Program-made: the position numbers and the translations under genes
Origin: an uncultured Alphaproteobacteria bacterium
GTDB lineage: Bacteria > Pseudomonadota > Alphaproteobacteria > UBA11222
NCBI GenBank assembly: GCA_947258435.1
Contig: CAMYID010000022.1
Coordinates: forward strand, 170,961-234,960
Length of the DNA: 64,000 nucleotides
Direction of reading: 5' to 3'
Shown: piece by piece, positions 1 to 64,000 of the stretch
Layout of the letters: the number at the start of each line of letters is the position of its first letter
Position numbering within the stretch: the stretch's first letter is position 1
The notes under the pieces: model-generated
What the model saw: the letters and a program-made list of their open reading frames with translations, nothing else
The model's database searches: none
What the model was told of the DNA's origin: nothing

Positions 1-691
1 CGAGGCGGCCATCGTAAAGCGCGCGGCCCGAAATCACCCCTTCAATGCCCGGACAACTGGCCGCTTTGAGCGCGGCCAGATCGTCGATCGAGGTGACGCC
101 ACCGCTTGCAATCACGGGGATCGATATCTCATTTGCCAGCGCCACCGTGGCGGCCACATTGAGCCCCTGCAACGCGCCATCGCGATCGATATCGGTATAG
201 ATGACAGCAGCAACGCCCGCATCTTCGAACTGCCGGGCAAGCGCCAGCACGTCGATCTCGGTTTCCTCGGCCCAGCCTTCAACCGCCACCCTGCCGTCCC
301 GCGCGTCGATGCCAACGGCGATGCGCCCGGGAAAGCGCCGGCAGGCGGCACGCACAAGATCGGGATCGCGCACCGCAACGGTGCCCAGAATGACACGCCG
401 CACACCCCGTTCAAGCCAGTCCTCGATCGTGGCCATATCCCGGATACCGCCGCCAAGCTGCACCGGCACGGACACCGCGGCCAGAATGGCCGATACCGAA
501 TCGCCATTGACCGGCCGGCCTTCGAACGCCCCGTTCAGATCGACAAGATGCAGCCAGGAAAAGCCCTGCCCGGCAAAGCTTTTCGCCTGCGCCGCCGGGT
601 CGGTGTTGAATATGGTTGAGTTATCCATATCGCCGCGCAGCAACCGCACACAAACGCCGTCTTTCAAATCGATGGCGGGAAACAGGATCAT
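1..691 (-). CDS. hisA: HisA (ProFAR isomerase), 3' part truncated by window edge
   Basis: Reverse-strand translation from ATG at 691 reads [24 protein letters not shown]...VIASGGV..., a classic HisA N-terminus and TIM-barrel motifs. The reading frame runs off the window start. Confidence 0.85.
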
Positions 692-757
692 GAAGTCAAA
701 CCTTTACTAGCAAAAACAATCTGCGACGGGCAAAACATAACCGGGTGAGCATGGCTG

Positions 758-1318
758 TCAGCCCAGCTGTTTCGAATAATAGCGGCCACTGATATAACGC
801 CCCTTGAGCCGCGCATAGCGGGGTTTTTCGCCCCAGCATTCAAATCCGTGCGCCTCGAACAGGGCTATCGCCGCGTGCCGGTCGGCGCGGACATGCAGAT
901 CGATATTCTTGTATCCGCGTTGCCGCGCCTCCCTGGTCAGCTGTTTCAGAATGCCGCGCGCCACCCCATGCCCACGCGCCCAGGGGGCGATGAAAAAGGT
1001 CGTCAGCTCAACCGCAAACGCCCCCGCCTCGTTATTGGGGGAAGGGTGATAAAGCTGCGCCGTACCGACAATCCGGCCATCGAGCCGGCCCACATAGAGG
1101 CTGCGTTCAGGAACAAGCAGCACCCCTTTCCAGTAATTCTCAAGAATGCGTGAAGGTGGCACTTTCGTCCACAAGAACCCTTCGCCATCGATGATCGCCT
1201 CGGCGGTGATTTCACACAGATCCGCCAGATCAGTGCCCGCCAATTCGTCAAGCCGGTCGATCTGCACTCTTGCCCGACGCGATCTGGTGGCCGAAGCCGG
1301 AGAATCAGTTTGCGACAT
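758..1318 (-). CDS. GNAT family N-acetyltransferase
   Basis: 186-aa ORF. The acetyl-CoA binding motif (RGHGVARGILKQLTREARQRGY) is typical of GNAT. It sits between hisH and hisA. Confidence 0.75.
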   Translation of the reverse strand: MSQTDSPASATRSRRARVQIDRLDELAGTDLADLCEITAEAIIDGEGFLWTKVPPSRILENYWKGVLLVPERSLYVGRLDGRIVGTAQLYHPSPNNEAGAFAVELTTFFIAPWARGHGVARGILKQLTREARQRGYKNIDLHVRADRHAAIALFEAHGFECWGEKPRYARLKGRYISGRYYSKQLG

Positions 1319-1342
1319 GTTTACTGCCTCTTTGCTTCATTG

Positions 1343-1374
1343 CCTTTTGGCCTTTTGGCCTTTTGGCCTCTTGG
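1343..1374. repeat. Tandem octamer CCTTTTGG x4 (last copy CCTCTTGG)
   Basis: Read directly: tgCCTTTTGGCCTTTTGGCCTTTTGGCCTCTTGGcg. It lies in the 73-bp gap between the hisH stop and the GNAT start. Confidence 0.7.
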
Positions 1375-1391
1375 CGATCCCGGACCGCCTC

Positions 1392-2069
1392 TCAGGGCCG
1401 CCAGTTCAGAAAATTGGCAATCAGATTCAGCCCCAGATTCTGGCTTTTTTCCGGGTGAAACTGCACACCGACGATATTGTCGCGCCCTACTGCCGCAGTG
1501 ATCGGCGCGCCGTAATCAACCGTCGCGAGCACGCGCTCAGGCTCGGTCGGCTGAAAATGAAAGGAATGCACGAAATAGCCATGCCCGTCCCCGTCAAGCT
1601 GCTGCATAAGCGGGTGAGCGCGGCCGGCCGTCAGATTGATGACGTTCCAGCCCATATGCGGGATCTTCAGCGCCGGATCAGTGCGTGCAATCGCGGTAAC
1701 CTCCCCCGCGATCCAGCCAAGACCGGCAAATTCACCATGCTCCAGGCCGCGCTCGGCCAGAAGCTGCATCCCGACGCAAATGCCCAGAAACGGCCGCCCG
1801 GCGCCGATCACCGCCTCCTCAAGCACCTGCCGCATACCGGCAATTGCAGACAGCCCGGCTGCGCAATCGCCGAACGCACCCACGCCGGGCAGGACGATCC
1901 GCTCCGCCGCGCGCACCTGCTCGGGATCGTCGGTCACCAAAACCGGCAGATCCTGGCCCAGTTCGCGGGCCGCCCGCTCGAACGCCTTGGCCACCGAACG
2001 CAGATTGCCCGAGCCGTAATTGATGATCGCAACGCTCACCGCCGACCCTCCGGCAGGGAAAATCCCCAC
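1392..2069 (-). CDS. hisH: Imidazole glycerol phosphate synthase glutaminase subunit HisH
   Basis: VAIINYGSGNLRSV...GICVGMQLL...GVQFHPEKS, a class-I amidotransferase triad and HisH signature. The true start may be the GTG about 30 nt inside (VSVAIINYG). Confidence 0.85.
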   Translation of the reverse strand: MGIFPAGGSAVSVAIINYGSGNLRSVAKAFERAARELGQDLPVLVTDDPEQVRAAERIVLPGVGAFGDCAAGLSAIAGMRQVLEEAVIGAGRPFLGICVGMQLLAERGLEHGEFAGLGWIAGEVTAIARTDPALKIPHMGWNVINLTAGRAHPLMQQLDGDGHGYFVHSFHFQPTEPERVLATVDYGAPITAAVGRDNIVGVQFHPEKSQNLGLNLIANFLNWRP

Positions 2070-2641
2070 GCGCTGGATCCCGAACGCGGGCTCGGCGGGC
2101 GGATCGCCGCCACAGCCGGCATGATCCCCGTTGAGACGGGGTATGCCGTCCCTTTATCCGCCCCATTATCGGCCGCATCATTCGTCGGGCGGCCCCCGGT
2201 TGGTTCGGCGGTGGGTTCGGCAGTTGATTCAGTTGCGCCGCAATCGCTGCTTACCGCGGCTGGCCCGCGGGTACCGAAATAACGCTGTTCGGCCTGCGGC
2301 AGATTTTCAGCCGCGATAGTCGCGCGATGCACAAACCCCTTTTCGCGCAGATGCCAGCGGCGCAGCTCATTCGCCTCATATGCGACAAGCAGCGAAAAGC
2401 CCAGGATAACAAACTGCCCGTAAGCCGGTTCGGCAAGCAGGGCCTGGCCGGCGGCTGTAACCGCAAAGGACACAAGCAGATAGCCCCCCGTCACAAGCCA
2501 CATCCGATGATACAGCATCCAGATAATCGGGAAGAACAGGGCCGGCCAGCAAAAGCCCTCCTTCACGAAAATCACGCCATTTCCCGGGTCGGTCGGGTCG
2601 GACGCACCGTCCCCATGTTCGAAAACCGTATAAATCCGCAT
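2036..2641 (-). CDS. DUF2628-like small membrane protein
   Basis: 201-aa ORF with two hydrophobic helices (ALFFPIIWMLYHRMWLVTGGYLLVSFAV) and a low-complexity Ala/Glu/Pro/Thr C-terminus. It occupies the conserved slot between hisB and hisH in alphaproteobacteria and overlaps the hisH start by ~34 nt. Confidence 0.55.
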   Translation of the reverse strand: MRIYTVFEHGDGASDPTDPGNGVIFVKEGFCWPALFFPIIWMLYHRMWLVTGGYLLVSFAVTAAGQALLAEPAYGQFVILGFSLLVAYEANELRRWHLREKGFVHRATIAAENLPQAEQRYFGTRGPAAVSSDCGATESTAEPTAEPTGGRPTNDAADNGADKGTAYPVSTGIMPAVAAIRPPSPRSGSSAWGFSLPEGRR

Positions 2642-2676
2642 GCCTTACCGTTCCTGCGCCCCGGCGCGCGGCGCGC

Positions 2677-3276
2677 CTACAGGCTGCCGCTCAGGGTACC
2701 CTTGGTCGACGGGGTACTGTCGCCCGCGCGCGGATCGATCTCCACCGCCTGTCGCAATGCCCGCGCCAGCGCCTTGAAACAGGATTCCACAATATGGTGG
2801 TTATTTTCCCCATATAGGGTTTCCACATGCAAGGTCACCCCCGCCGCCTGCGCAAAGGCCTGAAACCATTCCTTGAACAGCTCGGTATCCATATCGCCCA
2901 GCTTGGGCTTGCTGAAGGCGACCTTCCAGACCAGATAGGGCCGGTTGGAAATATCGAGCGCCACCCGTGTGCAGGTCTCGTCCATCGGGATTTCCGCCGC
3001 CCCATAGCGACGGATACCGACCCGGTCGCCAAGCGCCCTGGCCACCGCTTTGCCGATGACAATGCCCGTATCCTCGGTGGTGTGGTGGAAATCGATATGC
3101 AGATCGCCTTTCGCGCGCACCGTCAGATCGATCAGCGAATGCCGCGAAAGCTGTTCAAGCATATGATCGAGAAAGCCGATTCCGGTCGCCACATCGTAAC
3201 GGCCCTGCCCGTCGAGCGCGATCGTCGCCTCAATCTCTGTTTCCCTGGTGGTCCGGCTTACATTGGCGCTGCGCAT
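2677..3276 (-). CDS. hisB: Imidazoleglycerol-phosphate dehydratase HisB
   Basis: From the internal ATG: [23 protein letters not shown]...[15 protein letters not shown]...[15 protein letters not shown], the IGPD metal-binding motifs. The listed 337-aa ORF is an upstream read-through from a TTG. Confidence 0.85.
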
Positions 3277-3460
3277 GCCAATCTCCCGGGGAGCCGCGCT
3301 CCCGCTGATCTTGTGGAAAATGCCGCGCCCTTGTATCAGGAAGCGCGGCCCGACGCCAGCCATCGCGCGGATTGCGCGTGGCGGGCTTGACCGCGGCGGC
3401 AAAAGCTCCACATTGTAAGGCGCGTTCCGACGTAAATGTCCAATCAGAATCCGGTATTTC

Positions 3461-4042
3461 ATGTCTTCTTCCCACGCTGCTGACCCGACCGGTTGGCACG
3501 GCACGACAATTCTTTCGATCCGCAAGGGCGATATGGTGGTCATCGCGGGCGACGGCCAGGTCACGCTTGGCGATACGGTGATCAAAGCCAGCGCGCGCAA
3601 GGTGCGGCCGCTCGGCAAGGGCGCGGTGATTGCGGGCTTTGCCGGCGCGACGGCCGATGCTTTCACCCTGTTTGAGCGGCTGGAGGCCAAGCTTGAGCAG
3701 TTTCCCGGTCAGCTCACCCGCGCCGCGGTCGAGATGGCGAAGGACTGGCGCACCGACCGCTATCTGCGCCGGCTTGAGGCGATGATGGCGGTGGCTGACG
3801 CCCAGGTGAGCCTTGTGCTGACCGGTACAGGCGATGTGCTGGAGCCCGAGCGCGGGGTGATCGGCATCGGGTCGGGCGGCAATTACGCCCAGGCGGCGGC
3901 GCTGGCGCTGATCGATATGGATCTTCCCGCCGAAGAAATCGCCCGCCGCGCCATGGCGATTGCCGCCGATATCTGCGTTTACACCAACCAGAATGTCACG
4001 CTTGAAAAACTGCCGATCATCGCCCCGCCGCAAGGCGACTGA
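3461..4042 (+). CDS. hslV: ATP-dependent protease subunit HslV
   Basis: [31 protein letters not shown]...GSGGNYA, an Ntn-hydrolase/HslV signature. Divergent from hisB. Confidence 0.9.
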
Positions 4043-4097
4043 ACCGGCCACAGCCCCCTCAAGCCCCCTCAAGCCCAACGGATAAACGAACCAGCTT

Positions 4098-5429
4098 ATG
4101 ACAATATCAGCCACAGAAACGGTATCCGCCTTTTCCCCGCGCGAGATCGTTTCCGAACTCGACCGCTATATCGTCGGCCAGAATGACGCCAAGCGCGCCG
4201 TCGCCATTGCCCTGCGCAATCGCTGGCGCCGCCAGCAGCTGCCCGAGGAAATGCGCGACGAGGTGCTGCCCAAGAATATTCTGATGATCGGGCCGACCGG
4301 CGTCGGCAAGACGGAGATTTCGCGCCGGCTCGCAAAACTCGCCCAGGCACCCTTCATCAAGGTGGAGGCGACCAAATTCACCGAGGTGGGCTATGTCGGC
4401 CGCGATGTGGAGCAGATCGTCCGCGATCTGGTGGAAACCGCCATCACCATGACGCGCACGCGCAAACGCCGCGAAGTCGAATCCCGCGCCCATCTTGCCG
4501 CCGAGGAACGGGTGCTCGACGCGCTTGTCGGGGAACAGGCGAGCAGCGGCACCCGCGATGCCTTCCGCCGCAAATTGCGCGATGGGGAACTGGACGACAA
4601 GGAAATCGAAATCGATGTCGCCGATTCGGGCGGCGGCATGCAGTCATTCGAAATTCCGGGCATGCCCGGCGCCAATATGGGAATGATCAATCTGGGCGAT
4701 ATTCTGGGCAAGGCGATGGGCGAGCGCACCCGCAAGAAAAAAGTGCAGGTGCGCGACAGCTATGATCTGCTGATCGCCGAGGAATCGGACAAGCTGCTCG
4801 ATGAGGATCAGCTTGTGTCCGAAGCCCTGCATGTGGTGCAGAATCACGGTATTGTCTTTCTCGACGAGGTCGACAAGATCTGCGCGCGCAGCGACCGGCA
4901 GGGGGCCGATGTCTCCCGCGAGGGGGTGCAGCGCGACCTGCTGCCCCTGATCGAGGGGACAACGGTCAGCACCAAGCATGGTCAGGTGCAGACCGATCAT
5001 ATTCTGTTTATCGCCTCGGGCGCGTTTCATGTGTCGAAACCTTCGGACCTGCTGCCCGAACTGCAGGGGCGGCTGCCGATCCGGGTCGAGCTTCAGCCCC
5101 TGACGCGGGAGGATTTCCGGCAGATCCTGAGCGAACCTGAAAACAGCCTGATCAAGCAATATGTCGCGCTGCTGGGAACCGAGGAGGTGACCCTCGACTT
5201 CACCGAAGACGGGATCGACGCGCTGGCCGATATCGCGGTGGAGATCAACACCAATGTGGAGAATATCGGCGCGCGGCGGTTGCATACGGTGATGGAGCGC
5301 GTGCTCGACGAGATCAGTTTTTCAGCCACCGACCGGAGCGGCGAGACGATCACCGTCGATGCCGGTTTCGTCGAACGCCATATCGGCGATCTGGCGCGTA
5401 ATACCGATCTGTCGAAATTCATCCTCTAA
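4098..5429 (+). CDS. hslU: ATP-dependent protease ATPase subunit HslU
   Basis: [29 protein letters not shown]...[16 protein letters not shown]...[11 protein letters not shown]; AAA+ Walker A/B with HslU length (443 aa). Confidence 0.92.
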
Positions 5430-5491
5430 CCAGCTAACCAGCGCGTGCACAGCCTGGCAGGCGCTTTGTTCCGTGACAGTAGCCGCGCGAT

Positions 5492-6178
5492 TCAGTCGCG
5501 CGGGCGCTGCCGGCGCAGATAGACATAAAGCGCGCCATCGCCGCCATGATGTTGGCGGGCGGGATGAAAGGCAACGACAAAACCGCCAAGTTCGGGCTCG
5601 GACAACCAAAGCGGCACCAGCCGGTGCAATACGCCGCGCCGCCTGTCGGGCATAAAACCTGTCGATTTATGGACATGTGATGAACCGCTATCCATCTTCT
5701 TGCTGCCCTTGCCGGTGATGATGAGAACGCAGCGCCGGCCCGCGCTGAACTGCGCGGTAATGAAGTGCCGCAGGGCACGATGCGCCCCTTCCTGCGTATG
5801 ACCGTGCAGATCAAGCCGTGCTTCTATCTCGATCTTGCCGCGACTGAGCCGGGTGGCGTTGCGCCTATCAAGTCCCGACAGTGACGAGCGGACGGGCTCG
5901 CTCTGTCGCCACACGGGCCGGGAGGGGGTGGCACTGCCCTCGGGCCGCAGGCGGGTGTGAACAGGCGGGACGGATGGCGGGGCGGTGGCAGGCGGCACCG
6001 GGCCTTGCCGGGGCGGCATTTCAGCGGCGCGCGGCGGATGGCGGTCCGGATTTTCCGCTGCCACAGATTGGCGGGCTTTGCGGTTTTTCAGAGGCCGCGC
6101 TTCCGCCATCGCCCGCGAAAACAGGGCGATTTCATCGGCGGTTGCACGGCGTCTAGGTTTTCGGCCAGTCATCGCCAT
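5492..6178 (-). CDS. Smr domain-containing protein
   Basis: C-terminal Smr domain (LDLHGHTQEGAHRALRHFITAQFSAGRRCVLIITGKG). The start is uncertain: in-frame ATGs lie at 6211/6193/6178/6172, and all overlap the lutC 3' end. Confidence 0.65.
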   Translation of the reverse strand: MAMTGRKPRRRATADEIALFSRAMAEARPLKNRKARQSVAAENPDRHPPRAAEMPPRQGPVPPATAPPSVPPVHTRLRPEGSATPSRPVWRQSEPVRSSLSGLDRRNATRLSRGKIEIEARLDLHGHTQEGAHRALRHFITAQFSAGRRCVLIITGKGSKKMDSGSSHVHKSTGFMPDRRRGVLHRLVPLWLSEPELGGFVVAFHPARQHHGGDGALYVYLRRQRPRD

Positions 6179-6836
6179 CCACCAGCAAGACATGTAAGCG
6201 TTTGGGCCCATGTGCCCCCATGATCATCGTCATGGCGATATCGGCGGTGCGCGAGGGCCCCGAAATCAGATTGACCGTGCGGGGCATCTGCCTGTTGCGC
6301 GCCCGGCGCAACCTTTCCCAGCCATCTTCCAGCGCACCCACAAGGCGACGGGCCGGCAGGATCGCAATATGGGTTTCGGGCAGGAAATTCATCAATGTCG
6401 GGGCGTTGTCGCCTGAATGCACAAGCAGACTGCCGGTTTCCGCAATCCCGGCAAACGCGACAGACACCCCCGTTGCATCGCCCGGTTCAGGCACCCCTTC
6501 AGCCACCTCCCAGGGCGCAAGCGGTGCGCGCTCAAGCCCGCATAACAGCGGATCGGGCTGCAAGCGCAGCGGACCGGTCACCTCCTGCGCACGCAGATAG
6601 GCCGCAATTGCGGGAAAAATTTCCGCCACCCCGTCAAGCTGCTGAACCGTGCCGGCATTGGCCCCCATCCGGCTGGTGAAAGCCTCCCGTGCCGACGCGC
6701 CTGCCACCTGCGCGCGGGCGGGAACAAGATTCGGCTCATGTCCCGACAACCGCGCCCGCACGGCTGCCGCACGTCCCGGTTCAGCAGCTACCGCCGCACG
6801 AATCCGGTCGAGGATCTGCGCACGCGGATCAGCCAT
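6153..6836 (-). CDS. lutC: Lactate utilization protein C (LutC/YkgG, LUD domain)
   Basis: From the internal ATG: MADPRAQILDRIRAAV...GVSVAFAGIAETGSLLVHSGDNAPTLMNFLPETHIAILP, a LUD/DUF162 fold. ATGGCTGA overlaps the lutB stop. Confidence 0.72.
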   Translation of the reverse strand: MADPRAQILDRIRAAVAAEPGRAAAVRARLSGHEPNLVPARAQVAGASAREAFTSRMGANAGTVQQLDGVAEIFPAIAAYLRAQEVTGPLRLQPDPLLCGLERAPLAPWEVAEGVPEPGDATGVSVAFAGIAETGSLLVHSGDNAPTLMNFLPETHIAILPARRLVGALEDGWERLRRARNRQMPRTVNLISGPSRTADIAMTMIMGAHGPKRLHVLLVDGDDWPKT

Positions 6837-8298
6837 CGCTGTGCTCCTTTTCCGGCACCCGCTCGGTCGCGCGCCAGGCCGCCATGAAGCTTGTCGCCTC
6901 GGGCGCGGGGAAATCGCGCGCGCGCGTCCAGCCTCCGCCCAGCGGCAGATAGCTGAAGGCCCCCCGGTCACGCCCCGCGCGCGCCAGTATCCGTACCCCG
7001 AGATCAGCCGCCATACGATAAAGCCGCGGCCGCCGCGCGACCCACGCCCAGACGCGCATCGCCCATCTTTCCCGCGATGATATCTTCTGTGTACCGAACG
7101 CATCCTCGCGCCATTCACGCATCAAGGCGGGCAGGGGAATCCGCATCGGACAGACCGCCTCGCACCGACCGCAAAAGCTTGACGCGAAAGGCAGGGATTT
7201 TGCGGTATCGAGCCCGTCAAATTGCGGGCTGAACACCGCACCCATCGGACCCATATAAGTGGTGCCGTAACTATGTCCACCGACCGCGGTATAGACCGGG
7301 CAATGGTTCATGCAGGCTCCGCACCGGATGCAGCGCAGGATGTCGCGTTTGGTCGAATGCAGCAGCTCGCTGCGCCCGTTATCGAGCAGGATGACATGGA
7401 AAGCCTCAGGCCCGTCAAGATCGGATTTGCGTTTCGGGCCGGTGGAAAATGTGGTGTAGACGGACATTTCCTGCCCCGTCGCCGAGCGCGCCAGAACACG
7501 TAGCAGGGTAGCCGTATCCTCAAGCGTCGGAACGACTTTTTCGATACCCGCAATCACGATATGTACAGGCGGCAGGGATTGCGTCAGATCGCCATTCCCC
7601 TCATTCGTCACAATGACCGTAGAGCCGGTTTCGGCGACCAGAAAATTCGCACCCGTAATACCGACATCCGCGTCGATATATTTCTGTCGCAGCAATTCGC
7701 GCGCCTCTGCAACAAGCGCGCCGCCATCCTCGAGCCGCTCCGTCTTGCCATAGGCACGGTGATGGGTATGAAAAAGATCGGAGACCTGATCTTTGGTTTT
7801 GTGGATCGCCGGGCCGATGATATGGCTTGGCGGTTCTTCCGCAAGCTGAATAATATACTCGCCAAGATCGGTTTCGACCGGCGCAATGTCATGCGCTTCG
7901 AGAAAACGGTTCAGACCGATTTCTTCCGCCACCATGGATTTGCCCTTGGTGACGGTTTTGGCGTTCACCTCACGACAGATATCAAGCACCGCGCGGCGCG
8001 CGGCGGCGGCATCCGCGCACCAATGCACATGCCCGCCTGCTGCCAGAACCTGCCGCTCGAATTCCTCAAGATAAAGATCGAGATGATCGAGCGTATGATC
8101 CTTGATCGCCGCGGACGCATCGCATAATGCATCAAATTCCGGCAGGGCAGCGGCGGCGCGGCGGCGATTACCGCCAAAACCGGCGGCAATCTGGCGCAGT
8201 GCCTGCTGCAGTTGCGGATCGTTCAGCGCCTGTTCCGCATTATCGTGGAACGCGGCCGGACTGCGCTGCATCCTTTGTGCGCTGCCGGGTTCAGTCAT
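6829..8298 (-). CDS. lutB: Lactate utilization protein B (LutB/YkgF, 4Fe-4S + LUD domain)
   Basis: MTEPGSAQRMQRS... with two Cys clusters (CIRCGACMNHCPVY and CGRCEAVCP) and a DUF162 region. The start ATG at 8298 overlaps the lutA stop (ATGACTGA). Confidence 0.8.
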   Translation of the reverse strand: MTEPGSAQRMQRSPAAFHDNAEQALNDPQLQQALRQIAAGFGGNRRRAAAALPEFDALCDASAAIKDHTLDHLDLYLEEFERQVLAAGGHVHWCADAAAARRAVLDICREVNAKTVTKGKSMVAEEIGLNRFLEAHDIAPVETDLGEYIIQLAEEPPSHIIGPAIHKTKDQVSDLFHTHHRAYGKTERLEDGGALVAEARELLRQKYIDADVGITGANFLVAETGSTVIVTNEGNGDLTQSLPPVHIVIAGIEKVVPTLEDTATLLRVLARSATGQEMSVYTTFSTGPKRKSDLDGPEAFHVILLDNGRSELLHSTKRDILRCIRCGACMNHCPVYTAVGGHSYGTTYMGPMGAVFSPQFDGLDTAKSLPFASSFCGRCEAVCPMRIPLPALMREWREDAFGTQKISSRERWAMRVWAWVARRPRLYRMAADLGVRILARAGRDRGAFSYLPLGGGWTRARDFPAPEATSFMAAWRATERVPEKEHSDG

Positions 8299-9148
8299 GA
8301 CCGTTCCCCCGTTCTCCAGCATTCGCGACGGCAGACTTTGGAAGATGGGTAGCGGCGACAGGGGGAGCGGCGATAGGGGGAGCGGCGATAGGGGGTGCGG
8401 CACAGCTAGCGGCAAGCAGTTCGGCCAGATGGCGGAATTCAAGCGGCAGATCGCGACGCCGGGCCCGGCCGGCAAGATGCAGCAGACAACCCAGATCAAG
8501 AGCGGTCACGGTCTGCGCCCCGCTTGCCATGAATGCGTCGAGCTTACGGTCCGCCATATGGGCTGAGATATCGTCATATTTGACGCAGAATGTGCCACCG
8601 AAGCCGCAGCAGCTTTCCTTCTCCGCCGATTCGGCAAGTTTTAAATCTGCACACTGATCGATGAGCGCGCGCGGCGCATCCTCCACCCCGAGCTCACGCA
8701 ATGCGGAGCAGCTGTCATGATAGGTCATGTGATACGTCTGCGCAGCGCCTTGCGGTGCCTCGAAGGCCGCAATTTCTGTCAGAAATGCGGTAAGCTCATA
8801 TGTCTTGCCGGAAAGTGCGGCCGCATTCTCGCGATAGGCCGGATCGTCGCCGAGCAGTTTCGGATAGTGATTGCGCAGCATCGCCGCGCAGGAAGCGGAC
8901 GGCACCACAACATAGCGGTAGGGGGTCAGCAGATCGACATTCTGCCTGGCCAGGGCAACCGCATTATCCCGGTCGCCAGCATTATAGGCAGGCTGCCCGC
9001 AGCAGCTTTGCCCATCGGGCACGATGAGTGTGCAGCCCGCCGCGCGCAGCAAACGGACAGCCGCAAAACCCGCGCTTGGGCGAAAGAGGTCAACCAGACA
9101 GGTGACAAACAGCGCCACCTCGCCCGGTACGGGATCACCATGCGACAC
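8291..9148 (-). CDS. lutA: Lactate utilization protein A (LutA/YkgE, CCG-domain Fe-S oxidoreductase)
   Basis: VALFVTCLVDLFRPSAGFAAV...QSCCGQP...CCGFGGTF, the two CCG motifs. The C-terminal tail (AAPPIAAPPIAAPPVAAT) is encoded by a 15-bp tandem repeat. Confidence 0.8.
   Translation of the reverse strand: MSHGDPVPGEVALFVTCLVDLFRPSAGFAAVRLLRAAGCTLIVPDGQSCCGQPAYNAGDRDNAVALARQNVDLLTPYRYVVVPSASCAAMLRNHYPKLLGDDPAYRENAAALSGKTYELTAFLTEIAAFEAPQGAAQTYHMTYHDSCSALRELGVEDAPRALIDQCADLKLAESAEKESCCGFGGTFCVKYDDISAHMADRKLDAFMASGAQTVTALDLGCLLHLAGRARRRDLPLEFRHLAELLAASCAAPPIAAPPIAAPPVAATHLPKSAVANAGERGNGHD
8348..8405. repeat. 15-bp tandem repeat (GGGGGAGCGGCGATA, ~4 copies, outer copies degenerate)
   Basis: Read directly: gGTAGCGGCGACA GGGGGAGCGGCGATA GGGGGAGCGGCGATA GGGGGTGCGGCACAG. 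It lies in the lutA 3' end, just upstream of the lutB ATG. Confidence 0.7.
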
Positions 9149-9247
9149 TTATCCTGCCCCCGTCCTGTGCCAGATTGTCATCGTTCCGAGATCGGCATCG
9201 TTTCGAAATCGGCATTGTCTTGAGACCAGCATTGTCTTGTCCACCCC

Positions 9248-10549
9248 TTATCCTTCGCCTGACCGCGTGCCGGTGCAGCCCTTTCCGCCCGCGCACAGCG
9301 CGCGGGGCAACAGGATGAAAAGCCGGCCCGGCGCGGCCATCTTGCCTGCAATCGCCCCGGCCGCATCGCCCGAGCCCCAGAAGACATCGCCCCGGACCAC
9401 CCCTTTCAGGGCGCTGCCGGTATCCTGCGTGACGAGCAGCGCCTGGAAGGGTTCACTTTTACCATCCGGCCCGGTGGGGGCAAAGCTGTCGATCCAGATG
9501 GGCAAACCGAGCGGATAGATGCCGCGATCGACCGCCAGGCTGCGGCGCGGTGTCAGGGATATACCCTGCGCGCCAGGTGGTCCGGCGGAGGGATCCCCGG
9601 CGGGGGGAAGTTCGCGAAAAAAGATATAGGCCGGATTATAGGCGAAAACCTCCCCCTGCCGATCGGGGTTGGCCTCAAGCCAGGTGCGGATCGCCTGCAT
9701 CGACATCTCCGCGCGCGGCACCGCGCCGATATCGATCAGCCGGCGACCGATCGCTGCGTAGACATGCCCGTTATCGGCGGCATATCCGACCCGCATCACC
9801 CCACCTTCGCGCAGCCGGATGCGGCCCGATCCCTGAATATGCAGAAAGAAGGCATCAACGGGATCGGCAAGCCAGACGAGTATCCGGGCCTGTGCGACCC
9901 CCTCACCGCGCGTAATCGCCGAACGCGCCTCAAAGGGTTGTAAACGCCCGGACACAACCCGGCCCGCGATCCGCTGTCCGCGCAGTTCAGACCTGAAAGC
10001 CCCCAGATCGACCATCACAAGATCCTCCGGCGGGGCGTAAAGCGGCACGCTAAATCCGGGCCCGCGCACCCGGCTGCCCCGCAGCTCAGGCTCGTAATAA
10101 CCGGTGAAAAGCCCCGGTTCCGCCGCCGCGGGGTTGATTGCAAAGGCCGCAAATTCCGTTGTCAGAAACGTGGCAATGGCGGCCCGATCCGCATCCTTGT
10201 CGGCCAGCCGCCGCGCCCGGGCGCACCCTGCGCGCCAGTCCGCAACCGTGCCGAATGCCGCAGCGGGCCCGATCGCGCGGCTGTCGGGCAATCGCGCCAA
10301 CACAGCACAGGAGCGCGTGAATGCGCCGAGAAATCCGGTGAAATCCTCCGCCGACCAGCCCGGCAGCGCGGTCATCGGCACAGGCTCAAGGGTAAAGGGC
10401 CGCTCAGGGGCTGCGCCGCGCCAGAATTCAGCCCATAAGGGCCGCAGATGCGGCGCGCTTAACAGCCCGGCGACGAAAATGGCGCAGGCCGTGAAAATCC
10501 CGGCCAGCACAAGCCATGTTCGCGGACGGCGGATCGACGGCACCGACAT
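9248..10549 (-). CDS. mltA: Membrane-bound lytic murein transglycosylase A
   Basis: Signal/TM N-terminus, MltA domain motifs (GYYEPEL...; HIQGSGRI; YNPAYIFF) and a 3D domain. Confidence 0.85.
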   Translation of the reverse strand: MSVPSIRRPRTWLVLAGIFTACAIFVAGLLSAPHLRPLWAEFWRGAAPERPFTLEPVPMTALPGWSAEDFTGFLGAFTRSCAVLARLPDSRAIGPAAAFGTVADWRAGCARARRLADKDADRAAIATFLTTEFAAFAINPAAAEPGLFTGYYEPELRGSRVRGPGFSVPLYAPPEDLVMVDLGAFRSELRGQRIAGRVVSGRLQPFEARSAITRGEGVAQARILVWLADPVDAFFLHIQGSGRIRLREGGVMRVGYAADNGHVYAAIGRRLIDIGAVPRAEMSMQAIRTWLEANPDRQGEVFAYNPAYIFFRELPPAGDPSAGPPGAQGISLTPRRSLAVDRGIYPLGLPIWIDSFAPTGPDGKSEPFQALLVTQDTGSALKGVVRGDVFWGSGDAAGAIAGKMAAPGRLFILLPRALCAGGKGCTGTRSGEG

Positions 10550-10602
10550 GATCCTATCTGCTGCCGCCCGCCATTGCCCGCTCCGATCCGTCGAAAATGC
10601 GT

Positions 10603-11298
10603 TTATTCAGCCGGGGTTGTCGCGATCAGCAACCAGTTGGGGTCATTGCTGCCGATATCGCGCGCAAAGGTCCAAAGCTCGCTCACCTCCTGCGGCACGG
10701 TGGGATGGCCTTGCAGAATCGCACCATCGGCATTGCGGACCGCGGAAATCAGCTCGACCGAGAATTTAACGGTAATTTCCGCCGTCGTTTCATTGAGCGT
10801 TGCCTCGGTGATGCGCACATCCCCCATGCGGACAAGCTCTGTCTCCATCGACTGGTTCTCGGCTTCGCGTTCGGCGATTGCCTCATCGAATTGCGTATAG
10901 ACATCGTCATGCAGCAGCGGCCGCAGCGCCTCACGATCCCCCCTCGCAAAGGCGGAAATGATCATCTCATAGGCCTGCCGCGCACCGGACAGGAAATATT
11001 GCGGATTGAAGTTGCGATCGATGAGCTGAATTTCGGTCAGGCTTTGCGCGAGCGGCGAGTTGGGCGCGATACCCATGCTCTCATCGCTCGCCCAGCCTTC
11101 TTTCTCGCTGCCGGGCAGACGCACGACATTATCGTCACGCCGCTTGTCGGGGGAGGGGGTTTTCTGCCGCCGGATCGCATCTTCGGGACGCTTCTCATTG
11201 CCTGTGCGCGTGCCCAGCACACCGCGCAACCGCAGCAAAATGAAACCGGCGATCACCGCAAAAAAGATAATGTCTAAGAACTGAAAGCCCTGACCCAT
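10603..11298 (-). CDS. Tim44-like domain protein
   Basis: N-terminal TM helix (IIFFAVIAGFILLRL), a charged linker and a C-terminal Tim44-like domain. The mltA/Tim44 pairing is conserved in alphaproteobacteria. Confidence 0.72.
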   Translation of the reverse strand: MGQGFQFLDIIFFAVIAGFILLRLRGVLGTRTGNEKRPEDAIRRQKTPSPDKRRDDNVVRLPGSEKEGWASDESMGIAPNSPLAQSLTEIQLIDRNFNPQYFLSGARQAYEMIISAFARGDREALRPLLHDDVYTQFDEAIAEREAENQSMETELVRMGDVRITEATLNETTAEITVKFSVELISAVRNADGAILQGHPTVPQEVSELWTFARDIGSNDPNWLLIATTPAE

Positions 11299-11599
11299 TC
11301 GATCCAGCCTTGATTTAACACTCTAACAAATTGATATTAAACGGATATTCGACCAGACAAGATTTCCGGTACCCGTCGTTTCCAACGCAAATCGCCCGCT
11401 GTGAATATCTGCCCGCGCTATCACACCCTTTTAACCTCAAGGAAGTATTACCAAGTGCGGAGGAGGTTTTACTCTAACCCCCAGCACCTGCCCGGTCTAG
11501 GAATTGTTCCAATTTGCGCGGCAATTCCGGCAGCCTTATGGTTTGCATCATGCCGCCCCGGTCATTAACAGGTAGGTGCCGTCCAGAGAAAGGGCAAGC

Positions 11600-12085
11600 G
11601 TGGGACAGCTTTTATTCTTCCTCTTCATCGCGATTCCGATCGTCGAGATCGCCATTATCATTCAGGTTGGCGGCTGGCTCGGGGTTTTGCCAACGGTCGC
11701 ACTGATCGTCCTGACCGCTTTTGCGGGCACCTTGCTGCTGCGCTGGCAGGGGCTGAGCACCGTTGCGCGCGCCCGCGCGGCAATCGAGCGCGGCGCGATG
11801 CCGGTCGCCGAACTTGTGCATGGGCTGTTTCTGCTCATCGCCGGGCTGCTTTTGCTGACACCGGGTTTTGCCACAGATGTGCTGGGGCTCTTGCTGTTTA
11901 TCCCGGCTGTCCGCCTGGCCGCGGGCGGGCTCATCCTGCACCGGTTGATCCGTCAGCACCAGACCCGCCCCGACGCAGCCGGCAGCAGATCTGGCAACAC
12001 AACCGGAGGCACGCGCGTCATTGAAGGCGAATATGAGGATATTTCCCGCCCGGAACCACCCACCGATCGCCTTCCCGACCGATAA
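11600..12085 (+). CDS. fxsA: FxsA family membrane protein
   Basis: GQLLFFLFIAIPIVEIAIIIQVGGWLG...AGLLLLTPGFATDVLGLLLFIP matches the FxsA architecture. A GTG at 11600 is the likely start; the listed ORF starts at 11576. Confidence 0.68.
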   Translation: MGQLLFFLFIAIPIVEIAIIIQVGGWLGVLPTVALIVLTAFAGTLLLRWQGLSTVARARAAIERGAMPVAELVHGLFLLIAGLLLLTPGFATDVLGLLLFIPAVRLAAGGLILHRLIRQHQTRPDAAGSRSGNTTGGTRVIEGEYEDISRPEPPTDRLPDR

Positions 12086-12191
12086 CCGACGCGGCAGCCA
12101 GATCCACAGCGGGCGATTGCGGCTTGGTTCTGCTCTGTTTCCGTGCTAGCGAAACGCGCAGGATGAACAGGCAAGCGGACCAGAAAAGCAA

Positions 12192-12707
12192 ATGAGCGAC
12201 GAAAATCAGCAGGAAACGCCACCCGCTGCGGATAACGGCCAATCTGCACCGGAAAATCTGCCACGACTTGTCATTCTGACCCAGTATGTGAAGGATTTTT
12301 CATTTGAAAATCCCAATGCACCGGCAAGCCTCTTCCAGGGCAATCCGCAACCCAATATCAATGTGTCGGTCGATGTTCAGGCGCGGCGCAGCGGGGAGCA
12401 GAATTTCGAGGTCGATCTGCATATCTCGATCGAAGCGAAACAGGATGATGACGCGGTTTTCGTGACCGAGCTTGTCTATTCCGCCCTGTTTGCACTGGAA
12501 AATATCCCGCAGGAAAATCTGCAGCCTGTATTGCTGATCGAATGTCCACGGCTGATTTTCCCCTTTGCCCGCAGGATCATCGCCGACGCCACCCGGGATG
12601 GAGGGTTTCCCCCGCTCATGCTCGATCCGATCGATTTCGCGCAGCTCTATCAGCAGCAGATTGCGGCAGCCCAGGCTCAGGCGGCCGAGGCTAATCAGCC
12701 CAACTAG
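12192..12707 (+). CDS. secB: Protein-export chaperone SecB
   Basis: LVILTQYVKDFSFENPNAP...LLIECPRLIFPFARRIIADATRDGGFPPLML, a SecB signature. Confidence 0.9.
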   Translation: MSDENQQETPPAADNGQSAPENLPRLVILTQYVKDFSFENPNAPASLFQGNPQPNINVSVDVQARRSGEQNFEVDLHISIEAKQDDDAVFVTELVYSALFALENIPQENLQPVLLIECPRLIFPFARRIIADATRDGGFPPLMLDPIDFAQLYQQQIAAAQAQAAEANQPN

Positions 12708-12744
12708 CCGATTAACCCGCCACTATCGGAGCGGCGCTGACGGT

Positions 12745-13470
12745 TCAGGGTTTCTTCCAGATGGCCGTTGCGGGAAAAGCGGCGACAAATTCGCGATGCG
12801 CACGGCGTTCACTTTCGGTAAGCCGCGATGCCAGCGGCGCGGGGCGTGGCGGCTGCGATTTGCCGCCCCGCACGGCGCGGCTGCCTGAAACATTGCCACT
12901 TTTGCCCCCGGCATCGGCCAATGGGGTCGCATCGGCACCTGCTTCCCAGGCAAAGCCGCGCTGCCGGCCGCCGATCAGCTCCAGATAGACATCCGCCAGC
13001 AATTCCGCATCAAGCAGCGCACCGTGAAAGGTCCGCGAGGAATTATCGATATTAAATCGGCGACACAGGCCATCAAGGCTGTTTTGCCCGCCGGGAAATT
13101 TCCGCCGTGCGATCATCAATGTGTCGACGCTGCGTCCGGGCGGTAATTTGCCATAGCCGATCCGGTCAAATTCCGCATTCAGAAAGCCCAGATCAAAGGC
13201 CGCATTGTGAATGACCAGCGGATCGCTTGCCAGAAACCGGTTCAGATCATCGGCAATGTCGGAAAATTCAGGCTTGTCCACCAGAAAATCTTCCGTAATG
13301 CCATGCACTTCGATTGCGGCTTCGGCAATCTGGCATTTCGGATTGACATAGCTGTGGAAAGTCTCCCCCGTCGGGATATGGTTCTGCAGCTCGATACAGC
13401 CGATTTCAATAATCCGGTCGTTACGGACATCAAGGCCGGTCGTTTCCGTGTCCAGGACGATTTCCCGCAT
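12745..13470 (-). CDS. dnaQ: DNA polymerase III epsilon subunit (3'-5' exonuclease)
   Basis: REIVLDTETTGLD...IIEIGCIEL...HNAAFDLGFL...HGALLDAELL; DEDDh exonuclease motifs Exo I-III. Confidence 0.88.
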   Translation of the reverse strand: MREIVLDTETTGLDVRNDRIIEIGCIELQNHIPTGETFHSYVNPKCQIAEAAIEVHGITEDFLVDKPEFSDIADDLNRFLASDPLVIHNAAFDLGFLNAEFDRIGYGKLPPGRSVDTLMIARRKFPGGQNSLDGLCRRFNIDNSSRTFHGALLDAELLADVYLELIGGRQRGFAWEAGADATPLADAGGKSGNVSGSRAVRGGKSQPPRPAPLASRLTESERRAHREFVAAFPATAIWKKP

Positions 13471-14117
13471 TATGCTTCCTTCTCGGCGGCCCGCAGCCGG
13501 GCCTCGGTTTGCGCCCAGACCCGGGCCTTGCAGGCTTTCAGTTTCGGGAGCATGGTTTTGACCTGCGCAAAAGCGGCATCAAGACCCTTATCGGATTCGA
13601 CGATGAAATCCGCCCGTTCACGCTTTTCGGCATCGGGTACCTGCTTGGCGACAATAGCGTCGAACTTGTCCGCCGTCATGCCGGGCCGCTCCAGCACCCG
13701 CTGTTTTTGCAATTCATAAGGTGCACTGACCACAACCACGCAATCGACACGCGCTTCACCGCCGGTTTCATAAAGCAGCGGCACATCGACCACCACAATC
13801 TCTTCTCCCGCCGCCGCCGCATCGCGCAGAAAATTGATCTGTTCCTGCGCAACAAGCGGATGCACGATGGATTCAAGCGTCTTCATCGCCTCGGGATTGT
13901 CGAGTACGCGTTTTGACAGTTCATCGCGATTGACGCCATTCTCATCGCTCACCCCCGGAAATGCCGCCTCGAGCGGGGCGACAGCGCGACCCCCGGCTTC
14001 ATAGATCCGGTGCACCGCCGCATCCGCATCGTAAACCCGGACGCCGAGTTCCCGAAACATCCGAGCGGTTTCGGATTTTCCCATGCCGATCGATCCGGTC
14101 AACCCGACAATCACCAT
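13470..14117 (-). CDS. coaE: Dephospho-CoA kinase
   Basis: MVIVGLTGSIGMGKSETARMF, a P-loop plus CoaE fold. Its start codon abuts the dnaQ start. Confidence 0.88.
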   Translation of the reverse strand: MVIVGLTGSIGMGKSETARMFRELGVRVYDADAAVHRIYEAGGRAVAPLEAAFPGVSDENGVNRDELSKRVLDNPEAMKTLESIVHPLVAQEQINFLRDAAAAGEEIVVVDVPLLYETGGEARVDCVVVVSAPYELQKQRVLERPGMTADKFDAIVAKQVPDAEKRERADFIVESDKGLDAAFAQVKTMLPKLKACKARVWAQTEARLRAAEKEA

Positions 14118-14156
14118 CTGTCTGCTCCCCTGCGCTGCTTGTGGTCAGCGCGTCTG

Positions 14157-15026
14157 TTATTGGCCGGCCGCATCAATATCGGCCAGAATTCGCACCCTTA
14201 ACGCATCATCGACTTCCGGTTCCGTGCCAAACCATGCGGCAAAGCCCGGCCGCGCCTGATGCAACAGCATACCAAGCCCATCCACAACAGGGTTGCCACG
14301 CGCCGCAGCCGCGCGCAACAAATCCGTCTGCAGGGGCGTGTATACGATATCGTTCACCAGCGCGGCCACCGGTAAAAGATCAAGCGCAAGATCAAGCGAG
14401 GCTTTCCCCTGCATGCCAAGCACCGAACTGTTCACCAACAGATTTACATCGACGCAAGCCTGCGCGCGCGCGGCCCACTCGTAAACCCGGACCGGACCGC
14501 CAATATCGGCAGCCAGCTTTTCCGCGTTTTCACGGCTTCTGTTGGCAATTCGGATTTCAGGGGTCCCGGCATCGCACAATGCCGCCAATATGGCGCGCGC
14601 CGCGCCCCCCGCCCCGATCAACAGTGCCGGCCCGGCATCGGCCCGCCAGTGCGGTGCCGACAGGCGCAGATTTTCCATAAATCCGAAGCCATCGCTGTTC
14701 GAGCCTGAAAAGCGCCCGTCAGCATCGATCACAACCGTATTGACCGCCCCGATCCGGCGCGCATTGTCATCGACAATATCGCAGGCCGCAAGGGCACGTT
14801 CCTTATGCGGCACTGTCACATTACATCCGGCAAAACCACGCTTTGCGAGGGCCCTGAATTCGGCGTCGAAAACTTCCGGTTCGATCGGCAGCAGATCATA
14901 GGAACCCGCAATATGATATTTTTCCAGCCAATAACCATGCAGCAACGGGGATCGCGAATGGCTGACCGGCCAACCCACCACCCCGGCCCGCGGGGGCCCG
15001 GCATGACTGTTCTCGTCCCTATGCAA
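14157..15026 (-). CDS. aroE: Shikimate dehydrogenase
   Basis: GVVGWPVSHSRSPLLHGYWL...GCNVTVPHKE...LLIGAGGAARAI; AroE substrate and NADP motifs. Confidence 0.85.
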   Translation of the reverse strand: MHRDENSHAGPPRAGVVGWPVSHSRSPLLHGYWLEKYHIAGSYDLLPIEPEVFDAEFRALAKRGFAGCNVTVPHKERALAACDIVDDNARRIGAVNTVVIDADGRFSGSNSDGFGFMENLRLSAPHWRADAGPALLIGAGGAARAILAALCDAGTPEIRIANRSRENAEKLAADIGGPVRVYEWAARAQACVDVNLLVNSSVLGMQGKASLDLALDLLPVAALVNDIVYTPLQTDLLRAAAARGNPVVDGLGMLLHQARPGFAAWFGTEPEVDDALRVRILADIDAAGQ

Positions 15027-15624
15027 AACTTACCTCATATTCCCGATACTGACGAAGAAATGACAGGAGCGGGAGGAGTGGGAGCCCAAGTATGGTAAAG
15101 TAATCCCCCCGAATTTCGGAGAACAATTGCGCACCAAGCGATTCAAGCTGATAGGCACCGACAGAATCGCAGACCCGGTCTCCCGCCGATGCCAGATAAC
15201 GATCCAGAAAGCTGTCCGGAAAATCCCACATGGCAAGATCGGCGCGATCCTGACAGGTCCACACAATATCATCCCCGCAGGCCACACAAACCGCGCAGAC
15301 CAGCTGATGGGTATCGCCCCGCAGGCGCTGCAGCATCTGCCGCGCTGCAGCCATATCCGCCGGCTTGTCATATTGCTTGTTGTCATGCAGCAGGATCTGA
15401 TCCGCACCGATAACCAGCGGGCCGGGATAGTTGCGTGACAATGACAGGGCCTTTTCCTGCGCAAGCCGCAATGGAAGCCCGGACACAGGGTACTTGCGCG
15501 CGCGCAGTCTTTGCTTGACTTCGCCCTCGTCAATCAATGGTCTCATCATCTCGAAATTCAATCCGGCATCGGATAATATTTGCCGCCGTGCCCGACTGCC
15601 CGATCCCAGGATAAGACCGGTCAT
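15019..15624 (-). CDS. maf: Maf-like nucleoside triphosphate pyrophosphatase
   Basis: From the internal ATG: MTGLILGSGSRARRQILSDAGL...VIGADQIL. It overlaps aroE by 8 nt and the upstream gene by 4 nt. Confidence 0.8.
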   Translation of the reverse strand: MTGLILGSGSRARRQILSDAGLNFEMMRPLIDEGEVKQRLRARKYPVSGLPLRLAQEKALSLSRNYPGPLVIGADQILLHDNKQYDKPADMAAARQMLQRLRGDTHQLVCAVCVACGDDIVWTCQDRADLAMWDFPDSFLDRYLASAGDRVCDSVGAYQLESLGAQLFSEIRGDYFTILGLPLLPLLSFLRQYREYEVSFA

Positions 15625-16469
15625 AAAGCCTCTCGTTCTGTCAGCAGGTTCAGAATGGCCGCCGCGGTTTCTTCGACCGAACGGCGGGTGACATCGATCA
15701 CCGGCCATCCGTGCCGGGAGAACAAACGCCGAGCAAAACGTATTTCCTCAGCGACTGTTTCAGGATCTGTATACTGACTGTCCTGCGGCTGATTAAGGGA
15801 GCGCATACGATTGCGCCGGATATCGATCAGAAGATCGGCGCTTGTCGTCAGCCCGACAATCAGCGGCCCGCGCAGATTTGCCAAAGCGGCGATTTGCGGT
15901 GTCCCGGGGACGATGGGAATATTCGCCGCCTTCAGTCCGCGATTGGCAAGATAAACGCAAGTCGGCGTTTTCGATGTCCGGCTCACCCCTGCCAGCACCA
16001 CATCAGCTTCCGACAGATCGTCGCCAAGCTGCCCGTCATCATGTGCCATCGTATATTGCAGCGCCTCGATCCGATCAAAATATTCATCGTCAAGCGCATG
16101 CTGCCCGCCGGGCCGGTGTGTGGTTTCAGCCCCCAGATAACTTCCGATCAGGGAAATGACAGGATCGAGCAGCGACAGACTTCGGATTCCGCGCGCATTG
16201 CAATATTCTTCCAGTTGGGTCCGCAGCGCATCATTCACCAATGTATAGATGACGATGCCAGGAGCATTCGCCACCTGATCGAGCACACGGGCAAGATGGC
16301 GTTCGGTCCGGACAAGAGCATAGCTGTGCGTTATCGGCACACCGGTATCGAATTGCGCCATCGTGGCTTTTGCCACTGCATTCAGGGTTTCACCTGTCGC
16401 ATCCGAAATCAGGTGCAGGTGAAAATAGATGCCAAGCCGGTTCGAACGCCGGTTAGTGGCTGGCGCCAT
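15621..16469 (-). CDS. Pyruvate-phosphate dikinase / PEP synthetase regulatory protein (DUF299 kinase-pyrophosphorylase; RP001 homolog)
   Basis: YFHLHLISDATGETL...VVLAGVSRTSKTPTCVYLANRGLKAANIPIV, a DUF299 P-loop signature. Confidence 0.8.
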   Translation of the reverse strand: MAPATNRRSNRLGIYFHLHLISDATGETLNAVAKATMAQFDTGVPITHSYALVRTERHLARVLDQVANAPGIVIYTLVNDALRTQLEEYCNARGIRSLSLLDPVISLIGSYLGAETTHRPGGQHALDDEYFDRIEALQYTMAHDDGQLGDDLSEADVVLAGVSRTSKTPTCVYLANRGLKAANIPIVPGTPQIAALANLRGPLIVGLTTSADLLIDIRRNRMRSLNQPQDSQYTDPETVAEEIRFARRLFSRHGWPVIDVTRRSVEETAAAILNLLTEREAL

Positions 16470-16949
16470 ATGCCACCACCTTTCGATATGCCGGCTGCGG
16501 CGCGGCAGACCGTGAATTACGGGGATTACGGGGATAAGTAGCGGTTCCGGGGCGCGTGCTGATTTTCCTCACGATTCCGTTCTCACTCTGACCATCCTTT
16601 TTTTCACACTGAACAAGATTATATCGTGGCTGTGGATAATAGTGCGGGAATTCACATAAACGGTCCGCCAGCCATCCTTCACGATCAGCAGCCTTTGATT
16701 TCAGCGATAAAATCACCTGCCGATCCCCATGGATACGCCGTTACACCGACAACCGGACCGAGGATTGACTGTGGAAAAGTCGGGCATAATATTTTATCCC
16801 CATTATTCAGCGCTTCAGCAACATCATCATCTTTTTATATCTATATAATTGATATGACCTAAGATGGGGATAAAGCACGACACCGTCAGTCAGACGATCA
16901 ACCGAAAGACAATTCTATCACTAATCAGACAAAACTTCTGCTTGCAGCC
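16470..16949. other. Candidate chromosomal replication origin (oriC)
   Basis: A 480-bp AT-rich intergenic region inside an otherwise ~62% GC window, sitting in the DUF299(RP001)|hemE position. It holds a perfect DnaA box TGTGGATAA (16631-16639); one-mismatch boxes at 16770-16778 (TGTGGAAAA), 16794-16802 (TTATCCCCA) and 16865-16873 (TGGGGATAA); a weaker box at 16529-16537; and a strongly AT-rich 40-bp block (16817-16860) next to hemE. Confidence 0.6.
16631..16639 (-). promoter_or_regulatory. Consensus DnaA box (TTATCCACA on minus strand)
   Basis: Exact 9/9 match to the consensus, read directly. Confidence 0.6.
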
Positions 16950-17960
16950 TTGCAAGGGAAAAAAACCGAGCGACCACCTGTCTGGCTGATGCGGCAGGCA
17001 GGGCGCTATCTTCCCGAATATCGCAAAGTCCGCAGTCAGGCCGGGTCATTCCTCAATCTGTGCTATTCACCCGATCTTGCGACCGAGGTGACATTGCAAC
17101 CGATCCGCCGCTTTGGCTTTGATGCATCGATCTTGTTTTCCGACATTCTGGTCATACCCGATGCGTTGGGACAGAAAGTGGAATTCAGGGAAAATATCGG
17201 GCCGGTGCTTTCCCCCAGAATCAGATCCGCTGACGATCTGGACCGATTACGCACCGATGAAGCCGCTGACCGGCTGGAACCGGTTTATCAGACAGTCAGA
17301 AATCTTGCGGCTGCCCTGCCCTCAAATGTGACGCTGATCGGCTTTGCAGGCGCGCCCTGGACAGTGGCCACCTATATGGTCGGCGGCGAAGGCTCGCGTG
17401 ATCAGGCCGAAACAAGGCTATGGGCCTATGCGGAACCCCAGGCTTTTGAACGGCTGATCAATTTGCTTGTGGAAACCACGGCGGCCTATCTGATCCGGCA
17501 GGTCGAAGCAGGTGCTGAAGTACTGCAGCTGTTTGATACCTGGGCGGGGTCACTGCCCGAACGCGAATTCGAGCGCTGGTGTATCGCACCGATTGCGGAA
17601 ATCGTGAAACGGGTCAGGGCCAGATATCCGGCAGTACCGATTATCGGATTTCCACGTGGCGCGGGCCAGCGTTATGCGGAATTTGCGCAGCGGACGGGGG
17701 TTAATGCGGTTAGCATTGATGTGACGGTTCCGCTCCACTTTGCAAAGACCGAAATCCAGCCAGGCTGCACCGTGCAGGGCAATCTCGATCCTCTGTTGCT
17801 TGTCAGCGGGGGCAAGGCAATGACCGGGGAGGTCGATCGCATTCTGCACAGCCTTGGGGAAGGGCCGTTTATCTTCAATCTCGGGCATGGAATTGTGCCG
17901 CAGACCCCGATTGATCATGTCGCCGCTCTGGTGGAACAGGTGAAGAGCTATCGGGGGTAA
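16950..17960 (+). CDS. hemE: Uroporphyrinogen decarboxylase
   Basis: RPPVWLMRQAGRYLPEYR...; the full URO-D fold. The listed start is a TTG. The conserved KLLLAAL motif continues in-frame upstream without an ATG, so the true start may be a few codons upstream. Confidence 0.9.
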   Translation: MQGKKTERPPVWLMRQAGRYLPEYRKVRSQAGSFLNLCYSPDLATEVTLQPIRRFGFDASILFSDILVIPDALGQKVEFRENIGPVLSPRIRSADDLDRLRTDEAADRLEPVYQTVRNLAAALPSNVTLIGFAGAPWTVATYMVGGEGSRDQAETRLWAYAEPQAFERLINLLVETTAAYLIRQVEAGAEVLQLFDTWAGSLPEREFERWCIAPIAEIVKRVRARYPAVPIIGFPRGAGQRYAEFAQRTGVNAVSIDVTVPLHFAKTEIQPGCTVQGNLDPLLLVSGGKAMTGEVDRILHSLGEGPFIFNLGHGIVPQTPIDHVAALVEQVKSYRG

Positions 17961-17964
17961 CGCT

Positions 17965-18996
17965 ATGGCTGTTTCCGAACAGGGGCGGATTGCGGTGGTG
18001 CTATTCAATCTGGGCGGACCGGATAGTCTGGATGCGGTCAGACCCTTTCTGTTCAACCTGTTCAATGACCGTGCGATCATAAATCTGCCGCAGCCATTAC
18101 GCTGGTGCGTGGCGCAACTTGTCTCCCGGTTGCGGGAGGGGACCGCGCGGGAAATTTACGGTGAGCTTGGCGGTGCGTCGCCGATATGGCCGCAAACCCG
18201 GGATCAGGCGGCGGCTCTTGAGAAAGCGCTTGCCGCGCGTGGCATTGAACAAGCCAGATGTTTTATTGCCATGCGATACTGGCACCCCCTGGCGGAAGAA
18301 ACGGTCCAGGCGGTGCGTGAATTCAATCCCGATCATGTGGTTTTATTACCGCTTTATCCGCAGTTTTCGACGACAACGACCCGATCGTCACTTGGACAAT
18401 GGCGTAGACTTGCAGACGATTTTACGGCGCGGACGCATATAGTTTGCTGCTATCCGGAGGAAAAGGGCTGGATTGCCGCGCAGGCCGATCTTATTCGCAG
18501 CGCGCAAGCTGAAGTCGGGGGCGATGGTGCCATACGCCTGCTGTTTTCCGCGCATGGGCTGCCAAAGAAAATTGTCGATCGGGGCGATCCCTATCCGCGG
18601 CAGGTGGCACGGAGCGTTGAGGCGGTTCTGGCCGCGCTTGGCAGGCCATCGGATATCGATTACGAGATTTGCTATCAGAGCCGGGTGGGGCCGCTTGAAT
18701 GGATCGGCCCTTCCACGGAAGATTGTCTCGAAAAAGCGGGCAGGGAAGGCAAATCTGTACTGGTTATCCCGATCGCCTTTACATCGGAGCATTCCGAAAC
18801 GCTGGTCGAGCTGGATATCGAATATCGCGCGGTGGCCGAACGTTGCGGGGTGCGTGACTATATACGTGTGCCGACGGTCGGCAGCCACCCGGCTTTTATC
18901 GCCGGGCTTGCCGATCTGTGCGAGACAGTGCTGTCGCAGGATTGCTATTGCGGTGACAGCGGCGCGGGGGAAAGTTGCCTGGGCGATGGGAACTGA
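17965..18996 (+). CDS. hemH: Ferrochelatase
   Basis: IAVVLFNLGGPDSLDAVRPFLFNLFND...LLFSAHGLP...; ferrochelatase signature. Confidence 0.9.
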   Translation: MAVSEQGRIAVVLFNLGGPDSLDAVRPFLFNLFNDRAIINLPQPLRWCVAQLVSRLREGTAREIYGELGGASPIWPQTRDQAAALEKALAARGIEQARCFIAMRYWHPLAEETVQAVREFNPDHVVLLPLYPQFSTTTTRSSLGQWRRLADDFTARTHIVCCYPEEKGWIAAQADLIRSAQAEVGGDGAIRLLFSAHGLPKKIVDRGDPYPRQVARSVEAVLAALGRPSDIDYEICYQSRVGPLEWIGPSTEDCLEKAGREGKSVLVIPIAFTSEHSETLVELDIEYRAVAERCGVRDYIRVPTVGSHPAFIAGLADLCETVLSQDCYCGDSGAGESCLGDGN

Positions 18997-19014
18997 ACGG
19001 GAAGGTCTGCGTCA

Positions 19015-19464
19015 GTGCCTGATTTTCTGAGTGAATGGTATCTCTGGATCAAGAGCCTGCATATCGCGGCGGTGATTGCGTGGATGGCGGGCATGATGTA
19101 TCTGCCGCGACTTTATGTATATCATTGCGCAGCGCCGGATGGCAGCGCGCAATCGGAAACCTTCAAGATAATGGAGCGCAAGCTGCTGCGCGGGATCATC
19201 AATCCTGCAATGGTTGCAAGTTTTCTGTTTGGCGGGTTGTTGCTTGTCACGCCAGGTGTAATCGACTGGTCCGACGGTTGGATCTGGGTCAAGCTTGCAG
19301 GCGTTCTCGGACTTGCGGCAATCCACGGATTTTTCAGCCGGTGGCGCAAGGATTTCGAGGCGGATCGGAATGTTCGGCCGGCAAGGTTCTACCGTCTGGT
19401 GAATGAAATACCGTTTGTTTTTCTGCTGATCATCATTGTCATGGTGATTGTCAGGCCGTTTTAG
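19015..19464 (+). CDS. hemJ: Protoporphyrinogen IX oxidase HemJ (UPF0093/CopD-like)
   Basis: YLWIKSLHIAAVIAWMAGMMYLPRLYVYH...; HemJ family, ~150 aa with 4 TM helices, directly downstream of hemE and hemH. Confidence 0.8.
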   Translation: MPDFLSEWYLWIKSLHIAAVIAWMAGMMYLPRLYVYHCAAPDGSAQSETFKIMERKLLRGIINPAMVASFLFGGLLLVTPGVIDWSDGWIWVKLAGVLGLAAIHGFFSRWRKDFEADRNVRPARFYRLVNEIPFVFLLIIIVMVIVRPF

Positions 19465-19508
19465 GTTTTGCGGGGCTGAACTGGGCGGTCTAAGGGAATT
19501 ACTGTTTG

Positions 19509-19540
19509 ACTTTCCGCGTAATCGCCCTATTTATACAGAT
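19509..19540 (+). promoter_or_regulatory. Sigma70-like promoter candidate for rho (TTGACT-N17-TATTTA)
   Basis: Read directly about 215 nt upstream of the rho ATG; this implies a long 5' UTR. Confidence 0.3.
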
Positions 19541-19753
19541 AGCCGGGTTTTCTCCCGGGCATTTCCGTCGTTTCCGATCTGCCATGGCCACTTTGCCGAG
19601 TGACCTGGCCGTTCAGCTACGGTTTCTGGCTTTCCGGCACTTCGCATAATCCTCACAACCGTCCCCTTTTTGTAACCAGACGTGTTTTGGACCAGATGTG
19701 CAGATTAGCGGAATGACCGATTCCCAACGCTTATAACAGGGCCGATTATTTCC

Positions 19754-21025
19754 ATGGATATTCAAGAGTTGAAGCTATCCGATCTGAAGGCGAAAACACC
19801 GACGGAGCTGCTTGCATTTGCTGAGGAGCTGGAAGTCGAAAATGCCAGCACACTGCGCAAGCAGGACATGCTGTTTGCGATTCTCAAGCAGCTTGCGGAA
19901 CAGAATATCGAGATTACCGGCATCGGTGTTCTTGAAGTGCTGCAGGACGGTTTTGGGTTTTTACGCTCGCCGGAAGCGAATTATCTGCCCGGCCCCGACG
20001 ATATCTATGTCAGCCCCAATCAGATCAGGCGGTTTTCCCTGCGCACCGGCGATACGGTCGAGGGCCGGATTCGCAGCCCGAAAGACGGGGAGCGGTATTT
20101 TGCGTTGCTCAAGGTCAATTCGATCAATTTCGAAGATCCCGATCGGGCACGGCACAAGGTGCATTTCGATAATCTGACGCCGCTTTATCCCGATGAGCGG
20201 CTGAAACTTGAGATGGCCGATCCGAAATCCAAGGATTTCACTACCCGGGTTATCGATCTGGCGGCGCCGCTCGGCAAGGGGCAGCGCGCGCTGATCACCG
20301 CGCCGCCGCGGACCGGCAAGACGATGATCCTGCAGAATGTGGCGGCCGCCATCGCTGCCAATCATCCCGAATGCTATCTGATCGTGCTGCTGATCGACGA
20401 ACGGCCCGAGGAAGTGACCGACATGCAGCGCTCCGTGCGCGGTGAGGTGGTTAGCTCGACATTCGACGAGCCGGCGCAGCGCCATGTGCAGGTCACTGAA
20501 ATGGTGATCGAGAAAGCCAAACGACTTGTGGAACATGGCCGCGATGTGGTGATTTTGCTCGATTCCATCACCCGGCTGGGGCGTGCCTATAATACGGTGG
20601 TGCCCTCATCGGGCAAGGTGCTGACCGGTGGTGTCGATGCGAATGCACTGCAACGACCCAAGCGGTTCTTCGGTGCGGCGCGCAATATTGAGGAAGGCGG
20701 TTCGCTGACCATCATTGCGACCGCGCTGATCGAAACCGGCAGCCGTATGGATGAAGTGATTTTCGAGGAATTCAAGGGCACCGGCAACAGCGAGATTATT
20801 CTCGATCGTAAGGTCTCGGACAAACGCATATTCCCCGCGATCGACATCACCCGTTCGGGCACCCGGAAAGAAGAATTGCTGGTGTCGCCGGCCGATCTTG
20901 CAAAAATGTTCGTGCTGCGCCGTATTCTCAACCCGATGGGTACGGTGGATTCGATGGAATTTCTGCTCGACAAGCTGCGTGGGACGAAATCCAATGCGGA
21001 ATTCTTCGATTCCATGAATACGTGA
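19754..21025 (+). CDS. rho: Transcription termination factor Rho
   Basis: N-terminal RNA-binding domain plus [15 protein letters not shown] Walker A; 423 aa. Confidence 0.93.
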
Positions 21026-21210
21026 TTGCAGATACCGGATCGGAAACAGCTGACAGGGAATCCCGACAGGCGGCAAGCCATACGGTGAAGGCGGGACCAT
21101 GTTATCTGCGCCTTTGAGCTGATAAACCTGAATTTTCCCTGTTTTGGGGGATTCAACGGCTGTTTTGTCGGAAAATATCGTATTTTTAGTGAGTGGGCGG
21201 AATCTGTAAT

Positions 21211-22119
21211 TTACTGGAACGCCGACTTCGCCCTGGCAACCCCCAAGGCCCATTCACGCGGTTCGATGGCATATTCCTGCCGGAAGCGTGCAAGATGAAC
21301 AAACCGGTCCATCAGACCGTAGCAGACGACGATCTGCTTATCCGCAGGTTCCCAATAGGCGTTGCTCTGACCGCAGGTGCGGAAGACAATCTCCACCGGC
21401 TCGGGAAAGCGGTACTGCCGGTCCAGCTGGGCAATAACGGATCGAATGACCGGTGAATCTGTGAGCCATTTTTTATAGCGCGTTTCTTTCGGCGTCTCGG
21501 TCTTGTCGAAAGTGATTGTTATCTGATTCCCTGAATTATCGGTACGGAAGGTGTTTTGCAGGAAATTCAGCCCTTTTTCTGCCTTCTGGAAATCTTCCGG
21601 GCATAAAATCGCGCGATCTATGGGAATTTCATTAGCAATGGCGAAATCCTTCAGATTGTCCGGATCGCGCCCGTAAGCCAGGCAGGAAAGGTCGTAAAGC
21701 CGCTGAATTTCAAGAGAATGCGGATCCGAATAGGCAATTTCCATCTGATCCTGTTCAATAATGGTCCATTCGATACGCCAGGCATCGATAACCGCCTGCA
21801 GCTGATCGATTGTCGTTTGCGGCAAAGGCCCCTCATGATCGCGGGTCAGAAGCAACATGATCGCCAGATGGTCGGCAATATCTTCTTCCCGCCCCAGGAC
21901 GGGAAAGCCGATTTCGTCGATCAGCAAATGGATAAGTTCGTGAACAACACTGAATTCGGTATTGGCAAGGATGAATTGTCGGACGTCGGGGTCAGTTTCG
22001 TCCGCCGCGGCGTCGGGGACCAGGGCGGGGGTGAGCCACAAACCCAGCATTAGAGTGGCAACCGCACAACCGTGCCATGATCGGTTGGAAATCCGCTTGA
22101 GGAATGATGGTTGCCGCAT
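21211..22119 (-). CDS. DUF4344-like putative secreted zinc metallopeptidase
   Basis: Signal peptide from the internal ATG (MRQPSFLKRI...LMLGLWLTPALV) and an HExxH motif (VVHELIHLLIDE). The family assignment is from memory. Confidence 0.55.
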   Translation of the reverse strand: MRQPSFLKRISNRSWHGCAVATLMLGLWLTPALVPDAAADETDPDVRQFILANTEFSVVHELIHLLIDEIGFPVLGREEDIADHLAIMLLLTRDHEGPLPQTTIDQLQAVIDAWRIEWTIIEQDQMEIAYSDPHSLEIQRLYDLSCLAYGRDPDNLKDFAIANEIPIDRAILCPEDFQKAEKGLNFLQNTFRTDNSGNQITITFDKTETPKETRYKKWLTDSPVIRSVIAQLDRQYRFPEPVEIVFRTCGQSNAYWEPADKQIVVCYGLMDRFVHLARFRQEYAIEPREWALGVARAKSAFQ

Positions 22120-22333
22120 GATGGTTCGTTCCCGTGCGCCGGTGAGCGAAAAATTCAAGTAAGCGTTAAAAAACTAGCCAAACCAACAGGTTACCTATTA
22201 GATGTGCAGGGTGCGGGGCGGTGTCAAGCAATTGCCCTGTTCCGCCGGGGTCAGGATTTGCATTCGGTGGCGCTGTCGGGCGTAACATTCTGCCGCCCGA
22301 CAGTCCTGGTTTTGGGAGGCGATCAGATCGCTG

Positions 22334-23032
22334 TTACGCAAGATGGTCGCGGAAGAATGCCAGGGTCCGGTCCATTGCCAAAGCTTCAGCCTTGGCATCG
22401 TAATGTTCGCCGCCTTTACGGGCAAAAGCATGATCCTGTTCGGGATAATCATGTAATGTGCAGTTGGGGTTGCTATCCAGTCCCGCATGCATTGCCTGCT
22501 GCATTTCCGGCGGAACAAAGCTGTCCTTGCCGGCAATATGCAGCATCAATGGTTTTGAGATATTGGACGCTTCGCCAATCAGATCGGGAATATTGACCCC
22601 GTAATAGCCGACCGAGGCATCCGCATCGGTGCGTGTGGCCGACAGATAGGCCATCATGCCGCCAAGACAGAACCCCACGGTGCCGACCTTGCCGGTACAT
22701 TCGGGCATGTCGCGTAATGTGGCGATGGTGGCGGCAATATCTTCCGCACCCTTGTCGCGATCGAATTGTCCGAACAGCGAGAAGGCCTTGTCCCATTCTT
22801 CCTTGCTTTGATCGGTGATGTTGACGCCGGGTTCAATGCGCCAGAAAATATCGGGACACAGGGCGACGAAACCCTTGGCGGCAAAATCATCCGTGATCTC
22901 GCGCATAACCTGATTGACGCCAAAAATTTCCTGAATGACCACCACGCCGGGGCCCGATCCGCCCGCTGGTTTGGCTAAATAGCCCATGAACTCGCCATCG
23001 GGTGTTGAAATCGTGATTTCTGATCCGCTCAT
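22334..23032 (-). CDS. Dienelactone hydrolase family protein
   Basis: VVVIQEIFGVN...GFCLGG (nucleophile elbow)...DHAF. The internal ATG at 23032 is preceded by AAGGGAGG, so it is preferred over the 286-aa ORF start. Confidence 0.8.
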   Translation of the reverse strand: MSGSEITISTPDGEFMGYLAKPAGGSGPGVVVIQEIFGVNQVMREITDDFAAKGFVALCPDIFWRIEPGVNITDQSKEEWDKAFSLFGQFDRDKGAEDIAATIATLRDMPECTGKVGTVGFCLGGMMAYLSATRTDADASVGYYGVNIPDLIGEASNISKPLMLHIAGKDSFVPPEMQQAMHAGLDSNPNCTLHDYPEQDHAFARKGGEHYDAKAEALAMDRTLAFFRDHLA

Positions 23033-23231
23033 ATCTACCTCCCTTTGCTGAAACTGCCCCATGCCCGACGCAGTTGGTGCGAACATTGGGTCTGAAATCT
23101 GAATGTCCTGCCCGGTTGCGCGGTCAGGATCAGTGCCAAATATGGCTGCTACCAGTGTAGCCGCGATCAGTGTAGCCGTTAACTGCCGTATCACTGAACC
23201 GTCAATTTACGGTCCGCTTCGTGCAGGCTTC

Positions 23232-25289
23232 TTAAAAACGCGCGGTTGTCGCCGGCTGTTCGCGGCGTTTTATCGGATCGATGGCGTCGGCAAGCATACC
23301 TGGATCGGTCAGCGGCAGCGAGCAGCTTGTTCCGATGCAGACATAGGCGGTTGCGCGATTATCGCGCTGCGTTTTGCCGCGGATCGGATGGTAATGCGGC
23401 AGATCCTGGCCCGGACCGACCACGGTGACCACCTTGTCGGGCACGCATTGGGAATAAACCGCTTGCAGCAGGGTTTGGGTATGTTTATCGCCGCGTTCGC
23501 CGATAATGACAATCTGAACACCCATTTCGGTAAATTCGAAAGCATTGAGCAGGCTGGCGAGGGGCAGAAAATTCTTCCGGAACTCACCGCCAAATGCTTC
23601 GACCGTATTGAGGGCCCGTTCACGATAATTCGCATCGCCCGTCAGATAGTAAAGCCGGGCGAGAACCTCCGTCATCACACTGTTGCCGTTCGGTGTTGCG
23701 TGATCGGTGGCCTGGCGGGTGCGCGCGACAAGGTCGTCTGCATCCTCTGGCGTGTAGAAATAGCCACCATTGCGCGTATCCCAGAACAGCCGGTTTGCCG
23801 TCTCCACCCAGGCCAGCGCATCATCGCGGTAATCTTCGATGCCGCTGAGCTCGTAAAGTGCCAGGGCGGCACGGCTCATTTGTGCATAATCGTCAAGGAT
23901 ATCGGCTTGCTTCGCCTGTCCGTCGCACCAGGAATGGCAAAGCCTGTTGTCCGGCCTGCTCATTTTGGCGTGAACAAAGTGATAGGCATTGGCTGCCAGT
24001 TCGAACCAGTCAGAACGATTGAATATCGCCGCGGCATTGATGAGTGCGGTGATCATCATGCCGTTCCAGTCGGCAAGAACCTTATCGTCGCGGCCGGGTC
24101 TGATCCGTTTCTCGCGCGCCACCCGCAGCTTGTCGCGCAGCAGCGCGAGGCGGCGCTCATCGGCATCGGATGCCAGTTCAAGATTGGCAGAGCGGTTGAG
24201 GATATTCGTACCCTCCCAGTTGCCCGTGGGTGTCACGTCATAATGTTTCTTGAAGAATTTGGCATCAATGCCCAGAATATCGTCGATTTCCGCCTCGGAC
24301 CAGACGTAGAATTTGCCTTCTTCGCCTTCACTGTCGGCGTCCAGGGTCGAGGCGAAGCCGCCCTCGGGCAGCACCATTTCGTTCTGCAGCCAGGCGACCG
24401 TCTCGAATACGCGCCAGGCATAAAGCGATGAATGAGTGTTCTGCCAGACATAGGAAAGCAGTTCGATGAGCTGCGCATTGTCATAGAGCATCTTTTCGAA
24501 ATGCGGGACAAGCCATTGTTCATCGGTCGAATAGCGTGCAAATCCGCCGCCGATATGGTCGTAAATGCCACCCTGACAGATGTTATCCAATGTGGTGAGG
24601 GTGGTTTTCTTCATGGCTTCATCGCCAAGCCGCAGATAGCCGCGCCACAATGTCGCGAAAATCGATGTTTGCGGGAATTTGGGGGCGCCGCGCAGCCCGC
24701 CGCGAACAGGGTCGATTTGCCGGACCAGACCACGAGCCGCGAAATCCAGAACTTCGGGATTGATCGCGGCGGAATTTGCCGTTTCTGCCATGTTTTGTAA
24801 CGCTTCCTTCAATGCTTCCTGATTGTTTTTAACTTTGCCCGGTTCGGATTGGAAGACATTGTGCACTTCCTGAAGAACCGCTTTGAAGGAAGGGCGGCCA
24901 AAACCGGCCTGCTTCGGAAAATATGTGCCGCCCCAGAACGGATCTCCCTCCGGGGTCAGAAACATGGTCAGGGGCCAGCCGCCCGGTTGGCCAAGCAGGA
25001 TCAGGGCATTCATATAGATGGCGTCGACATCGGGCCGTTCTTCGCGATCGACCTTGATATTGATGAAATAGCTGTTCATCAGATCGGCGGTTTCGGGATC
25101 TTCGAAGCTTTCATGGGCCATCACATGGCACCAGTGGCAGGCCGCATAGCCGATCGAAAGCAGGATCGGCCTGTTCTGTTCGCGCGCGGCGGTAAAGGCC
25201 GCTGTCCCCCAGCCGTACCAGTGCACCGGATTATCCTCATGCTGGCGAAGATAGGGGCTTGTTTCCTCGGCAAGCCGGTTATGTGTCAT
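23232..25289 (-). CDS. Thioredoxin-domain protein (YyaL/DUF255, N-acyl-glucosamine-2-epimerase-like fold)
   Basis: From the internal ATG: SPYLRQHEDNPVHWYGW...GYAACHWCHVMAHESF, a DUF255 thioredoxin-like N-terminus, followed by a six-hairpin glycosidase-like C-terminus. Confidence 0.8.
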   Translation of the reverse strand: MTHNRLAEETSPYLRQHEDNPVHWYGWGTAAFTAAREQNRPILLSIGYAACHWCHVMAHESFEDPETADLMNSYFINIKVDREERPDVDAIYMNALILLGQPGGWPLTMFLTPEGDPFWGGTYFPKQAGFGRPSFKAVLQEVHNVFQSEPGKVKNNQEALKEALQNMAETANSAAINPEVLDFAARGLVRQIDPVRGGLRGAPKFPQTSIFATLWRGYLRLGDEAMKKTTLTTLDNICQGGIYDHIGGGFARYSTDEQWLVPHFEKMLYDNAQLIELLSYVWQNTHSSLYAWRVFETVAWLQNEMVLPEGGFASTLDADSEGEEGKFYVWSEAEIDDILGIDAKFFKKHYDVTPTGNWEGTNILNRSANLELASDADERRLALLRDKLRVAREKRIRPGRDDKVLADWNGMMITALINAAAIFNRSDWFELAANAYHFVHAKMSRPDNRLCHSWCDGQAKQADILDDYAQMSRAALALYELSGIEDYRDDALAWVETANRLFWDTRNGGYFYTPEDADDLVARTRQATDHATPNGNSVMTEVLARLYYLTGDANYRERALNTVEAFGGEFRKNFLPLASLLNAFEFTEMGVQIVIIGERGDKHTQTLLQAVYSQCVPDKVVTVVGPGQDLPHYHPIRGKTQRDNRATAYVCIGTSCSLPLTDPGMLADAIDPIKRREQPATTARF

Positions 25290-25492
25290 GCGATGTCCTT
25301 TTGGCCTGGTATCGTGCGAATTGGCCTGATGTCGTGCGAATGGATTGCGCGCCGGCAACGGGCTGCGCATAGTCTTGGTTCATAGCTGGCATTTATTATC
25401 TTAACTGACAATAGTGCGCGTGCGACGAGACGCCAATAAAATAGAAAGGCGCGGCAATCTCTCGTCGCAAAGCCATTGTTTGGAGAAAGCCG

Positions 25493-25747
25493 ATGAAAAT
25501 CAATGTAACTGTCGATTGCACGCCGCAGGAAGCGCGGGAATTCTTGGGCTTGCCGGATATTGAGCCGATGCAGCAGCGTTTGCTGAAACAGGCCGAGGAG
25601 CGCTTTAACAAGAATCTTGCCGCCATGGATGTTGACACCCTGATGAAAACGATGACGGGCACCGCATTCGGCAATATCGAGCGCTGGCAGGAGTTTGTGA
25701 CAGGCGTGCTTCAGACGGGTATGCGTGGCAAGCCCGGTGATGAATAG
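25493..25747 (+). CDS. Small conserved hypothetical protein (84 aa)
   Basis: Clean ORF with a plausible upstream AG-rich region (ggagaaagcc). No motif recognised. Confidence 0.4.
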   Translation: MKINVTVDCTPQEAREFLGLPDIEPMQQRLLKQAEERFNKNLAAMDVDTLMKTMTGTAFGNIERWQEFVTGVLQTGMRGKPGDE

Positions 25748-25798
25748 GCTGGCAGGGGGTTGCGGCGGAAAGAACCGTACGGGACAAGACAGCCTGTG

Positions 25799-27160
25799 AT
25801 GGAGATGGCGGCAGATACGATTTTTGCGCTGGCGAGCGGCGCCGGCAGGGCCGGGGTTGCGGTTTTCAGGCTCTCGGGTCCGCAGGCGGGCGCGGTTGTG
25901 AAGCGATTGTGCGGCGGGGATTTGCCCCGACCGCGGCAAGCGACTTTGCGCTGGTTGATCGATCCCGCGGAAAAGGGGGAGGGCGCGCGGATCGATCAGG
26001 GGCTTGTGATCTGGTTTCCGGGACCGGCGAGCTTCACGGGCGAGGATGTGGCGGAGTTTCACCTGCATGGGGGGATTGCGGTGGTGAATGGCTTTGCGGC
26101 AACGCTGGTCGGGATTGAAGGTGTCCGCGCGGCGGAAGCCGGCGAGTTTACACGCCGCGCCTTCGACAATGGCAAGCTCGATCTGGCGGAAGTGGAAGGT
26201 CTGGCCGATCTGATCGGGGCGGAGACCGAGATGCAGCGCCGACAGGCATTGCGCCAGCTTGGCGGCGGGCTCACTGAATTATGCGGCCGCTGGCGTGAGG
26301 AACTTGTCGCGGCCGCCGCCTTTCTGACAGCGGAGATTGATTTCGCCGATGAGGAATTGCCCGAGGGCGTGGGTGAGGAGGGGTTGCGGCGGCTATCTGC
26401 ATTGCGGGCGGATATTGAGCGGCATCTGGCGGACAGCAACAGGGGCGAGATTTTGCGTCGCGGCGTGCGGGTGGCAATTCTGGGGGTGCCCAATGCGGGC
26501 AAATCGAGCCTGCTGAACCGGCTTGCGCGGCGGGAGGTGGCGATCGTGTCCAGTGAAGCGGGTACCACCCGCGATATTATTGAAGTGCATCTTGATCTTG
26601 GGGGGTTGCCGGTGATTGCGCTGGATACGGCTGGCTTGCGGGCGGCGGAGAATGCGGTCGAGCAGGAAGGGGTGCGTCGCGCGCTGGCGGCGGCGGAGGA
26701 GGCGGACATCCGGCTTTTGCTGCTGGATGGCCAAAGCTGGCCCGAATTTGGTGGAGCGCTGCAGGGGGTAGCGCGGGAGGGGGCGATGGTAGCTGTCAGC
26801 AAGGCGGATATGCTGTCTGCAGCGGCCTGCGATGCGATCAGGGAAAAAGGCTGGTTACCGCTTTCGGCGAAAACCGGTGACGGGGTGGATCAATTGCTTG
26901 AGCTGTTGGCGGGGCGGATTGCGACGGAGTTTGCTGTCGGCGATGGGGGGGTCTTGACGCGGCAACGCCATCATGCGCATCTGCGCGATTGCCTGGATTG
27001 TCTTGAGGCGGCGGCTTGCGCGGCGGCTGCGGGCGGTGAGGTGGAGCTGATCGCGGAAGATGTGCGGCGCGCGGGGCTTGCCTTAGGGCGGATCACGGGC
27101 CGGGTCGATGTCGAAGATATACTAGATGTTGTGTTTGGTGAGTTTTGTATTGGTAAATAG
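25799..27160 (+). CDS. mnmE: tRNA modification GTPase MnmE
   Basis: DTIFALASG...G1-G4 GTPase motifs (GVPNAGKSSLLN; DTAG) with the C-terminal CIGK motif. Start at an internal ATG (M14 or M16 of the listed ORF). Confidence 0.9.
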   Translation: MEMAADTIFALASGAGRAGVAVFRLSGPQAGAVVKRLCGGDLPRPRQATLRWLIDPAEKGEGARIDQGLVIWFPGPASFTGEDVAEFHLHGGIAVVNGFAATLVGIEGVRAAEAGEFTRRAFDNGKLDLAEVEGLADLIGAETEMQRRQALRQLGGGLTELCGRWREELVAAAAFLTAEIDFADEELPEGVGEEGLRRLSALRADIERHLADSNRGEILRRGVRVAILGVPNAGKSSLLNRLARREVAIVSSEAGTTRDIIEVHLDLGGLPVIALDTAGLRAAENAVEQEGVRRALAAAEEADIRLLLLDGQSWPEFGGALQGVAREGAMVAVSKADMLSAAACDAIREKGWLPLSAKTGDGVDQLLELLAGRIATEFAVGDGGVLTRQRHHAHLRDCLDCLEAAACAAAAGGEVELIAEDVRRAGLALGRITGRVDVEDILDVVFGEFCIGK

Positions 27161-27196
27161 GCGGCATTGCGGGATGAATCCGGGTGCCACGACCGA

Positions 27197-27212
27197 TGTT
27201 TCACGTGAAACA
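27197..27212. promoter_or_regulatory. parS centromere site (TGTTTCACGTGAAACA, perfect palindrome)
   Basis: Read directly in the mnmE-mnmG intergenic region. Confidence 0.75.
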
Positions 27213-27261
27213 GCAATGCGGGTTTTGGCAGGGGCTGAGCGGCAGGTATAAGGTGCACGGC

Positions 27262-29205
27262 ATGGGTGAAATTTCTGTAATTGGCCAAAAACGCTACGAT
27301 GTTGTCGTGATCGGCGGCGGTCATGCGGGCTGTGAAGCGGCGGCGGCGGCGGCGCGCATGGGGGCAGCGACCCTGTTGCTCACTCACAAGGTCGAGACCA
27401 TCGGGGAAATGTCCTGCAATCCGGCGATTGGTGGATTGGGGAAAGGGCATCTGGTGCGCGAAATCGATGCGCTGGACGGGCTGATGGGGCAGGTTGCCGA
27501 TGCCGCGGGCATCCAGTTTCGCGTTCTGAACCGCCGTAAAGGCCCGGCTGTGCGAGGGCCGCGGGCGCAGGCGGATCGCCGGCTTTATCGGGAGGCCATG
27601 CGCGACAGGCTGTCCGCTGTCGGCAATCTTGATATTTATGCCGCCCCCGCGGGAGATATTTGTATTGAAGCGGGGGGGGTCAGGGCGGTTATCACCGAAA
27701 CCGGGGAGGAAATTCCCTGCGGCCGGGTGGTACTGACGACGGGGACGTTTCTGAACGGCCTTATTCATATGGGGGAAAAACGACGCCCCGCCGGTCGGTT
27801 TGGAGAAAAGCCGACGATACCGCTGGCCGCGCGTCTTTATCGCGCGGGTCTGGCGATGGGTCGTTTGAAAACCGGCACGCCGCCGCGCCTGAAAGGCGAT
27901 ACAATCGACTGGTCGGGACTGGTTGTGCAAGCCGGCGACACCCCGCCCGAACCCTTCTCTTTTCTGACAAAAGCGATCACGCAGCCGCAGACCGTCTGCC
28001 ATATCACGACCACAACCGACGCAACTCACGCGATTATTCGCGACAATCTGGACCAGGCGCCGATGTTTTCGGGCCAGATCGAAGGGGTCGGCCCGCGCTA
28101 CTGCCCCTCGATCGAGGACAAGGTTGTGCGTTTTGCCGAGAAGACGGGACATCAGATTTTTCTGGAGCCTGAAGGGCTTGATACGGACTGGATCTATCCG
28201 AACGGCATTTCGACCTCATTGCCCGAAGCGGTGCAGGAAGCTTTCGTGCGGACGATCCCCGGGCTTGAGAATGTGACATTGTATCGGCCGGGCTATGCCA
28301 TCGAATATGATTATGTCGATCCGCGGGAACTACGGCCGAGCCTCGAAACCAGGAAAATTGCCGGCTTGTTTCTGGCCGGTCAGATCAATGGCACGACGGG
28401 ATATGAGGAAGCCGCCGCGCAGGGCCTGCTGGCGGGGCTGAATGCGGCGCTGTCCGCGGCGGGGGGAGAGGCGTTCGTTCCCGATCGGGCCTGTGCATAT
28501 CTGGGGGTGATGGTCGATGATCTGACGACCCGGGGTGTGACCGAGCCTTACCGTATGTTCACCTCCCGCGCGGAATACAGGCTGTCATTGCGGGCTGATA
28601 ATGCGGATCAGCGACTGACCGATATCGGAATTGGTCTTGGCTGCGTCGGTCCCGAACGGGCCAGGCGGCATCGTGACAAGATGGCGGAGCTGAGATCGGC
28701 GCGGCAGCTTGTGCGGGCGCTGAGCATGACACCCAACAGGGCGGCGGAGAAGGGGTTGGCGATCAATCAGGACGGGGTGCGGCGCAGCGCCCATGATTTG
28801 TTGCGTTATCCCGATATCGATCTGGCGCGGCTGGCCGAAATCTGGCCTGAACTGAACGGCTTTTCCCCGAAAATCGTCGAACAGGTTGAGATTGATGCGG
28901 CTTACGCGGCCTATATCGAACGGCAATCGGGCGATATTGCTGCGTTCCGGCGCGATGAGGCGCTGCGGCTGCCCGAAGATCTCGATTATGGGACAGTGGC
29001 GGGCCTGTCGACCGAGGTGCGGCAGAAATTGAGGCGTATCGCGCCGGTGACATTGGGGCAGGCGGCGCGGATCGAAGGGGTGACACCGGCGGCGATGACC
29101 GCATTGCTCGCCCATGTGAAGCGGGCTGACGCGGGTGGTGGCCGCCGCGGGCGCAAGAAAGCTGTGGCCGGGGCGCGGGGTGGCGCGAATGGTCCGCAGG
29201 TCTGA
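27262..29205 (+). CDS. mnmG: tRNA uridine 5-carboxymethylaminomethyl modification enzyme MnmG
   Basis: [16 protein letters not shown], an FAD Rossmann motif, at full GidA length. The true start is the internal ATG (MGEISVIG), not the listed GTG at 27184, which spans the parS site. Confidence 0.92.
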
Positions 29206-29225
29206 TTGAGAGCGGAATATCTGCA

Positions 29226-29885
29226 ATGGCCGGTGAGCGGCAGAATTCACTTGCCTGGCTGACGGCGCATTTCGGGCTGTCGGCTGTGCAGGCGGAGAGG
29301 CTGGCGCAATTCGTCGAGGCGCTTTTGCATTGGCAGGCGCGTATTAATCTGATCAGCCCGGACTCCATTGCGACGCTGTGGCACAGGCATGTTTATGACT
29401 CCCTGCAGCTGATGCAGTTTATCGCAAGCGCACCCGGAATCTGCGTCGATCTGGGCAGTGGGGGCGGGTTTCCGGCCATTCCGTTGGCAATAGTTGGGGC
29501 CGATCTGCCGGGCTTTGAGATGCATATGGTGGAATCAAACCGCAAGAAAGCGGTTTTTCTGGGCGAAATGCTGCGTCTTTCAGGGGCCGACGGCGCGGTG
29601 CATGCAAACCGGCTGGAGGCGCTGGTTGCAGAGAAAATTTCTCCCGCTGGGTCTGTGGGCATTCGCTATATCACCGCTCGGGGATTTGCGCCCTTACCGA
29701 GGCTGCTTGAAGGGTCGGCCGGGCTGGTTGGCCAACAGACAGAATTTCTGTTGTTGAAAGGCCAAGATGTAGAAGAAGAATTGACGGCTGCCACTAAATA
29801 TTGGAATATAGGCTGTGTTAAGCATCGCAGCATGTCGGACCCGGGAGGGTGCGTTCTGCAGATCACGGAGATCAGCCGTGCCTGA
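29226..29885 (+). CDS. rsmG: 16S rRNA m7G527 methyltransferase RsmG
   Basis: ICVDLGSGGGFPAIPLAI, a SAM motif, at GidB length. It is followed by parS and parA. Confidence 0.88.
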   Translation: MAGERQNSLAWLTAHFGLSAVQAERLAQFVEALLHWQARINLISPDSIATLWHRHVYDSLQLMQFIASAPGICVDLGSGGGFPAIPLAIVGADLPGFEMHMVESNRKKAVFLGEMLRLSGADGAVHANRLEALVAEKISPAGSVGIRYITARGFAPLPRLLEGSAGLVGQQTEFLLLKGQDVEEELTAATKYWNIGCVKHRSMSDPGGCVLQITEISRA

Positions 29886-29930
29886 ATTTTCCAATGTCAC
29901 CGCGCCTCAGCCTGTCGGTTTCCCCGCTGG

Positions 29931-29946
29931 TGTTTCACGTGAAACA
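29931..29946. promoter_or_regulatory. parS centromere site (TGTTTCACGTGAAACA, perfect palindrome)
   Basis: Read directly, immediately upstream of the parA GTG start. Confidence 0.75.
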
Positions 29947-30759
29947 GTGCCTGTGGCGGCGCCCAAAATCCTTGCCATCGCCAACCAGAAAGGGGGCGTC
30001 GGGAAGACGACCACCGCCATCAATCTGGCAACGGCCCTTGCCGCTGTGGGTGAAAGGGTGTTGCTGATCGATCTCGATCCCCAGGGAAATGCCAGCACCG
30101 GGCTGGGCATCGGCCATGAGTTGCGCGATCGGTCGAGCTATGATGTCCTGATCGGTGCCTGTCCCATGCATCTGGCGATTCATGCAACGGCGGTGCCGGG
30201 GCTTTGGCTTTTGCCGTCCACGGTGGATTTGTCAGGGGCGGAGATGGAACTTGTCACGGATTCAAGGCGGATGCACCGTCTGCGCGATGCGCTTCACGAC
30301 GGGTTACAGGAGGGCACCGCCGATCAGCCGCGTTTCACGCATATCATTATCGATTGTCCGCCGTCCCTGTCCTTATTGACGGTCAATGCCCTGACCGCGG
30401 CGGACTCGGTTATCGTGCCGCTGCAATGCGAGTTCTTCGCCCTGGAGGGTCTGAGCCAATTATTGCGAACGGTGGAACTCGTGCAATCGACGCTTAACCC
30501 CGCGCTTGAAATTCAGGGTGTGGTCCTGACCATGTTCGATGGCCGCAATAATCTGTCGCAGCAGGTTGCCGCCGATGTGCGTGCCCATCTGGGGACCAAG
30601 GTTTATCAGACGATCATCCCCCGCAATGTCCGGATTTCAGAAGCCCCTTCCTACGGCAAGCCTGCCCTGATATATGATCATCACTGCGCGGGCAGCCGCG
30701 CCTATATGCAGTTGGCGGGTGAAGTTCTCCGGCAGGAAAAGCAGCCGCAAGCCGCATAG
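29947..30759 (+). CDS. parA: Chromosome partitioning ATPase ParA
   Basis: KILAIANQKGGVGKTTTAINLA, a deviant Walker A. Start at the GTG just after parS. The listed upstream extension would overlap rsmG by 70 nt. Confidence 0.88.
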   Translation: MPVAAPKILAIANQKGGVGKTTTAINLATALAAVGERVLLIDLDPQGNASTGLGIGHELRDRSSYDVLIGACPMHLAIHATAVPGLWLLPSTVDLSGAEMELVTDSRRMHRLRDALHDGLQEGTADQPRFTHIIIDCPPSLSLLTVNALTAADSVIVPLQCEFFALEGLSQLLRTVELVQSTLNPALEIQGVVLTMFDGRNNLSQQVAADVRAHLGTKVYQTIIPRNVRISEAPSYGKPALIYDHHCAGSRAYMQLAGEVLRQEKQPQAA

Positions 30760-30820
30760 GGCCAGATTTACACCGGCTGAAACCCTCTCGCGTTTCGCCA
30801 ATCCGAAAATAGGCTGAACC

Positions 30821-31714
30821 ATGTCGGACAGCGGTAAAAAACAGAAACTGGGTCGCGGATTATCCGCGTTACTGGGGGAAGATCGCACCGCGACATCAGC
30901 AGGTGGCCGTAATCTCTCTCCGCAAAGTCTCCCCATCACCCAGCTTCGGCCCGGCAAGTTCCAGCCCCGTCAACAGTTCGACGATGCGAAATTGCAGGAA
31001 CTCGCCGATTCCATCCGTGAAAAAGGTATCCTGCAGCCGGTTCTTGTGCGTCCGTTGCCCGGTGAAGCGGCGCAGTTTGAAATCATAGCCGGTGAGCGCC
31101 GCTGGCGTGCCGCGCAGCTGGCGCGTCTGCATGATATTCCGGTTATCATTCGCGAACTTACCGATACTGAAAGCCTGGAAGTCGCGCTGATTGAAAATGT
31201 GCAGCGCGCCGATCTCAACCCGCTGGAAGAATCGCGTGGCTATGCGCGTCTTATCGACCAGTTCGGCCATTCGCAGGAAGCAATCGGCCGGATTGTCGGA
31301 AAAAGCCGCAGTCATGTCGCAAATATGTTGCGTTTGCTGGCACTGCCTGCCGCCATTCACAAGATGCTGGAGCAGAATTTGCTAACCGCCGGGCACGCCC
31401 GTGCATTGATTACCGCCAGCCAACCCGAGGCGCTGGCGCGCCAAATCATCGATCAGAACTTATCGGTGCGCGACGCGGAAACACTGGCCCGTGCACAAAA
31501 ACCGCACGCAGATCAGGGCACAACCAGCAAAAAGACCGCCAAGGCACAGAAAGATGCCGATACAATTGCGTTGGAAGACCGGCTATCCGCCAATCTGGGA
31601 CTTAAAATCCAGATCGACCATCGCGGCCAGAAAGGTGGCGTTGTCACCATATCCTACCGCACCCTTGAGCAGCTTGACGATCTTTGCCAACGTCTTGGCG
31701 GACGGGATCATTAA
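30821..31714 (+). CDS. parB: Chromosome partitioning protein ParB
   Basis: GRGLSALL...PITQLRPGKFQPRQQFD...GERRWRAAQLA...HTH; ParB/Spo0J boxes. Confidence 0.9.
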   Translation: MSDSGKKQKLGRGLSALLGEDRTATSAGGRNLSPQSLPITQLRPGKFQPRQQFDDAKLQELADSIREKGILQPVLVRPLPGEAAQFEIIAGERRWRAAQLARLHDIPVIIRELTDTESLEVALIENVQRADLNPLEESRGYARLIDQFGHSQEAIGRIVGKSRSHVANMLRLLALPAAIHKMLEQNLLTAGHARALITASQPEALARQIIDQNLSVRDAETLARAQKPHADQGTTSKKTAKAQKDADTIALEDRLSANLGLKIQIDHRGQKGGVVTISYRTLEQLDDLCQRLGGRDH

Positions 31715-31735
31715 TCCCAAAATGGACTTGCTCGT

Positions 31736-32773
31736 TCAGGCCCGGGCCGCATTCGCGATCCGGTAGAGAACCCGTTCAGCAATCGCAATATCGGGATAAC
31801 CTGTTGTTTTGCAATGAATTTCCGCTTCGAGTAATAATTGTAGCGCCTGCCTGATCTTCGCCATATTCCAATAGCGCAGCTGCATGCGGACCGCGGCAAT
31901 ACGGGAAAAATGAACCGGCGGCCGCGCGCGCCGCACAAGCGTGTCCGCATCCCCGCCGGTTTCAAGCTGCGCCAACAGTAATTGCAACCGCGTCGCATGA
32001 TTTGTGGCCGACCGTACCGGCGCAATCATATTCTGACCCGATTCGCTCCACCGCTTGAGTTCCCGCGCCAGCTCATCCCTTTTGCCACCGAATGCCGCAT
32101 CGCAAATTTGATCGAGTGTCACCGCCGTCCCATCGCCGATTACGCATTGCGCATCCGCCAGGCTGATAATGGCAGGGCGCGTATCGGGTGCCGGCTCCCC
32201 CATGAAAATCACAAGCTTTGCGAGTTCCTGCCGGGTTACGCCGCGATCATCCCCCAGTACCGATGTCAGATAGGCCAGTGCATCAGGTGCAATTTGCAGC
32301 TGCGCTTCGCGCAGATGCGCCTCAATCACTTCCTCAAGCGACTGGGCATTATCCTCATAAAAAGCCATCGCAGCGGCGTTCCGTGCCGCCTCGAACAATT
32401 TTCTCAGCCGCGAGCCCTTCTTCAGATCGCCGGCCTCGACGATGACATGGCCTGTCGCATTTGCATTGTCGAAAAAAGTCTCAAACGCACCGGTTTGCGC
32501 ATCACTGATATTCTGTACCCTGATGACCCTGTTGCCCCCGGTCATAGACAGGGATTGCGCCTCATCGGCGAGCCGCACCGGATCAGCGCGCAGATCTTCG
32601 CCGTTCAGCCGGACAAGGCGAAAGGGATCGTCGACTGCACCAAGCAGTACCAGCTGCAGGGCCTGCGCGGCTTCCCGAATGCGCCCTTCATCGCGTCCAT
32701 GCAGCAGAAATGCATTCACGGCAGGGTCAGGTCTGCCAAGCATTTTTCCGATTGCACTGCCTTTAACGATCAT
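31736..32773 (-). CDS. holA: DNA polymerase III delta subunit
   Basis: Length and HolA-like N-terminal clamp-loader fold (FLLHGRDEGRIREAA...). It occupies the conserved leuS-lptE-holA operon position. Confidence 0.78.
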   Translation of the reverse strand: MIVKGSAIGKMLGRPDPAVNAFLLHGRDEGRIREAAQALQLVLLGAVDDPFRLVRLNGEDLRADPVRLADEAQSLSMTGGNRVIRVQNISDAQTGAFETFFDNANATGHVIVEAGDLKKGSRLRKLFEAARNAAAMAFYEDNAQSLEEVIEAHLREAQLQIAPDALAYLTSVLGDDRGVTRQELAKLVIFMGEPAPDTRPAIISLADAQCVIGDGTAVTLDQICDAAFGGKRDELARELKRWSESGQNMIAPVRSATNHATRLQLLLAQLETGGDADTLVRRARPPVHFSRIAAVRMQLRYWNMAKIRQALQLLLEAEIHCKTTGYPDIAIAERVLYRIANAARA

Positions 32774-32833
32774 TGCCTTTACCGATCATCGGCCATCACA
32801 ATCATCCGGTCCGGCTTTGCTGGTCCGGCCTCT

Positions 32834-33367
32834 TCAAAACGGGGGCGGATCGCCGCTCTCCCTGTCCAGCCGCTTGAAATACAGCGATAATCTTGTCGCG
32901 ATTTCTGCGCCAAGATCCCGCGCGGCCCGTTCTTCCGCATCGCGTTCCGCGCTCAGTGTCGCAAAATCGGACTGCACGACATTGAAGGCCACAAAAGTGC
33001 GCGTATTATCTTCAAACATCACTTGCCGATCGGCCAACCGGATCAATCTGAAATTGCCGAACAGACGGTAATTGAAGCGGGTCACCGATTCATCCTGCTG
33101 AATGGCCAGCCCTTCCTTGCGGGCATTCAGAATGATATCGAGCCGGTAAAGCTTCTCCCCCTGTCCGCCGCGCGCGGAAAACCGGTCGATCAGATCATTA
33201 CGCAGCTGAAGCCCTACCCGACCGCCTATGGGCGAAACCTCAATCCGGTCAATCTGCGCGGGCACGGATGCGTCAGACTCGCGATTGCCATAAAGCGGTG
33301 TAAACCCGCACCCCCCCGCAATCAGCAGACCGCCGATCAGCAAGACGCCTCCGATCGCGCGCGCCAT
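32834..33367 (-). CDS. lptE: LPS-assembly lipoprotein LptE
   Basis: From the internal ATG: MARAIGGVLLIGGLLIAGGCGF, a lipobox, followed by an LptE-like fold. Directly downstream of leuS. Confidence 0.7.
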   Translation of the reverse strand: MARAIGGVLLIGGLLIAGGCGFTPLYGNRESDASVPAQIDRIEVSPIGGRVGLQLRNDLIDRFSARGGQGEKLYRLDIILNARKEGLAIQQDESVTRFNYRLFGNFRLIRLADRQVMFEDNTRTFVAFNVVQSDFATLSAERDAEERAARDLGAEIATRLSLYFKRLDRESGDPPPF

Positions 33368-33392
33368 CGCCAAAACCCGGCAGTCTGGGTCT

Positions 33393-36008
33393 CTAGACGA
33401 CGACATTGATAATCCGGTCCGGTACGACAATCACCTTGCGTATCTGTCTACCGTCGATTTGCCGGGCGACGGCATCCAGCGCAAGTGCTGCCTGCTCAAG
33501 CGCCTGTTTGTCAGTGCCCGGCGCAACAGCAAGCTCGCCCCGCCTTTTCCCGTTTACCTGTACCGGCAGGACAATTTCGTCGGTTTTCAGGAGCGCCTCT
33601 TCCGCAGTGGGCCAGGGGGCTTCGACCAGCATTGTCCCGTGACCGAGCGCAGCCCAGCATTCTTCCGCCAGATGCGGCATCATCGGTGCAATCAGTGTGA
33701 CAAGTGCCTCAAGGCTTTCGCGCAGGCACCAGGCCGCATCCGGCCCCTCCTGCTTGAACCCGCTCACCATATTCACAAATTCATAGATGCGCGCGACCGC
33801 ACGATTGAAATGAAACTGCTCGATATCCTGCGTCACTGCCGCGATTGTCTGATGGGTTTTCTTCCGCAGACCCGTTGCCCCCTCGCCGAGCTTTGCGGGC
33901 ACGGGGGTTTTGCTATCGGGAAGACTTGCCAGCCTGTCATTTACCAGCCGCCAGATCTTCTGCGTGAATCGCCAGGCCCCCTCAACACCTGATTCGGTCC
34001 ATTCAATGTCCCGCTCGGGCGGTGTATCCGAAATCATGAACCAGCGTGCTGTATCGGCTCCGTAATGGGCGATGATATGTTCGGGATCGATCACATTCTT
34101 TTTCGATTTCGACATGGATTCGATCTTGCCGATGGTGACTTCCTCACCTGTTTCGGTATGAAATCCCCTGCCGTCGCGTTTCTCCACCTGGGTTGGCAGC
34201 AGCCATTGACCCTTTTTGTCCTTATAGGTTTCGTGCGTTACCATGCCCTGGGTAAACAGCGCCTGAAATGGCTCCTTTACCGCCGAATAGCCGGTTTCCC
34301 GCATCGCACGGGTGAAAAACCGCGAATAAAGCAAATGCAACACCGCATGTTCGACCCCGCCGATATACTGATCGACCGGCATCCAGTAATCGGCGCGTTG
34401 CCGGTCGATCGGCCCGTCCGCATCAGCACAGGTGAAACGTGCAAAATACCAGGACGAATCCACGAATGTGTCGAATGTATCGGTCTCGCGTTCCGCCGCC
34501 GCGCCACATTCGGGGCAATCCACTTGCTTCCAGCTTTCATGTCGGCTCAACGGGTTGCCGGGTTTGTCGAAACTGACATCCTCAGGCAACAGAACGGGCA
34601 GATCCGCCCTGGGAACCGGTACGATGCCGCAATTCCTGCAATGAATGACCGGGATCGGGCAGCCCCAATAGCGCTGCCGTGAAACACCCCAGTCCCGCAG
34701 CCGGAAATTCACCGCGCGTGCGCCCTGTCCGGCTGTTTCCAGCCGGTCCGCTACCTTTTGTTTTGCGGCCGCCACGTCAAGCCCGTTCAGAAAATCCGAA
34801 TTGATCAATATCCCGTCCTGGGTATCGGTATAGGCGGTTGCGCCGATTTCCATCTGCTGTGCGCCGCTGTCCCCTTTGCCGGTCACCACCGGATAGACCG
34901 GCAGACCGTATTTGCGGGCAAAATCGAGATCGCGCTGATCATGAGCGGGGCAACCGAAAATTGCGCCCGTGCCATATCCCATCAAAACGAAATTCGCGAT
35001 ATAGACGGGTACCTTGCGGGTTTCGTCAAATGGATGCGCCGCAAATAATCCGGTCGGCATGCCGAGTTTTTCGGCCTTCTCAAGCGCTTCTTCCGTGGTG
35101 CCCGATTGCTCGCATCTGGCGCGGAATTCATCAATCTGGGGGTTTTTTTCCGCCAATGCGCGGGCCAGCGGGTGATCCGCGGCAATGGCACAGAAGCTCA
35201 TCCCGAAAATTGTGTCATGGCGGGTGGTATAAACCTCAAGCCCGTCAGCAGCGCCTTCGGCGTTCACCGGCGTGCCCGCAGCATCGGTCAGCGCGAATTT
35301 GATCCGCATCCCTTCCGAGCGGCCGATCCAGTTGCGCTGCATCAGCCGTACCTTGTCGGGCCAGTCGGGCAACGCCTCAAGCGCGTTGAGCAGATCATCG
35401 GCATAATCGGTGATTTTAAAGAACCATTGGGTGAGCAGCCGCCGCTCAACCGGCGCGCCCGAACGCCAGCCCCGGCCATCGATCACCTGCTCATTGGCCA
35501 ATACGGTATTATCGACCGGATCCCAGTTTACCGGCGACTCCTTGCGGTAAATCAGCCCTTTTTCCAGAAAGTCGAGGAACATGCGCTGCTCATGGCCATA
35601 ATAGGCCGGATCGCAGGTGGCGACCTCCCGGCTCCAGTCAATCGACAGCCCCATGGCCTTGAGCTGGCCGCGCATGGTGTCGATATTCTCATATGTCCAG
35701 CTCGCCGGGTGCACCTGCCGTTCCATCGCCGCATTTTCCGCCGGCATGCCGAACGCGTCCCAGCCCATCGGATGCAACACATTGAAACCGCGCGCGCGTT
35801 TATAGCGCGCCACAATGTCGCCCATCGTATAATTGCGGACATGCCCCATATGGATCCGCCCCGAGGGATAGGGAAACATCTCCAGCACATAATATTTCGG
35901 TCGGCTTGCAGGATCGGCCGGATCTTCCTCGCGGGCGACGAATGCTTGCGCGGCATCCCATTGTGCCTGCCATTTCGCTTCGACCTGCCTGGCATGATAG
36001 CGGGACAT
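33393..36008 (-). CDS. leuS: Leucine--tRNA ligase
   Basis: 871 aa; the HMGH and KMSKS (SMSKSKKN) class-I motifs are present. Confidence 0.95.
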
Positions 36009-36119
36009 CCGCCTGATCCTTCTTTACTTGCTTGCCGGCTTCGTCAATGCCGGGAAATTGATGACATCTCTACATCTGCTGCCGAGCGGGCCGGGTGGTC
36101 CGAACCCGCGAAAACGGTG

Positions 36120-36680
36120 TCAGCCGGCGCCGGTGGCATCGATCCGCAATTGCCGCGCGCGGGTCAGAATCGCATTTTCGACCTGCACCGCGGTTTGCGG
36201 ATTTGTCACCCTGTCCTGCCAGACACCCTGCGTATCCCGTTCCTGACGGAAGACCGACACCTTGATACCGTCCGCACGCAACCGCCGGTCGAGAATATAA
36301 ACGGTAAGCTTGAACCGCTCATTGGGCTGATTGGGGCTCTGAAACCAGTCTGTGATGATGACCCCGCCAAACGGATCGGCCGAGGTGAGCGGCATGAATG
36401 CAAGCGTATCCAGCGTGGCGCGCCACAAAAAGCTGTTGACGCCGATTCCGCCGCCGCCCTTGGCGGTTTCTTCGTCGCCGCCAAAAATCCCGATTCCGCC
36501 CGGCCCGAATATCGATTCCCGCTCCTCGCCGCTTGGCACCGGATCATAGCGGTTCTGACGTTGCCGCTCGGGATAGTTTTCCTCACCCTGCAGACCGCCG
36601 CAAGCAGACAGCATCAATACGGTTCCGAACAGACAAAGCAGGCTCCTGGCGCTGCGCCGAATTTTCAAAATTTTGCTCAC
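36120..36680 (-). CDS. DUF3576-like lipoprotein
   Basis: Probable GTG start giving MSKILKIRRSARSLLCLFGTVLMLSACGG, a lipobox. The listed 213-aa ORF has an N-terminal extension unlikely to be translated. Confidence 0.55.
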   Translation of the reverse strand: MSKILKIRRSARSLLCLFGTVLMLSACGGLQGEENYPERQRQNRYDPVPSGEERESIFGPGGIGIFGGDEETAKGGGGIGVNSFLWRATLDTLAFMPLTSADPFGGVIITDWFQSPNQPNERFKLTVYILDRRLRADGIKVSVFRQERDTQGVWQDRVTNPQTAVQVENAILTRARQLRIDATGAG

Positions 36681-37158
36681 AAGATCTAATCCATGGCTGC
36701 TTGCGGGAAATGGTCTGCCGTCTGCATGACCTGCGCCATGCCCACGCCCGGACGCGGACATCAGACAGCCTTATAGGTTTTTCCCGGGCCGCCGACAATA
36801 TCTGCCGTTACATGGCTTTGTCGATCCGTCGATTCTCCCATGCGCCAAAATGAACGGAAAGGTTCACCGGCCCGTTCAGGGCAACTTGCCGCCCTTTTTC
36901 AGCTAATTCCTCTGAAACGATTTGTGTCAGCCATGTGAATGTGCTGTTACGGCAACAGTTGTAGCAATATCCAATCACAATGCCCAATACCAACGCCGTT
37001 AAGACTTGACCCTTGCCGGTCGGCCTGCAAGATGACGGTAACTAGCGGGCCGAGCAGGTATTCCGCTTAGTGTTGAGTGTATCAAAGGGCGCCGGCTCAT
37101 GGGGGGATGCTCCTGGGGTGGTCAGTCCGGACTTACGAAAACTGAGGTAGGTTACGTT

Positions 37159-38388
37159 ATGAAAAAGTTTCTTTACGGCACGACTGCCCTCGTCGCCTCC
37201 GGCATGGTTGCCGGCGCGGCATCGGCGGCTGAGCCCATCAGTCTTGGGCTGAGCGGCTATTACACAAGCGTGCTTGCATTGTCCGATGATGATGCACCGG
37301 GTACCGGTGATACGTCGGTCAAGCAGGACGCGGAAATCTTCTTTAGTGGTTCGACCACTCTGGATAACGGTCTGACCGCCGGTGTCGAAGTGAGCATGGA
37401 AGCAGCGACCGCTGCTGACCAGATTGACGAACATTATGCATATCTCGAAGGTTCCTTCGGTCGTCTGGAAATCGGTTCCGACGATGGTGCGAGCTTCAAG
37501 ATGGGCTATGTTGCGCCGTTCCCGACCGATGGTCACGGTGTGGACACCCCGGGCTTCCTGCACATTTCGCGTGCAAGCTCGCGGACTTCCGCACTGATCA
37601 CCATGTCGGCCGACGCCAACAAGATCACTTACTTCACCCCGCGCTTCAGCGGCTTCCAGCTCGGCTTCTCCTATACGCCGGAAGTTGATCCGGGTGTGGC
37701 CGGTGCCTGTGCGCCTGGCGGCGTCGTCTGTCAGCCTGGCCTCGTATTCGGTACTCCCGGTACCGGTACCAGTGGCGGTGGCGGTGGCGGTGGCGGCCTT
37801 GCTTTCGGTGTGCGCAGCAGCGTGAATGGCGGCATTGAGGATATCCTCGAAGTTGCCGGCAACTATTGGGGCAAATATGAAGATGTCGAGATCGGCATTT
37901 CACTTGCCTATTCACAGGGCGATCGTGAATCTGCTGGTATCACGGCGGCTGGCGCGGGCATCAGCCCGGCGGTAACCGGTGATCCGGAAGCCTATCATGC
38001 GGGTATCTCGCTCAGCACGGCCGGCTTCACCGTCAGCGGTGCCTGGTACGAATCGGAAGATCTGGTTGCGGGTGCCGGTGTCGCCGGTGCCGGTCTGCCG
38101 GGTCTTGATGAAGAAGCCTGGAACCTCGGTGTGATCTATGAAACCGGTCCGTGGAAAGTCGGTGTCGCCTATCTCGACTCCGAAACCGATACGCCGGCTG
38201 GTACCGCATTGGGTGGCGAGCTGTCGCTGCTCGATCTTGGTGCGCAATACACGCTTGGTCCGGGTGTTGCCATCGGTGCGGATCTGACCTTCGCGGAAGA
38301 CGAAGTACCGAATGCCGCGGCTACGGTTCTGTCGCCTTCCTCGATCGAAAATACAACGCTGGCGCTGTCACTGCTGCTGACGTTCTAA
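37159..38388 (+). CDS. Outer-membrane porin (alphaproteobacterial Porin_2-like)
   Basis: MKKFLYGTTALVASGMVAGAASAA, a signal peptide, preceded by the SD sequence GAGGTAGG. Alternating beta-strand pattern, a C-terminal ...LSLLLTF, and an internal Gly8 run encoded by (GGT/GGC)n. Confidence 0.75.
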   Translation: MKKFLYGTTALVASGMVAGAASAAEPISLGLSGYYTSVLALSDDDAPGTGDTSVKQDAEIFFSGSTTLDNGLTAGVEVSMEAATAADQIDEHYAYLEGSFGRLEIGSDDGASFKMGYVAPFPTDGHGVDTPGFLHISRASSRTSALITMSADANKITYFTPRFSGFQLGFSYTPEVDPGVAGACAPGGVVCQPGLVFGTPGTGTSGGGGGGGGLAFGVRSSVNGGIEDILEVAGNYWGKYEDVEIGISLAYSQGDRESAGITAAGAGISPAVTGDPEAYHAGISLSTAGFTVSGAWYESEDLVAGAGVAGAGLPGLDEEAWNLGVIYETGPWKVGVAYLDSETDTPAGTALGGELSLLDLGAQYTLGPGVAIGADLTFAEDEVPNAAATVLSPSSIENTTLALSLLLTF

Positions 38389-38412
38389 GTCGATCGACTT
38401 TTAGTTCCTGGA

Positions 38413-38449
38413 AAGGGCGGGTTGCAAAACCCGCCCTTTTCTGTTGTTT
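38413..38449 (+). terminator. Rho-independent terminator after porin gene
   Basis: AAGGGCGGGTT-gcaa-AACCCGCCCTT followed by TTCTGTTGTTT, read directly. Confidence 0.6.
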
Positions 38450-38475
38450 GCCGGGTATATTTGCCGGGTATATTT
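38450..38475. repeat. Perfect 13-bp tandem duplication GCCGGGTATATTT x2
   Basis: Read directly, immediately downstream of the terminator. Confidence 0.6.
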
Positions 38476-38588
38476 GATAGTTTGTCCGATCACGCCGGGC
38501 CATCAGGATGGTTGCATAAACCCTGGTCTGCCAGGTGGCGGGGACATGGACGATAATTGACGATATTTAATGACGGGTGAGTGGTGTA

Positions 38589-39434
38589 ATGGGTGCGCTG
38601 ATCTGGCTGGCCTCCTATCCGAAATCGGGTAATACCTGGCTCAGGGCGTTTCTTTACAACCTGTTGCGTAATCCGCCGAAACCCGCGCCAATCAATGAAT
38701 TGGATCGGTTTTGTTTGGGCGAGTCAGCGGAAGGCTGGTATGCGCGCCGCGCCGGCGGCCCCACCGAGGGCATGCCGCTTGCGGATATCATGGCATTGCG
38801 GCCGCAGGTGCACCGGGATTTCACGACTGCATTTCCTGATTCTGTCTTTGTCAAAACCCATAATTTCCTTGGCGAGTGCAATGGGATTTCGCTGCACAAT
38901 ATGGATGTGACGGCGGGCGGATTATATGTGGTACGCAACCCGCTTGATGTCGTGATTTCCGTCCGCCACCATTTCGGGCTCAGTATGGATGAGGCGATTG
39001 ACCGGCTCGCCGATCCGACGGCGGCGACTCAATCCGCGGGCGGGCATGTGGCGGAATTTCACAATAGCTGGTCAAAGCATGTGGAAAGCTGGACAGCGAC
39101 GCCCAATCCGGCGCTACATGTGGTGCGCTATGAGGATATGCTTGATCATCCGCGGCGCAGTTTTGGTGCAATTACGGAATTTCTGGGTCTCAAGCCCCCC
39201 AAGGACCGGCTGCGGCGCGCCATCAAATTTTCCTCGTTCCGGGTGCTCAAGGGCCAGGAACAGCGCGACAGTTTCAAGGAGCGTAGCGAACATACAGAAG
39301 CGTTTTTCCGCGAAGGGCAGAAAGATCAGTGGAAGAACCTTCTGACAGGTGCGCAGATCGACCGCATCATTGCCGATCACGGGGAACAGATGGCGCGATT
39401 TGGTTATTTGCCGGACGATCTGCCCGGCTGCTGA
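38589..39434 (+). CDS. Sulfotransferase family protein (PAPS-dependent)
   Basis: IWLASYPKSGNTWLRAFL, the 5'-PSB motif, and RNPLDVVISVRHH, a 3'-PB-like motif. The ATG at 38589 is preferred over the listed GTG at 38577. Confidence 0.7.
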   Translation: MGALIWLASYPKSGNTWLRAFLYNLLRNPPKPAPINELDRFCLGESAEGWYARRAGGPTEGMPLADIMALRPQVHRDFTTAFPDSVFVKTHNFLGECNGISLHNMDVTAGGLYVVRNPLDVVISVRHHFGLSMDEAIDRLADPTAATQSAGGHVAEFHNSWSKHVESWTATPNPALHVVRYEDMLDHPRRSFGAITEFLGLKPPKDRLRRAIKFSSFRVLKGQEQRDSFKERSEHTEAFFREGQKDQWKNLLTGAQIDRIIADHGEQMARFGYLPDDLPGC

Positions 39435-39510
39435 AAAATTCACCATTTCAGCGCTTCTAGTATGGCTTCGTCTCCATTGCTGTTGCGTCATTGGCACCAT
39501 TCTACGTGAA

Positions 39511-40052
39511 TTAGATGATGCGAGGTGAGTACGCGCATTCTAGATTGCCATTGCGGCGGCCGGAGACCGCCTCGGCCAACTTCTCTGCGCCGGTGCCATA
39601 GTGGGCACGATGCCGCGCTTCCTTAAGGCTGCCTTGAAGCGCCAGGATATCGCAGGCTTTGTCGGCACCATGTGTTACGCCGGGTTCATCTGATGTTCCG
39701 TTAAGCATTTGCAATGTCGTTTCACCTTCCGCTGTGCCCGTCGCATGGGTCAAATTGGTGGCAACCGCCAGACCGTTACGGTTTTCCATCAGCGCATGTC
39801 TAATGAAGTCCATCAGTTGCCACTTCGAACGGATCAAATAGAAAGCCTGCAGAAGAAAAGCCCGAAGTAATTTCCCTGGCCAATGCCCGGACCACCCGTG
39901 TGGAACCAAGCCGCCTCAAAATCAGATGACATCTCGCCAAGAGTATCATCGACAATGCCTTGGATCAGGCAAAGTGGATGCACCTTCGGAACCCGTGCCT
40001 CAAGATCTGCGTAGCTGAAAAGACCGTCGCTCTGCTGGTTCTGCCCACACAT
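39511..40052 (-). pseudogene. Degraded IS5-family (DUF772-type) transposase remnant
   Basis: Two frame-shifted ORFs. The N-terminal DUF772-like part reads LFSYADLEARVPKVHPL...SDFEAAWFHTGGPGI, then shifts to LLRAFLLQAFYLIRSKWQLMDF. That joins directly to a C-terminal piece, ...GADKACDIL..., which resembles the (A)DKGYD DDE region. The segment is lower in GC and lacks most of the catalytic core. Confidence 0.55.
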
Positions 40053-40221
40053 CTACTTGCCCCCCGCGATTCAATCAGCAAAGTGAAACAGATTCTGAAA
40101 ATAAAGGCAGGGTTTTTCAGAACCCTGCTAGACAGGAACGTGCCAAGAACATACGCTTTCCGCTCAGTAGTGCAGACAATCGCTTAAATCGCGCGCAGCA
40201 CGCATCACAAGGGCAGGCTTC

Positions 40222-41031
40222 ATGGCTGGCAAGACCATCGTATTGACAGGGGCGTCTTCGGGCATCGGCGCCGCCACGGCGGAAATTTTGGTTGGCGAGG
40301 GGCATCGGCTCATTTCGCTCGACATTAAGGAAGCAGCACCCGGAGCGGCGCAGCATATTCACTGTGATATGAACGATCCGGCAGCAATCGATGCAGCGGT
40401 TGCCCAGATCGATGGCGATATTGACGGTTTGCTCAATGTCGCAGGCGTGCCAGGCACCGTGCCGCCGGAAGTGGTTATGGGTGTAAATATTCTTGGTCTG
40501 CGCCATCTGAGCAATGCGCTGATGGGTCGGCTCGCAGCAGGCGGGGCCATCGTAAACATTGCCTCGATTGCGGGTTTCACCTGGCAGCGTCGGATCAATG
40601 AGATCAACGAGTTTCTCGATACACCGGATTTCGCCAGCGGCCTTGCCTGGTGGGAAGCAAACAAAGGGGATCTGCGGATCGACCCTTATAGCTTTTCCAA
40701 GGAGTGTGTCGTCGTGCTGACCATGCGCCAGGCCGGGGAAGCACTGAACCGCGGTACTCGTGCCAACAGTGTTAGCCCCGGCCCGGTAGAAACCCCGATC
40801 CTGCCGGATTTCAAACGCCAGGCTGGGGAAGAGCAATTAGATTGGGTCATCGGCAAGACCGGTCGTGCAGCGCAACCGCGCGACATTGCCGAAGTCGTCT
40901 GCTATCTGGCAACCGGCCCGTCGCGCTGGATCAACGGGCGGGATGTTATTGTGGATGGCGGCTACAGTGCCGGCATTACCGCCCGCTGGATCGATACCAG
41001 CGACGCGCCAATCCGGACCCGCAGAGAATAG
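40222..41031 (+). CDS. SDR family oxidoreductase
   Basis: IVLTGASSGIGAATA Rossmann motif, NIASIAG, and the YSFSKE catalytic Y-x3-K. Confidence 0.8.
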   Translation: MAGKTIVLTGASSGIGAATAEILVGEGHRLISLDIKEAAPGAAQHIHCDMNDPAAIDAAVAQIDGDIDGLLNVAGVPGTVPPEVVMGVNILGLRHLSNALMGRLAAGGAIVNIASIAGFTWQRRINEINEFLDTPDFASGLAWWEANKGDLRIDPYSFSKECVVVLTMRQAGEALNRGTRANSVSPGPVETPILPDFKRQAGEEQLDWVIGKTGRAAQPRDIAEVVCYLATGPSRWINGRDVIVDGGYSAGITARWIDTSDAPIRTRRE

Positions 41032-41041
41032 CCGTCAGGCC

Positions 41042-41440
41042 ATGACCATCAAGCTCTGGGCATTGCTCGGAGCAGTGCTCCTCGGAGCGGCGCAGCTAGG
41101 CGCGCGGAGTTTTGCGTTAAAGCGCGGTAGGCTGGAAACGCCTATGAGCTGCGTCCGTGCAACACGTTCGTCGCCCCGACTGGCTTGACCCGATGGTTTG
41201 GCCGCGTGAGCCAGAATTTTCGCGAAACCTTTGCGCTATTCGATTTGAGCGTTTTCCAATCTGCCTGAATCATTTGGGACTCACACGAGCCCGCGCATCC
41301 GGTCTTCATCGATGAGACCTCTGTCTCGACCGAGATGGTCCGGCATTACGGCGGGCCAGGCACCGCTTGGCACGTGCTCACGCACCCCGATACCGCACGG
41401 CCACCGCAGGATGTGACCGAGAATGATTGGAAAATGCGCT
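41042..41440 (+). pseudogene. Possible IS630/Tc1-family transposase remnant (fragmentary)
   Basis: A short frame reads EPAHPVFIDETSVSTEMVRHYGGPGTAW, resembling the IS630 motif LVFIDETG..KM.R.YGR.PRG around the first catalytic D. An upstream piece, ...GAAQLGARSFALKRGRLETP, weakly resembles the IS630 HTH region. Interrupted by stops and frame breaks. Confidence 0.35.
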
Positions 41441-41491
41441 AACCGGTTGTTAGGCCGGGGTGTCTTCGGATTTCCAGGGTGTCTTCGGAAT

Positions 41492-41920
41492 TTATGTGAA
41501 CGGTCTGTTCTTGGATGCCGGTTCCATGGTCGACAGCAATTCCAGCAAATTCCCGTCCGGATCCCGAAAATACACCGATTGTCCCCATTTCCCGTCTGCG
41601 GCAGGGCGCGGTGCGGGGCCTTCTTCGATGGTAATATGATGGCTGCGCAGCAGTTCCTGCGCCTCGGAAATTGTCCCGTCCCACCGGAAACATAGATCCG
41701 CAGATCCGCTTGTGGGTGTTCTGGCATGGGGTGCGGCAGGTGCGACGGCGGGATGTACATTCATGCGGTTGGCGCCAAGTTGCATGGAAACCACAGGAAT
41801 TTTGCCTTCGCGCCACTCCTTCTCCCATAAAATTTCGGCGCCCAGCACTTCCCTGTAGAATTTGATTGTTGTCTCGATATCGGCGACGGTGATCGCGTAA
41901 TGGTCAAATCCCCTGATCAT
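41492..41920 (-). CDS. VOC (glyoxalase/bleomycin-resistance/dioxygenase) family protein
   Basis: MIRGFDHYAITVADIETTIKFYREVLG...VYFRDPDGNLLEL; a paired beta-alpha-beta-beta-beta module. Confidence 0.75.
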   Translation of the reverse strand: MIRGFDHYAITVADIETTIKFYREVLGAEILWEKEWREGKIPVVSMQLGANRMNVHPAVAPAAPHARTPTSGSADLCFRWDGTISEAQELLRSHHITIEEGPAPRPAADGKWGQSVYFRDPDGNLLELLSTMEPASKNRPFT

Positions 41921-42211
41921 TTCCGTCTCCTCCTGTCTTGCCGGTTATGACGGTCTGTATTTTTCTTCGCTGTGGCGGACCCGGCCGCCTGTATATGCGC
42001 GGTCAGGGTATAGCGCCGCGGGTCACACAACAATTGACCATTACACCTTTTATTCCTGTTACTCATTCTCTTGTATCTGGAATGCTCATATATCCGGCCT
42101 CACATGCGGTATCTGCGCGGCGCTGGCCCAGACGGGCTGGCAGCCGACGGCAAAGCGCATTAAGCTTTCGCGGCAAGTGTTTGTTGAGACGGGCTTGGGG
42201 GGCCGTTTGCG

Positions 42212-43750
42212 ATGGTGGCGCGGGTATATACGGTTGCCTTTGAAGGGGTGGATGCGCGAACGGTCGATGTGCAGGTACAGATCAGCGCGGGACTGCCGGC
42301 ATTTTCTATCGTTGGCCTGCCCGACAAGGCGGTGGCGGAAAGTCGCGAACGCGTGCGCGGTGCCTTGTCGGCGATCGGTCTGGCGCTGCCTGCCAGGCGG
42401 ATAACGGTTAACCTTGCCCCGGCGGACCTGCCAAAGGAAGGTAGCCATTTCGACTTGCCGATTGCGCTGGCACTGCTGGCTGCGATGCAGATTGTCCCGC
42501 CCGATGCGATTATCGATTATACGGCGCTCGGGGAACTCTCGCTTGATGCGAATATCGTTTTCGTGCCCGGCGTACTGGCCGCGGCGATTGCCGCCACGGC
42601 GGAAGAGCGGGGTCTGATCTGCCCGCAATCCTGTGGCGCGGAAGCGGCGTTTGCCGGTAATCGGGATATACTCGCCGCGCCGGATCTGCTCTGTCTCATC
42701 AATCATTTCAAGGGCAGCCAGCTATTGTCCGCGCCGCAACCCAATATGGTGACATCAGAGGGGGGCGGGCCGTCTTCCCCGGTCGATCTGGCCGATGTGA
42801 AAGGTCAGGAAACCGCGAAAAGAGCGCTCGAAATCGCCGCGGCGGGTGGTCACAATCTGCTGATGAGCGGCCCGCCGGGCGCGGGAAAATCGATGCTGGC
42901 TGCCTGTCTGCCGGATTTGCTGCCGCCTTTGAGTGCCCGCGAGGCGCTGGAGGTCAGTATGATCGCAAGTGTCGCCGGTGCGTTGCGTGAGGGGCAGATT
43001 ACGCGGCGGCGGCCCTATCGCGATCCACATCATTCCGCAAGCATGGCAGCGATGGTAGGGGGCGGTGCGCGCGCCAGACCCGGCGAGGTCTCGCTTGCCC
43101 ATCGTGGCGTTCTGTTCCTCGATGAACTGCCGGAATTTTCCCGGCAGGTGCTTGATTCGCTTCGGCAGCCGCTGGAATCGGGGGAAACGGTTATCGCCCG
43201 GGCAAATGCGCATATCCGCTACCCCTCGCAGGTGCAGCTTGTCGCGGCGATGAATCCCTGTCGCTGCGGTTATCTCGCGGATCCGGGCCGTGCCTGTTCA
43301 CGTGCGCCGCGATGCGGGCGCGATTATCAAAGCCGCATTTCAGGACCGCTGTTTGACCGGATCGATCTGCATATTGAAGTCAATGCCGTTTCCGCAGCAG
43401 ATTTGCAGAACAGAACGATGGGGGAAACAAGCGCCGAGGTCGGCGCGCGTGTTGCCGCCGCCCGGACCCTGCAGGCGGTACGCTATGATAATCTGGGTGT
43501 CGGGCCTGAAAGCCGTCCCGACAACCCGGTCACGGTTAATGCGCAGGCTGATGGCGCGGTACTGCAAACGGTTGCGAGCCCCGATCAGGAGGGTAGGACG
43601 CTTTTGCTGCGCGCAACCGAAACGCTGGGGCTGAGCGCGCGCGCCTATCACCGGGTGCTGCGTGTGGCGCGGACATTGGCGGATCTTGAGAATTGCGACA
43701 GGATCGGCCGTATCCATATCGCCGAGGCATTGAGCTACCGGCAGACATAG
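42212..43750 (+). CDS. comM: YifB/ComM family Mg-chelatase-like AAA+ ATPase
   Basis: N-terminal Lon-like domain (LPAFSIVGLPDKAVAESRERVR), Walker A GPPGAGKSMLA, FLDELPEF and C-terminal ChlI-like domains. Confidence 0.88.
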   Translation: MVARVYTVAFEGVDARTVDVQVQISAGLPAFSIVGLPDKAVAESRERVRGALSAIGLALPARRITVNLAPADLPKEGSHFDLPIALALLAAMQIVPPDAIIDYTALGELSLDANIVFVPGVLAAAIAATAEERGLICPQSCGAEAAFAGNRDILAAPDLLCLINHFKGSQLLSAPQPNMVTSEGGGPSSPVDLADVKGQETAKRALEIAAAGGHNLLMSGPPGAGKSMLAACLPDLLPPLSAREALEVSMIASVAGALREGQITRRRPYRDPHHSASMAAMVGGGARARPGEVSLAHRGVLFLDELPEFSRQVLDSLRQPLESGETVIARANAHIRYPSQVQLVAAMNPCRCGYLADPGRACSRAPRCGRDYQSRISGPLFDRIDLHIEVNAVSAADLQNRTMGETSAEVGARVAAARTLQAVRYDNLGVGPESRPDNPVTVNAQADGAVLQTVASPDQEGRTLLLRATETLGLSARAYHRVLRVARTLADLENCDRIGRIHIAEALSYRQT

Positions 43751-43821
43751 TTCCGCCTTGCCCATTGGCATGCAATCGGGCAGACCGGGGCAAGGATCGA
43801 TAGCCAGAAACAGGTCAGGGC

Positions 43822-44343
43822 ATGGCGGCTGACATCACGATTTTCCGGGGGGATATCACCCGTCTTGCGGTCGATGCGATCGTCAATGCGGCGAATGAGA
43901 CATTGCTTGGCGGCGGCGGTGTCGATGGGGCAATCCACCGCGCCGCCGGTCCGCAATTACTGGCTGAATGCCGGACGCTCGCTGGTTGTCCGACAGGGCA
44001 GGCAAAAAGGACAGCGGGCTATAATCTGCCGGCAAAATATGTATTCCATACGGTTGGCCCGATCTGGCGCGGCGGCAGGGCGGATGAGGCGGCGCTGCTT
44101 GCGCGGTGCTACCGCTCCTGTTTCGATCTGGCGGCGGAAACGGCCATCGCTTCCATCGCTTTTCCCGCGATCAGCACGGGGGTGTACGGATTTCCGGCGG
44201 AACAGGCGGCACATATCGCGCGGCGTGAAACGGAGTATGCCCTGCAGAGAGGGGTGCCGGATTTGCGGAAAATCCTGTTTGTTGGCTTTGATGTGACGGC
44301 AGAACAAATACTTTTGAAAGCATTTGCCCCTATTCTGAGCTAG
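43822..44343 (+). CDS. Macro domain protein (O-acetyl-ADP-ribose deacetylase, YmdB-like)
   Basis: [33 protein letters not shown]...[13 protein letters not shown]; macro-domain catalytic motifs. Confidence 0.8.
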
Positions 44344-44411
44344 AATTTTCATTATTTGACAATCCCGCCAAATCGTTGCGCTGGTGAGTCAGATATCGGC
44401 TGGGGGAAGAA

Positions 44412-44969
44412 ATGGCCGGTCCGGAACGGTTCGAGACGCGAAAATTGCTGGTTTACTGGAAGCGGATCCGTGGTGAGAAGCGGTTTCCGTCTTCCGATGA
44501 TATTGACCGTGGCAAGCTTGCGTTATTTGAACCCAATCTGTTCGAGCTGAAGATCGTCGATCCGGAAACGGTTATGGTCATGCATGTGGGCGATACATTG
44601 ATCGCGCGTATGGGCAACATAGACATTTGCGGCAAGAACCTGTTTGAACTGTTCGATGCAGCGCGTGTGTCTGACATGCGGCGGCGCTTTCAGTTGATGT
44701 TCGATATTGCCTGCGCCCTGTGCACCCACAATGATGTGTTCACCGCAGACGGTGAAGAGCTGCGCGCGGAAACGCTGTTTCTGCCGGTTGATGACGGGCC
44801 GGACAAGCCGCGTCGCATTTTCGGCACCATCTACTACACACACGGTCCCGACAGCCGTAATATCGAGTTGCAGGATCCGGCTATGGCTTTGCAGGCCGAA
44901 ACCTTTCTTGAGGTGGGTAATGGCTATGCGATCGCCCTGGACGGTTCGGATATTTCGCGGCTGCGCCGT

Positions 44970-44981
<12 letters not shown>
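44412..44981 (+). CDS. Small PAS-like (PAS_5-type) domain protein
   Basis: 189 aa. The family call rests on size and hydrophobic pattern only; weak. Confidence 0.4.
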
Positions 44982-47261
<2,280 letters not shown>

Positions 47262-47498
47262 CGAACTCCCTAAGGCGTTAAAGGTCCCATACGGCGAATG
47301 CAGGTCATCGGGATGATGGCATGGCCCGCTTCGGCTTTATTGCAATTTGATAAATTTGTAAGGGATTGCGCGGCTTTCCGCCACAGCAAATATCCCTGTG
47401 CCGGGTGCGATTTGCGCGACGTGCCGATGTCGCAGCAAATCCACCTGCTTTATGTTAGGTTGACCGGATCAGCAATCTGCGACCGTCGATAATAAAAC

Positions 47499-50195
47499 GT
47501 GACAGTGAAACGCCAGACAACCGACACTCCCACCCCGATGATGGCACAATATCTGGCCATTAAGGATCAGCATAAGGACTATCTTCTGTTCTACCGGATG
47601 GGGGACTTTTACGAGCTGTTTTTCGACGATGCGGTAAAGGCGGCCAAAGCCCTCGACATTGCGCTGACAAAGCGCGGAAAGCATCTGGGGGACGATATTC
47701 CGATGTGCGGGGTGCCGGTTCATTCCGCCGAAGGTTATCTCGCGAAATTGCAGGAAAAGGGTTTCAAGGTCGCGGTCTGCGAACAGACCGAAGATCCCGC
47801 CGAGGCGAAGAAGCGCGGTTCAAAGGCAGTGGTGCAGCGCGAGGTGGTGCGGCTTGTGACCGGGGGCACGTTGACCGAGGATAATCTGCTTGATTCGCGG
47901 CGGCACAATTATCTTGCGGCTATCGCCGCCACCGGGGCCGGTGCGCGCGACTGGGCGCTTGCCTGGTGCGATATTTCGACCGGGGCGTTTGCTGTGATGG
48001 CACTGTCCGCGGATCTGTTTTCTGCGGAACTTGCACGGCTTGTGCCGGGTGAGTTGCTGCTGTCTGAAAAGCTTGCCGATCAGGAGGTGCTGCAGCCGCT
48101 TGTTGCGGAAATGCAGGCGGCGGTTACCTGGCTGCCGGCCCGCAACTTTGACAGCGCGGCGGGGGAGCGTGCGCTGAAGCAGCTGTTTGCGGTCGGCGCG
48201 CTTGAGGGGTTTGGCAGTTTCGGACGCGCGGAGCTTGCCGCCTGCGGTGCCCTGATCAGCTATATCGAGCTGACGCAGAAAGGCCGCCTGCCGATGCTGC
48301 GCCCGCCGCGGCGGCATGCGGATGGGGCGATCATGGCCATCGATGCGGCGACGCGGCGGAGCCTTGAGCTGACGCAAACCCTGTCGGGTGAGCGCAGGGG
48401 CAGTCTGCTTGCGGCCATCGACCGGACCGTGACCGGCGCGGGTGCGCGGATGCTGGGGGAATGGCTTGCCGGCCCGTTGACCGAGAGTAGTCAAATCCAC
48501 CGGCGACAGGAGGTCGTGCAGTATTTCGTCACCGACACGCAGCTGGGCGAGACGGTCCGGCAGGCATTGCGCCAATGCCCTGATCTTGAACGGGCATTGG
48601 CACGGCTATCGCTGGGTCGCGGCGGGCCGCGCGATCTGCTTGCGGTGTGTACCGCCCTGCAGCAGGCAGCGGCGATTCGCGACGCGCTGGGCAGCCATCC
48701 TGCCGATCTGGTTGGCGTACCGGATATATTGGCTGAAGCGCGGGCCGATCTTGGCCAACAGCAGCCTTTGATTGACGAGCTGACCCGCGCGCTCAGGCCC
48801 GAACCGCCGTTGTTGACCCGCGATGGCGGATTTATCGCGGAGGGCTATCATGCCGCGCTTGATGAATTGCGGCTTCTGGCGAGCGAAAGCAAGCGGGTGA
48901 TCTCGGGCCTTGAGGCGCGCTATCGCGAGGAGAGCGGCATCGAGCGGCTGCGGATCCGGCACAATAATGTGCTGGGCTATTTTATCGAGACAACGGCCAG
49001 TGCCGGCGACCGGCTGATGCGGCCACCCCTTGATGAGACTTTCATTCATCGCCAGACGCTTGCCAATAATGTGCGTTTTACGACCGTCGCACTGGGGGAG
49101 CTTGAGCGTGAGATTACCCAGGCGGGTGGCAAGGCGCTGGCGATCGAGCTTGAGCTGTGGGAGGCCCTGCTTGCCGCTCTGGCTGAACAGGGGCAGGCGC
49201 TGCAGCGGATGGCGCAGGCACTTGCCTTTCTCGATGTGACGACCGGGCTTGCCGCGCTGGCGGTGAGCGAGCGTTATGTCCGCCCGCAGGTCGATGACAG
49301 CCGCGCCTTTCAGATCGTGGCGGGGCGGCATCCGGTGGTTGAACAGGCGCTGGCACGGGAGGCGGCAAGTTTTGTCGCCAATGATTGCGATCTGGGCGCG
49401 GATGGCGGCGGCGACACGGACGGGCACTGGCTGTGGCTTGTCACCGGGCCCAATATGGCGGGTAAATCAACATTCCTGCGGCAAAATGCCCTGATCGCGA
49501 TTCTGGCCCAGATTGGCAGTTTCGTGCCGGCGGAAACCGCTCATATTGGCCGGATCGACCGCTTGTTCAGCCGGGTCGGCGCTTCGGACGATCTGGCGCG
49601 GGGACGGTCGACCTTCATGGTTGAAATGGTGGAAACCGCCGCGATCCTCAATCAGGCGGGGGAGCGGGCGCTTGTGATCCTCGATGAAATCGGGCGCGGC
49701 ACGGCAACCTATGATGGCCTGTCGATTGCCTGGGCGACGCTAGAGCATTTGCACGATGTCAATCGCTGCCGTGCCTTGTTTGCGACCCACTATCATGAGC
49801 TGACCGCACTGTCGGACCGGATGGCCGGCATTGCCAATGTGACCATGCGGGTGCGTGAATGGGAAGGCGATGTGATTTTTCTGCATGAGGTGATGGGCGG
49901 CGCCGCAGACCGGTCTTACGGCATTCATGTGGCGCGGCTTGCGGGGTTGCCCGATGCGGTGCTGCAGCGCGCGCAACAGGTGCTCGACAGACTTGAGGGG
50001 GAGGCGATGACGAACCCCGACAAAAAACTGGCGGAGGATTTGCCTTTATTTAACGCCGCCACCCTGACAGACAGGCCGCGATCGGAGGTCCCGCCCGATC
50101 CGGTTACGGCAGAACTTGCCGCAATCACGCCCGATGAGCTCAGCCCGAAACAGGCACTTGATATAATTTACCGATTGAAAGCGCTGATTAAGTAG
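47499..50195 (+). CDS. mutS: DNA mismatch repair protein MutS
   Basis: [34 protein letters not shown] (mismatch-binding domain), Walker [10 protein letters not shown], and DEIGRGT. Confidence 0.93.
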
Positions 50196-50273
50196 GTTTT
50201 TTCCACTAAGCTGTCGGAATGCTGTTTGGCAGCGCCCTTAACCGGGCCCATATGATATCGAGGACTGATTGCG

Positions 50274-53084
50274 ATGAATGTGCCGATCGACAAACTGATG
50301 GATGCGGAAATCGATACCGGTATGGTGGCTGTGCCCGAAATCGGCTTGCCTGAACGTGACACGCTTGTCGCATCATTGCGTGAAAATCCCGAAAATTTCG
50401 CCCCGATGAGCGCGGAGAACCGGCAACGCATCGCCGATATGCTGAAATCGACGCGCCAGCAATCGATGCAGGATATCGAGCAGGCGCTGCTTGCAGGCGC
50501 GTCCGGCCCGCAGGCGGTCAAGGCGATCGCTGATCTTCACGATCACATGATCCAGGCGCTGTTTGACTATGTGACGCAAACCGTGTTCCGCGCCACCAAC
50601 CCGACAAGTTCGGAGCGGATCTGCATCGCGGCGGTTGGCGGTTACGGGCGGGGCAGCCTTGCCCCTGAATCGGATATCGATCTGCTGTTCCTGCTGCCCT
50701 ATAAGCAGACCCCCTGGGGTGAGAGCGTTGTCGAATTCATGCTGTATATCCTGTGGGATACCGGATTGAAGGTCGGCAATTCCACCCGTTCGGTGGATGA
50801 ATGCGTGCGCCTGTCCCATGGCGATATGACAATTCGGACAGCGCTTCTTGAAAGCCGTTTCATCTGCGGCGATGAAAGCCTGTTCGCGGACCTTGAGACG
50901 CGTTACAGCGCTGACGTTGCGGCTGACCGCGGCATGACATTCGTCAATGCAAAACTCGCCGAGCGGACCGAACGGCATCGCCGCCAGGGGGAGACGCGCT
51001 ATCTTGTCGAACCCAATATCAAGGAGGGAAAGGGCGGATTACGCGATCTGCACACGCTTTACTGGATCGCGAAATATATTTACGGGATCGACGATGTCGG
51101 CGAACTTGTGGCGCGCGATATTCTGACAAAATCGGAATTTGACACCTTCTGCAAGGCGGAAGCCTTTTTGTGGCTTGTGCGCTGCCATCTGCATTATCAC
51201 ACCGGCCGGCCGATCGAGCGGCTGAGTTTCGATATTCAGCCCACCATCGCCAAGCGGCTGAATTACGCCGAACATGACGGATTGTCGGCGGTCGAATGGT
51301 TCATGAAGGACTATTTCCGTGTGGCCAAGGAGGTGGGAGATCTGACGCGGATTTTCTGTGCGGTGCTTGAGGAACAGCATCGCAAGCCCAAGGGGATCGG
51401 GCGCTTTCTGCCCCGTTTCGGCCGTCGCACGATGGAGCTTGAGGCGTTTGTTGCCGAAGGTGGCCGGCTCAATATCACCCATGAGGGCGTCTTTACCGAT
51501 GATCCGGCCAATCTGTTGCGCCTGTTCCACATGGCGCAGCATAACGATATCGATATTCATCCCGATGCGCTGCGGCTTGTAACCCGTTCGCTGCATCTGA
51601 TTGACGATGATCTGCGCGCGAACCCGCAAGCCAACCGTCTGTTTCTTGAAATGTTGTGCAGCCGGCAGGATCCCGAAACGACCCTGCGGCGTCTGAATGA
51701 GGCGGGTGTGTTTGGCGCGTTCGTACCCGATTTCGGTCGTATCGTCGCGATGATGCAGTTCAACATGTATCACCATTACACGGTGGATGAGCATCTGATC
51801 CGGGCGATCGGTATCCTGTCTGAAATCGAAAACGGCCGTCTGGAGGAAGATCATCCGGTCGCCAGTGAAATCATGCCGCGGGTCAAGAACCGCGCGGTGA
51901 TCTATCTTGCCGTGTTGCTGCACGATATCGCCAAAGGCCGGCCCGAGGATCATTCGGATGCGGGCGCTGCGATCGCGCGCGATTTATGTCCGCGCCTTGG
52001 ATTGTCGGAAGCCGAAACGGAGCTCACAGCCTGGCTTGTGCAAAATCATCTGCTGATGAGCGATGTGGCGCAGAAACGCGATATCGCCGACCCTAAAACC
52101 GTCTCCGACTTCGCGCAGCAGATGAAAAGCATGGAACGGTTGCGGCTGATGCTTGTGCTGACCGTAGTCGATATCCGTGCCGTCGGTCCGGGGGTCTGGA
52201 ATAGCTGGAAGGGTCAGCTTATCCGGCAGCTCTATTATGAAACCGAATCGATTCTGTCCGGCGGGCATGCGACCGCTGGCCGTGAACAGCGGGTCGAGGC
52301 GGCAAAGGCTGCCCTGAGCGAACGGTTGCAGGATATGGCGCCCGCCCTGCGCGAGCGGATCCTCGCGATGCATTATCCGCCCTATTGGCTGGCCGGTGAT
52401 ACCGATATTCATGAGAAGCATGCCCGGCTTGTCGCCGATTGCTGGACCGAAGATCTGCCGATCATGCTGAATTCGGAAATACATCGCGAACAGAGTGTCA
52501 CCGAAATTACCCTGTTTGCGCCCGATCATCCGGGGCTGTTTTCGCGTGTAGCGGGGGCCTTCGCATCGGCTGGTGCTGTGATCGTCGATGCGAAGATCTT
52601 CACAACCGCCGAAGGGATGGCGCTTGATATATTCTGGGTGCAGGATCGCGAAGATAATGCGGTGACAGAAAAATCGAAACTGCGGCGTTTGTCGAAAATT
52701 CTCAACGAGACGCTGAGCGGTAAATACCGCCCCCATGAGGTGCTGAAGGACAAGCGTAAGAAAGCCCCCAAACGTGAGGTGGCGTTCAGGGTGCCAAGTG
52801 TCATTCTGTTCGATAATGACGCCTCCAACAACGCCACGCTGATCGAGGTAACGACGCGCGACAGGCCGGGTCTGCTGCATGAGCTGACCTGGACATTGTT
52901 CGGCTGCGGTCTGTCGATTACATCGGCCCATGTCACCACCTATGGGGAAGAAGCGGTCGATACCTTCTATGTGCGCGATGCGTTCGGCCTCAAAATCACC
53001 AATCAGGGCAAGCTCGACAAGATCCGCGAGGCGTTGCTGACCGTCCTCGAAGAAACCGATCTGGCCCGTAACGCGGCTGCCTGA
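50274..53084 (+). CDS. glnD: [Protein-PII] uridylyltransferase/uridylyl-removing enzyme GlnD
   Basis: 936 aa: a nucleotidyltransferase domain (AVGGYGRGSLAPESDIDL), an HD domain (LLHDIAKG), and two C-terminal ACT domains. Confidence 0.92.
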   Translation: MNVPIDKLMDAEIDTGMVAVPEIGLPERDTLVASLRENPENFAPMSAENRQRIADMLKSTRQQSMQDIEQALLAGASGPQAVKAIADLHDHMIQALFDYVTQTVFRATNPTSSERICIAAVGGYGRGSLAPESDIDLLFLLPYKQTPWGESVVEFMLYILWDTGLKVGNSTRSVDECVRLSHGDMTIRTALLESRFICGDESLFADLETRYSADVAADRGMTFVNAKLAERTERHRRQGETRYLVEPNIKEGKGGLRDLHTLYWIAKYIYGIDDVGELVARDILTKSEFDTFCKAEAFLWLVRCHLHYHTGRPIERLSFDIQPTIAKRLNYAEHDGLSAVEWFMKDYFRVAKEVGDLTRIFCAVLEEQHRKPKGIGRFLPRFGRRTMELEAFVAEGGRLNITHEGVFTDDPANLLRLFHMAQHNDIDIHPDALRLVTRSLHLIDDDLRANPQANRLFLEMLCSRQDPETTLRRLNEAGVFGAFVPDFGRIVAMMQFNMYHHYTVDEHLIRAIGILSEIENGRLEEDHPVASEIMPRVKNRAVIYLAVLLHDIAKGRPEDHSDAGAAIARDLCPRLGLSEAETELTAWLVQNHLLMSDVAQKRDIADPKTVSDFAQQMKSMERLRLMLVLTVVDIRAVGPGVWNSWKGQLIRQLYYETESILSGGHATAGREQRVEAAKAALSERLQDMAPALRERILAMHYPPYWLAGDTDIHEKHARLVADCWTEDLPIMLNSEIHREQSVTEITLFAPDHPGLFSRVAGAFASAGAVIVDAKIFTTAEGMALDIFWVQDREDNAVTEKSKLRRLSKILNETLSGKYRPHEVLKDKRKKAPKREVAFRVPSVILFDNDASNNATLIEVTTRDRPGLLHELTWTLFGCGLSITSAHVTTYGEEAVDTFYVRDAFGLKITNQGKLDKIREALLTVLEETDLARNAAA

Positions 53085-53215
53085 ACCGGCCGCGCTCAAA
53101 CCGGGTACGCCCGGAAGAAGCGGCAATTGCTTGTCGTCAGGGGATTGCGGGATTGGCGAAAAAGGTGGGGTATTTGTCATTGCTGACAGAGACTGGACCC
53201 ATCTAACCTGCCCGC

Positions 53216-54289
53216 ATGTCGCAGAAATCGCATATCGCAGGGGCAACAACCGGCAGAGCTGGCAGGGTAACGACCCGGCGGGTCGTCATGATCGGCTTTT
53301 CGGGTGCGCAGATCCTCGATATCACCGGGCCACTCGAAATCTTCAAGGGCGCCAGCGACGTTGTCGCACGCCGCGCACTTGCCGCGCATCCTGCTTACGT
53401 GCTTGTTCTGGCGACGACCGACGGCACGCCATTTGCCACAAGCTGCGGTGTCAGGCTGATGCCCGATTGCCGGCTCGATTCGCTTGATTTTCCGATCGAT
53501 ACTTTGCTTGTCTCAGGCGGCGCAGGCACGCAACGTGCGATGCGCGACGAGGGGCTTGTCGGATTCCTGCGTGACCGGACCGGGGATATCGGTCGGGTTG
53601 CGTCTGTGTGTAGCGGGGCCTTCCTGCTGGCACAGGCGGGCCTGTTGGCGCAACGACGCAGCGCCTGCCACTGGAACAGTTGCGATCAGCTGGCGAAGGC
53701 CTTTCCCGATGTGACGGTGGACCGGGAGGCGCTCTATGTGAAGGACGGCAAATTCTACAGTTCGGCAGGCGTCACGGCGGGGATGGATTTATCGCTGTCG
53801 CTTGTCGCGGAAGATTGGGGTCGCGCTGTCGCGCTGGATGTCGCCAGAGACAAAGTGCTGTTCATGATGCGCGGTGGCGGTCAATCGCAATTCAGCAGCC
53901 AGCTGTTGGCGCAAACCGCTGAAACACCGAAGCTGCAGCATTTGCTGGAATGGGTTTGCGATAATCTCAATGCCGATTTGAGCGTAAACGGGCTGGCGGG
54001 CCGTGTCGCGATGAGCCCGCGCAACTTCATTCGCGTTTTTGCGCGTGAGATCGGTGCAACCCCGGGAAGGTTCGTCGAATGCGCCCGTATAGATGCGGCG
54101 CGGCGGCGATTGGAAGAATCGCCCGATTCGCTGGAACGGATTGCGGAGCGCTGCGGTTTTGGCAGTGCCGAACGGATGCGGCGCGCCTTTCAGCGTCAAC
54201 TGGGTGTCAGCCCCCACAGCTACAGAGAGCGATTTGCCACGTTGGACCCGTGCGTTACGGACATGGAAAGGAACAAACAGAATGGGTGA
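53216..54289 (+). CDS. GlxA-family transcriptional regulator (DJ-1/PfpI domain + AraC-type HTH)
   Basis: N-terminal class-I glutamine-amidotransferase-like domain (VCSGAFLLAQAGLL) and a C-terminal AraC HTH (SPRNFIRVFAREIGATPGRFVE...). Confidence 0.8.
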   Translation: MSQKSHIAGATTGRAGRVTTRRVVMIGFSGAQILDITGPLEIFKGASDVVARRALAAHPAYVLVLATTDGTPFATSCGVRLMPDCRLDSLDFPIDTLLVSGGAGTQRAMRDEGLVGFLRDRTGDIGRVASVCSGAFLLAQAGLLAQRRSACHWNSCDQLAKAFPDVTVDREALYVKDGKFYSSAGVTAGMDLSLSLVAEDWGRAVALDVARDKVLFMMRGGGQSQFSSQLLAQTAETPKLQHLLEWVCDNLNADLSVNGLAGRVAMSPRNFIRVFAREIGATPGRFVECARIDAARRRLEESPDSLERIAERCGFGSAERMRRAFQRQLGVSPHSYRERFATLDPCVTDMERNKQNG

Positions 54290-54905
54290 ATTTGCCAACA
54301 GGATCGGAATCCTGATTTTCGATGGCGCCGAGGAGCTTGATTTCGTCGGACCCTGGGAAGTCTTCACCATGTCGAATGAGGTCTTCGCGCTTCGCGGCGA
54401 CAAGGAAACTGCGGACCGGGTTTTACTGGTTTCCGAAACCGCCGGGCTCATCCGCTGCGCCAAGGGCATGCGGGTGCAGTCGGATGTCGGGTTTGCCGAT
54501 TGTCCCCCCCTTGATGTGCTGCTGGTGCCGGGCGGTCAGGGTGCTCGCCGCGAAGTCGACAATCCGGCAATGCTTCAATGGATCGCAGACCGGGCTGCGG
54601 GTTGTAAATGGGTGACAAGTGTGTGTACCGGATCGCTCCTGCTGACCGAGGCGGGGCCCGCTGCCGGCCGGCGTGTCACGACCCATTGGGGGTTTGTCGA
54701 TGCGCTTGAGGAACGCGGCAAGGCGGAAGTTCTGACCGACTACCGTTATGTGCGGGATGGAAATCTGGTGACGGCGGCTGGCGTATCCGCGGGGATCGAC
54801 ATGGCGCTGTGGCTTGTCGGCCAGCTGCACGGGCCCGAACAGGCGCGTGCGACACAGATGGGCATGCAATATGACCCCGCCCCGCCCTATCAGGCGGAAA
54901 TCTGA
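54282..54905 (+). CDS. DJ-1/PfpI family protein
   Basis: From the internal ATG: MGEFANRIGILIFDGAEELDFVGPWEVF...VTSVCTGSLLLTEAG, with the nucleophile-elbow Cys. It overlaps the glxA-like stop by 8 nt (ATGGGTGA). Confidence 0.8.
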   Translation: MGEFANRIGILIFDGAEELDFVGPWEVFTMSNEVFALRGDKETADRVLLVSETAGLIRCAKGMRVQSDVGFADCPPLDVLLVPGGQGARREVDNPAMLQWIADRAAGCKWVTSVCTGSLLLTEAGPAAGRRVTTHWGFVDALEERGKAEVLTDYRYVRDGNLVTAAGVSAGIDMALWLVGQLHGPEQARATQMGMQYDPAPPYQAEI

Positions 54906-54998
54906 CGCAGGATCGCTGGCGCGCTGAACCGCTGAAGGTTTCCCTTCGCCGCCAATTCGGTTATTGCACTGGTAAAGGCGGCGACACACGGATTCACA

Positions 54999-56162
54999 AT
55001 GCAGACATTGGAAGAGTTTTGGGCCCTTGTCGTTGAGGTGTGGCAGCAGGGGGTGTTTGGGGCAGATGTCGGTCATTTCGTCACCGCGCTTGGGATATTC
55101 CTCGCCTTTTTCCTGCTGCGCGGACTGGTGACGCGTTTCATTCTGTATGAAATCAAGGTGGTTACCGCGCGCACCCATACGCCGATCGATGACGATCTTG
55201 TCGTGGCGCTGGAGGGGCCGCTCCGGTTTGGCTTCATCATAATGGGGCTGTTTTTCGGTGGCGAGTATCTGCAGCTTGAGGAGACCCCGGCGCTGCTTGC
55301 CGATAATCTGTTCCGCTCGCTTGTGACATTCAACATTTTCTGGCTGCTGTTTCGCCTGCTGCAGCCTTTGTCGCACCTGTTCACACCGCTTGAGGAATTA
55401 TTCAGCCCCGAACTTGTCGACTGGCTGCTGAAAATCCTGAAAGGGCTGGTTGCATTGGTGGGCGGTGCGGCGGTGCTTGAGATCTGGGGCATCAAGGTCG
55501 GGCCGATGCTGGCGGGGCTTGGTATTGTCGGGGCAGCGGTAGCGCTGGGCGCGCAGGATCTGTTCAAGAATCTGATTGGCGGCATGCTGGTACTGGCCGA
55601 AAAACGCTTCCGCGCCGGCGACTGGATTCTGGTCGATGGCGTTGTCGAGGGCACGGTTGAGAGAATCGGTTTCCGGTCGACCATGGTACGGCGGTTCGAC
55701 AAGGCACCGGTCCAGGTGCCCAATGCGGAATTCGCCGATAAGGCGGTGACCAACTTCTCGGAGATGACGCATCGGCGCATCTATTGGAAGATCGGTGTCG
55801 AATATGGCACGAGCATCGATCAGCTGCGCGACATTCGCGACAGGATAGAAGCTTATGTGCTGGGCGAGGAGGCCTTTGCGAAACCGCCCGAAGTCGCGAC
55901 TTTCGTACGCATCGACAGTTTCAACGCCTCGTCCATCGATATCATGCTGTACTGCTTTACCCGCACCACCGTATGGGGCGAATGGCTTGCCATCAAGGAG
56001 CAGCTCGCCTACAGGATCAAGCAGATCGTGGAGGAGGCGGGCACAGGCTTTGCCTTCCCCAGCCAGTCTGTCTATGTGGAAAGCCTGCCATCCGCGCCAG
56101 GCGATCCGGCGGTGGCCGATCAGGAGGACGGGCCAGAACCGTTTACACCGCCCCGGGACTGA
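54999..56162 (+). CDS. Mechanosensitive ion channel (MscS family)
   Basis: Several N-terminal TM helices, then the MscS TM3/beta-domain signature (FKNLIGGMLVLAEKRFRAGDWILVDGVVEGTVERIGFRSTMVRRFDKAPVQVPNAEF). Confidence 0.8.
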   Translation: MQTLEEFWALVVEVWQQGVFGADVGHFVTALGIFLAFFLLRGLVTRFILYEIKVVTARTHTPIDDDLVVALEGPLRFGFIIMGLFFGGEYLQLEETPALLADNLFRSLVTFNIFWLLFRLLQPLSHLFTPLEELFSPELVDWLLKILKGLVALVGGAAVLEIWGIKVGPMLAGLGIVGAAVALGAQDLFKNLIGGMLVLAEKRFRAGDWILVDGVVEGTVERIGFRSTMVRRFDKAPVQVPNAEFADKAVTNFSEMTHRRIYWKIGVEYGTSIDQLRDIRDRIEAYVLGEEAFAKPPEVATFVRIDSFNASSIDIMLYCFTRTTVWGEWLAIKEQLAYRIKQIVEEAGTGFAFPSQSVYVESLPSAPGDPAVADQEDGPEPFTPPRD

Positions 56163-56233
56163 TCTCTCAGAGGACGCTTTGCGGTGGCCGGTATTGCCGT
56201 TACCCTGTCGTAAAAACAGGGGAGGGACGGTAA

Positions 56234-57112
56234 ATGTCACGCAAGGTATGGATCGAGGTCGCCCTCAATGGCGCGTGGACAAAGGCGCATCAGCCCAATG
56301 TACCGGTTACGCCAGACGAGTTGATTGCCGATGCGCTGGCCTGCGCAAAGGCGGGGGCCGCGATTTTTCATTTTCACGCCCATGATCCGGTCACCGGCGA
56401 GCAGAATGACGATCCCGACATCTATCAAACGGTGATGGAGGCTGTGCGGGCGCAAACCGATGCTGTCATCTATCCCACCATGCCAATCCACCTTTATGAC
56501 GGCTGGACCGACAGATATCAGTCAGCTGCCGAGCTTGGCCGGCGCGGGCTGCTTGAATGGGCGGTGGTCGATCCCGGCTCGCTCAATCTCAATGCCTATG
56601 ATTTCGCGACCAAGAGGCTGCGCGGCAAGGGGACGGTCTATGTCAATACGGATGCTGAAATCAGGCGCGGCATGGCGTTGGCGGCCGAGCATAGCTTCCA
56701 TGCGGAATATGCCTGTTTCGAACCCGGTTTTATCCGGCTGGGGGCGGCCATGCATCGCGAATATCCCGATGCGCCCTGCCCGATCTACAGCTTCCGCTTT
56801 GCCGAGGATCTGACCTTCGGTCTGCCGCCCGAGGAATGGGCGCTCGATGCGATGTTGCGGCTGCTTGAAACCGAAGCGCCGGGCGCGCCCTGGATGGCGG
56901 CAAGCATGGGTGGCAACATGACAAAGCTGATCGCCGCCACCGTGAGGCGGGGCGGACATGTGCGCACCGGGCTTGAGGATGCCCCGTTTGGTACCGGACA
57001 TACCAATTTGTCGCTTGTGGAGGAATGCGTTGCCGCGATCACCGCGGCGGGGGCGGAACCTGCCACCGGTTCCGATGTGCGGGCCGACCTGAAGGCAATC
57101 ACTCAGGGCTGA
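56234..57112 (+). CDS. 3-keto-5-aminohexanoate cleavage enzyme family protein (BKACE/DUF849)
   Basis: VWIEVALNGAWTKAHQPNVPVTPDELIADALACAKAGAAIFHFHAHDP; the BKACE TIM-barrel N-terminus with Zn-binding His residues. Confidence 0.75.
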   Translation: MSRKVWIEVALNGAWTKAHQPNVPVTPDELIADALACAKAGAAIFHFHAHDPVTGEQNDDPDIYQTVMEAVRAQTDAVIYPTMPIHLYDGWTDRYQSAAELGRRGLLEWAVVDPGSLNLNAYDFATKRLRGKGTVYVNTDAEIRRGMALAAEHSFHAEYACFEPGFIRLGAAMHREYPDAPCPIYSFRFAEDLTFGLPPEEWALDAMLRLLETEAPGAPWMAASMGGNMTKLIAATVRRGGHVRTGLEDAPFGTGHTNLSLVEECVAAITAAGAEPATGSDVRADLKAITQG

Positions 57113-57130
57113 TATAATCAGGACTGACAT

Positions 57131-57166
57131 AAAAAGGGCTGACGCGGAGGCCAGCCCTTTTGTTTC
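57131..57166. terminator. Bidirectional rho-independent terminator between BKACE gene and petC
   Basis: AAAAAGGGCTG-acgcggaggc-CAGCCCTTTTGTTT; an A-tract upstream and a T-tract downstream, between convergent genes. Confidence 0.6.
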
Positions 57167-57189
57167 CTGTCAGAAATTCCTGTCCGGCG

Positions 57190-57978
57190 TCAGTGCAGAT
57201 CCTCCCACACGCGCTTCTTGGTTGCATAAAGCAGTCCGGCAAAGACGATCAGGAAGATCATGACCTTCAAGCCGAGCCGTTTGCGTTCTTCAAGCTTGGG
57301 TTCAGCTGCCCAATGCAGGAATTCGACAACATCCTTTGACATCTGCTCGACTGTCGCGGGGGTGCCGTCCTCATATTCGACCTGATCCTCGAACAGCGGC
57401 TGCGCCATGGCGATCTGCCCGCCCGAGAAATAGGGATTGTAATTCATCCCTTCCCCAACCGTGACGCCTTCGGGCGCGTCCTGGTAACCGGTCAGGATCG
57501 AGTAGACATGATTCGGACCGTTTTTGCGCGCCTTGGTCATCAGCGACAGATCCGGCGGGTAAGCGCCGTTATTTGACGCCCGGGCCGCCTGTTCGTTCTC
57601 AAATGGCGACACGAATTTGTCTTTCGGTTCCGCCGGGCGTTCGAACATATCACCTTCGGAATCAGGGCCGTCAGTGACTTCATACTCCGCCGCGATGGCT
57701 TTGACTTCGGCTTCGGAAAGTTCCGGGCCGCCCGCATCGCCTAGATTCCGGTAGGCCACGAATTTCAGCGAATGGCAGCTTGCGCAGACTTCGCTGTACA
57801 CCTGCAGTCCGCGCCGCAGGGCGTCCTTGTCAAAGCTGCCGAAGGGGCCTGAAAAACTCCAGTCGACATCCTTCAGTTCCGCGCCGCCGCCGGCGGCCTG
57901 CGCCGGCAAGGCTATTGTAGCCGACAGGGCGAGGCCCATCAGGACGGGCCGGATTTTCGCACGTAACGTTTGCATCAT
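57190..57978 (-). CDS. petC: Cytochrome c1 (bc1 complex)
   Basis: Signal peptide, heme-binding CASCHS, and a C-terminal TM anchor (VMIFLIVFAGLLYATKKRVW). Confidence 0.88.
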   Translation of the reverse strand: MMQTLRAKIRPVLMGLALSATIALPAQAAGGGAELKDVDWSFSGPFGSFDKDALRRGLQVYSEVCASCHSLKFVAYRNLGDAGGPELSEAEVKAIAAEYEVTDGPDSEGDMFERPAEPKDKFVSPFENEQAARASNNGAYPPDLSLMTKARKNGPNHVYSILTGYQDAPEGVTVGEGMNYNPYFSGGQIAMAQPLFEDQVEYEDGTPATVEQMSKDVVEFLHWAAEPKLEERKRLGLKVMIFLIVFAGLLYATKKRVWEDLH

Positions 57979-57989
57979 GATTCTATCCC

Positions 57990-59267
57990 CTACGCGCTCT
58001 TGTCCGCAGACGCCGCCGCACCCTCGGATGCGCCGCCGCCGCCGCCCTTTTTATCCAGCACCGCCTTTGAGATGCTCTCAGGCAGTGGTTTGGGCGTCTC
58101 GATCAGCCCGAGTATGGGCATGATCACGAAGAAGTGGATGAAATAGTAAGCCGTTGCAAAACGCCCGATCAGCAGATAAGCGCCCTCAGCGGGTTTTGCG
58201 CCGATATAGCCAAGCAGCAGGCAATCAGCCACAAACAGCCAGAAGAACTGCTTGTAAAGCGGACGGAAACGGGCCGAACGTACCTTCGAGGTATCAAGCC
58301 AGGGCACAATGAACAGCACGAAAATCGCGATGCCCATGGCAATGACACCAAGCAGCTTGTCGGGGATCGAACGCAGGATCGCGTAGAAGGGCAACAGGTA
58401 CCATTCGGGCACGATATGTTCGGGCGTCGACAGACGGTTCGCCTCGATATAATTGTCCGGTTCGCCCAGTGCATTCGGCATGTAGAAGACGAAGGCGGCG
58501 AAGAAAATCATGAACACTACAATCGCGAACAGATCCTTCGCCGTGTAATAGGGATGGAACGGGACCGTATCCTGTTCGCCCTTCACATCGATACCGGCGG
58601 GATTATTGTTGCCCGGCACATGCAGTGCCCAGATATGCAGGATAACCACCCCGAAAATCAGGAACGGCACCAGATAATGCAGGCTGAAGAAGCGGTTCAG
58701 TGTCGGATTATCGACCGCGAAACCGCCCCACAGCAATGACAGCAGCGGGTCGCCGATCAGCGGGATCGCACCGAACAGATTGGTGATCACGGTGGCGCCC
58801 CAGAAGCTCATCTGGCCCCACACGATCACATAGCCAAAGAATGCCGCGGCCATCATCAGCAGATAAATGACCACCCCGAGAATCCAGAGCAGTTCACGTG
58901 GCTCCTTGTACGAGCCGTAGTAAAGCCCGCGGAACATGTGAATATAGACGGCGATGAAGAACATCGACGCGCCATTTGCGTGGATATAGCGGATCAGCCA
59001 GCCATAATTCACATCGCGCATAATATGCTCGACACTGGCAAAGGCGAAGTCCACATGCGGGGTGAAGTGCATCACCAGAATGATGCCGGTAATGATCTGG
59101 GTGATCAGGCAGAACATCAGAATGCCGCCGAATGTCCACCAGTAATTCAGATTCTTCGGGGTCGGAAATGCCACAAACGAACTGTGGACAAGCCCCATGA
59201 TCGGCAATCGGCTTTCCAGCCATTTCGCCGGCGCACTTTGCGGCTCGAAGGTCGGTGCTCCGCTCAT
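57990..59267 (-). CDS. petB: Cytochrome b (bc1 complex)
   Basis: 425 aa, 8 TM helices, heme-ligating His pairs, and the PEWY motif (PEWYLLPFY). Confidence 0.93.
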
Positions 59268-59279
59268 CCTTTTTTCCTC

Positions 59280-59798
59280 CTAGCCGATCTTAATGCGGTT
59301 ATCTTCGATAAAGGCGTATTCGGGCACTTCAAGATTAAGTGGTGCCGGGCCTTTGCGAATGCGGCCGGAGGTATCATAGTGCGACCCGTGGCAGGGGCAG
59401 AACCAGCCATCATATTCACCCTTTTCCCCAAGCGGGACGCAGCCAAGATGCGTGCAGATCCCCAGCATGACCAGCCATTCGGGGCGTTTCACCCGCTCTG
59501 CATCGGTCTGCGGATCGCGCAATTCACTGATATCGACGGTTTTCGCCGCTTCGATTTCAGCTTCCGTGCGGTGCCGGATGAAGACAGGCTTGCCGCGCCA
59601 TGTCACGGTCACCGCGCCGCCCTCATCAATTGTGGACAGATCGACTTCAATCGATGCCAGCGCCAGAACCGAGGCATCGGGGTTGAGTTGATCAATGAAT
59701 GGCCAGGCTAATGCCGCCGCGCCAACAGCGCCAACGGCACCGGTAGCAATATATAAGAAATCCCGCCTTGTGGGCTCTTCCGCGTGATCGGTCGCCAC
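59280..59798 (-). CDS. petA: Ubiquinol-cytochrome c reductase Rieske iron-sulfur subunit
   Basis: Tat-like N-terminus (RRDFLY); Rieske boxes CTHLGC and CPCHGS. Confidence 0.9.
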
Positions 59799-60125
59799 TT
59801 TAGCTTCCCTCTATGCTTTGCGCTGTCTGCCGCGATGTGCAAAACCCATAATACACATCGCCGGCCCCCCAGCGTGCTCGATATGGAATGCGCACTTTTC
59901 GCATTAGAATATGCGCTTGTCCAGACCCGCGACGCGGCAGAATGCGGTTGAATGCATTTCTGTCGTCGCCGGGCTGCGTGACGCGCGGCTGAATGCGCCC
60001 GTATTATGGGCTGAATTCAGGGCGCATGGGTCGGTTTTGTCCGGTTGGCCGTTGATCGCTTTGCAGGTGAATCAGGGTGGACGCGGGGGCGTCAGGCGCC
60101 TCTGACGAAACAGAGATTGGAAGAT

Positions 60126-60629
60126 ATGATGCTGCGGCTTGCGCTTTATGAGCCCGATATTCCGCAAAATACCGGCACATTGCTGCGGCTGGGAGCATGT
60201 CTTGGGGTACCGGTTGATATTATCGAGCCCTGCGGGTTCCTGCTGACCGACCGTGCATTCCGGCGGGCGGGTATGGATTATCTTGATCAGGCGGCGATGA
60301 CCCGCCATCAGGGCTGGCCGGATTTTCTCGCAACGCAAAAATCTGCGGCAAATGGTCCGATGCGGCGTCTCGTCCTGTTGACCACTTCAGCGGAAATTCC
60401 CTACACCGAATTTCGTTTTGCAGCGCATGATACGCTGTTGCTCGGTCGTGAAAGCGCGGGCGTGCCGGATGCGGTTCACGCTGCGGCCGACGCCCGGCTG
60501 TGCATTCCGATGGTGCCGGGTGGCCGCTCGCTGAATGTCGCGGTTGCCGGTGCGATGGTGCTTGGTGAGGCGTTGCGGCAATGTGACGGCTTTGCCGGGC
60601 GTGAACCAAAGGCCGGGCAGGCAAGTTGA
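60126..60629 (+). CDS. trmL: tRNA (cytidine/uridine-2'-O)-methyltransferase TrmL (SpoU family)
   Basis: From the internal ATG: [37 protein letters not shown]...; SPOUT motifs. Confidence 0.78.
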
Positions 60630-60642
60630 GGAGATAAGCAGG

Positions 60643-61494
60643 ATGCAGAGCATCACCGAACAGCGCAAGGCGCGCGCGGTCGATTGGTTCCGGGATTTGC
60701 GCGACCGGATCTGTGCCGAATTCGAAACGCTGGAGGATGAGCTGACAGGCACCTTTTCCGATCTGCCGGCTGGTCGGTTCGAGCGCACACCCTGGACGCG
60801 CGAAGGTGGCGGCGGCGGCGAAATGTCGGTGATGCACGGCCGGGTATTCGAGAAGGTCGGCGTGCATATTTCGGTGGTCGAGGGAACTTTCACCCCTGAA
60901 ATGCAGGCGCAGATCGAAGGCGCGGCTGAGGACCCCAGTTTCTGGGCCGCGGGTATTTCGCTGATTGCGCATATGCGTTCGCCGCTTGTGCCTGCGGTGC
61001 ATATGAATACCCGGCATATTGTCACTACCCGTGGCTGGTTCGGCGGTGGGGCGGATCTGACACCGATGTTTCCCGATACCGCCGATACTGCGGAATTTCA
61101 CCGCGCCATGAAGGCCGCCTGCGACGCCCATGACAGCGACTATTATCCGCGCTTCAGGAAGCAATGCGATGAGTATTTCTTCCTGCCGCACCGGGATGAG
61201 CCGCGCGGGGTGGGCGGAATTTTCTACGATCATCACGATTCGGGTGTCTGGGAGTCCGATTTCGCCTTCACCAGGGATGTCGGCGAAGCGTTTCTGGGTG
61301 TGTATCCGCGTCTTGTGCGCCGGCATATGAACGCGCCCTGGACAGAGGAACAGCGCGAGGCGCAGCTTATCAAGCGCGGCCGCTATGTGGAGTTCAACCT
61401 GCTTTATGATCGCGGTACGACTTTCGGGCTGAAGACCGGCGGGAATGTGGCGGCGATCCTGTCCTCCATGCCGCCGGTGGTGAAATGGCCCTGA
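60643..61494 (+). CDS. hemF: Oxygen-dependent coproporphyrinogen III oxidase
   Basis: From the internal ATG: [10 protein letters not shown]...[24 protein letters not shown]...HMNTRHIV...[16 protein letters not shown]; HemF signature. Confidence 0.9.
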
Positions 61495-61615
61495 CAGCCG
61501 GAAAGTCTCACCCCCGATAATCTCAGCCTGAAAATCTCACATAGCCGGGCAAATTAGGCTATAAAGGTTTGCAGGTCAGCGGGGCGCTTGCCCGGCGGTT
61601 GAGCGAGGAAACAGC

Positions 61616-62182
61616 ATGAACAATGGGGCAATGGGACAATTGGCGGGACGGATGCTCTGGTGCGGTTGCATCGCGCTGCTGCTTCTGGGGAGCGGCATAT
61701 CCGCCGCGCGCGCGGCGGTGACGATCGACGCCTTTTATGGTCGCTGGGTCGGGGCAGGCATATCCGAAAGCGAAGTCAGCGCCAATTTTCAGACCACCGC
61801 GCGTGATCTTGAGGTGGTGGTGAAACCGCATGGGGACGCAGGGTTTGAGATTGTCTGGTCTACCGTGCAGCGGCAGAAGGGCAATCCCGACGATCCGACC
61901 GAGAAAGTGAAATCCACGACCCTGCAATTCACGCCTGCTGCCGATGGGCTGTGGCGCGCGGGGGGATCGGATCCGTTTGCCGGCGCGCCCTTTGCCTGGG
62001 CGCGGATCGACGAAAACAGCCTGATTGTCAGCACCTTTGCCATCACTGAAGCGGGTGCGGGGGAAACCCAGATCTATCGCCGTACCCTGAGCGGTATGGG
62101 GATGCAGCTTGATTACCGGCGGGTCGTGGATGGTGAGCTTGTGCGTAGCGCGAAGGCCCGGCTGAGCAAATACGCCAACTAG
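61616..62182 (+). CDS. Hypothetical exported protein
   Basis: 188 aa with an N-terminal signal-like segment (LWCGCIALLLLGSGISAARAAV). No recognised motif. Confidence 0.4.
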   Translation: MNNGAMGQLAGRMLWCGCIALLLLGSGISAARAAVTIDAFYGRWVGAGISESEVSANFQTTARDLEVVVKPHGDAGFEIVWSTVQRQKGNPDDPTEKVKSTTLQFTPAADGLWRAGGSDPFAGAPFAWARIDENSLIVSTFAITEAGAGETQIYRRTLSGMGMQLDYRRVVDGELVRSAKARLSKYAN

Positions 62183-62252
62183 GGTCGCGCGGCAGGCAAG
62201 TTCTGCTGGTGCCGGTACGCGCGCATCTTTGTGCGTCAGGCGGGAATTTGCG

Positions 62253-63530
62253 TCAGACGGGAATATGAGGGGTTTCGCCGGTATAGCGCGCCCGGGGTCT
62301 GATCAGTTGCGGGGCCTGATATTGTTCGATCGCATGGGCGATCCAGCCAATTGTGCGTCCCAATGCAAACAGGCTGAGACCTGCCGATTGCGGCAGGCCG
62401 AGAATGAAGCCGATACTTGCAAGGGCAAAGTCGATATTGGGTTTTTGGCCGGTGGCGCGGCTCACCAGATCGCGAATCGTCAAGATGATCTGTAATTGCG
62501 GAAAATCGGGATAGACCTCACGCAGCATCGCGAAAAGCTGCGCCGCGCGCGGATCGCCCTGCGGATAAAGCGGCTGCCCGAAACCGGGTGGCATTTCGCC
62601 AGCCCGCATTCTGTCCAATACATATGATTCGGGATTGCCGCTGCGTGCCGCATCCTGCAGATAGGCCGCGACCCGCAGGCTGTGACCCCCATGCAGCGGG
62701 CCTTTCAGGGCGGACAGCCCGGCAATCACCACCCCGTAAAGATGCGCCCGGGTCGCCGCCACGCAACGGGCGGTAAAAGCCGAGGCATTCAGCTCGTGAT
62801 CGGCGCACAGGATCAGCGCGCCGCGCAGCATTTCGGCGGCGGCAACGCTTGGTAATTGCCAGGCCCGGGCCAGATAGTCATGCAGCGGCTGGGTGGTGAT
62901 TGCATGTGCCCGGTTATCTGTATGACCGGTTTCCCCATTCTCCGAAACCGCCCCGGCCAGGCCGATAATCTGTGTCATCAGACGCAGGATCCGCCCGCCG
63001 GTTGCAGCCCGGCCCGCTTTGGTTTCATTGAAAATCGTCTCATCGCCCGCCGCGGCCACCGGCAACAGGGCAAGGCATTGGTCAATCGGGTCCAGTCCGA
63101 TCACCGCTTGTTGGGTGGTGCGGAATGCGGTGCTTCTGTCGGGCAGCAGGGCGGCGACGAAGGGGTCGGTATCTTCCACATCCCATAGCAGGCGGGCCAC
63201 CTGCTCCACACTTGCATTGCGCGCCAAAGCGGTCGCATCGATACCGCGATAATAGAGTGCCCCGTCGGCGATCAGGGTCAATGCGGAATCAAGTACCGGC
63301 GATCCCCAATGCAGCGCCTGCGGGGCGGTGTCGTCCTGTGTGCGGGGACCTTGCGGTTCGCGCCTGGCTTTCAGCCGCCGCACATCCTCATTGCGATAGC
63401 GTCTCGAGCGGCCAGCCGGTGTCGGTTCGGACCGGATCAGACCCCGGCTGACATAGGCATAAAGGGTTGGCAGGCTGATCGATAATTCGGCCGCCGCCTG
63501 CTTCGCCGTGAGATAGATATCCTCATCCAT
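62253..63530 (-). CDS. HTH (MerR/excisionase-type) domain fused to citrate-synthase-like domain; predicted non-catalytic
   Basis: N-terminal HTH (LTAKQAAAELSISLPTLYAYVSRGLI). C-terminal citrate-synthase fold motifs (ILCADHELNASAFTARCVAAT; LSALKGPLHGG; LGRTIGWIAHAIEQ). The GFGHxVY motif reads PGFGQPLY, so the catalytic His is replaced by Gln. Confidence 0.7.
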   Translation of the reverse strand: MDEDIYLTAKQAAAELSISLPTLYAYVSRGLIRSEPTPAGRSRRYRNEDVRRLKARREPQGPRTQDDTAPQALHWGSPVLDSALTLIADGALYYRGIDATALARNASVEQVARLLWDVEDTDPFVAALLPDRSTAFRTTQQAVIGLDPIDQCLALLPVAAAGDETIFNETKAGRAATGGRILRLMTQIIGLAGAVSENGETGHTDNRAHAITTQPLHDYLARAWQLPSVAAAEMLRGALILCADHELNASAFTARCVAATRAHLYGVVIAGLSALKGPLHGGHSLRVAAYLQDAARSGNPESYVLDRMRAGEMPPGFGQPLYPQGDPRAAQLFAMLREVYPDFPQLQIILTIRDLVSRATGQKPNIDFALASIGFILGLPQSAGLSLFALGRTIGWIAHAIEQYQAPQLIRPRARYTGETPHIPV

Positions 63531-63680
63531 TGATATATATTGAATGACTTAATCAACATTGACCAGTCTAATCCGCATATCCATTCTGTCTGGCAGAAAT
63601 CCGGCCGTTCCGGCCGCTTGCGATTGTCAGCCCAGGGGCTGTCAGACAGCTCATTGACGAATGATGAAAGTGGTAACAAT

Positions 63681-64000
63681 TCACGGGCAGAGTTTATAGC
63701 CACCCTGATCGGTAACAAGCAGCTGCGACTCAGAGGGATTATCCTCGATCTTCTGGCGCAGCCGGTAGATATGGGTCTCGAGCGTGTGGGTGGTGACCGC
63801 CGCATTATAGCCCCACACCTCATGCAGCAGAACGTCACGACCGACTATCTCTTCCCCCGCGCGATAAAGAAACTTCAGAATGGCGGTCTCTTTCTCGGTC
63901 AGCCTGACTTTGCTGCCATCCGCTTCATCGAGCATCAGCTTTGCTGCCGGCTTGAAGATGTAGCGGCCGATGCTGAACACCGCATCCTCGCTTTGTTCAT
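63681..64000 (-). CDS. OmpR/PhoB-family response regulator (C-terminal winged-helix part; N-terminus beyond window)
   Basis: Trans_reg_C motifs (VRLTEKETAILKFL...GRDVLLHEVWGYNAAVTTHTLETHIYRLRQKIE...LVTDQGGYKL). The frame stays open to the window edge, so the receiver domain is missing. Confidence 0.65.
   Translation of the reverse strand, partial: EQSEDAVFSIGRYIFKPAAKLMLDEADGSKVRLTEKETAILKFLYRAGEEIVGRDVLLHEVWGYNAAVTTHTLETHIYRLRQKIEDNPSESQLLVTDQGGYKLCP

Follow-up and report, generated by a model that had tools for sequence, protein, structure and literature searches.

The intergenic region between the divergent DUF299 and hemE genes (16470–16949, hereafter the gap) is in our view the chromosome's origin of replication (oriC). 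We assign it to the hemE-linked type, of which the Caulobacter origin was the first to be mapped, and hold this reading with high confidence. It is very probably an ordinary further example of this well-known alphaproteobacterial origin, from a host lineage that is uncharacterised. The initial annotation had proposed an origin here, and each test that could be run supported it. Positions refer to the window, that is, the whole 64,000-nucleotide stretch of DNA that was analysed, and the features discussed below are collected in Table 1.

Both boundary genes, and thus the position between a divergent DUF299 gene and hemE, were confirmed with NCBIfam. The DUF299 product is a pyruvate,phosphate dikinase/PEP synthase regulator (COG1806, RP001 type), and the start codon (ATG, 16467–16469) and N-terminus of its gene are conserved in three related loci, L081, L167 and L170. 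For hemE the start codon is uncertain, with TTG 16950, CTG 16938 and ATC 16917 as candidates; if ATC 16917 is the start, the right edge of the proposed oriC may be 16916. A hemE start at ATG 16864, reached via a -1 frameshift on an A7 run, was rejected: this ATG is part of a conserved DnaA box, and the start found no support. An 87-aa open reading frame on the minus strand (16453–16716) was dismissed as a gene because frame-breaking indels separate the lineages there. The same two genes bound the origin mapped in Caulobacter and the one proposed for Rickettsia (PMC1914354, PMC6393856), and the gap lies, as the published criterion has it, next to hemE with the COG1806/DUF299 (RP001) gene on the other side (PMC1914354).

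Table 1. Features of the proposed origin and its surroundings, in window coordinates.
Feature	Position	Strand	Evidence
Left boundary gene, DUF299	15621..16469	-	NCBIfam NF003742, E = 2.8e-96
Proposed oriC, entire DUF299|hemE intergenic region	16470..16949	.	Box cluster, family gaps, melting, footprint
Tandem DnaA-box variants one helical turn apart, TAATCCCCG (16520-16528) and TTATCCCCG (16529-16537)	16520..16537	-	
DnaA-box-like TTTTCCTCA, two mismatches	16563..16571	+	Putative function
DnaA-box-like TTTTTCACA, fits the relaxed alphaproteobacterial consensus TT(A/T)TNCACA	16600..16608	+	Four-lineage invariance
Perfect high-affinity-type DnaA box TTATCCACA (plus-strand letters TGTGGATAA)	16631..16639	-	Sole perfect match in 64 kb
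Sigma-70-like promoter match TTGACT-N16-TAATAT, toward hemE	16765..16792	+	Consensus scan; invariant in four lineages
DnaA box TTTTCCACA, one mismatch (plus-strand letters TGTGGAAAA)	16770..16778	-	Invariant in four lineages
DnaA box TTATCCCCA, one mismatch	16794..16802	+	Left arm of 11-bp perfect inverted repeat
AT-rich block, candidate DNA unwinding element, 26% GC	16813..16862	.	Stability scan and four-lineage footprint
Period-3 array CAA CAT CAT CAT C, between GC cluster (CAGCGC) and T-run	16819..16831	+	Invariant in four lineages
DnaA box TTATCCCCA, one mismatch (plus-strand letters TGGGGATAA)	16865..16873	-	Right arm of inverted repeat
Right boundary gene hemE, uroporphyrinogen decarboxylase	16950..17960	+	TIGR01464, E = 1.3e-128
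Perfect parS site TGTTTCACGTGAAACA	27197..27212	.	Motif search of window
Second perfect parS site, in 5' part of parA	29931..29946	.	Motif search of window

The clearest evidence comes from the DnaA boxes. Sites with at most one mismatch to TTATCCACA number 16 in the window (6.9 ± 3.2 in shuffles), and four of them lie within 243 bp (16631–16873), one of these being the window's only perfect match, while no other 500-bp stretch of the window has more than two. Markov simulations with the gap's own dinucleotide make-up gave a mean of 0.15 boxes, and four or more boxes in 0 of 20,000 runs. That is, the gap carries a DnaA-box cluster well above chance. The perfect box and the box at 16770–16778 have a 13-nt context in common (TGNCTGTGGAWAA), and the two TTATCCCCA boxes lie in an 11-bp perfect inverted repeat (TTTATCCCCAT/ATGGGGATAAA) that brackets the AT-rich tract, with 60 bp between its arms. 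When 16200–17200 was read directly, all motif coordinates claimed earlier proved exact, and both the weaker box CGGGGATAA (16529–16537) and the tandem ATTACGGGG beside it (16517–16534) were present. In L167 and L170 this tandem site consists of two exact ACGGGGATAA units, and L089 has the same TTATCCCCG-type tandem in opposite orientation. Two further box-like sites stand between the tandem and the perfect box: TTTTCCTCAC at 16563–16571 is invariant in four lineages with diverged flanks, and TTTTCACA at 16600–16608, likewise invariant, belongs to a site matching the relaxed consensus described for alphaproteobacterial DnaA boxes, TT(A/T)TNCACA (PMC5144681). The core TCCCCA, which the TTATCCCCA boxes contain, occurs three times in the gap, against 0.18 expected, and two of the copies are invariant in the four lineages. 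In Caulobacter Cori it is the consensus of the W-boxes, which are weak but essential (PMC4285127, PMC4468827).

The gap has a higher AT content than its surroundings (47.5% GC versus 59.0% for the window, which had been put at about 62%) and contains an AT-rich tract of the roughly 40 bp listed among the criteria for an oriC; the position and composition of the locus agree with what is asked of alphaproteobacterial origins (PMC1914354, PMC5144681). The description of the full 480-bp gap as strikingly AT-rich does not hold as a whole; it is right only for 16750–16949 (41% GC), since the DUF299-proximal 130 bp have 57% GC. The core at 16817–16860 has 25%. Nor does the AT-rich block abut hemE, as had been stated, because 90 bp separate its end from the TTG start. 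The lowest-GC 50-mer lies 112 bp upstream of TTG 16950, and in the family of related gaps described below the median distance to hemE is 82 bp. A nearest-neighbour scan of duplex stability over the whole window, at 40-, 60- and 100-bp scales, placed the least stable duplexes of all 64 kb at 16825–16865, 16814–16874 and 16775–16875, respectively (z about 4.5). Folded as DNA, the AT block was not significantly structured (z = -1.45).

The synteny reported in the initial annotation, secB-dnaQ-coaE-aroE-maf-DUF299 on one side and hemE-hemH-hemJ-rho, then mnmE-mnmG-rsmG-parAB, on the other, was recovered with NCBIfam. To the left of the gap, secB is on the plus strand and dnaQ, coaE, aroE, maf and DUF299 are all on the minus strand; farther left follow hisH, hisB, hslU (plus), smr, a lutB-like gene, mltA, a tim44-like gene and fxsA (plus), on the minus strand unless marked. 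To the right, hemE, hemH (17965–18996), hemJ (19015–19464) and rho are on the plus strand. After rho come three unrelated minus-strand genes, then the plus-strand genes mnmE (25760), mnmG, rsmG, parA and parB, and beyond parB holA and leuS on the minus strand and more housekeeping genes (mutS, glnD, petABC). Brassinga et al. (cited in PMC1914354) reportedly described, in 2001, a conserved cluster RP001-hemE-hemH-RP883 (hemJ-like) around the origin; here, hemH and hemJ come after hemE in the same way. With such housekeeping neighbours the locus is therefore assigned to the main chromosome and not to a plasmid-like replicon. No repABC genes were seen among the window's genes, and no dnaA gene lies within its 64 kb. 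Two perfect parS sites were found in the window, where 0.12 would be expected even if up to three mismatches were tolerated; they and parAB lie 10–13 kb from the gap, with parAB 13 kb from hemE.

Gene orientation switches at the gap: 81% of the confirmed coding bases to its left are on the minus strand, and 70% of those to its right on the plus strand, so that the flanking genes are largely co-oriented with the two proposed replication forks. The cumulative GC skew of the 64-kb window has its minimum at 16–17 kb, at the gap. When skew was regressed on strand and side over 38 confirmed genes, the orientation effect was 0.066 ± 0.012 and the side effect 0.022 ± 0.013. Most of the change in skew thus follows from the change in gene orientation, and within the window it is not independent evidence. 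Such a change of orientation is, in itself, what is typically seen at origins.

The divergent DUF299|hemE arrangement is kept in 126 of the 160 related loci that we fetched (median gap 431 bp), nearly all with aroE-maf on the left and (hemH)-hemJ-rho on the right. In these 126 gaps the density of boxes with at most one mismatch to TTATCCACA is 4.0 per kb, 21 times the 0.19 per kb measured over about 1 Mb of flanking sequence. An unbiased 9-mer count over the same gaps had TGTGGATAA as the commonest 9-mer and CGGGGATAA as the fifth, with TGGGGATAA and TGTGGAAAA also among the commonest. Variants that had been called weak are therefore recurrent elements of this origin family.

Among 185,579 GTDB species representatives there was no close HemE relative (best match 64% identical). 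Metagenome and protein-database searches recovered three loci, all fairly close, whose gaps were aligned with that of the window: L167 (HemE 93.5% identical), L170 (90.4%) and L081 (84.5%). L161–L166 belong to the L081 species (identity at least 99.5%) and hence added no divergence. At four-fold degenerate sites of hemE the identity to the window is 66% (L167), 66% (L170) and 45% (L081), so neutral sites have diverged substantially among the lineages. Beyond these three loci, nucleotide alignment of the gap to distant origins gave nothing except a 27-bp match to L089.

Against this background, the footprint in the four lineages is sharply divided. All nine positions of the perfect box are invariant and its flanks have diverged; 24 of 27 positions are invariant in the tandem ACGGGGATAA block (16513–16539), 10 of 11 in the segment ATTTTCCTCAC, and 101 of 113 in a core block (16763–16875) that comprises the promoter-like site, TGTGGAAAA, TTATCCCCA, the GC cluster, the CAACATCATCATC array, the AT-rich tract and TGGGGATAA. 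Within it the AT-rich block 16813–16862 is nearly invariant. Mid-gap, at 16640–16762, only 27 of 133 positions are invariant, with several indels, and the DNA drifts as neutral DNA would. Except for one run near hemE, every invariant run of at least 8 bp in the gap overlaps a DnaA-box-like motif or the AT-rich tract. The sites of the gap are non-random and under strong present-day purifying selection.

An alternative is that the gap is a divergent promoter and regulatory region only, serving hemE and the DUF299 gene, with DnaA as a transcription factor and replication starting elsewhere on the chromosome. DnaA is a known transcriptional regulator (PMC8203912); the promoter-like match, invariant in the four lineages, overlaps a DnaA box, which sits in the spacer of TTGACT-N16-TAATAT; and skew says little once gene orientation is taken into account. 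However, a promoter needs neither seven or more box-like sites nor an inverted pair of them around the least stable 50 bp, and it does not need the 21-fold box enrichment kept across 126 distant genomes. The locus is, moreover, that of the mapped Caulobacter origin, the marker-frequency peak of Hyphomonas is near hemE (PMC6393856, PMC6650430), and parS and parAB are close to the gap. We consider a purely regulatory role improbable. The promoter scan is not significant alone (2 matches versus 1.0 ± 1.2 in shuffles), so some of the conservation could be due to transcription instead of replication.

It is less probable still, and in our opinion very unlikely, that the 113-bp core block is mainly an RNA-level element, as part of a hemE 5' leader or a small RNA, and not an unwinding element. 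The block does lie between the promoter-like site and hemE, and the Caulobacter origin contains a small RNA gene and mRNA start sites (PMC6393856). But a scan of 15000–18500 gave no Rfam match at E <= 1, the putative hemE leader RNA did not fold better than shuffles (z = -1.7), and the conserved runs fall on DnaA-box motifs and the AT-rich tract; the distal perfect box and the tandem boxes would be left unexplained. Equally hard to credit is a relic, inactive or secondary-replicon origin, the active one having moved as in the hemE/COG1806 split of Wolbachia: locus rearrangements are documented in Anaplasmataceae (PMC1914354) and our view spans 64 kb of the replicon, but the sites are under selection today, the hemE-DUF299 pair is intact, and the neighbours are core housekeeping genes with a chromosomal parABS and no repABC seen.

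For the gap as an active oriC, the mechanism that we infer, from DnaA binding and the unwinding site to promoter activity and origin firing, is as follows. DnaA would occupy the perfect box at 16631–16639 and a set of weaker conserved sites, namely the TTATCCCCG-type tandem (16520–16537), TTTTCCACA (16770–16778) and the inverted TTATCCCCA pair (16794–16802/16865–16873); TTTTCCTCA (16563–16571) and TTTTTCACA (16600–16608) are perhaps also bound. A DnaA oligomer would then open the 50-bp AT-rich block (16813–16862) bracketed by the inverted TTATCCCCA pair, possibly aided by the adjoining period-3 array CAACATCATCATC, and opening would be followed by helicase loading and bidirectional replication. 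Transcription of hemE may start at the promoter-like 16765–16792 and pass through the unwinding region, on the model of the strong hemE promoter in Cori (PMC6393856).

The array at 16819–16831 resembles a DnaA-trio element and is not canonical. Under the criterion for a basal unwinding system (BUS), a DnaA box with at most two mismatches lies 0–16 bp from three or more NAN trios, beside the unwinding region (PMC8287927). The gap has the order seen in BUS elements of Bacillus subtilis, E. coli and others, with a box, a GC cluster, a period-3 array and an AT-rich tract (here preceded by a T-run). Unlike these, the repeat is CAA/CAT, which is not the complement of GAT, and the sole hemE-directed candidate in the window (trios 3'-TAG TAG TAG AAA AAT-5') falls outside the formal definition at the main AT-rich block because its spacer of 20 bp exceeds the maximum of 16. 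The sole formal match is the perfect box read toward DUF299, with a spacer of 8 and the trios TAT TAG AAC AAG, and the pattern is loose enough for this to arise by chance. Over the 126 gaps the formal pattern is modestly enriched, with 39 matches toward hemE and 28 in reverse versus 13 in shuffles. A textbook case is found in the distant relative L088, where TTATCCCCG is followed by a 13-bp spacer, CTA CTA TTA CTA (3'-GAT-5' on the other strand) and TTTTTATAAAAATAT.

A module of the form (CAA/CTA/CAT)n-CC-TTTTTAT recurs 100–145 bp upstream of hemE in about 13 distant relatives (15 matches versus 2.1 in shuffles). Tentatively, and with the odds in our judgement against it, the unwinding module might be a lineage-specific variant of the DnaA-box/DnaA-trio arrangement common to these roughly 13 distant gaps, in which an inverted pair of weak TTATCCCCA boxes is combined with a CAA/CAT/CTA array replacing the 3'-GAT-5' trios. 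In that case, DnaA would bind single-stranded DNA under broader sequence rules than those now described.

Cori of Caulobacter crescentus is among the closest known origins. It, too, lies between hemE and a DUF299 gene (CCNA_00001) (PMC6393856, PMC4285127, PMC1914354). Both have an AT-rich region of roughly 40 bp, a mixture of stronger and weak DnaA boxes, the TCCCCA W-box core, a hemE promoter within the origin (here a promoter-like match), and parS and parAB nearby. Unlike Cori, the gap has neither CtrA sites nor the G-box TGATCCACA, and it contains a perfect E. coli-type box, which is absent from Cori; Cori has five GANTC sites, whereas the gap has one (16573), not conserved in L081. The IHF consensus WATCAANNNNTTR has no match in the gap. 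In agreement with the initial annotation, no TTAA-N7-TTAA CtrA site was found there, even with one mismatch. This absence is expected, because origins outside Caulobacter, those of Rickettsia possibly excepted, have not been seen to carry such sites (PMC4468827). By its motifs, then, the gap does not belong to the CtrA-gated origins of the Caulobacter type.

The aroE-maf-DUF299 | hemE-hemJ-rho neighbourhood is also that of the oriC upstream of hemE in Sinorhizobium meliloti and other Rhizobiales, of which the S. meliloti origin is said to have been characterised experimentally by Sibley et al. in 2006 (in Microbiology 152:443). In contrast to the shared gene order, the Rhizobiales origins have no detectable nucleotide similarity to the gap, the GANTC-rich motifs conserved in their gaps (CAGACTCTAAGAATC) are absent here, and in Rhizobiales hemE and hemJ are not separated by hemH, as they are here. 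In sphingomonads, too, the origin has been assigned to the region upstream of hemE (PMC5144681). In Hyphomonas neptunium the marker-frequency peak is close to hemE, with parAB a few kb away and two consensus parS sites (PMC6650430), an arrangement like that of the two perfect parS sites and parAB here. Skew and DnaA-box searches gave no clear result in Hyphomonas, whereas the box cluster is clear here. The E. coli type of oriC has a dense GATC (Dam/SeqA) cluster and 13-mer repeats; the gap differs in its three GATC sites, not above the window average, and in having no 13-mer direct repeats in the AT-rich block.

The current understanding of how alphaproteobacterial origins function is unchanged by the gap, and what it offers specialists is confined to the footprint at base level and the trio-like, non-canonical array. 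What the proposed oriC provides is an origin, and with it replication-oriented coordinates, for an alphaproteobacterial lineage not closely related to any of the 185,579 GTDB species representatives searched, of use in genome orientation, in growth-rate estimates from metagenome coverage and in plasmid or vector design. The four-lineage footprint amounts to a base-level map of constrained sites, which are concrete targets for mutagenesis, among them TTATCCCCG/A variants overlooked by a strict E. coli consensus.

The organism to which the window belongs has no close relative among the 185,579 species representatives of GTDB, where HemE was at most 64% identical, and by this protein Emcibacter and Magnetospirillum are the nearest named genera (about 61–63%). 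DNA related to the window (loci L081, L161–L167 and L170) was seen in metagenome assemblies only, beach-sand samples included. The conserved block of the proposed origin at 16513–16539 was found again in L089, from a relative whose HemE is only 58% identical: the tandem TTATCCCCG-TTATCCCCA pair of DnaA-box variants lies there at 2714–2733, matching the window block with 92.6% identity over 27 bp in the opposite orientation. About 100–145 bp upstream of hemE, distant relatives carry a module in which a short spacer separates a DnaA box from an array (CAA/CTA/CAT)n, behind which come CC, TTTTTAT and an AT-rich tract. Canonical 3'-GAT-5' DnaA-trios are present in the module of L088; the array of L089 is (CAA)6, without the central A on the expected strand.

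Several codons are candidates for the start of hemE. TTG 16950 is the sole canonical in-frame start past the stop codon at 16860–16862 (region 16860–16991), but homologues start 8–14 codons farther upstream. Public gene calls for the window protein and its relatives use the internal ATG 16989, with which the conserved RPPVWLM motif is lost. In L081-like MAGs, the NCBI annotation places the start at an ATC equivalent to 16917 (347 aa, MSSQTKLLL...); the corresponding codon of L170 is ATA. L081 has TTA at the equivalent of 16950 (TTG in the window) and TTG at that of 16938 (CTG in the window).

Outside the intergenic region, the one-mismatch DnaA-box variant TTATCCGCA occurs in four scattered copies (12227, 18354, 21338 and 62560), inside or near genes; as the genome is GC-rich, they probably arose by chance. 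After the AT-rich block of the proposed origin, two segments come next in low duplex stability within the window (z 3.5–4.3); both lack DnaA boxes and are therefore presumably promoter regions. Between rho and mnmE lies about 4.7 kb of lower-GC DNA (51–56%), a spacing that is shorter in many relatives.

Features outside the proposed origin and module-bearing loci of distant relatives
Feature	Locus	Position	Strand	Location
DnaA-box/repeat-array module	L088	about 2615–3000		gap upstream of hemE
DnaA-box/repeat-array module	L089	2868–2935
DnaA-box/repeat-array module	L031
DnaA-box/repeat-array module	L083
DnaA-box/repeat-array module	L101
Low-stability segment	window	11306–11366		between tim44-like gene and fxsA
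Low-stability segment	window	63513–63573		upstream of citrate-synthase-family gene
DUF4344 putative metallopeptidase gene	window	within 21100–25700	minus	rho-mnmE interval
YghX-like hydrolase gene	window	within 21100–25700	minus	rho-mnmE interval
DUF255 thioredoxin-domain protein gene	window	within 21100–25700	minus	rho-mnmE interval
parS, perfect, TGTTTCACGTGAAACA	window	27197–27212		at start of mnmG
parS, perfect, TGTTTCACGTGAAACA	window	29931–29946		within 5' part of parA

The two perfect parS sites, 10–13 kb from the proposed origin, are the chromosomal centromere.
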